Below, one piece after another: positions 1 to 32,202 of a DNA stretch of 32,202 nt (positions are counted from its first letter, which is position 1; every line of letters starts with the position of its first letter). The DNA is from Candidatus Iainarchaeum sp. (GTDB lineage: Archaea > Iainarchaeota > Iainarchaeia > Iainarchaeales > GCA-2688035). The stretch covers positions 1 to 32,202 of the forward strand of contig JAFCCZ010000002.1 of the NCBI GenBank assembly GCA_017609945.1, in the 5' to 3' direction. The notes below the pieces were generated by a model that was not told the DNA's origin, searched no databases, and saw only the letters and a list, made by a program, of their open reading frames with translations. Position numbers and translations under genes: made by a program.

Positions 1-201
1 AAGGGCCTTGTGGAGCTTAACGCCTCAACTCCTGCCTCAAGCATGTTTCCGCTGGATTACCTGCAGGACATGCTGAAGGTGCCTGCCTCTGATTCGGAGA
101 TAACAATAAAGCTGAAGTCAAACGCGCCGGTGGAAATCTCTTACAGCATTGGCAAGGCCCAGCTCTCATACTTCCTTGCGCCGAGAATTGAGTCAGAATA
201 A
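1..201 (+). CDS. pcn: PCNA (DNA polymerase sliding clamp), C-terminal fragment truncated by the window edge
   Basis: The frame is open from nt 1. The tail ...FPLDYLQDMLKV...EISYSIGKAQLSYFLAPRIESE matches the conserved archaeal PCNA C-terminus (DYL..M.K and LAPRIE motifs). Confidence 0.7.
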   Translation, partial: KGLVELNASTPASSMFPLDYLQDMLKVPASDSEITIKLKSNAPVEISYSIGKAQLSYFLAPRIESE

Positions 202-246
202 ACCCAGACAAACACTTATTAACCTCTTTTTGCATATTTCTTCCCA

Positions 247-723
247 ATGCCTGAGCAATACCTGAAAAACCTGCCCGGTTTGAAGGAGCCTGACGCAAAA
301 TCCCCTGAGGAGGCAAAGAAGACCGCCGAGGGCGTAAAGGAGGTAACCATTAAGGTTGGCTCTGCAATCCTTTTTCTTGCAATACTGCTTGCAATCGGAA
401 CGGTCAGCTTCCATCTCCTGGAGACCTACCAGGAGGGCCCAATGGAGGGCCAGAACTGGACTTATCTTGATTCCTTTTACTTCAGCGCGATGACACTTAC
501 AACAATTGGTTACGGGGACCTTTCCCCAAGCCATGACATGTCAAAATTGGTTACAGTGTTTTACGCCTTTTTCGGCGTGGCCTTGGTGCTTTACCTGCTT
601 GGTGTGATTGCAAAGTGGTACATTGAGAGAAGCGTGCAGTTTGAAGAGCACGAGATAAGGAGAATTAAACACATTTTGTACCGGCATGAGGCGCAGAGCA
701 AGAAAAAGCAGGGCAAACTATAG
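247..723 (+). CDS. two-TM potassium channel (KcsA-like pore domain)
   Basis: K+ selectivity filter TLTTIGYGD lies between two hydrophobic helices. 158 aa, ATG start, TAG stop. Confidence 0.8.
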   Translation: MPEQYLKNLPGLKEPDAKSPEEAKKTAEGVKEVTIKVGSAILFLAILLAIGTVSFHLLETYQEGPMEGQNWTYLDSFYFSAMTLTTIGYGDLSPSHDMSKLVTVFYAFFGVALVLYLLGVIAKWYIERSVQFEEHEIRRIKHILYRHEAQSKKKQGKL

Positions 724-807
724 TCCTTGTTCGGCTTTTGACGAACATTTGTTCGTTCCAATCTAAAGCTTTTTATTTGTTTCCGCATTACAACTTTCTT
801 GGTTGAA

Positions 808-2394
808 ATGAGCCTGTCCTTTCGCGCACTTCTTATTGGGGCCATTCTAAGCGTGGCAGTCGCAATGTACAGCGCTTTTGCCGGATTAAAGATTGGCGGG
901 GTATACTGGCCAAGCGTTACAATGGCTGTTGTTGCAATGGCCATCCTCACTCTTTTGGGAAACACCGACAAGAACGAAATAAACATCGTGCAGACTGCGG
1001 CAAGCGCAGGCGGGCTTCTGGCAGCAGGCCTTATTTTTACCCTGCCGGCAATCTGGCTTCTTGGACTGGAGGTTGGCCTTGTTGAAATATTTTTTGTTTC
1101 CATTGTCGGCGGCCTTACCGGGATAATTTTCAGTATCCCATTGCGAAGGGAAATGATTGAGCGAGAGCAACTGCCCTACCCCGACGGAACAGCAACTGCG
1201 GCAATAATTGAGGCAGGCGACGAGCGGGGTGAAAAGGCGAAGATTGTTTTCGGCATGGTTGGGGTTGGTGCGGTCTTCTCGCTTCTCCGCGATCACTTTG
1301 CAGTCATCCCTGGCCTTCTTTCAATTGACTCAATCAAGGGAGGGGTCAGCAGGCTCTTCTCGTTTGGAACAAGCGTTTCACTAATCCCATTCTCAGGAGG
1401 TTACCTAATTGGCCCGCGCTTTACCGGAATATGGTTTGCCGGCGCGGTTCTCGCAAATTTCATTCTAATCCCATACCTTGTTTCAGCAGGGGAGTTTGCA
1501 ACAAAGTTTGACGCGGCCTCCGCGATTGCCGCTCCCCTGGGAATTGGAATTGTGATCGGGGCAAGCATTGCATACTTTGCGTTGAAGGTGGTTCCAAGAC
1601 TTAAGTCTCTTGTTTCAGATTACGGTGAGGTTGCAAGGGGCGGCACAAGGCTTTTTGGGCTGGCAGTAATTCTTATGGTTGCTCTCCTCACAATGGTTCT
1701 GCAGCTCAACGTCATTGTTTCGGTTATAGCAATCTTCGGCGCCTTTGTAATGGCCTACATTGGTGCAAGGGTTACCGGTGAAATGAACGTTGACCCAATG
1801 GAGCTGTTTGCAATGATCGTGCTTATTGCAGCAAAGCTTTTGTTTGGATTCAATGCAGTGCTTCTTGTGCTGCTTGCTGCCGTTGTGTGCATTGCCGCCG
1901 GGGTTGCAGGCGATCTAATGCAGGATTTGAAGGCCGGGCATCTGCTTGGAACAAACCCACGTGACCAACTCTTAGCGCAGGTTGTCGGGGTTGTTGCCGC
2001 TTCGCTTGCAATGGGCTTTGTGCTGATTGCCCTGAACAATGCTTACGTCATTGGTTCCGTTGACCTGCCCGCGCCGCAGGCCGTTGCCCTCAGCGCAATT
2101 GTCGGCGCTGACTCGCTTTCAATGGTTTTGGGGGCCGGAATCGCAATTGGAATTGTTCTAGCAATTATTGTAAGCTTTTTCTCAAGCGCGATAGCGGTCA
2201 TTGCGTTCGGAATCGGAATCTATGTTCCGATATTCCTTTCGCTTCCACTCTTTATCGGCGGCCTGCTGCGCTTTGCCGCGGACAAGAAGGGCCTTACTGA
2301 AAAAGGAAGGCTGGTGGCCGCCGGAGCCATTGCCGGAGAGGGCTTTATTGGGGTTGTATTGGCTTTAATTGGTTTCGCTGCAACCTTTCTCTAG
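808..2394 (+). CDS. OPT-family oligopeptide transporter, polytopic membrane protein
   Basis: About 528 aa with many TM segments. The LPYPDGTATA motif and overall layout are typical of the OPT superfamily. ATG at 808 is preferred over the TTG at 799. Confidence 0.65.
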   Translation: MSLSFRALLIGAILSVAVAMYSAFAGLKIGGVYWPSVTMAVVAMAILTLLGNTDKNEINIVQTAASAGGLLAAGLIFTLPAIWLLGLEVGLVEIFFVSIVGGLTGIIFSIPLRREMIEREQLPYPDGTATAAIIEAGDERGEKAKIVFGMVGVGAVFSLLRDHFAVIPGLLSIDSIKGGVSRLFSFGTSVSLIPFSGGYLIGPRFTGIWFAGAVLANFILIPYLVSAGEFATKFDAASAIAAPLGIGIVIGASIAYFALKVVPRLKSLVSDYGEVARGGTRLFGLAVILMVALLTMVLQLNVIVSVIAIFGAFVMAYIGARVTGEMNVDPMELFAMIVLIAAKLLFGFNAVLLVLLAAVVCIAAGVAGDLMQDLKAGHLLGTNPRDQLLAQVVGVVAASLAMGFVLIALNNAYVIGSVDLPAPQAVALSAIVGADSLSMVLGAGIAIGIVLAIIVSFFSSAIAVIAFGIGIYVPIFLSLPLFIGGLLRFAADKKGLTEKGRLVAAGAIAGEGFIGVVLALIGFAATFL

Positions 2395-2399
2395 ATACC

Positions 2400-3197
2400 A
2401 TGATTCTCGGAATTGACTTTGGAATCTCAACAACAGACGTTGTTCTGCTTGACAACTGCAGGCTGCACAAATTCTTTTCCCTTGAATCAAAATCACTGCC
2501 CGCCCTCAAGAAAGCCCTTGCAAAAAACAAAATTGGCATGGACAAGGTTGACAGGATTGCGGTAACCGGTGCAAAGCTTTCGCGCGGAAAGCTTTTCGGA
2601 AAGCCAGTTTCCGTTGTTTCGGAAGTAAACGCGATTGGCTTTGGCGGGGCATTTCTCTCAAAATCCAAAAACTGCCTTGTTGTTTCAATGGGAACAGGAA
2701 CCTGCGTTGTTTCGTTTAGCCGGGGCAGGGCAAAGCACGTTGGTGGCACAGGAGTCGGCGGCGGAACCATTCTCGGCCTGTCAAAAAGGCTTGTTGGCGT
2801 TTCAGATGTTGGAAAGCTCTCCAAGCTTGCCTCAAAGGGCTCGCTGCGAAAAACCAATTTGACTGTTGGAGACGCAGTTGGAGGAAGCGTTGGTCTTGTT
2901 CCCGCAAGCGCCACTGCCTCAAATTTCGCAAAATTGAATGTTGTTGCTAAGGCAGACTTGGCCTTGGCTGTTCAGAACATGGTTGGAGAAGTTGTTGCAG
3001 TTGTTGCCGCTCTTGCGGCAAAGGGTTCAGGGCAAAAGAAAATGGTTTTTGTTGGCAAAACAGCTGATTTTTTGGTGGTGAGGCAAGCAATCAGGCAGGT
3101 TCTCTCCTATTATGGCGTTTCCCCCACTTTTCCAAAGGGGTGGGGCCAGGCCACTGCGCTTGGCGCAGCCGTCTTTCAGGCAAATTGTTTTAAATAA
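2400..3197 (+). CDS. coaW: type II pantothenate kinase-like ASKHA ATPase (CoaW/Fumble-like)
   Basis: N-terminal phosphate-1 motif ILGIDFGISTTD. The motifs MGTGTCVV...HVGGTGVGGGTILGL and VGEVVAVVA...VFVG...GALGAA are collinear, as I recall the sequence, with Staphylococcus CoaW. Confidence 0.55.
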   Translation: MILGIDFGISTTDVVLLDNCRLHKFFSLESKSLPALKKALAKNKIGMDKVDRIAVTGAKLSRGKLFGKPVSVVSEVNAIGFGGAFLSKSKNCLVVSMGTGTCVVSFSRGRAKHVGGTGVGGGTILGLSKRLVGVSDVGKLSKLASKGSLRKTNLTVGDAVGGSVGLVPASATASNFAKLNVVAKADLALAVQNMVGEVVAVVAALAAKGSGQKKMVFVGKTADFLVVRQAIRQVLSYYGVSPTFPKGWGQATALGAAVFQANCFK

Positions 3198-3229
3198 CAT
3201 CGGGCTTAATTTTTTAGTGGTTGGGAAAA

Positions 3230-3955
3230 ATGGCTATTGAGTTGAAGAATGTTGAGAGCCTGAGCAAGGCAGTGGATGCCATCGCAAGTTTTATCTCAGA
3301 GGGCAATTTCAGGTTTTCAGATGACGGCATCAGTTTTAAGGCAACCGACCCAAGCCAGATTGTGCTGGTCAACTTTTCAATGTCAAAGAAGGTCTTTGAA
3401 AAATATTCCGTTGAGCCGAACTTTGTCGGCGTTGACATTGTTGAGCTTAGCAAGATTCTTTCCCGCGCCCTGCCGGCAGACAGGCTAACACTTGACTTAA
3501 CGGATTCTGAAATGAGAATAAATTTTGAGGGGGCAATAAGCAGGAGCTTTTCCCTTCCCCTTATTGACGTGAACGATGAAGATGTAAGCATTCCAAAAAC
3601 AAGCTTTGACGCAAGCGTTGAAATAAACGCAAGAATTCTTAAGGAGGCCTTAAAGGACGCTTCGCTTTTCGGAAGCAGTGTTGTGTTGCGCGTTAAGGAC
3701 AACAAGCTTTTCATTGAGGCAAGGGGCAGTGCAGGAACCCTGAAGACGGTTGCAAGCCAGACAAAGCAGGTTATTGTGAACAGCAAGACAGAGGTTGTAA
3801 GCAAGTACAGCCTGAATTTCCTGCAGAACATCGTGCGGGAGGCCGACTCCGACAAAAAGATTTCCCTTGAGCTGAAGAGCGACACGCCAATGAGGGTGAG
3901 CTACAAAATTGGCGTCTCCCCAATAGAGTTCCACCTGGCGCACATGATACTGTGA
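3230..3955 (+). CDS. pcn: PCNA (DNA polymerase sliding clamp), second copy in the window
   Basis: About 241 aa with two-domain PCNA architecture. It has SKYSLNFLQNIV near the C-terminus but ends EFHLAHMIL instead of the usual LAPRIE. ATG at 3230. Confidence 0.75.
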   Translation: MAIELKNVESLSKAVDAIASFISEGNFRFSDDGISFKATDPSQIVLVNFSMSKKVFEKYSVEPNFVGVDIVELSKILSRALPADRLTLDLTDSEMRINFEGAISRSFSLPLIDVNDEDVSIPKTSFDASVEINARILKEALKDASLFGSSVVLRVKDNKLFIEARGSAGTLKTVASQTKQVIVNSKTEVVSKYSLNFLQNIVREADSDKKISLELKSDTPMRVSYKIGVSPIEFHLAHMIL

Positions 3956-4021
3956 ACCAGCAACACCGGAAATCCGCTCTTTCAATCCCTTTTTTATTCC
4001 TTTTAACCAAGTGTTTTTATC

Positions 4022-5044
4022 ATGGCGGGCACGGAACAGCTTCAGTTTGCGCAAAAGTTCCCTTTCTCGGAAACTGCCAGGAAAATATTGCGCGAGATTA
4101 ATCCAAGCATTGAGCACATTCCGGAGGAAATCCTCAACCGCGCAGCAGTTATGATTTCGCACGCTTCAAAGGGCAAGCCCTACAATATAAGCATAAAATC
4201 CACTGAGATGCTTGAGCAGGAAATTGCCGCCTTTCCTGTTGCCAAAATTCTTGTTTCACTGATGAAGGACAAGTTCCTCTTCAAAAGCTTTGCCTCAATG
4301 GTTGCAAAGTCAACCTTTTTGTACCTTGAAAAATCCCCGAACCGAAAACAGCTGTCCCTTGACCTCGCTGAAGAGCTTGGCCTGGATGTTTCGGTTGTCA
4401 GCGAAAAGGGCTCTTTTGTTGAGATGCACTTGCCGCAGTTTCTTGGGATAAGATTCAACGACCCCGCACTCAAGCTTGTCAACCAGAAGCTCTCAAACGG
4501 AAAGGTTAAGCTCAACATAAACACCTTCTGCAGGTTTGTTTCGGAAAAAGTTTTTGTGATTGTGCACGAAAGCCTTCCGGTTAAAACAGCGGGTCTGCCC
4601 AACTTTTACAAGACCGTTGCAAGGCAGCTCTCGCAGAAGATTAAGGGCTCGCAGTTAAGGGACTTTAACTTCAAGGTGGAGGGCAGCCTTAACCCAAACG
4701 CTTTTCCGCCTTGCCTTGCATCGCTCTACCAGAAACAGCTTGCTGGAGAAAGCCTTCCGCACATGGCAAGATTTTTCCTTGCCTCTTTCCTCAACGCGGT
4801 TGGCATGCCCCAAAGGCAAATTCTTGAAGCATTCAAGAAGTCGCCGAACTACGACGAAAAAATTGCAAGCTACCAGGTCAAAAGAATTACCGAGCAAAAT
4901 TATTCCCCGGCAAGCTGTGAAAAAATCAAGACCTACGGTCTTTGCACTGACACAGATTGCAGGGTAAAGCACCCCATGACCTATTACCACCGGGCACTGA
5001 GAAACCTGCGCCAGCAAAACAAAAAGCCGGTAAAGAAAGAATAA
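4022..5044 (+). CDS. priL: DNA primase large (regulatory) subunit PriL
   Basis: 340 aa. C-terminal Fe-S cysteine cluster (PPCL..., SPASCEKIKTYGLCTDTDCRVKHP) plus synteny with PriS, GINS and PCNA. Confidence 0.75.
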   Translation: MAGTEQLQFAQKFPFSETARKILREINPSIEHIPEEILNRAAVMISHASKGKPYNISIKSTEMLEQEIAAFPVAKILVSLMKDKFLFKSFASMVAKSTFLYLEKSPNRKQLSLDLAEELGLDVSVVSEKGSFVEMHLPQFLGIRFNDPALKLVNQKLSNGKVKLNINTFCRFVSEKVFVIVHESLPVKTAGLPNFYKTVARQLSQKIKGSQLRDFNFKVEGSLNPNAFPPCLASLYQKQLAGESLPHMARFFLASFLNAVGMPQRQILEAFKKSPNYDEKIASYQVKRITEQNYSPASCEKIKTYGLCTDTDCRVKHPMTYYHRALRNLRQQNKKPVKKE

Positions 5045-5082
5045 TATACTACTATGCGGAATAATTTAACGAGGTGGTTTTA

Positions 5083-5322
5083 TTGATTGGCGAAACAGCC
5101 CACGCGTTAAATGCAATGCTTTTCCTGATCGTTTCCGCAGTAGTGCTGGTTATTCTTGGACTGGTTTTTTTCCTGATAAACCTTTGGATAATCGCGTACT
5201 CGGCAGAGCTTTTGTTCAACGCAAAGATTTTTTCAGCAATGCCTGCGTCAGAATACGTTGTCTTGAGCGCGTCCATACTGAGCGCGGCATCAATGATTGG
5301 CTCAAAGCACGCGAGGAAGTGA
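5083..5322 (+). CDS. small hydrophobic membrane protein (2-3 TM), unknown function
   Basis: GAGGTG (5071-5076) lies 6 nt upstream of an in-frame TTG at 5083. The sequence is strongly hydrophobic and is followed by a hairpin plus T6. I recognise no family. Confidence 0.35.
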   Translation: MIGETAHALNAMLFLIVSAVVLVILGLVFFLINLWIIAYSAELLFNAKIFSAMPASEYVVLSASILSAASMIGSKHARK

Positions 5323-5348
5323 GTTAAAATTTTTAACTCCCACTTTTT
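5321..5348 (+). terminator. perfect 9+1+9 palindrome GAGTTAAAATTTTTAACTC followed by a T6 run
   Basis: Read directly from the sequence. It overlaps the TGA of the small ORF and ends the priL transcription unit. Confidence 0.5.
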
Positions 5349-5363
5349 TCGCGCTGTGGAACA

Positions 5364-5371
5364 TTTAAATA
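5364..5371 (+). promoter_or_regulatory. consensus archaeal TATA box TTTAAATA for the basic repeat protein gene
   Basis: TTTAAATA lies about 70 nt upstream of ATG 5439. GGAGGT (5423-5428) precedes the ATG by 10 nt. Confidence 0.5.
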
Positions 5372-5438
5372 CTACCTTCAGTTAAATAATTTCAATATAA
5401 AATTATTTTTTTAAAAAAATTTGGAGGTTGCATTTAAG

Positions 5439-5810
5439 ATGGCAACAAAAAAGAAAACAAGGAAGCGCAAGACCGTAAGAAAGAGAAAGCCTGTTAAGCG
5501 AAAGGCTAAGAGGAAGGCTGCGAAGCGCAAAACTGCAAGGAAGAGAAAGCCTGTTAAGCGAAAGGCTAAGAAGAAGGCTGCGAAGCGCAAGACCGTAAGA
5601 AAGAGAAAGCCTGTTAAGCGAAAGGCTAAGAGGAAGGCTGCGAAGCGCAAAACTGCAAGGAAGAGAAAGCCTGTTAAGCGAAAGGCTAAGAGGAAGGCTG
5701 CGAAGCGCAAAACTGCAAGGAAGAGAAAGCCTGTTAAGCGAAAGGCTAAGAGAAAGCCGGCCAAGAAGAAGGCTAAAAAGAGAACTACCCGAAAGAAAAA
5801 GAAGAGATAA
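5439..5810 (+). CDS. extremely basic K/R-rich tandem-repeat protein (123 aa), candidate nucleic-acid/chromatin-binding protein
   Basis: It has its own TATA box, SD and ATG. A 20-aa unit KRKT(V/A)RKRKPVKRKAKRKAA occurs about 5 times. There are no acidic or aromatic residues. T-rich terminator tracts follow the gene. Confidence 0.6.
   Translation: MATKKKTRKRKTVRKRKPVKRKAKRKAAKRKTARKRKPVKRKAKKKAAKRKTVRKRKPVKRKAKRKAAKRKTARKRKPVKRKAKRKAAKRKTARKRKPVKRKAKRKPAKKKAKKRTTRKKKKR
5461..5752 (+). repeat. 60-bp tandem repeat, about 4.9 copies, in two alternating variants (A B A B B)
   Basis: Units start at 5461, 5521, 5581, 5641 and 5701. Units 1 and 3 differ at 1 nt, as do units 2 and 4. The repeats are in frame with the basic protein. 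Confidence 0.95.
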
Positions 5811-5920
5811 TGTCCAGGTTGTTTTGATTCATTGTTTTTTGTACTCTCCTTTTTCTTCTTTTTTTATTTTTTCATTTTTTCGAATTACATTATTAAACTG
5901 TTTCTCCCCCTCTCTATTTT

Positions 5921-7141
5921 ATGGGTGCGGGAGAGTTTCTCACTGGCCACTTTAAGGCCTTTTACTCAGGGCACAAGGCTTCTGTTCCGGACGCCGGCAA
6001 ACGCGAATTTGGTGTTGGCGAGTTTGGCAAGAAGATTTCCAGGCGGCACATCTCGTTTGCGTCTGATTCGGAACTTAACTCTTTCCTGCGCGAGCGCTCC
6101 CCGTTGTTTATTTCCTACAGCATTGCCTACTATGACCGGCCTGCTTCCTCGCCAATGTCAAGCAAGGGGTTTTTGGGCGCTGACATTGTTTACGAGTTTG
6201 ACGCCGATGACCTGAAGACCGAGTGCAAGCAAGAGCACGATTCCTGGAGTTGCCCAAAGTGCGGAAGCGATGGCAAGGGAACGGTTGACTCATGCCCAAA
6301 GTGCGGTTCACACGTGAAAAAGGACGAGTGGTACTGCCCCCGTTGCCTGGAGGAAACAAAGAGGCAGGCTTTCCGCTTGATTAATTTCCTTGAGAACGAT
6401 TTTTCACTTGGCAGTGACATTTCGGTGAACTTTTCGGGCAATGCCGGTTACCACATTCATCTGCGAGGGGACGCCGTGCGCTCTCTTAACCGTGAGGCGA
6501 GGATTGAGCTGCTTGATTACCTCACTGCAAAGGACATGGATTTTTCAAAGCTTGGTTTTGTTGAGAGCGGAAAAATGTTCCTCTGCCCCTTTGAGGCAGA
6601 AACAAGCGGGTGGGGCAGAAAGCTTCTTGCTTCGCTGATTAAGCTTTTGTCTGAGGGAGACGCTGAAAAGATTGCTGCATTCGGCGGAACTACGAACAGG
6701 AAGGCAAAGGACTTAGTTGATAACAAGGAGCTTGTCCTGAAAACAATTAGGGAGAAGGGGATTCTTTTCTCAATTGCCGGCAGGAAGAACAAGCAGTTTT
6801 GGGAGGGGGTCCTTGGGCATTTGGTTAACGAGAACGCGCTTGACGTGGACAGGCAGACGAGCGCGGACATAAACAAGATAATTCGCGTTCCCGAAACCCT
6901 GCACGGGGGAACAGGGCTTCTTGCAAAAAGCATTTCGCTTGGCGCGCTGAAAGATTTTAGGCCGCTGAAGGATTCTGTGGTTTTTTCCGATGAGAGAGTA
7001 AAGGTTTTTATTAACAAGTCGCCTAAATTTTACTTAAAGGGCAACGGGTTTGGCCCTTTTGAGAATGAGGAGGCCGAGCTGCCCCTTTATGCGGCAATTT
7101 ATCTTGTTGCAAGGCGCAGTGCGGATTTAGTGGGGGTTTAG
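5921..7141 (+). CDS. priS: DNA primase small (catalytic) subunit PriS
   Basis: 406 aa. Catalytic acidic motif region DIVYEFDADD and SGNAGYHIH, with a Zn-ribbon insert CPKCG...CPKCG...CPRC. TAG stop abuts the next ATG. Confidence 0.85.
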   Translation: MGAGEFLTGHFKAFYSGHKASVPDAGKREFGVGEFGKKISRRHISFASDSELNSFLRERSPLFISYSIAYYDRPASSPMSSKGFLGADIVYEFDADDLKTECKQEHDSWSCPKCGSDGKGTVDSCPKCGSHVKKDEWYCPRCLEETKRQAFRLINFLENDFSLGSDISVNFSGNAGYHIHLRGDAVRSLNREARIELLDYLTAKDMDFSKLGFVESGKMFLCPFEAETSGWGRKLLASLIKLLSEGDAEKIAAFGGTTNRKAKDLVDNKELVLKTIREKGILFSIAGRKNKQFWEGVLGHLVNENALDVDRQTSADINKIIRVPETLHGGTGLLAKSISLGALKDFRPLKDSVVFSDERVKVFINKSPKFYLKGNGFGPFENEEAELPLYAAIYLVARRSADLVGV

Positions 7142-7687
7142 ATGGAGCCAAGCTATGACGAGTTGAGGCGGATTTACAGGCTTGAGAAGAACACCTCAAG
7201 GCTTGTTGACATTGACGAGGACTTTTACGAGGCTCTTGGAAAGTTTATTCAGCAGGAGAAGAAAGAGTATCTTGCAGGGCTTAAGAACTTTTCCTCCGTA
7301 AAGGCAAGGAATTTTTCAAACCTTAAGAAAATCGTTGACGAAATTTTTTCACTGAGGGAAAAAAAGCTTGTCAGCCGTGCCCTTATTGCAAGCAGGAGCG
7401 GGGAGGAAAACAACGTAAATCTTGCCGCCGAGGAGAAAAAGACTTTTAAAGAATTGCTGGCAGTATTGAATAAGCACAGGGACTTTTTAAGGCAGGCTTT
7501 TGAGCCGGATAAGAAAAAGGCGGCTGAAAGGAGAATTGTTTCTTTGAAGGTTTTGAAGGAGGTTCCGGCTTTTGTTGGGCCCGATATGAAGGAATACGGC
7601 CCTTTTTCGGTTGACGAGGCGGTTTCTTTGCCCTCAAAGGTTGCAGAGTTGCTTGTTGCGAGAAAGCTTGCCGAAGAGCAAAAATGA
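7142..7687 (+). CDS. archaeal GINS subunit (Gins51/Gins15-like)
   Basis: 181 aa. The N-terminal YDELRRIYRLEKNTSRLVDIDEDFYE pattern is typical of the GINS A-domain. Its position immediately after priS matches known archaeal synteny. Confidence 0.6.
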   Translation: MEPSYDELRRIYRLEKNTSRLVDIDEDFYEALGKFIQQEKKEYLAGLKNFSSVKARNFSNLKKIVDEIFSLREKKLVSRALIASRSGEENNVNLAAEEKKTFKELLAVLNKHRDFLRQAFEPDKKKAAERRIVSLKVLKEVPAFVGPDMKEYGPFSVDEAVSLPSKVAELLVARKLAEEQK

Positions 7688-7696
7688 GGTGTAATC

Positions 7697-7894
7697 ATGG
7701 CAAAGGAGAATATTGAGATTCCAAAACCAAAGACGGCTTTTTTGAAAGTTAAGTGCCCGGGCTGTGGAAACGAGCAGATAATTTTCAACAGCGCAAACAG
7801 GGATGTTAAGTGCCTTGCGTGCAACAACATTCTTGCGGAGAGCACTGGCGGGAAGGTAAAGCTTAAGGCAAAGGTTGTTAAGGAACTGGAATGA
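7697..7894 (+). CDS. rps27e: 30S ribosomal protein S27e
   Basis: 65 aa with C4 zinc ribbon CPGCGNEQIIF...CLACNN. GAGGTG SD at 7686-7691. Confidence 0.9.
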   Translation: MAKENIEIPKPKTAFLKVKCPGCGNEQIIFNSANRDVKCLACNNILAESTGGKVKLKAKVVKELE

Positions 7895-7913
7895 TTTAAC
7901 TGGAATGGTTTGA

Positions 7914-8693
7914 GTGGTTGAGGAAAAGGAGTTTCCAAAGGTTGGCGAAACGGTCGTTGTTAAGATCTCAAACGTTTTAGACTACGGTGCCTTTGCCGAG
8001 CTTGTGGACTACGATAACATCAGGGGGTTTATTCACATTAGCCAGGTTGCCTCCGGTTGGATTAAGAATATCAGGAATTTTGTGAAGGGGGGCCAGCTTC
8101 GTGCTGCAAAAGTGCAGAGCGTTGACAGGCAAAAGAACCAGATTGACCTGAGCCTTGCAAAGGTTTCTCCCCCTGCCCAGAAGGCAAAGATTAATGAGTA
8201 CAAGCAGCTTAAAAGGGAGCGAATGCTGATTGAAACTCTTGCAGAGAGGAAGAAGAGCTCGTTTGACGATGCCTGGGACGAGGTTGCCGAGCCCTTAATT
8301 AAGAGGCATGGCTCGCTTGTTGAAGCCTTCCAGAAAATTTCGCTGGAGGGGAAGCAGGCAGCCGAAGGGGTTTCTGAAAAATGGCTTCCCACCGTTCTTG
8401 AAATGGTTGAGAAAAGTGTTACTGTTCCAAGCAAGACTGTGAAAGGGGTTTTTAGCATTAGCGTGTCTGGCCCCGAGGGCGTTGAGGTCATAAAGCAGGC
8501 TCTCTCAAAGGGCTTTTTGAATTCAGGGGAGGCCGAGATTGACATTTTATACCTTGGGAGTGGAAAGTATTTGCTTAAGTCAACAAGCCACGACTTTAAG
8601 ATTGCGGAAAAGGCAATGGAGTCTGCTTCCACCAGCGTAATAAAATTTGTTGAATCAAATGGCGGAAAGGCCAGTTTTGAGAGGGAGGGCTGA
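7914..8693 (+). CDS. eif2a: translation initiation factor aIF2 alpha subunit
   Basis: N-terminal S1 domain (PKVGETVVVKISNVLDYGAFAELVDY...GFIHISQVASGWI), 259 aa, GTG start. The S27e-aIF2alpha neighbourhood is conserved. Confidence 0.85.
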   Translation: MVEEKEFPKVGETVVVKISNVLDYGAFAELVDYDNIRGFIHISQVASGWIKNIRNFVKGGQLRAAKVQSVDRQKNQIDLSLAKVSPPAQKAKINEYKQLKRERMLIETLAERKKSSFDDAWDEVAEPLIKRHGSLVEAFQKISLEGKQAAEGVSEKWLPTVLEMVEKSVTVPSKTVKGVFSISVSGPEGVEVIKQALSKGFLNSGEAEIDILYLGSGKYLLKSTSHDFKIAEKAMESASTSVIKFVESNGGKASFEREG

Positions 8694-8695
8694 AT

Positions 8696-9472
8696 ATGGC
8701 TACAAACATTGTTTTCTTGAAGAAACCAAGCTTTAAGAACGCTGTTCTTTTTACCGGGCTCCCGGGCATTGGCCTTGTTGGAAAAATCTCAGTGGATTAC
8801 CTGCTTAAGCAGTTTAAGGCAGAGAAGATTGCGCTTGTTTTCTCCGACAGCTTTCCGCCAAGCGTCCACACCAAGGCCGCGCTAATCAACCTTATCCACG
8901 ACGAACTTTACGCTTTTAGTTTTGAGGGCAAGCACTATATTTTCCTTGCAGGGCCTGTTCAGCCGTCGCTTGATTTTAGGGTTGGGTCCGCAATGGAGCA
9001 CTATGAGTTTGCTTCAAAGGTAGTTGAGGTTGCCAAAAAGATTGGCGTGAAGAAGGTCTTTACTCTTGCCGGAATAAATGTCGGCGGCAAGAGGCTCGAA
9101 AAGGAACCAGGAGTCATTGTGGCTGCTACAACCAAGGAGCTTGTGGAATGGTTTAAGGAAGTTGGCGCCAAGGCCGACAAGAAAGAGGGCCTCATTTCCG
9201 GCGCGGCCGGCCTTATTTTGGGGATTGCAAAGGAGAATGGTTTGGAGGGCGCCTGCCTTATGGGCGAAACAAACGCCGAATTGGTTTACGGGGACCACGG
9301 CGCCGCAAAAAAGCTTGTTGAGCTGCTTGTGAAAAGGTTTGGGTTCAAGGTTGACATGCGTGGAATTGAAAAGGAAAGCAAGGAAATAGAGTCCGCTTTC
9401 CAGCAGCTTGCGCAGCAGCTTGAGCAGATTGAGACTGATGATTCTGATGACAGCCCGTCTTACGTGCGCTAA
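8696..9472 (+). CDS. PAC2-family (proteasome assembly chaperone-like, COG1938) protein
   Basis: FTGLPGIGLVGKISVDYL N-terminal motif, 258 aa, acidic C-terminal tail. It commonly follows aIF2alpha/Nop10 in archaea. Confidence 0.65.
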   Translation: MATNIVFLKKPSFKNAVLFTGLPGIGLVGKISVDYLLKQFKAEKIALVFSDSFPPSVHTKAALINLIHDELYAFSFEGKHYIFLAGPVQPSLDFRVGSAMEHYEFASKVVEVAKKIGVKKVFTLAGINVGGKRLEKEPGVIVAATTKELVEWFKEVGAKADKKEGLISGAAGLILGIAKENGLEGACLMGETNAELVYGDHGAAKKLVELLVKRFGFKVDMRGIEKESKEIESAFQQLAQQLEQIETDDSDDSPSYVR

Positions 9473-10737
9473 AATTCCTTCAGGGTTTTTTGGCCCGCAC
9501 TGCTGTCCTGTTTCATCTCTTCCGCAATCTCTTTTCCCCTTTTCTCAAACTCTTCCCGGGAATCACAGATTACCGGCCTGCCGTAGTTTCCGCCGCCGCC
9601 CGGAATATAGTGGACCCAGCCTTTCCTGAACGCAATCACTTTGCCTGCAACCTCCTTGTTTACCGCCGCGAGCTCTTCCTCAGGGGCTTCAACCAAAATC
9701 CTTATTTCGTTTCCACACCTGTCAATGAATTCCCGCCAGAGGCCCTGGACCCTTACCGCGTTTATGTTCTTTACCTTTTTTGCGATCTGGATTATTTCGG
9801 CAAGCGGGACAGAGTGCATGTACTCCGGCCTGAATTCGGGGTGCTCAACCCTGCCGTCTGAAAGCATTTCAATCCTGTCCTTTACCCCTCTTTTGATTGA
9901 GCCCCTGCACTTTGGGCAGCGCCAGTTCAAATTCTTCGCTTCGCCGATTGAAAACTTTGCGTAACAGGAGTTGCAGGCGGTCAAGTGGTACTTGCCCTCG
10001 CGCGGGTCCAGTCCAACATTGAGCTTTATCCGCTTCCCATCTTTTTCCTCAATTGCCTTCCTCAGCTCCCTGAAATTTGGCTTGGCCATCTCAATGCGGG
10101 TAAACTCCCGCCCAATCCTATATGGCCACGGGCTGTGGGAATCGGAGCAGGTTAGAAACTGCAGCTTCCTGTTCTCGGGAATCATGTCGGCAAAGTCTGT
10201 GTCAGCGCTCAGCCCGAGCTCAATAAAGCTCACCTTTTCCCCCATTGCCCCGTACATTTCCCTAACCGAGTCAAAGTGTGCGTAAACTGAAAAGTAGGGG
10301 GTAAAAGCGTGCGCCGGTCCGATGATCCCTCCGGCGTCCATCACCTTTCCCGCAATTTCCTCAGGGCTAAGCCTTATCACCGGCCGGCCGCAGCCCCAGG
10401 AGTCAAACACAGCCTTTCCCTCCAGGCTTTTCTTCAGATTCTCCGCGGAGGCAAAGTCCGGCAAAAAAACCAGGTGGTGCACGCGCCTGTTGCACTGAAC
10501 CTCAACCTGTGGGATAAAATTAACCTGTTCCTTCCTGTCGGCAAAAACCCCGTTTTCAGTTTCAACAATGTTTTCCTTCAGGTGCTTGAACCAGGTTCCC
10601 TGCAGCAAGTCGGCTGTTCCGCAAACGTCAAGGCCCTTCAGCCTGCTTTGCTCCGCAATAATTGGAATAAGCATATTCTTGCTTACGCCGGCGCTGTAAG
10701 GGCCGTGAAAGTGCAGATCGCAGTTGAATTCAGCCAT
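9469..10737 (-). CDS. endoQ: endonuclease Q (EndoQ, TIGR00375 PHP-domain nuclease acting on deaminated bases)
   Basis: DLHFHGPYS, RVHHLVFLP, GPAHAFTPY, ELGLSADTD, SDSHSP, GLDPREGKYHLTAC and the Zn finger CPKCRGSIKRGV are collinear with Pyrococcus EndoQ. ATG at 10737 is preferred over GTG at 10746. The C-terminus is QKTLKEF. Confidence 0.8.
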   Translation of the reverse strand: MAEFNCDLHFHGPYSAGVSKNMLIPIIAEQSRLKGLDVCGTADLLQGTWFKHLKENIVETENGVFADRKEQVNFIPQVEVQCNRRVHHLVFLPDFASAENLKKSLEGKAVFDSWGCGRPVIRLSPEEIAGKVMDAGGIIGPAHAFTPYFSVYAHFDSVREMYGAMGEKVSFIELGLSADTDFADMIPENRKLQFLTCSDSHSPWPYRIGREFTRIEMAKPNFRELRKAIEEKDGKRIKLNVGLDPREGKYHLTACNSCYAKFSIGEAKNLNWRCPKCRGSIKRGVKDRIEMLSDGRVEHPEFRPEYMHSVPLAEIIQIAKKVKNINAVRVQGLWREFIDRCGNEIRILVEAPEEELAAVNKEVAGKVIAFRKGWVHYIPGGGGNYGRPVICDSREEFEKRGKEIAEEMKQDSSAGQKTLKEF

Positions 10738-10746
10738 TGAAAACAC

Positions 10747-11316
10747 CTAAAGTCCCATTTCTGTAATCTCTTTAATGTCAGCAAACCAGCCCTCAACCAT
10801 GGCAATGCTTCGCTTGTAACTCTTAATGTCCTCGTTAATGGATTTTTTCTCCCCCTTACCCGCGTATTTCCTGCGCTCTATGGCCTTCTTCAAGAGATCT
10901 ACAAGGTTTTGCTTTATGTTTGAGCAGAGGCCCCTTACGCGATCTGCTTGTTGAGTAAGGTCTTTGCCGGCACGTCTGAGTAGTATTAAGTTTGAAAATT
11001 CTTTTGCCTCTAGCGGAACCAATTCAATATTTCTTTGCTCAAGGGCAGCGGCTTGCTCAAACTTTGCCATCATGCCAACTGTGGCAGCGGTGGTTTCTCT
11101 GCGGATCTTGCGCAATTCGGCCGCAATTCTTGCCTCCCCAATCCCCTTGCCCCTAAGCCTTTGTGCGTGCCGGGCCAGGGCGGCATTTACGCCCCCGCCT
11201 ATTTCCCTTCTTACAAGCCTGAGCACTAGCCTGCGGGAGGACTTGTACAGTGTAGGCGTTTTCGGTGGCAGGCGCCTTCTTGGCCTCTTTGGCTTGCTGG
11301 TTGCGATCAGCATCAT
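10747..11316 (-). CDS. hypothetical protein with a strongly basic N-terminus, immediately upstream of endoQ with no gap (likely co-transcribed)
   Basis: The ATG-ATG at 11316/11313 follows an AT-rich divergent promoter. Its TAG directly abuts the endoQ 5' end. I recognise no family. Confidence 0.45.
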   Translation of the reverse strand: MMLIATSKPKRPRRRLPPKTPTLYKSSRRLVLRLVRREIGGGVNAALARHAQRLRGKGIGEARIAAELRKIRRETTAATVGMMAKFEQAAALEQRNIELVPLEAKEFSNLILLRRAGKDLTQQADRVRGLCSNIKQNLVDLLKKAIERRKYAGKGEKKSINEDIKSYKRSIAMVEGWFADIKEITEMGL

Positions 11317-11377
11317 TTTGTAACCAACTGCCCCTACCAATATACTTAATTAATCTTATTAAAGAAAATAATTTAAT

Positions 11378-12391
11378 ATGGCCGAATTGCACGAAGCCCT
11401 GTTCTACAAAACCCTTAAGGGAAAGGCTGTCCAGTGCGGTCTCTGCAGGCGGGCCTGCGCAATTCCCGAGAACGGGAAGGGCCAGTGCGGGGTTCGCAAG
11501 AACACCGGGGGAAAGCTTTACTCTCTTGTGTACGGAAAAACCCTCACCTCCTCAATTGACCCGATTGAAAAAAAGCCCCTTTTCCACTTTCGCCCTGGCA
11601 CGCAGTGCCTTGGGGTTTCCACCTACGGCTGCAATTTCTTCTGCAAGCACTGCCAGAACTGGGAAATAAGCCAGCAGCGCGCAGAGCAGGTAATTGAAAA
11701 AGTTCCATTCACCTCTCCTGAGGAAATCGTTAAGCAGGCGCTTGCTGCCGGAGTTGAGGGAATTGCCTACACTTACACCGAGCCCACTATCTTTGCGGAG
11801 TACGCGCTTGATACAATGAAGCTTGCGCGCGAGAAAGGGCTCTACAATGTCTGGGTCAGTAACGGCTATATGAGCAAAGAATGCATTGATGCAATCACGC
11901 CATTCCTTGATGCAATAAACATTGATTTGAAGGGAGACCCCCGCTTTTACAAGGAGGTCTGCGGAAACGTAAACATTGATTTCGTAAGGGAAAACATTTC
12001 CCTGTTCCACAAAAAGGGGGTTCACCTTGAGGTAACAAACCTTATTGTGCCAGGCTTCAACGATTCCGAAAAGGACTTCAAAGAGGTCTCAGAATTCATC
12101 AAATCAATTGACGAAACCATCCCCCTTCACTTCACCCGCTTCTCCCCGCTTTACAAAATGTCCCACCTTCCACCAACTGACATTGAAAAGCTTCACTCCG
12201 CAGAGCGGGTTGCAAAAGAGGCCGGCCTGAAATATGTTTACATTGGAAACGTGGCAGAGGAGGAGAGCACGCTCTGCCCGGAGTGCGGCTCTGTTTTGGT
12301 CAAAAGGGCAGGCTTTTCCGCAGAAGCCACAGGGTTCAAAAAGGGCGGAAAGTGCTCAAAATGCGGCTTTTCAACAGGAATTGTTTTATAG
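11378..12391 (+). CDS. amrS: AmmeMemoRadiSam-system radical SAM enzyme (PflA-like activase family)
   Basis: CNFFCKHCQNW (CxxxCxxC), N-terminal Cys cluster VQCGLCRRAC...GQCGVR and C-terminal zinc ribbon CPECG...CSKCG. 337 aa. Confidence 0.8.
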   Translation: MAELHEALFYKTLKGKAVQCGLCRRACAIPENGKGQCGVRKNTGGKLYSLVYGKTLTSSIDPIEKKPLFHFRPGTQCLGVSTYGCNFFCKHCQNWEISQQRAEQVIEKVPFTSPEEIVKQALAAGVEGIAYTYTEPTIFAEYALDTMKLAREKGLYNVWVSNGYMSKECIDAITPFLDAINIDLKGDPRFYKEVCGNVNIDFVRENISLFHKKGVHLEVTNLIVPGFNDSEKDFKEVSEFIKSIDETIPLHFTRFSPLYKMSHLPPTDIEKLHSAERVAKEAGLKYVYIGNVAEEESTLCPECGSVLVKRAGFSAEATGFKKGGKCSKCGFSTGIVL

Positions 12392-12411
12392 TTGAGGGGG
12401 GGAATTCTTTT

Positions 12412-12756
12412 ATGGCAAGGGCAAGAAAACCGATTTCAAAGAAGGCGATTGGAGTGTTAGCAGGCGCAGTAATAGGCATTGGGGCAAGCGGCCACTTTGC
12501 AACAGAGAGCGCGTACAGGTTGCAGATGTCAGAGGCTAAAAGAGAGCTTGCCTCCAAAACCAATGACCCTAAAAAGAAAAAGGCCCTTTTGAGAGATGCA
12601 AATAGATTGCAGAAAGGAGGGAGTGTGCATTCAAACCTTGCAATTGCTTCAGCTCCTGCTGGTGCAGGAATTGGCCTTGGAATCGGTGCATTGATGGACA
12701 GGAAGAAAAAAAGGCGCAAGGGCCCTCTGCGCAGAACTCAGGACAGGCCTAAATAA
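12412..12756 (+). CDS. small membrane protein with two glycine-zipper-like segments and basic termini
   Basis: ATG at 12412 lies 9 nt after GAGGGGGGG. GVLAGAVIGIGASG and APAGAGIGLGIGAL segments. No family recognised. Confidence 0.4.
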   Translation: MARARKPISKKAIGVLAGAVIGIGASGHFATESAYRLQMSEAKRELASKTNDPKKKKALLRDANRLQKGGSVHSNLAIASAPAGAGIGLGIGALMDRKKKRRKGPLRRTQDRPK

Positions 12757-13072
12757 CCCCGAAGAATTTCAGCACCAGCAGGACCCCAACCCCCGCCAGC
12801 CCAAAGATTACGCTTACCACAAGACTTGGAATTGTTAGAACTGGGTCAACCCCCACAAATACCATGAAGAGAATCCAGGCAACAAAGCCAAGAATGCTGT
12901 TTACCACTATTTTCTTAATAAAGTAGAATATCAGTATTGCGCCAATAATCAGGATAACCCCTGTTACAAGCAGGCTTGGGTCGCTTGCTATTGCCCTAAA
13001 CGCCTCCCCTCCAATCTCTGCCGTGCTTTCTCCGAGAGTGTTGAGTGCGTCAGGAGGCAATTCAAGAAACAT
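12749..13072 (-). CDS. small polytopic membrane protein (about 3 TM), unknown function
   Basis: 107 aa, hydrophobic. Its 3' end overlaps the previous gene convergently by 8 nt. Confidence 0.45.
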   Translation of the reverse strand: MFLELPPDALNTLGESTAEIGGEAFRAIASDPSLLVTGVILIIGAILIFYFIKKIVVNSILGFVAWILFMVFVGVDPVLTIPSLVVSVIFGLAGVGVLLVLKFFGVI

Positions 13073-13114
13073 TCGATATCAGTAGTGCCACAACAGGCTT
13101 TTAAATTCTTTTGG

Positions 13115-13128
13115 AATTCAATTGAATT
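13115..13128. promoter_or_regulatory. perfect 14-bp palindrome AATTCAATTGAATT between a TATA-like box (CTTTTAAATTC, 13098-13108) and ATG 13132; candidate operator
   Basis: The palindrome is read directly (15 of 16 positions if extended to GAATTCAATTGAATTA). Its position overlaps the expected transcription start of the wHTH gene. Confidence 0.4.
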
Positions 13129-13131
13129 ACG

Positions 13132-13767
13132 ATGAGCCGATTTAGCGAGGAGCAGAAGAGAATTGCAATTTTGCTTTTGCACGAGCCAAAGACTGCGGAA
13201 GAGTTAAACAAGCAGTTGGGGATTCCCTACACCAAGCTAATGGCTGAGCTGAAAAGCATGCTAAAGCTTGAGGTAATCACAAAAGAGGGCTACCCCACAA
13301 AGTACAGGCTAAAGGAGAATATTGCAAAAGAGGTCCAGAGACGGAAGGAAGTGGCTGAAGAGGACCTAAACGAGCTTAGATTGCGTGCTTTTGTTGAAAT
13401 GCAGGCAATTGAAGAGGATTTGCTCAAAAAGCAGTTGGGCAAGCTGAAGGAGGCCCTTGACAAGGAAAAGAACTTCACAATTTACTCTGTTGAGGAGGCA
13501 AAGCCAGTGAAGGACGATAAGTACTATTCTTCGTACCTTGACATAAATTTCTCGGTAAGGGACTTTCCCTCACTTGTAAGGTTTATGTTCTTTTACGGCC
13601 CAAGCTCAATTGAGGTAATAAAGCCGGCAAAAGTGGAGTTTTCCGCCCAGGACCTGCAGGACGGGCTTGTTGATTTGGCTGACATGGTCCAAAAGTATAC
13701 CAGTTATATAACAAAGATAATGAGCAAGGAAGACATTGAAAAGTTCCACCAGAACCTCTACAAGTAA
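13132..13767 (+). CDS. winged-helix DNA-binding protein with an uncharacterised C-terminal alpha/beta domain
   Basis: N-terminal ...KTAEELNKQLGIPYTKLMAELKSMLKLEVITKEGYPTKYRLKE looks like a wHTH. It is followed by a coiled-coil linker and a C-terminal domain I do not recognise. Confidence 0.5.
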   Translation: MSRFSEEQKRIAILLLHEPKTAEELNKQLGIPYTKLMAELKSMLKLEVITKEGYPTKYRLKENIAKEVQRRKEVAEEDLNELRLRAFVEMQAIEEDLLKKQLGKLKEALDKEKNFTIYSVEEAKPVKDDKYYSSYLDINFSVRDFPSLVRFMFFYGPSSIEVIKPAKVEFSAQDLQDGLVDLADMVQKYTSYITKIMSKEDIEKFHQNLYK

Positions 13768-13843
13768 ATAGTACAAAACTAGTTCGTCAATTGTTGATGT
13801 GATCTATTGCAAAAGACCAAAATTTTACCTTATCGGTCAAAAT

Positions 13844-13865
13844 AAGGCCTTTTAAGCCTTTTTTC
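13844..13865 (+). terminator. hairpin AAGGC-N7-GCCTT running into a T-run
   Basis: Read directly. It lies downstream of the wHTH gene and upstream of the S-layer promoter. Confidence 0.35.
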
Positions 13866-13876
13866 CCACCGAAAAG

Positions 13877-13886
13877 TATTTAAATA
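13877..13886 (+). promoter_or_regulatory. palindromic consensus TATA box TATTTAAATA with purine-rich BRE-like CGAAAAG upstream; S-layer gene promoter
   Basis: Read directly. It predicts a transcript start near 13910 and a 5' UTR of about 95 nt. Confidence 0.6.
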
Positions 13887-13913
13887 CCCTGTTGTTATAA
13901 GGTTACGGGTCTA

Positions 13914-13957
13914 GCTATGTGTGCCTTCAGTGATATAGTGTCACTTTAAGGCGTAGC
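13914..13957 (+). promoter_or_regulatory. extended stem-loop at the predicted 5' end of the S-layer mRNA
   Basis: Inner stem AGTGATA/TGTCACT (7 bp including one G-U, loop TAG; 13929-13945). It is flanked by CCTT/AAGG (13924-27 / 13948-51) and GCTA/TAGC (13914-17 / 13954-57). Confidence 0.35.
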
Positions 13958-14006
13958 CATATCTGGGCTTATTTTTCATGTGAAAAATTGTGAGGTGAAA
14001 CACTAC

Positions 14007-17000
14007 ATGAAAGGATTGAGTGTAAAGAAGCTAGCTGCTGTTGCACTTGGCGGAGCCTTAATTGGTTCAGCTTTGGCACCAGTAGTTTCAGCGGCAGTGA
14101 CAAGCAATGTCGATACACTACAGAAGTCGGATGTTGTTAGCGCAACAACCGGTGACCCAGTGGTTAACATTGCTGTCGGCTCAATGGGTGCAGCTCCTTC
14201 AGACTTTGTCTGGGCGGGCAATATTGCTGCAAAAGTTGCGCAGCTTGCAACCGTTGAGAGTAACGTTACAGTGACTGGCGGTGATGGCGGAACTCCTGAT
14301 CTTACTGGCGTAACAGTTGATGTTACAGTCGGCGGGGACGTGTCTTATGCTACAGAGAGCTCTAAGACGTATGAGGGGTCAAGCTATCCTTTGAAGTCAG
14401 ATCCAGGAGCGGGCAATGAGCTTGTTAAAGAGCTTAGCAGCGCCCAGCTTCCGTTTTTGACTAACGAAACGAGGACTTATCGATATGCAAGTGTCAGCTA
14501 TAGCATTGTTGTCAAGGAGAAAATCGGACTTAACGTCGACGCAAGAATGGACCTTATTGACAAGGATGTTGAGGACCTCATTGTCTATATGACAGGTGAG
14601 GGCGACTTCAACTATGTTCTTGATTTGGGCGATGGTATTCCGGTGTATAATACCTTGTCGGCTGCTACAGCGTTCACAGACGGCGATTCGGACAACATTC
14701 TTATTCCATTCCTTGGTGAGGAATTCACTGTGCAGTCAGTTGATTGTAACTCTACCACAGTGAAGCTGATTAAGGAATCCGACAAATCCACGTATTACGA
14801 AGGCGAGGAGTTTGTGGGTTTGGAAGGAAAGGGCAACTTCGACGGGGAAGAGCTCTCTGTTAAGGTTGACGCTGTGACCCAGGCTGGTGCCGCTACAACG
14901 ACCTATAACGTCAGGTATTTGCTGCTTGACAGCGAGGGCAACGAGATTGACAGGCAGAATCTTGGAACAGGAGTTTACCTGAACGACAGCTTTGTTGACA
15001 GTGAGGGCGAGTATGCGCTTGACACGGTTGTGTACATTTCAGATGTTGGCATTGAATCAACGACACAGACAGGTTATGTTACGGCAACTGTTGGAAAGAG
15101 CGTTGTGGACCTGAAGCACGGCGAGCAGTATCCATACGACAGCACTGATACGACATCATCCAACGACTATTGGAAGGCCAGTTTGACCATGAGCGGGTCG
15201 GATACCAATCCGGCTACAAGGACAATGACGAATATAACGATCAAGAACGCGGTTACGAAGTGGAATTCGGTTAACCAGCTTCTTCCTGCAACTGGTTCGT
15301 TGACAGACCCTGACGCCACCGGAGAGGCTTTGTTCCTTCAAGGAAACGACGACGGTGACTTGGGCTATAACTTTGTCAAGTTCAAGTTTGACGGACTGAA
15401 GATTGACCAGTCAACTACAACGATCAAGATTGGAAAGGGCGCTTGTGAGACCTCTGAGGGCCAGGAAGCAGGCTGTGTAATTTACACAGACAACTCTGGT
15501 GTTGAGAGGGAAGTGCCGTTCTACATCAAGCTCGAGCTGACCACAGGACCAAGCGACGAAGGAACGTTCATGATTGACAACCAAACGTTCTACTTCAGAT
15601 GCGACACAACAGACACAAACATGAGCTTCGTTGACGGAGAGTACCTCAATGGTTCAACGTTTGACACAAACTACAGTACAGCCGCAGAATTTGCGGTCAT
15701 AACTGACTGGAATACTGCAGGTTGGGACTTGAACGGTGACTCCCCCTGCGTAGAGGCCGGCGGTACTTGTTCAGCAGATATCAACGGTTTGTTCGTTGAC
15801 CTGAACATGGACTATACAATAGGAATCGCTAACGTTGCAGTGGGGGTTGACGGAAACTGCCAGTTTGCGTACGAGAGTTTCAACAACTACACAGAGGGAG
15901 ACGGCACAATCCTGAAGGCAAACGGCCAGACTCCTAAATACGAAACAATGTTCTACGACGACGACAACACAAACATCGACAAAGCCTGGGGTTTCGCGCC
16001 ATTGGAGATAACAAATGATTCTCTTGAGGACACATACATGTACACAATGTTTGTGAACGACGAGACATCATACAAGGACGTATATCTCCTGTTGCACGGA
16101 TCCACTGACTTCAGCAACGAGTTTTCAACGGTAGACGTTGACTTCAACGGAACAAACTACAGCACCGGAACAATATATGTTCAGAGTTCCGGAGGCCCGT
16201 ACTGGGGACACACCACTACAGCAGAGACAGGCTATAGGGTTGATGTGGATTCGAACTTCTACGTTCCAGACCACACGGCTTTGGGTTTCGACCCGACAGA
16301 CACTACGTATTTCGTGGCTACGTTTGGCATCGACACAAACAACACAGGATTCGACGTATACGCATACATTGGCACAGAGGACAACGAGCTGATCACTTTG
16401 CCGAATTCGGACATGACAGGCTACCCGACCCAGGTGGATATTAACCGCTTGACCGGTTGGAATTTGAGGTCTGACAGCCCGGAGAATCAGTCGGCTGCGA
16501 CTTGGCTGGACTACGGCACCAAGGTAGAGATTATTACTACCGATGCTGGTGAGGACTATGCCAAGTTTACTATCCCAGAGTCACAGATCTACCTGCAGTT
16601 TGCTGTTCTCGGTAAAGGCACCGTAACGACAGCGGCCGGTGGAACCGCTTTCACAGGGCTTGCCGAGGGCGAGTCAGGTGAAGAGGGATCCACCAAGGTA
16701 ACAGTAGACGCGATCGCAGGCGGCGTTTGCCCGGCAGCGGGCGGCGCAGTTGCAGATCCAGCAGTGGTACAGGAAATTGTCCCAGTAGGTCAATTGGTAT
16801 TCCTCGATACACCCGAACCAGCAGGCGCTCACATTATTGTGGGTGGTTGGTTAGTCAACAAGCTGGTTTCATCTTCTACCTCTCTTGGTGAGGGCGAAGG
16901 CACGCTAGGCGAGGCATTGACCACTAGTGGAGACAGAGTTGTACAGTTGCTCGGTAACGGCGACATTATTGTTGCTGGTTACGCTGCTGCTGACACAAAG

Positions 17001-17045
17001 CTGGCTGCAAACGACCTGATTGACGCACTCGACGCGTTGAGCTAA
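14007..17045 (+). CDS. S-layer (surface layer) glycoprotein, 1012 aa
   Basis: GAGGTGA lies 8 nt before ATG 14007. Signal peptide MKGLSVKKLAAVALGGALIGSALAPVVSAA. Acidic, T/S/N/D-rich, with many N-x-S/T sequons. The C-terminal IIVGGWLVNKL motif is typical of archaeal S-layer C-terminal domains. Strong promoter and terminator. Confidence 0.8.
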   Translation: MKGLSVKKLAAVALGGALIGSALAPVVSAAVTSNVDTLQKSDVVSATTGDPVVNIAVGSMGAAPSDFVWAGNIAAKVAQLATVESNVTVTGGDGGTPDLTGVTVDVTVGGDVSYATESSKTYEGSSYPLKSDPGAGNELVKELSSAQLPFLTNETRTYRYASVSYSIVVKEKIGLNVDARMDLIDKDVEDLIVYMTGEGDFNYVLDLGDGIPVYNTLSAATAFTDGDSDNILIPFLGEEFTVQSVDCNSTTVKLIKESDKSTYYEGEEFVGLEGKGNFDGEELSVKVDAVTQAGAATTTYNVRYLLLDSEGNEIDRQNLGTGVYLNDSFVDSEGEYALDTVVYISDVGIESTTQTGYVTATVGKSVVDLKHGEQYPYDSTDTTSSNDYWKASLTMSGSDTNPATRTMTNITIKNAVTKWNSVNQLLPATGSLTDPDATGEALFLQGNDDGDLGYNFVKFKFDGLKIDQSTTTIKIGKGACETSEGQEAGCVIYTDNSGVEREVPFYIKLELTTGPSDEGTFMIDNQTFYFRCDTTDTNMSFVDGEYLNGSTFDTNYSTAAEFAVITDWNTAGWDLNGDSPCVEAGGTCSADINGLFVDLNMDYTIGIANVAVGVDGNCQFAYESFNNYTEGDGTILKANGQTPKYETMFYDDDNTNIDKAWGFAPLEITNDSLEDTYMYTMFVNDETSYKDVYLLLHGSTDFSNEFSTVDVDFNGTNYSTGTIYVQSSGGPYWGHTTTAETGYRVDVDSNFYVPDHTALGFDPTDTTYFVATFGIDTNNTGFDVYAYIGTEDNELITLPNSDMTGYPTQVDINRLTGWNLRSDSPENQSAATWLDYGTKVEIITTDAGEDYAKFTIPESQIYLQFAVLGKGTVTTAAGGTAFTGLAEGESGEEGSTKVTVDAIAGGVCPAAGGAVADPAVVQEIVPVGQLVFLDTPEPAGAHIIVGGWLVNKLVSSSTSLGEGEGTLGEALTTSGDRVVQLLGNGDIIVAGYAAADTKLAANDLIDALDALS

Positions 17046-17059
17046 GTCTGTTGAAAAAC

Positions 17060-17104
17060 GGTTGGTTTCAAAACCAACCTTTTTTCCTTCTTTTTTCTTT
17101 TTTT
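17060..17104 (+). terminator. hairpin GGTTGGTT-TCAA-AACCAACC followed by several oligo-T tracts
   Basis: Read directly, starting 15 nt after the S-layer stop. Confidence 0.65.
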
Positions 17105-17203
17105 AACGTTTTTTCCGGGAGAACAGAATGCCGTTATGTATAAGTTCTCCTTTTCCCTAATCTTTTGAATCCTTTTTTATTAGTTTTGCATTACCTCTAA
17201 GTT

Positions 17204-17821
17204 ATGGCTTTTAACTTGAGGAAAACCGTTGTCTACGCCATCTTGGTTGTGCTTATCATAATCTTTGTTGCAGCAATTTTGGCGGGGCCCCGGGAAGATT
17301 TTCATTCAGTAAGGTCTGAAGGAGTTCTATTTAGGTCAGGCATTGCGTCTCCCTTGGAGCTCATTCCAGGGATTGCCGGTGAAAGCGAGTTTATTGTAAG
17401 CTCAGGAATTTACGAGGCAGGAAATGCGGCCAACCCCTTTATGCTGAACGCTTCAAATCTTTTTGTGGTTGTTCTTGTTGGGAACGGAAGGCAGGTTACC
17501 CAGGTGTTCAGGGTTGCGGATTCGCAGGGCCTTACCCTCTACTGCCTTACAAATTACGGCGATTTCAAAACAGAGGAAAGGGTTGAGGCAGAGCAGTGCA
17601 GTGAAATGCTTGAGGCGGGGGAAAAGCCGGTTATTTTGGTTGAGTTTCCGGATTCCGCGCTGGCAGAGCCAACTGTGGAAGTTTCAGACAAAAGGATAGT
17701 CGTGAAGAGCAACAGCATTGACGCCTTGAACAACACAAGCTTTACAGTGTTAAGGGCAATGTTCAGCAACGCAGAGGAAGTGCTTGCCAAGAGCAACGAG
17801 CTTACAGGAATGCTTCGCTGA
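17204..17821 (+). CDS. N-terminally membrane-anchored extracellular protein, unknown function
   Basis: 205 aa with a single N-terminal TM (VVYAILVVLIIIFVAAILAG). No family recognised. It sits between the S-layer gene and the flippase-like gene. Confidence 0.5.
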   Translation: MAFNLRKTVVYAILVVLIIIFVAAILAGPREDFHSVRSEGVLFRSGIASPLELIPGIAGESEFIVSSGIYEAGNAANPFMLNASNLFVVVLVGNGRQVTQVFRVADSQGLTLYCLTNYGDFKTEERVEAEQCSEMLEAGEKPVILVEFPDSALAEPTVEVSDKRIVVKSNSIDALNNTSFTVLRAMFSNAEEVLAKSNELTGMLR

Positions 17822-17826
17822 TTACC

Positions 17827-18819
17827 ATGCAGAAATACCTCAGAAACGCATTCATCTTCCTGTTTTTTGTTTTTGCCCTGCTGGCTGTGATGGGTGGCCT
17901 TACTAATGCAACAGAAGTCCTAAAAACGGCAAATATTGAATTATTAGCCATTGCATGCATTTTTTTCATATTTTCCATCATTATATGGCTAATTTCGTGG
18001 GCTTACCTTATAAAAAAGCGCAACCCGGCTGGATTCAGGGATTCCCTGGTTATTGGATTTTCCGCTGTTTACGCCTCCCTCACCCCAATTCAGCTTGGGG
18101 CAGACATGCTTAGGGCAGTTTCGCTGAAGGAGCATTTTGGTGTCCCGTACTCAGAATCCATTTCCGCTTCCATGGTTGTAAAGGGCATGAAGTTTCTTCT
18201 AATTTCACTGCTCTCAGGCACTGTAATCTTTCTTTTTATCTCATCTGCAGAATACAGCCCCTTTGTTCTGGCCGGTCTTCTTTCAGGCTTTGCGGTAATT
18301 CTGCTTGCAACCGCACTGTTCCTTCTCCCGCTGAGAGAAGGCTTTGGCCTCAGAATTGCAGGAATTTTTAAACGCTTTTCCGGAAGGCTTCCGCTGGCTG
18401 GAAGGCTCTGCAAGTTCTTTGAATCTTACAGCGAGTACCTCCCGGGCCTTGGAGCAAAAACATTTCTCCTGACCCTGCTGCTCTCCGGCCTCTCCCTTTC
18501 CCTTGAATTTCTCGCCCTACTTTTCTCTTTCAAGGCCTTGTCAATTGCCATTCCAATTTACTCGGTTGCAGTGCTGTTTATTCTTGTTTCAATCCTTGAA
18601 AGAACCCCCTTTCTCCCGCGTGGAATCGGGCTGGTTGAGGGAATAGGCTTTGCGTTCCTCTCAATGCCAATTGCCGTTTCATCACTTTCAATTCAGCAGA
18701 TTGGGGCATTGCTAATTCTCTTTGACCTGGTGCGTCTTGTTGTGCCAGCCATTGCAAGCATGGCCGTTTACTCGGTTGCCAGCCTGAAGCAGAATTCAAA
18801 TTACGCCAAACAGCTTTGA
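17827..18819 (+). CDS. flippase-like polytopic membrane protein (UPF0104 / LPG-synthase-TM-like)
   Basis: 330 aa with about 8 TM segments and an architecture typical of that family. The assignment rests on pattern only. Confidence 0.45.
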   Translation: MQKYLRNAFIFLFFVFALLAVMGGLTNATEVLKTANIELLAIACIFFIFSIIIWLISWAYLIKKRNPAGFRDSLVIGFSAVYASLTPIQLGADMLRAVSLKEHFGVPYSESISASMVVKGMKFLLISLLSGTVIFLFISSAEYSPFVLAGLLSGFAVILLATALFLLPLREGFGLRIAGIFKRFSGRLPLAGRLCKFFESYSEYLPGLGAKTFLLTLLLSGLSLSLEFLALLFSFKALSIAIPIYSVAVLFILVSILERTPFLPRGIGLVEGIGFAFLSMPIAVSSLSIQQIGALLILFDLVRLVVPAIASMAVYSVASLKQNSNYAKQL

Positions 18820-19758
18820 CCAGAAAAGGCAGTTTGCAATTGTAACCGCCCAAAGTATGGTTACTACTTGCCATTCCCTCAGTGGCCCAAACACTTTGAG
18901 GATAAGCTTTGCAAAGTCCAGCTTTGAACCGTTCCCCGTCTTTGGGATTGAAAGCTTTCCGTTTGGAAGAATGGCATAGGGCAGTGACTTGCTCTGGCTC
19001 ACATCCCTCGGGTTTGTTAAGAGCTTCAGCAGGAAGAAGTCAACAAAGTGCGGCAGGAAGAACAGTGTTCCAAGAATTATCATTTCAAACCGCTGGTTCA
19101 TCACAAGCAATGCAGCTATCGCACTTCCAATGAAAAGGGTTCCGCTGTCCCCGGGAAAAACCCTTGCCGGAAACCTGTTCCAGAACAAAAGTCCGAGAAT
19201 CATCCCGTTTAGGGCAAGCGAGAGAAGCACAAGGTTTGGGTCAAGGCTCGTTGAAACAATCAAGGTCACAAACACAGATATTATGAGGCCCGATCCAATT
19301 TCCCACCCATTCAGTCCGGCAAAGGTATTCTCAAATGAGGCAAGCCCTGCAACAAACAGTGCTATCATAACTGCCCAAACCGGGTCGTGGAAATGCACCG
19401 CTCCAAAAAGCAGTGAAACAAAGGCCACTGGAATGGCCCTAAATGTCCAAGGGGCTGTCTTCATCATAAACTTGTGCTTTGTGTCATCCATTAGCCCAAT
19501 AAACGCAAATGCACTGACAATAAGTCCAAATAAGAAATAAAACATGTTGAATTCCTGCTGGTAAAACAGGCCTATTGCGAGAATCGCAAACCACACCGGC
19601 ACAAGAAGGGCGATTCCTGCCGCTTCCGGAACAATCCTTTGGTCAAGCTTGTTGATGTCCTTTCCAATTACTCCGTTTTTCTTGTTGAGTTTCCCGAAAA
19701 GGTAAACAAACAGAATTGACAAAGCAAGCGGCACAAAAAACAGTATAATTTCCCTCAC
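18796..19758 (-). CDS. glycosyltransferase family 4 sugar-1-phosphate transferase (AglH/WecA/MraY-like)
   Basis: GLMDD, NTFAGLNGWEIG and FPARVFPGDSGTLFIGS motifs, polytopic. Its GTG start overlaps the truD TGA (GTGA). Confidence 0.8.
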   Translation of the reverse strand: MREIILFFVPLALSILFVYLFGKLNKKNGVIGKDINKLDQRIVPEAAGIALLVPVWFAILAIGLFYQQEFNMFYFLFGLIVSAFAFIGLMDDTKHKFMMKTAPWTFRAIPVAFVSLLFGAVHFHDPVWAVMIALFVAGLASFENTFAGLNGWEIGSGLIISVFVTLIVSTSLDPNLVLLSLALNGMILGLLFWNRFPARVFPGDSGTLFIGSAIAALLVMNQRFEMIILGTLFFLPHFVDFFLLKLLTNPRDVSQSKSLPYAILPNGKLSIPKTGNGSKLDFAKLILKVFGPLREWQVVTILWAVTIANCLFWSKLFGVI

Positions 19759-21011
19759 CCTTCCACCTTCATTAACTCCCTCAAAACAGTAGTTGCATAA
19801 CTTCCCTTTTCCAGCTCAAACGAAATTTTTGCAAACCTTTTTCCCTCAAAGAATTCATCCTCCCCAGTTCCCAAAAACTTCAGCTTTTGCGGGCGCAGCA
19901 CTATTTTGCGCTTTGCCCCCTTTGAGGAGAGCTCCGGCATCTCCTTTACCTTAAAATTCTTCAGGGAAATTCCCTCTTCCTCTAGAACAGATTTCTCTAT
20001 TTCGCCAGGCTCTCCCTCCGCAAGCTTGGACTCAAATCCAAACAGGGGGGCGGTTGGCTTTCCGTCCAATAATATATCTCCCTTCACTTTTTTTAAACCC
20101 CACCCAAGCTCAAGCCTTTCGCTTATAATGCGGTTGAACAAATAGCTTTGGTAAGCGTGAGTGAACAAATATCTCAGCGCCTTGGGCAGTTCCCTGAAAG
20201 CGCCCACAAAATCCCTCGGGTATTTGCAGAGATAGTGAATTATTGCCCGCTCATACCTGAACTTTACCGGAAATTCCTTGCTTGCCCTTGAAAAGTCGCC
20301 GCTCTTCGCAAGCTCAAGCCTGGCTGCCTTGATCTCTTCGTCCTCTTTTGGGAAGGTAGCGGTTAGGTAAAGCATTATTGCCTTTTCAGGGTGGCCGTTC
20401 ACAAACTCTTTTCCCACAAGATGCGTAATCTGCCTTACCCCGCCAAACCTCTGTTCGCCAAAAAAATTCGCAATTCCCTGCCCCTTAACCTCCGAGAAGA
20501 ATCCCTTTACCCGTTCCTTAATCACCTTTTCCTCCAGTGAGATATCCCTTATGATAATTGTAAACCCGTTGCCTGAAAGATCCCCAATTTCAACCCTTTC
20601 ATTGCCCCATTTTGGATTCCTCAAGTCAATTCCCCTTGAGGAGAATGCGGCAAGCCTTTCAAGGTTTGGGTCAAAAATTGAAATCCTCTGGCAGGTTACC
20701 GCACGCTTGTCCTTTAAGCCGGCATATCCTATTCGCTTTTTGCTGCACTGCAGAAACCTTGAGATTTTGCTAATGCAAAAGTTCAGGTCCTTGTTTATTT
20801 TCTCAAGGTCAAGGCAAAGCTGTTCCTCGCCACTTCTCTTCGGAATCTTAAGTCCTGGTTCGTGTTTTTCCCAGTCATACTCTCCAATAAATCGGTTTGC
20901 TTTACAGGCCCTTCCGCCTGGAGTCACTTCCTCTACAACAAAATCCGTGTACCTTCTCTTTATCTGCCCGCCAATGCCTTTGCAGTTTGTTGAATAAGTG
21001 TTTTTGCGCAT
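19755..21011 (-). CDS. truD: tRNA pseudouridine synthase TruD/Pus7 family
   Basis: GGQIKRRYTDFVVEEV and IGYAGLKDKRAVTCQ (catalytic Asp motif), 418 aa. Confidence 0.9.
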   Translation of the reverse strand: MRKNTYSTNCKGIGGQIKRRYTDFVVEEVTPGGRACKANRFIGEYDWEKHEPGLKIPKRSGEEQLCLDLEKINKDLNFCISKISRFLQCSKKRIGYAGLKDKRAVTCQRISIFDPNLERLAAFSSRGIDLRNPKWGNERVEIGDLSGNGFTIIIRDISLEEKVIKERVKGFFSEVKGQGIANFFGEQRFGGVRQITHLVGKEFVNGHPEKAIMLYLTATFPKEDEEIKAARLELAKSGDFSRASKEFPVKFRYERAIIHYLCKYPRDFVGAFRELPKALRYLFTHAYQSYLFNRIISERLELGWGLKKVKGDILLDGKPTAPLFGFESKLAEGEPGEIEKSVLEEEGISLKNFKVKEMPELSSKGAKRKIVLRPQKLKFLGTGEDEFFEGKRFAKISFELEKGSYATTVLRELMKVEG

Positions 21012-21016
21012 GGCCC

Positions 21017-23764
21017 TTACCTGAACCTTAGAATCGCACCAATTCCTCCAAATCCCTTCAGGAACTGTTCGCCCTCTGAGGTGTCTGTGCTGATGATTTT
21101 TGTTTCAGTGCCGGTGCTCATTGCCTTTTCAACTATCCAGTCGGTGTAGTCAACCTCTTCCATGAGCTCCAGAGCAGAATCGCATTTCTTGCACTTGTGC
21201 TTGCTTGGCTCAAAGCCAGTTGGCTCCTTGACAACAATTTCTTCCTCCGTATCGCAGGAATTGCACTTGAACTTGTAAACCATCCACTCAATTTCCTCAC
21301 TCAAAAGCAGGGTTTCAACCTTTCCGACCAAGAGGGCTTCCTCCACCTCCTGCTGCCCGTACGCTGCAAGTCCGCCTGGCTTCACAACCTCTCCCATGAA
21401 ATTATTCACAACGTTTTTTTCCTTTGTGATTTCCGCATCCCTCAAAAGTTCACTGCTTTTGTTTACTGCTTCCCTTATTCCACTTTCGTCAGTGTAGGAT
21501 GTGTCAATTGTTCCAAGAACCTTTTCCTTTAGCCGGTGATCCAAACGGTCCTGGTTCATAAAGTAATTTTTTGTTATTCCCGGCCCTGCGATAAGCAGGC
21601 CCTTTAGCTTGTCTCCGTATGGCACAAAAATCTCCGTTAGCTTGGTGCCAATCCTTTTGTAGAAATCGTTCACCGCGTCCTCGTGAAGCCTTTCAAACCT
21701 CTGAGCGGAGTTGTGGGAAACAATTCCGCCTGCAATAAAGTTTTGATTTTCAACGCTAATATCAACCATTTTTACAGAAGCTTTCTTTCTTGAAATACTG
21801 GCAATTTTTACTGGGAGGAGTTCTCTTTTAAGAACTGTTTCAAGTTCCTTAATCAAGCCCTCGTTTTTAGCAAATCCAATTACCGAATTTTTAAATGCCT
21901 GCTTGCTCATCATTCTTTCATTTCTGAAGAAGTTTGTTACCCTTGGAAAATCTGTTACCTTAAAGCCGTTCTTTTCTATTAGTTCTCTAATTTGCTTTCC
22001 AGAGGAAGAAATTTGCCTAACGCTGCTTTTGTTTCCAATCTTTGCAATCTCTTTTGAAAGCTGTTTGGATTTTTCAGTCGAGCTAAACCCAATTTTTTCT
22101 TTAAACAATTCAATTGACTTCTTTTCACTCAATTGGACTGTGAACCTAATCTTATTTGAATAGGGGTTTTTTCTGTTGTCATAACGATGAATTCCTGCAA
22201 GAATCCCAAACCTAAGCAGCGCCAACTGCACCTGCTTTACAAGTTTTTCATTATTCATTCCTAACGCCACTTTTTTGTGGCTCACATAGCCTTCAGCATC
22301 AAACAGTCCACGCAGGAAGCCAGCCAAGATTCTGTCAGGCGATTTCAAAACCTTTTTTGGAATGGATTTACTGTTTAATTCCGGAAAATTTCCCCGCAAA
22401 TATCTTATGATAGCTTTACCATACACTCTTATTGTGAAATAATTCTTTGTTTTTCTAAAACGAACACTTGTGTTTGCGTTGAAAACTCTGGCGGCAAGTT
22501 TTTCATATTCGTTCGCAATTTCTTCTCTCTCTTCAAAAAAGCTCAGCCTTTCCTCTTCAAATGAGCCATCGCCGGCAAAGTATCCTATTAGCTGTGCAAG
22601 TTCCCAACCAATCTCTTTTGGGAGTCGAATCTCGCTATTTGGTTTGCAGTGTTTTTGAACAAACAGGTTAAAGTCTATTCCAAGGTGGTTGCAAATTTTT
22701 CCAAGTGTCCGGTTCCTCGGACAAAACTTCCCAAGTTCTAAAGCCGAAATGTTGGCTTGGCACAATCCTGCCTTTCCCGCCAGTTCTCTCTGAAACAGGC
22801 CCAGGGAAGTTCTTGCCTCTTTAAGCGCTCTTCTGCCCCTTTTAAGAACTGTGAATGAATTAAAATAATTGCTTTGCAGTTTTTGCGCAACCCCTTTAAC
22901 TCTAATTTTTTCTGGAATTAGAAGGAACTGCCCTTTCTCCAATTTCCCTGCGGTTTTTTCAGCTATTTTGCCGTGCTTCCAGCAGAACAGCGAGTGGTCT
23001 TTGGAGCAAGCGATTTCAAGCCTGGGCTCTTTAGTAATAATAGTGGCCGTTTCATTTTTCACAGTATTCCATTTGTCATTTATGAAGGAATCTTCAACCG
23101 AAAAACTGTAAAAATCGGCTGTCTTAACCCCGCTTGGGTTATGGCATTTTGAAATCTCAACGATGTTGCCATCACTAAGCTGAATTAGCGTGTTGGGAAC
23201 TAGGCATTGCCCGCCAGCCCTATGCTTCCCGCTTACTCCTGAGGTGAAGTGTCCGAGAATCTCATACTTTTTTCCAACAAGAATCGCAATTGTTGATTCC
23301 TTGTTGTCAATTGTGAGAATTCCAAAAATATCGGTTGGAGCAACCATTTCCTCAAGCGGGACAAGGTGAAATTCTGAATCGCACCAGTAAAGCTTTGTCT
23401 TAAGCTCTCTCGGGGGCTTTATTGTAAAAAGCCTTATATCACTTTTTCCCTCCTGCTCTGAAACGTTTCCCGAAAAAACCACCAGTCCTTTCTCAGGCAG
23501 CTTGAAGTTAATCTGCTTCAGGAAATTGTTCAGCTTCCTCAAACTGCCCTGCACATTCTTTCTCGTTGTAGGGCTCTTAATGTTGCTGCTCTGGCTGAGC
23601 TCTTCTGTTATTTGGGCCATGACGCTGCTCCTGTCTACCGCGGGCGGAAGGTAAAGGGAAATGAGTTCTGTTCCCCGGCCCTTGAACTGCTTCATTTTCT
23701 TCAGTTTTTTCTTGAAGAGGACTATCTCTGCCTCGTTTACCTCTTCCAAATGGCTGTTTTTCAT
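21017..23764 (-). CDS. prf1: peptide chain release factor aRF1, interrupted in frame by a 499-aa intein
   Basis: RGTELISLYLPP, NIKS, YWCDSEF (YxCxxxF), then HRAGGQ | intein | SAQRFERL. The exteins total about 416 aa, the normal aRF1 size. The C-terminal domain carries a zinc-ribbon mini-domain CNSC...CKKC. ATG at 23764. Confidence 0.9.
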   Translation of the reverse strand: MKNSHLEEVNEAEIVLFKKKLKKMKQFKGRGTELISLYLPPAVDRSSVMAQITEELSQSSNIKSPTTRKNVQGSLRKLNNFLKQINFKLPEKGLVVFSGNVSEQEGKSDIRLFTIKPPRELKTKLYWCDSEFHLVPLEEMVAPTDIFGILTIDNKESTIAILVGKKYEILGHFTSGVSGKHRAGGQCLVPNTLIQLSDGNIVEISKCHNPSGVKTADFYSFSVEDSFINDKWNTVKNETATIITKEPRLEIACSKDHSLFCWKHGKIAEKTAGKLEKGQFLLIPEKIRVKGVAQKLQSNYFNSFTVLKRGRRALKEARTSLGLFQRELAGKAGLCQANISALELGKFCPRNRTLGKICNHLGIDFNLFVQKHCKPNSEIRLPKEIGWELAQLIGYFAGDGSFEEERLSFFEEREEIANEYEKLAARVFNANTSVRFRKTKNYFTIRVYGKAIIRYLRGNFPELNSKSIPKKVLKSPDRILAGFLRGLFDAEGYVSHKKVALGMNNEKLVKQVQLALLRFGILAGIHRYDNRKNPYSNKIRFTVQLSEKKSIELFKEKIGFSSTEKSKQLSKEIAKIGNKSSVRQISSSGKQIRELIEKNGFKVTDFPRVTNFFRNERMMSKQAFKNSVIGFAKNEGLIKELETVLKRELLPVKIASISRKKASVKMVDISVENQNFIAGGIVSHNSAQRFERLHEDAVNDFYKRIGTKLTEIFVPYGDKLKGLLIAGPGITKNYFMNQDRLDHRLKEKVLGTIDTSYTDESGIREAVNKSSELLRDAEITKEKNVVNNFMGEVVKPGGLAAYGQQEVEEALLVGKVETLLLSEEIEWMVYKFKCNSCDTEEEIVVKEPTGFEPSKHKCKKCDSALELMEEVDYTDWIVEKAMSTGTETKIISTDTSEGEQFLKGFGGIGAILRFR
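21710..23206 (-). mobile_element. full-size intein with LAGLIDADG homing-endonuclease domain and an XRE-like HTH segment
   Basis: Starts CLVPNT (block A). SKDH (block B-like). LAQLIGYFAGDGSF and ILAGFLRGLFDAEGYV (two LAGLIDADG motifs). Ends FIAGGIVSHN, followed by the +1 Ser. I verified the junction codons on the minus strand: TGC at 23206-23204 and AAC at 21712-21710. Confidence 0.85.
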
Positions 23765-23779
23765 GTTGATCAACCCAAC

Positions 23780-23789
23780 TATTTAAATA
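23780..23789. promoter_or_regulatory. palindromic TATA box TATTTAAATA in the 67-bp divergent aRF1/pyrH intergenic region
   Basis: Read directly. Which gene it serves is uncertain, because a second AT-rich box lies at 23803-23812. Confidence 0.35.
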
Positions 23790-23831
23790 AAAGATTACAT
23801 TACATTATTTAACTCATTGTTTGGTGTTAAA

Positions 23832-24731
23832 ATGTTTCCTGACATGTTTGAGATATTTAACCAGGGCGAGCAAAGGGACGAGCAAGGCAGTGATGACCCT
23901 TCTCCAAGTTCCATTAATTCTGCAGGCAGGTTTGTCCCGGACAGATTCTTTAGTGTAAGCGTTGGCGGAAGCATTCTGATTGGCGACAAACCAAATGTTA
24001 CAAAGATTGCGAAATTTTCCGAATCAATAAATAGATTGTCCGCCGAAGGTTATAACTTTGCTTTGGTTCTTGGAGGCGGTAAGATCTGCCGTAGCTATCA
24101 GGCGGCTGCAAAGGCTTTGGGGGCAAACAACTATTTTCTGGACGAGTTGGGAATAATGGTTACAAGAATTAACGCAACCCTTCTCACCCAATCGGTTGAC
24201 AACGCTTATCCCCGCGTTCTAACAAATGTTTCGTTTGTAAAGAGAGTTCTTGATATTGGAAAGATTCCAATCCTCGGCGGGCAAATTCCCGGCTTTACCA
24301 CCGACGCTGTTGCTGCCCTGATTGCAGAACAAATGCAGGGAAATTTCATCAACCTGAGCAATGTTGACGGAGTCTACAGCTCTGACCCCAAAAAGTCAAG
24401 GAGCGCCAAGTTCTACCCTGAACTGAGCTACGAGCGGCTTATTAGCATAATTCAGGTTGTGGAGTCAAAGCCAGGGCAGAATCTTGTGCTTGACCTTCCC
24501 GCCGCCCTTGTCCTAAAGAGGAGCAGGATTCCATCGCTTTTTGTGAACGGCAACGATTTGGAGAACTTTGAGGCAGCCGTCCGTGGCCAGGAATTCAGGG
24601 GAACGGTTGTGAACGAGGAAATTTCCGAGGGCGAGGCCAAAACCACCGGCAAAATCGTTCCGAGAAGAAGGCACGAGTTGGAAGAAGAGGAAGAATACAA
24701 AGACCCAGATCCTGACGAAATAAAGTTCTGA
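23832..24731 (+). CDS. pyrH: UMP kinase (archaeal PyrH) with N- and C-terminal extensions
   Basis: VGGSIL, LVLGGGKICR, GIMVTRINA, GGQIPGFTTDAVAALIAE and NVDGVYSSDPKK are collinear with archaeal UMP kinase. An extra acidic tail of about 40 aa reads ...ELEEEEEYKDPDPDEIKF. Confidence 0.85.
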   Translation: MFPDMFEIFNQGEQRDEQGSDDPSPSSINSAGRFVPDRFFSVSVGGSILIGDKPNVTKIAKFSESINRLSAEGYNFALVLGGGKICRSYQAAAKALGANNYFLDELGIMVTRINATLLTQSVDNAYPRVLTNVSFVKRVLDIGKIPILGGQIPGFTTDAVAALIAEQMQGNFINLSNVDGVYSSDPKKSRSAKFYPELSYERLISIIQVVESKPGQNLVLDLPAALVLKRSRIPSLFVNGNDLENFEAAVRGQEFRGTVVNEEISEGEAKTTGKIVPRRRHELEEEEEYKDPDPDEIKF

Positions 24732-24733
24732 GC

Positions 24734-25729
24734 TTACAAAAACTCGTCTATTTTATAATTCTCCAGTCTTTTCTCCCCAAACACCATTGAGAGTTCTGAC
24801 GGGCTGAGCAATGGCTGCTTGAATGAGGAGGAGTCATCAAACGCAATGCGCGGGCAGGCGGTTGAAACAAGCGCGTCAACCTTTACCCCAGTAAGGTATT
24901 CCGGCTTCACAAAGTCTGAAACGAAAATGAATGCCTTTCGCCCCTTTCCCTCAATCTCCCGCTTCAGCTTTAGCGCAAGCTTTTCCCTAAGCTGCCCCTT
25001 CTTTGAGCTCAAGAGAATCCCAAAGCTTTTTGCGTCCATTGCCCTGGCAATTACCGCATACCTTTTTCTCAGGAAAAGATCCCGCTCATTTTTCAACTCC
25101 CCAACTTCCAAACTCAAAGGATTTGCGGTAAAAACCGGCTTGCTTGAGCTGAAAGAAATCCCAAGCACATGAAAAAGTCCGTCCCCCAAAAAGACAACTG
25201 CCTCAACCTTTCCCTCAATGCTTTTAACGCTTGAGTAGTTGCAGCCAAGTACCTGCCCTTTTGAAACTCCTTTTCCCCTTCCAACAAAAACCTTCAGACC
25301 CCTCTTCTCAAGCAACTCTCCAAAACTCTTCAAGTGCCCAAGATACTGTACTGTGCTGCACAGCGCAATCTTTTTCCCTTTCCCAACCTTTTTTGCAATG
25401 CCCTCAGCAAGCATTGCAAGCCCCCCTTTCACGAGTTTGTATCCAAGAGGCAGGTAAACGGTTTCAACCTCTGTCTTTGAAAGAAACGGCGAGTGCCCAA
25501 AGTGCAGCAGCAAGCTTGCACCAACCCTTTTTGCCTCGTGATCTGAGAGAGAACACGAGCCATAACACGGGTCAACAAAAGTAAAAACAACCGCACCGGT
25601 CTTTTCCTCAATGCCCTTTGCTATCTCCAGCGCCCGCTCTTTAAGGCCCTCTGGAATCTGCACTGCAACAATTTTTGCCCCTTTCTTCAAGACAGCTTGC
25701 ACTGCCTTGTCCAAATCCAATTGCAGCAC
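24734..25729 (-). CDS. dph2: diphthamide biosynthesis radical-SAM enzyme Dph2
   Basis: 331 aa with IPEGLK, DPCYGSCSL, LLHFGHS and ACPRIA motifs. GTG start lies 2 nt after the ppsA stop. Confidence 0.85.
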   Translation of the reverse strand: MLQLDLDKAVQAVLKKGAKIVAVQIPEGLKERALEIAKGIEEKTGAVVFTFVDPCYGSCSLSDHEAKRVGASLLLHFGHSPFLSKTEVETVYLPLGYKLVKGGLAMLAEGIAKKVGKGKKIALCSTVQYLGHLKSFGELLEKRGLKVFVGRGKGVSKGQVLGCNYSSVKSIEGKVEAVVFLGDGLFHVLGISFSSSKPVFTANPLSLEVGELKNERDLFLRKRYAVIARAMDAKSFGILLSSKKGQLREKLALKLKREIEGKGRKAFIFVSDFVKPEYLTGVKVDALVSTACPRIAFDDSSSFKQPLLSPSELSMVFGEKRLENYKIDEFL

Positions 25730-25731
25730 GT

Positions 25732-28317
25732 TTACCCCTTCTTCTTTCCTCTCAGAATAAGTTTCTTTTCCTCTATGAGAACTGTTTCCTTAATTTTTTC
25801 AACAGCGTCAATGTTTGCGCTCACTGAATCAATTCCAAACCTTACAAGGTGCTTTACCATTTCTGGATTGCTTGCCGCCTGCCCGCAAATGCTTGTTTTT
25901 ACCCCGGCCTTCCTGCACTTCCCTATCACATGCTCTATCTCCCTCAGAATTGCCGGGTGCAGTTCAGTGAACCACTTTTGAATTCGCTCGTTGTTCCTGT
26001 CAATCCCAAGAGTCAACTGTGTTAAGTCATTTGTTCCAAAGCTCACAAACTCTATTCCCGCGTCAATGAGCTCGTCAATGCTCCAGACTGCTGCAGGCGT
26101 TTCAATCATTACCCCAAAATCAAAGTTTGCGTCGTCCGGTTCAAGGCCGCACTCCCTCGCAAGGATTTTTGCCTTTTTGTATTCCTCAACGCTTTGCACG
26201 AACGGAATCATCACTCCAATATTAGTAAGCCCTCCATCCCTCAACTCTTTAACCGCCTTGAATTGCGCTTTCAACTGTTCGGGCTCGTCCAAGTCACGCC
26301 TTATTCCGTGCCATCCAAGCATTGGGTTGTCCTCTTCCGGTTCGTTTGAGCCGCCTTCAAGCGCCCTGAACTCGTCTGTTCTGGCATCAAAGGTCCTGAA
26401 CCACACCGGCTTTCCGGCAAATTTCTCTGCAACAGTCCTAATGCCTTTCTTGATTGCTTCCTTCAGCTCCTCTGTTTTCCCCTGTCTTACAAATTCCGCC
26501 GGGTGCATCCCCTCTGACGTAATCATGTGCTCTGCCCTCAACAACCCAACTCCCTCGGCTTTTGTTGCGGCGGCCTTTCCCGCTGCCTCCGGCAGTGCAA
26601 CATTTACTTTTACCTTTGGCGCTACCTCTTTCAGAAGCTCAATTAGCTCGTTTTTCTCTGTCTCAAGCTCTTTTTCGGGCATTTCCCCTGCTTCCACTCC
26701 AGAGTATTTTTCAACAACCTGCTCTACGTCCTCCTTTGCCCTTTCAACGATTTCTTCCCTTTCCTCTGCAACCCTTTCAGCAAGCTCTTCCCCCGCCTTT
26801 TCCTCAACCTCTTTCTTTTCCTCTGCCCACGCAATCCCAATGTCCTGCTTTTCCTCTTCTCCCGAGGAAAGTTCTTCCGAGAGAACCTTTTCAATCCTGT
26901 CAACGTCCTGCTTTTCAATAATCGGTTTTTTTCCCTCTTTAGGGAGTTCTATTTCAACTTTTCCCCTGTAAACCAGCCCGTCAAACCCGTTTACCGTTAT
27001 CTCGTCTCCGTCCTCAAGCGTATCAGTTCCCTTTACTGTTCCCACCACACAAGGAATTCCCAATTCCCTGCTTACTATTGCAGCATGGCATGTGCTGCCT
27101 CCCTCGTTTGTAATTATTGCCAGGGCCTTCTTCATTGTTGGAACCCAGTCCGGCGAGGTCATTTTTGTCACAATAATGTCGCCCTGCTGGACTTTTGAAA
27201 TTTCGTCAATTGAGGGAATTACTTTCACCTTTCCGTTAACCAGGCCTGGTGAGGCAGGCAGGCCCTTCAAAATTACCTTGTCCTCAAACTTTTTTACCTG
27301 CTCTTCCCTCATCTTTTTAGCTTCGTCCTTTTCCTTTAGCCCAAGTGTTGTGATCCCCCTGCTTTGTACTATGAACATTTCCTTTCCCTCAAGGGCCCAC
27401 TCTATGTCCTGCGGCGCCTTGTAGTGGGTTTCAATCTGCTTTCCAATCTTTGCCAAATCAATTATTTCCTTGTCAGGGAGCTTCTGCTTTTTTGCGGTAG
27501 CGCTTGAAAGCGTTTCCTTAACATTTTCCTTTCCCTGCCTCACAATCCTGAACTCCTGCGAGGTAATCCTCTTGTCAAGCAGCTTCATGCTTCCCTTGTC
27601 CACAGTGTATCTATCGGGAGTAATGCTTCCCGAAACAACCGATTCGCCCAATCCAAACGCTGCCTCAATAATAATTTCTGATTCGTTCCCTGTCGGTGAG
27701 GCAGTAAACATCACCCCTGCAACCGTGCTGTTCACCATCTTCTGCACCACGACCGCGATGCCTACCTGCTCTGTTTCAAACCCCTGCTTTTTCCTGTAGT
27801 AAACCGCCCTTGCAGTAAAGAGTGAGGCCCAGCAGTTCTGCACTGCCTTAACAAGGGGTTCCCTGCCCTTTATGTTCAGGTATGTTTCCTGCTGTCCCGC
27901 AAAGCTTGCCTCCGGCAAATCTTCTGCGGTTGCGCTACTTCTCACCGCAACAAAGCATTCCTCGCTGCTTGTGAGCCAAGCCAGCTTTTTTTCGCCAAGC
28001 TTGCAGTACGCAATCTTTATCTCATCGGCAAGCTCTCCTGACATCGGCGTGTTTTTGATTAGCTCCCTTACCTCTGCAGTTACCTTGTGCAGCTGTTCGG
28101 AGTTTTCAACGTCTATTGCGTCAATTGCCTTGATTATTTTGCGCTTGATTCCACTTTCGTCCAAATAGTTGAAGTATGCCTGTGCCGTAACGCAGAATCC
28201 CGGCGGGATGGGAAAGTTTGCCGCAGTCATTTCCCCCAAATTTGCGCCCTTCCCGCCAACCTTTGGAATGTCCTTCTTCCGGATGTTTCTGAACCATAGA
28301 ATGTTGTCTTCAAACAT
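25732..28317 (-). CDS. ppsA: phosphoenolpyruvate synthase (pyruvate, water dikinase) with an enlarged acidic inter-domain linker
   Basis: VGGKGANLGEM, the swivel-domain catalytic His in GGSTCHAAIVSRELGIP, and the C-terminal PEP-utilising barrel (GTNDLTQ, SICGQ). 861 aa. Confidence 0.9.
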   Translation of the reverse strand: MFEDNILWFRNIRKKDIPKVGGKGANLGEMTAANFPIPPGFCVTAQAYFNYLDESGIKRKIIKAIDAIDVENSEQLHKVTAEVRELIKNTPMSGELADEIKIAYCKLGEKKLAWLTSSEECFVAVRSSATAEDLPEASFAGQQETYLNIKGREPLVKAVQNCWASLFTARAVYYRKKQGFETEQVGIAVVVQKMVNSTVAGVMFTASPTGNESEIIIEAAFGLGESVVSGSITPDRYTVDKGSMKLLDKRITSQEFRIVRQGKENVKETLSSATAKKQKLPDKEIIDLAKIGKQIETHYKAPQDIEWALEGKEMFIVQSRGITTLGLKEKDEAKKMREEQVKKFEDKVILKGLPASPGLVNGKVKVIPSIDEISKVQQGDIIVTKMTSPDWVPTMKKALAIITNEGGSTCHAAIVSRELGIPCVVGTVKGTDTLEDGDEITVNGFDGLVYRGKVEIELPKEGKKPIIEKQDVDRIEKVLSEELSSGEEEKQDIGIAWAEEKKEVEEKAGEELAERVAEEREEIVERAKEDVEQVVEKYSGVEAGEMPEKELETEKNELIELLKEVAPKVKVNVALPEAAGKAAATKAEGVGLLRAEHMITSEGMHPAEFVRQGKTEELKEAIKKGIRTVAEKFAGKPVWFRTFDARTDEFRALEGGSNEPEEDNPMLGWHGIRRDLDEPEQLKAQFKAVKELRDGGLTNIGVMIPFVQSVEEYKKAKILARECGLEPDDANFDFGVMIETPAAVWSIDELIDAGIEFVSFGTNDLTQLTLGIDRNNERIQKWFTELHPAILREIEHVIGKCRKAGVKTSICGQAASNPEMVKHLVRFGIDSVSANIDAVEKIKETVLIEEKKLILRGKKKG

Positions 28318-28418
28318 TTCAATAAAGAAAAAGTACTTTGTTATTTAATAAACTACTGTATAACTCCAGTTTTTTCCAGAGCGCTAATTCAAAAAACAGT
28401 TTTTGCCGCAGGCAGGGG

Positions 28419-29165
28419 CTACTTTTTGCCCTCTTCCTTTTTTCCGGCGCCTTCTTTGCCTGGCTTCTCTTCGCCCTTCTTCTCTCCGCCTTCCTTGGCT
28501 TTGTCCCCTTCCGTCTTTTCCTCTTCCTTGCCTTCGGTGCCTTCCTTGCCCTCTTCCTTCTTCTCTTCGCCCTCTTTCTCCTCTTCCTTCTTTTCAACCT
28601 TTGCTTCCCTGACCTTCTTTGGCTTGGTTCCAATGCTTTCAACGTCTGTTCCAATCCCAACCTTTACATCACAGGTAAATCTTGACTTTGCCCTCATCAA
28701 AGCCTTTTTCGCAACCTCAATATTGGGCTCGTCAACCAGCACGCTAATTACTTTCTGCCCCGGTCTTACCCTCACCGCCCTGCCAATCGGCTTTCCGTAC
28801 GCTTTTGACATGCCTGTCTGGATTCTGTCAGCGTGCGCGCCCTGCGCCTGCTTGTTCTCGCGCAGTATCTGGAATGGGTAAACCCTTATTTTCATGAAGT
28901 AATTTTCCTTCCCAATGTGGTTGTGCAAATACCTGTTGATTGCAATTCTTGCCGACTCCATGCTGTTGTCCCTCAACTGCACGTGCTCCTGAACCTTCAA
29001 ATCCAGAATGTGGGTAAACTTCTTTAGGGGGTTCCCCATATTAAACTGCCTTGTTTTAAGGCCTGGCACAGCTCCGATATAATTTCTCCTGTGCACTCTC
29101 ACGGCCACCCTTGTGAACGCCCTGTCCTTTTTGGTCCTGTAGCATCTGCCTGGCCTTAAACCCAT
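28419..29165 (-). CDS. rpl10e: 50S ribosomal protein L10e (uL16) with a roughly 69-aa K/E/G-rich C-terminal tail
   Basis: MGLRPGRCYR start and a core collinear with L10e to about residue 180. A low-complexity tail follows: KVEKKEEEKEGEEKKEEGKEG... Confidence 0.9.
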   Translation of the reverse strand: MGLRPGRCYRTKKDRAFTRVAVRVHRRNYIGAVPGLKTRQFNMGNPLKKFTHILDLKVQEHVQLRDNSMESARIAINRYLHNHIGKENYFMKIRVYPFQILRENKQAQGAHADRIQTGMSKAYGKPIGRAVRVRPGQKVISVLVDEPNIEVAKKALMRAKSRFTCDVKVGIGTDVESIGTKPKKVREAKVEKKEEEKEGEEKKEEGKEGTEGKEEEKTEGDKAKEGGEKKGEEKPGKEGAGKKEEGKK

Positions 29166-29342
29166 ATACACCACTGTTTAGTTCGAAAAACCCGTAAAAT
29201 CAGGTATTTTACTGTACTATTAGGGGGATGTGAATCTTTAAAAAGCTTGTTAAGCGAACCTTTCCCAAAACCTGCCAAAACCCAACTCCTGCTGCTTTCC
29301 TTTGCCCTGTTCTTTTGGGACCAATTGCACTGTACGGCAACC

Positions 29343-29350
29343 ATTAAATA
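29343..29350 (+). promoter_or_regulatory. TATA box ATTAAATA positioned for a leaderless transcript starting near ATG 29367
   Basis: Read directly. The TATA centre to ATG distance is about 20-25 nt. Confidence 0.4.
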
Positions 29351-29366
29351 CTAAAAATTCCCCTCT

Positions 29367-30537
29367 ATGTCTAATAAGGCAAAAGATTAAGTCTGCGGCA
29401 AATAAAGCCAAGTGCAAGGGCCTTGGGTGTCTGCGCTATATTAAGGGAGGAGCCCAATCCGGATTGGAGTATTTAAGGACCTATGGCTGGTCTTTAATTG
29501 TTGTTGCTGTGGTTATTGGTGTTGTGATTTTTGTTACTTCCGGGTCTAGCGGGGGTGTGGTTTGCAAGAGTCAGAGTTCGCAGTTGGTTTTGAAGGAAAT
29601 GACTTTTTCTGCGGGGGATGATTCGGTTGGTTTTACTTTGTAGAATGCTTCCGGGAACACTTTAACGGTTGAGTCTGATTGTGTTTCCTCAAGTGACGGG
29701 GTCAACATTAAGGAGGGAGACGGTCCTGATACTGTTTGTTCTCCGGCCAGTGTTGGTGTTGGCGAGACTTTTGTTGTTCAGAACTTGGATTCTGATGCTT
29801 CCGGGAATTTTTCTGAGGGCAGTGTTACTGTGGATTTTTCTACCGCCGGTGGTTTGTCGGCGAGTGCTACGATTTCTTGTTCTGGGACGGTCCCTGTTGC
29901 GCTTGTTGTCGCCGCTACCCAAATCAACTCCCTCCCGTATACAATATCAGAATCTGGTGAATACACCCTTGCACAGAGTTTCACAGACGCTTGTTATGCC
30001 ATGGGTGTTCTTACAATTGAAGCCGATGACGTGACTTTGGATTGCGAAAACAAGCAAATTGCAGGTGGTACCCCAGGGACAGTGAGCCAAACAATAGATA
30101 TACAAAATTCAAGCAATGTAACAGTGCAAAACTGTAACATAAATACCAGTGGAACCGGCGCAGCTATTAATCTCACTCTAAGTTCAGGTTCAACTATAAG
30201 TTCAAATACCATTGCAGATGGGGCGTATGGAATCTATCTTGACTTTGGGTCCACTAACAACACCATTTCAAGCAATACTATTGACGGGGTGCTGCAATCC
30301 GCAATCTATTTAGATGCAGCAGAGAACAACAACATAACTGGAAACAATTTAATGGACAACGAGTATGGAATCCGTTTCAATGGTGGCGGAGGCGGAACCT
30401 TAACAAACAACGAAGTCTGTGGCCTCTCTGGGGATATTGAGTGCGCGTCTCTTTCACTTCCATTAATAGACGGCGGTGGCAACATTGCAAACAGCGTTTC
30501 CGGAGCTTGTGGCATAGTCGCCAGCGCTTGTGACTAA
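29367..30537 (+). pseudogene. class III (type IV pilin-like) signal-peptide protein fused to right-handed beta-helix (PbH1/NosD-like) repeats; frame broken twice
   Basis: KGGAQSGLEYL followed by a hydrophobic helix resembles an archaeal prepilin signal. NVTVQNCNI / STISSNTI / NNTISSNTI / NNNITGNNL are beta-helix repeats. One frame is open from 29368 to 30537 except for a TAG at 29641-29643. The only ATG (29367) is one frame off and stops after 7 codons. Confidence 0.5.
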
Positions 30538-30553
30538 CTTTTTCCAGAACAAG

Positions 30554-30567
30554 AAAAGCGGGGTGAG
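30554..30567 (-). repeat. third copy (14 nt) of the tRNA-Cys 3' end plus trailer
   Basis: Plus strand AAAAGCGGGGTGAG is identical to 31781-31794. Confidence 0.8.
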
Positions 30568-30591
30568 TATTCCCAACTCATAGTAATTTAC

Positions 30592-31653
30592 CTACTCTAA
30601 GATATGTAGCTTGTTTTTTTCGGCGTCAAACAAATGGCCCTTGTAGCTAATTAGAAATCCAATCTTATTTAACGTGCAGTTCCATTCCGGCACTTGCCAG
30701 GCGCTTCCATTGTATACAACCGCTTGGGCTTCATCCTCGCCCATCATGGAGCAGGGCCAGCTTGTGTAAAAGTATAACTTCCCGTCGTGTACCTCAAGTT
30801 CGGGGAAGTGGGGAATTCTTAGTTTGTCAAGAGGCAAAGACCCCCTTATCTCCTTTAATTCTGACCCGTCAAAGGAGTAAATCCCAAACCCGTCTGACAG
30901 GACTAGCTCGCCGTCAAACACTTCCATATCAATTACCCAATGTGCTGTTTTTCCAATTGGAATCCAGGCGTCTCCTTCCAGCACAAAGATGAATTCATCG
31001 CACCCTGAGAAGGAAGCGTAGAGCTTTCCGTTATATTCCTCCATTGCTTTAAGGCCGGTGTAATCTGCAACCTCGTCCCTGTACTCACAGGGGTTGGAGA
31101 ACTCGGACAAAACACTTCCGTCAAAAACGTAGTGTGTGCCATTGTTGTGCTCTGTCCCGATGTACAATTTTCCCTTGTTAGCTTTCACACTTTCCAAGCG
31201 TGAGCCGAATTTGTTTTCAATTGCAACCACTTTTTCAGGCTCAAAGTTTTCATTGAATACGCAGAGGCCATCACACCCAAGCCCGTATATTCTATTGTTG
31301 TAAATTTCATTAAACTCGCCGCCGCCATTATGCACTTCCCAATTTTTTCCATCAAAGCAGTGCGTCGTATAGATTCGTTGCCCTCCACCTGCGGGTTTTT
31401 TTGCGGGAAAACAAAGCTTGTCGTTATAAACAATCGCAGAATCCGCTTCCCACCTGAACATGCTTACTGGTTCTATTCCTTCATTGAAATCGTAAAATTC
31501 CCCAACCGGTATTTCCATCCCTGGCTTTTCTTCTGGGCCAGCAGCGTCCGACCCATCTTCCGGAATATCGTTTCCTGTCCCCTGTTCGGAAACACAACCG
31601 CTTAAAGCAACCGCAGTAAAGAGCAAGCAGATTGCAAGAATTTCTCTTTTCAT
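30592..31653 (-). CDS. secreted lipoprotein with Kelch-like beta-propeller repeats
   Basis: ATG at 31653. Signal plus lipobox MKREILAICLLFTAVALSGC. Recurring blades of type NNRIYGLG, KGKLYIGTE, NGKLYASFSG, DGELVLSDG, DGKLYFYTS and KGHLFDAE. Confidence 0.6.
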   Translation of the reverse strand: MKREILAICLLFTAVALSGCVSEQGTGNDIPEDGSDAAGPEEKPGMEIPVGEFYDFNEGIEPVSMFRWEADSAIVYNDKLCFPAKKPAGGGQRIYTTHCFDGKNWEVHNGGGEFNEIYNNRIYGLGCDGLCVFNENFEPEKVVAIENKFGSRLESVKANKGKLYIGTEHNNGTHYVFDGSVLSEFSNPCEYRDEVADYTGLKAMEEYNGKLYASFSGCDEFIFVLEGDAWIPIGKTAHWVIDMEVFDGELVLSDGFGIYSFDGSELKEIRGSLPLDKLRIPHFPELEVHDGKLYFYTSWPCSMMGEDEAQAVVYNGSAWQVPEWNCTLNKIGFLISYKGHLFDAEKNKLHILE

Positions 31654-31693
31654 CACTATAACTTTATTTAAACTAGAATAAAAGAATTTTGGT

Positions 31694-31713
31694 AGCGGGG
31701 TGAGGGAGCCGAA
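31694..31713 (-). repeat. second, partly degenerate copy (T-loop to 3' end) of tRNA-Cys
   Basis: AGCGGGGTGAGGGAG (15 nt) is identical to 31784-31798. The match then continues with 2 mismatches before GAA. On the minus strand TTCGGCTCCCTCACCCCGCT compares with TTCAACTCCCTCACCCCGCT in the tRNA. Confidence 0.8.
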
Positions 31714-31780
31714 GGCCATTTCGCATGGCCGCCGCGGGACGGTCAATCCCAACAGCCTGCTTCACTTCGTTCAGCAGGCT
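31714..31780 (-). other. three consecutive hairpins between tRNA-Cys and its partial copy (candidate structured RNA or recombination-site remnant)
   Basis: Minus strand: AGCCTGCT-N11-AGCAGGCT (31754-31780), GGGAT-N5-GTCCC (31736-31750) and GGCCAT-GCGAA-ATGGCC (31714-31730). Confidence 0.3.
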
Positions 31781-31783
31781 AAA

Positions 31784-31854
31784 AGCGGGGTGAGGGAGTT
31801 GAACCCCCTTCCTCTGCTCTGCAGGCAGGCGCATAACCGTTCTGCCAACCCCGC
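31784..31854 (-). tRNA. tRNA-Cys (anticodon GCA), 71 nt, CCA not encoded
   Basis: Folded by hand. Acceptor GCGGGGT/ACCCCGC. D-arm GCAG..ATGC with a G13-A22 mismatch and GG in the loop. Anticodon loop CTGCAGA. T-arm GGGGG-TTCAACT-CCCTC. Discriminator U73, a known tRNA-Cys identity element. One C-A mismatch at 27-43. TTTT follows. Confidence 0.8.
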
Positions 31855-31965
31855 GCACCTTTTGAAGCACTCGCTTCGCTCGCTTTCAAAAGCTGCACCA
31901 AAAGTGCCCGCTTCCAAAAAGTTCACAAAAAGATTGTTCCCAGCAAGTGTTTTTATTTGTTCCTC

Positions 31966-32202
31966 CTAGAACAATTCTGTGCTTATATACCTATTGGCCG
32001 AGTCTGGCAAAACAGTTGCAACTGTTCCATTGAATCTCTTTGCTGCCGCATAGTTTGCCCCGCTACTTGGTCCAACGAACAAACCAAAGCTCTTGGCAAG
32101 GCTTTTTGCTGCATCAAAGGCTTCATCGTTTGCAACCGTTACAATATCATCTATGACTTCCTCATCGATTATTTCTTTGGAGTAGTAGCACCCTATGCCT
32201 TC
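31966..32202 (-). CDS. cysteine synthase / O-acetylserine sulfhydrylase family PLP enzyme, C-terminal fragment (5' end outside the window)
   Basis: Minus-strand translation ...VANDEAFDAAKSLAKSFGLFVGPSSGANYAAAKRF...VLPDSANRYISTELF* matches the conserved CysK/CysM C-terminus (G.SSGA, PD.G.RYLST). Confidence 0.7.
   Translation of the reverse strand, partial: EGIGCYYSKEIIDEEVIDDIVTVANDEAFDAAKSLAKSFGLFVGPSSGANYAAAKRFNGTVATVLPDSANRYISTELF

Follow-up and report, generated by a model that had tools for sequence, protein, structure and literature searches.

The aRF1 locus

The window analysed here, a stretch of 32,202 nucleotides from Candidatus Iainarchaeum sp., carries on its minus strand the gene for the archaeal release factor aRF1, interrupted in frame by a 499-residue intein (Table 1). 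The open reading frame (21017..23773) gives 918 aa if read from an in-frame TTG at 23773, and the intein then spans residues 190-688, between the Gln of GGQ and the Ser of SAQRF. The ATG at 23764 is the likely start of the precursor, chosen because the N-termini of homologues match it; an AT-rich box, TTTATTTAAATA, lies immediately upstream of the start codons.

The host gene is identified by the aRF1 profile TIGR03676 (455.2 bits, cut-off 234.7, NCBIfam search) and by the domains eRF1_1, eRF1_2 and eRF1_3, each of which exceeds its own cut-off in the precursor (Pfam/NCBIfam). The hallmark motifs SSNIKS, YWCDSEF and AGGQ are present, and GILRF is also kept in the exteins. The GGQ codons occupy 23207-23215, while the +1 Ser of SAQRF, the first residue of the C-extein, lies at 21707-21709; only once the intein is spliced out in silico do the two motifs join without a break. 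The resulting 416-aa extein is colinear with Halobacterium aRF1 (4af1, E 3e-83) and with human eRF1 (1dt9), and its alignment with 4af1 is gap-free across GGQSAQRF, bearing out the normal aRF1 that an earlier note on this DNA had expected from removal of the insert. That note had also placed the intein directly after the GGQ, with boundaries that prove correct to the base, and had seen no second aRF1 in the window, with which our tblastn search agrees. A scan of ten large ORFs of the window revealed no further inteins, and the only RNA element found in it was one tRNA-Cys.

Table 1. Features of the interrupted aRF1 gene. Positions are those of the window; aa numbers of the intein parts count from Cys1.
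Feature	Position	Strand	Details and evidence
aRF1 precursor gene	21017..23764	minus	915 aa from ATG at 23764; stop 21017-21019; ORF list, TIGR03676 and eRF1_1/2/3
N-extein, 186 aa	23207..23764	minus	domain 1 (NIKS, YxCxxxF) and start of domain 2, to ...HRAGGQ
Intein, 499 aa	21710..23206	minus	Cys1 (TGC, 23204-23206) to Asn499 (AAC); junctions, profiles, empty-site alleles, AF2 model
N-terminal HINT splicing region, aa 1-118	22853..23206	minus	beta-strands in model, block A Cys1, Pfam Intein_splicing
Block B, S68-K-D-H71	22994-23005	minus	S68 and H71 invariant in 58 sequences
XRE/Cro-C1-type HTH accessory domain, aa 121-186	22649..22846	minus	Pfam, model helices, family gaps
Two-motif LAGLIDADG homing-endonuclease domain, aa 197-390	22037..22618	minus	LAGLIDADG_3, 85.7 bits, two stretches
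LAGLIDADG motif 1, aa 203-214	22565-22600	minus	LAQLIGYFAGDG; D213 (LAQLIGYFAGD213G)
LAGLIDADG motif 2, aa 294-306	22289-22327	minus	LAGFLRGLFDAEG; E305 (LAGFLRGLFDAE305G)
Helical linker or second accessory region, aa 391-460	21827..22036	minus	helices 403-459, pLDDT >90
C-terminal HINT splicing region, aa 461-499	21710..21826	minus	block F D482, block G NFIAGGIVSHN
C-extein, 230 aa	21020..21709	minus	remainder of aRF1 domain 2, then domain 3 carrying its Zn-ribbon insert

Splicing elements

With the junctions marked by a slash, the precursor reads ...HRAGGQ/CLVPNTLIQ...GGIVSHN/SAQRFERL, and the insert has the parts of a class-1 intein: Cys1, an SxxH block B, D482 in block F, the terminal H498-N499 pair and a +1 Ser. 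The junction residues had been recognised in the earlier note, as had the Gln of GGQ as the -1 extein residue; profiles and homologues now agree, with GGQ/C...HN/S junctions (assigned by alignment-based splitting) in all 123 of 123 occupied homologues. The Pfam model Intein_splicing reaches 52.4 bits, above its cut-off of 35.8, the N-terminal intein model TIGR01445 stays below its cut-off (20.8 against 24.5 bits, NCBIfam), and the best NCBIfam match of the intein other than aRF1 is an intein-containing IF-2 model at 71 bits. Across 58 family sequences with a mean identity of ~47%, C1, S68, H71, D213, D482, F490, H498 and N499 are invariant. Block B carries Ser where Thr is more usual, and this Ser is kept throughout the aRF1-intein family. 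The helical stretch that follows the endonuclease, ahead of the C-terminal HINT half, contains a further conserved motif, VRQI...FPKV..FFRN.R.MSK.

The AlphaFold2 model of the intein is of high confidence (pLDDT 94.6, pTM 0.92), with the strands of the two HINT halves at aa 1-120 and 463-498 (pLDDT >90). Its top Foldseek matches are themselves inteins: TliVMA (7qss, E 7e-25, TM 0.65/0.74), PI-TkoII (2cw7, 4e-22) and PI-PfuI (1dq3).

Endonuclease and helix-turn-helix domains

The two LAGLIDADG motifs named in the earlier note are both present and lie within the LAGLIDADG_3 match. G212, D213, G214, D303, A304 and G306 do not vary in the same 58 sequences, where E305 reaches a conservation of at least 90%. 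The domain has a duplicated alpha-beta-beta-alpha-beta-beta-alpha fold and matches I-DmoI and I-Tsp061I with a TMt of 0.64-0.74 over ~190 columns (Foldseek).

Between the N-terminal HINT region and the endonuclease lies an XRE-type helix-turn-helix (HTH) domain, which the earlier note had overlooked. HTH_19 (34.2 bits) and HTH_3 (32.7 bits) both exceed their Pfam cut-offs at intein aa 127-184, the model places five helices at aa 122-186, and the sequence matches C.BclI (2b5a) and DBP48 (8tac). The module is cleanly missing from 13 otherwise homologous inteins of 431-435 aa.

The combination of HINT, an accessory DNA-binding domain and a two-motif LAGLIDADG endonuclease is shared with TliVMA and PI-TkoII, although these sit in other hosts (V-ATPase A and DNA polymerase, respectively) and have only 14-18% sequence identity to our intein. 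Unlike theirs, the accessory domain described here is recognisable from sequence as XRE-type HTH_3/HTH_19. PI-PfuI and PI-SceI (1vde) are likewise bifunctional splicing and LAGLIDADG endonuclease proteins; the former is the best PDB sequence match (E 2e-9, over the second LAGLIDADG half), and the whole-chain superposition of the latter is poor (rmsd ~25 Å). Their extra DNA-binding parts are the Stirrup domain in PI-PfuI and the DRR in PI-SceI, neither of which is known to be an XRE HTH. Archaeal homing-endonuclease inteins with an HTH-like accessory domain resembling HTH transcription regulators have been described (Beyer et al. 2022, PMC8966425).

Empty alleles in close relatives

The intein-free alleles that the earlier note had envisaged in sister genomes do exist. 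Three contigs (L001, L002 and L005) are syntenic with the window, collinear over up to ~8 kb at 83-84% nucleotide identity (blastn), and lack exactly the 1497 bp from 21710 to 23206, with alignments that break at 23208/21709. Occupied and empty genes were compared codon for codon after in-silico splicing, in addition to blastn. At the intein junction point, the empty site in L001 and L005 reads ...AGAGCCGGAGGGCAG directly followed by TCAGCGCAAAGGTTTGAA..., and the same site around GGAGGGCAG / TCAGCGCAA is a candidate endonuclease substrate, as is the empty site in L006. The junction codons are CAA followed by TCC or TCT in the three occupied alleles compared as DNA, and CAG followed by TCA in the nearest empty alleles. 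The empty allele L006 reads CAA-TCC, like the occupied ones, in a comparison of co-conversion tracts that rests on few alleles.

At the protein level, P0121 has the nearest extein (93% identity); it is intein-free and lies at the orthologous locus. Neighbour-joining (NJ) of the exteins places that of the window inside a clade with seven intein-free alleles, and every other sampled allele of its sub-clade is empty. The nearest occupied allele has 70% extein and only 63% intein identity, a distance at which the synonymous sites of the intein are saturated. This distance and the otherwise empty sub-clade set the window apart from the other DPANN aRF1 inteins, with which it shares host protein, GGQ/S insertion point and HINT-HTH-LAGLIDADG-HINT build. 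The intein looks like a comparatively recent gain in the lineage of the window. Its GC content (39.3%, against 46.3% in the exteins and 47.2% in the window) is the lowest of any segment of the window, which we count towards mobility, although it could mean a composition of its own and not recent arrival.

Distribution across DPANN archaea

At least 123 aRF1 protein clusters (90% identity) from DPANN MAGs, drawn from NCBI, JGI, ENA and Logan assemblies, carry an intein at the same GGQ/C site, a breadth that had escaped the earlier note. The occupied groups include 'Candidatus ainarchaeum sp.' (P0002-P0006), Diapherotrites (P0020-P0039), Aenigmarchaeota (P0066-P0089) and Woese-/Nanoarchaeota (P0102-P0120). 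Some of these proteins are already labelled "eRF1/intein/homing endonuclease" by the JGI pipeline, and the insertion is common in public DPANN metagenome data, to which the window adds a new member. The novelty that the earlier note had considered holds only in part: in the full-text articles searched we found no published description of an aRF1 intein, and those that matched dealt with genetic-code expansion and ARF GTPases.

Across 104 family members, the identities of the inteins do not follow those of their exteins. The exteins of P0071 and P0079 are 99.5% identical while their inteins share 74.6%; conversely, P0055 and P0098 have exteins of 36% and inteins of 56% identity. On the NJ tree of 252 taxa, at least 38 changes of occupancy are needed, against 84 expected if random; this count of gains and losses is only indicative, given a crude tree and a sample partly chosen for intein presence. 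Mini-inteins of the same lineage (135-144 aa) occupy the same GGQ site, and decayed alleles exist, as in P0017, where a ~30-aa deletion removes GGQ and intein block A.

A mobile element is recognised by an identical site that is occupied in some close relatives and empty in others, and by an element history that departs from that of the host gene. Both are seen here, the second within the limits of a biased sample and a crude tree. Together, the empty sites, the nested extein, the incongruence and the mini-inteins carry the signature of what would be an active homing cycle. We consider it very probable that the element is selfish, with gain, decay and loss ongoing across DPANN lineages.

Side by side with these alleles, some syntenic, intein-free aRF1 orthologues in related Iainarchaeota MAGs carry GGF (as in L008) or GGW (as in L010) instead of GGQ, on contigs of 457-522 kb; their exteins are ~66-72% identical to those of occupied alleles. 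These orthologues might be endonuclease-resistant target variants in an arms race between intein and aRF1, with the Gln side chain partly dispensable for release, a speculation that we regard as highly improbable. If true, the motif of translation termination that is conserved above all others would be changing because of a selfish element.

Proposed mechanism

We infer splicing, endonuclease activity and the cleavage target; the anatomy, the conserved residues, the fold, the empty sites and the patchy, incongruent distribution are observed. The 915-aa precursor would be translated first, with a 57-kDa insert splitting the GGQ loop, and in this form it should not reach the peptidyl-transferase centre; the encoded aRF1 should therefore be inactive until spliced. 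At the Gln-Cys bond, Cys1 would then carry out an N-S acyl shift to a thioester, which the +1 Ser would attack, and Asn499 would cyclise with the help of His498, releasing the intein. A final O-N shift would yield contiguous GGQSAQRF and a normal 416-aa aRF1.

In the homing branch, the freed intein or the precursor would cut intein-free aRF1 alleles near the GGQ/S codons, and repair templated on the occupied allele would copy the intein into the cut allele. The HTH domain, by analogy with TliVMA, would supply extra DNA contacts and add to target binding or specificity.

Alternative explanations

The low GC of the insert and the metagenome-like character of the window might suggest that an unrelated endonuclease gene had been joined into aRF1 during assembly. 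Such a chimera would hardly have both ends in frame with textbook intein junctions, nor both flanks collinear with relatives, and the same architecture recurs in the at least 123 clusters from four assembly sources. Chance or assembly error is ruled out because the frame stays open over 1497 nt in DNA of 39% GC, because the intein ends match, to the base, the gap in three empty syntenic contigs, and because all occupied homologues have the same junctions; the chimera is effectively refuted. It is also extremely unlikely that the insertion is real and splicing-dead, with aRF1 inactivated and termination left to another copy elsewhere in the genome. Only 32 kb of that genome are visible and the decayed P0017 shows that such alleles arise, but here the splicing residues are all intact, the frame is open over 2745 nt, synteny marks the locus as the orthologous one for aRF1, and the exteins keep NIKS, YxCxxxF, GGQ and GILRF in addition to a 93% identity with the intein-free orthologue at the same locus.

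A third alternative is a domesticated intein, whose splicing would respond to redox state, temperature or substrate and act as a post-translational switch on termination. An insertion in the catalytic loop makes the precursor probably inactive, so that splicing would gate activity, the GGQ-site allele is widespread in DPANN, and conditional splicing is documented in other archaeal inteins such as RadA, according to work cited in Novikova et al. (2016). However, relatives with the same synteny and 84% nucleotide identity do entirely without the intein, the window extein is nested among intein-free alleles, and intein and extein histories disagree. The endonuclease acids are conserved, as in a mobile element, whereas a switch needs none of them. 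Among the invariant and near-invariant columns there is no conserved second Cys for a redox trap with Cys1; the sole other conserved Cys, C172, is in the HTH domain. We thus hold regulation of this kind to be highly unlikely. The reading that we prefer, with a probability of about 0.9, is that of a canonical class-1 LAGLIDADG intein with an HTH accessory domain, inserted in the aRF1 of a member of the Iainarchaeota (Diapherotrites, DPANN) and taking part in a homing cycle.

Significance

It is known that inteins occur in essential proteins, at the catalytic sites that vary least, and the present one leaves the general understanding of inteins unchanged. Its host site is the peptide-release GGQ loop of a core translation factor. 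Inteins in aIF2/IF-2 also occupy a conserved site in a core translation factor, but their host is a P-loop GTPase. Core translation components are a class said to hold few inteins, and the main text of the survey that says so does not mention aRF1 (Novikova et al. 2016, PMC4760082).

In practical terms the gain is moderate: a new extein context (-1 Gln after Gly-Gly, +1 Ser) together with a LAGLIDADG scaffold that bears an HTH domain and is likewise new. For the family, the occupied allele and its empty counterparts in the same gene order (~84% nucleotide identity) make a clean natural test system, while sister inteins, HTH-less forms and mini-inteins at one site span stages of the homing cycle. 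For the organism, a single aRF1 copy is usual in archaea, and it is a reasonable inference that, if this is the sole copy, all termination depends on splicing. Translation termination in a reduced-genome DPANN cell would then pass entirely through protein splicing.

An intein at the catalytic motif of aRF1

The archaeal class-I release factor (aRF1) gene is split at GGQ/S (the slash marks the splice junction) by an intein whose coordinates and sequence, as reported in an earlier note made from the sequence alone, are exact when the minus-strand ORF is translated. An ATG at codon 4 (23764) would give a 915-aa precursor, in agreement with the homologue N-termini and with the gene call in a public collection. 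Pfam detects eRF1_1, eRF1_2, eRF1_3, Intein_splicing and two LAGLIDADG_3 stretches on the precursor, together with a helix-turn-helix domain (HTH_3/HTH_19, intein residues 127-184) absent from the earlier note. The aRF1 model TIGR03676 of NCBIfam scores 455 bits (cut-off 235), while the intein portion matches NCBIfam models of intein-bearing proteins (IF-2, RNA polymerase A'', RNR, RFC and others). Removal of the intein in silico leaves the predicted 416 aa, colinear over its whole length with the aRF1 of Halobacterium (4af1, E 3e-83) and with human eRF1 (1dt9), the 4af1 alignment running ungapped through a contiguous GGQSAQRF.

Features of the window and of fetched contigs L008 to L011
Feature	Location	Strand	Remarks
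aRF1 precursor ORF	21017..23773	minus	918 aa from TTG
Intein CLVPNTLIQ...GGIVSHN	21710..23206	minus	499 aa; ORF positions 190-688; ...SGKHRAGGQ before, SAQRFERLHED after
Helical segment of intein	21827-22036	minus	intein residues 391-460
Intein junction	23207-23215 / 21701-21709		compared with L001 at ±15 nt
Large ORF	13980-17045	plus	1021 aa; no Pfam match at E<=1e-5
Large ORF	9469-10746	minus	425 aa; no Pfam match at E<=1e-5
Local GC minima	5001-5500; 13501-14000		GC 0.392, similar to the intein's
P0157 gene (GGF, codon TTC)	L008:8001-9251; L009:8001-9251
P0207 gene (GGW, codon TGG)	L010:3887-5119; L011:3577-4809

The other genes of the window include both primase subunits, TruD and PPDK, and a single tRNA-Cys is its sole RNA family match. 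No further intein was found in ten large ORFs scanned and, in line with the earlier reading, no second aRF1 within the 32-kb window. Contig L008 encodes a 981-aa product, also without Pfam matches, at the position corresponding to a large window ORF, two genes past the LPG-synthase gene; the large ORF product may represent a conserved unknown protein of the window's lineage.

The first search returned 120 proteins, the 119 non-self matches all being aRF1 proteins of 767-921 aa. Combined with four mini-intein alleles that a second search added, this set gave 123 occupied alleles, which were split by alignment. The junctions described initially (Cys1, terminal His-Asn, +1 Ser) are shared by all 123, with GGQ/C at the N-terminal and HN/S at the C-terminal junction. 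Full-length inteins share a mean pairwise identity of about 47%, with Cys1, Ser68 and His71 (block B, SxxH), Asp482 (block F), His498 and Asn499 invariant or nearly so. The same holds for the ends of both LAGLIDADG motifs that had been noted (Gly212-Asp213-Gly214 and Asp303-Ala304-Glu305-Gly306). The window element is a class-1, LAGLIDADG-bearing archaeal intein with an accessory domain, showing all the testable defining features. In one occupied NCBI entry, P0017 (888 aa), a deletion of about 30 aa takes out GGQ and intein block A (…GHFSEAGNPAAVKSVDF…); either the allele has decayed and no longer splices, or the assembly or annotation is at fault.

Predicted architecture and mechanism

The AlphaFold2 model of the intein (58-row alignment; pLDDT 94.6, pTM 0.92) combines a beta-rich splicing (HINT) domain formed by residues 1-120 and 463-498 with five bundled helices (122-186) and a duplicated alpha/beta endonuclease core (about 197-390), after which a further helical segment extends to about 460. 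Its best Foldseek matches in the PDB were the TliVMA intein (7qss, E 7e-25), PI-TkoII (2cw7) and PI-PfuI (1dq3), with PI-SceI and the free-standing I-DmoI next. A PDB sequence search was consistent with these and added XRE-type HTH proteins (C.BclI) for residues 116-186. In TliVMA and PI-TkoII, 'accessory domains' of HTH character modulate DNA cleavage (Beyer et al. 2022, PMC8966425), so the HTH of the window intein is a known type of module, although here unusually recognisable by sequence. The helical segment that links the endonuclease core to the C-terminal splicing region is conserved (VRQI…G..IR.IIE…FPKV..FFRN.R.MSK) and confidently modelled, with no domain family assigned; it may act as a second accessory module for binding DNA.

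Following established intein chemistry, splicing would proceed by an N-S acyl shift at Gln(-1)-Cys1, trans-esterification onto the +1 Ser, cyclisation of Asn499 and an O-N shift. Since the insert of 57 kDa occupies the domain 2 tip, from which GGQ has to reach into the peptidyl-transferase centre, the precursor is almost certainly inactive until spliced, and any modification of the GGQ glutamine would presumably come afterwards. From the conserved acids and the empty sites we infer a probable endonuclease activity and its target.

Empty sites and mobility

The closest relatives of the spliced extein are intein-free aRF1 proteins (cluster P0121, 93% identical; P0122-P0124, 81%). Two independent contigs, L001 (JGI) and L002 (Logan), encode P0121 and preserve the gene order PPDK, Dph2, amino-acid kinase and aRF1, then one further gene downstream (TruD in the window). 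By blastn, L001 and L005 (NCBI MAG Arabian11_MAG_21) are collinear with the window on both sides of the intein at 83-84% identity, the alignments stopping at 23208 and restarting at 21709, a gap that corresponds exactly to the intein. In a codon-by-codon comparison, the spliced gene and that of L001 are 85% identical and differ at 31 amino-acid positions. The nearest occupied alleles are only about 70% identical to the window in their exteins and 63% in their inteins, and the neighbour-joining extein tree places the window in an 8-taxon clade whose other members are all intein-free. The window intein is a divergent allele in a lineage otherwise empty. On this crude tree of a biased sample, occupancy changes at least 38 times over 252 taxa, against about 84 with shuffled labels, a figure that is indicative only.

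Across the family, intein and extein identities are strongly incongruent, from pairs with 74.6% identical inteins and 99.5% identical exteins (P0071/P0079) or 68.5% and 97.6% (P0012/P0013) to the reverse, 56% and 36% (P0055/P0098). Thirteen alleles lack the HTH module alone, and four hold mini-inteins of the same lineage, 135-144 aa long, from which HTH and endonuclease are deleted. The intein is also the most AT-rich stretch of the window (GC 39.3%, against 46.3% in the exteins). Taken together, the empty sites, incongruence, HTH-less and mini-inteins, and AT-richness are what a homing cycle of invasion, spread, decay and loss is expected to leave behind.

At the junction, occupied alleles with available DNA (window, L003, L004) read CAA then TC(C/T), and the nearest empty alleles CAG then TCA. 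The junction flanks carry 7 synonymous differences from L001, an identity below the gene-wide 85%. These differences may be a co-conversion footprint, yet the empty L006 also reads CAA then TCC.

Distribution and related inteins

Public sequence data contain the aRF1-GGQ insertion in abundance. The relatives go by the names Candidatus Iainarchaeum, ainarchaeum or Diapherotrites, and the occupied family extends to Aenigmarchaeota, Woesearchaeota and Nanoarchaeota MAGs; JGI automatic annotation labels some entries 'eRF1/intein/homing endonuclease'. Full-text literature searches gave no published description of an aRF1-GGQ intein. Core translation components hold few inteins according to the main text of Novikova et al. 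2016, which lists aIF2 among the hosts and not aRF1.

In an exhaustive representative search, the same intein family was found with the HTH in FttA/aCPSF1, dCMP deaminase and a DHH/GAN-type protein, and without it in a DHH/GAN-type protein and RadA. These other-host inteins (P0296, P0307, P0310, P0300, P0345, P0295, P0304) are 24-33% identical over the full 499 aa, which points to a pool of LAGLIDADG inteins with HTH modules spread across DPANN. Two aRF1 proteins retrieved with the intein as query, P0271 (1187 aa) and P0290 (1452 aa), carry the GGQ-site intein and a second one inside the stop-codon-recognition motif YxCxxxF (…YLYM/C…HN/CDDHYH…); both functional motifs of aRF1 are thus intein targets.

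Intein-free aRF1 variants without the catalytic glutamine

GGQ has been called universal in a/eRF1 (Atkinson 2008, PMC2613156). In eight intein-free aRF1 clusters from Iainarchaeota-like MAGs, the glutamine is replaced, giving GGF (P0144, P0151, P0157, P0180) or GGW (P0207, P0217, P0386, P0387). The two with contigs fetched are orthologues by synteny: P0157 shares the full window order PPDK-Dph2-kinase-aRF1-TruD-GT4-LPG synthase, and P0207 the order Dph2-kinase-aRF1. Their TTC and TGG codons are seen in independent assemblies, with NIKS and YxCxxxF intact. In the neighbour-joining extein tree, GGW forms a clade of four (68-74% identity) and GGF has at least two origins. These orthologues merit separate attention.

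As an insertion site, aRF1-GGQ is striking in its position, clean and textbook-like in its features and apparently unpublished; its mechanism is ordinary, and databases already contain it commonly.
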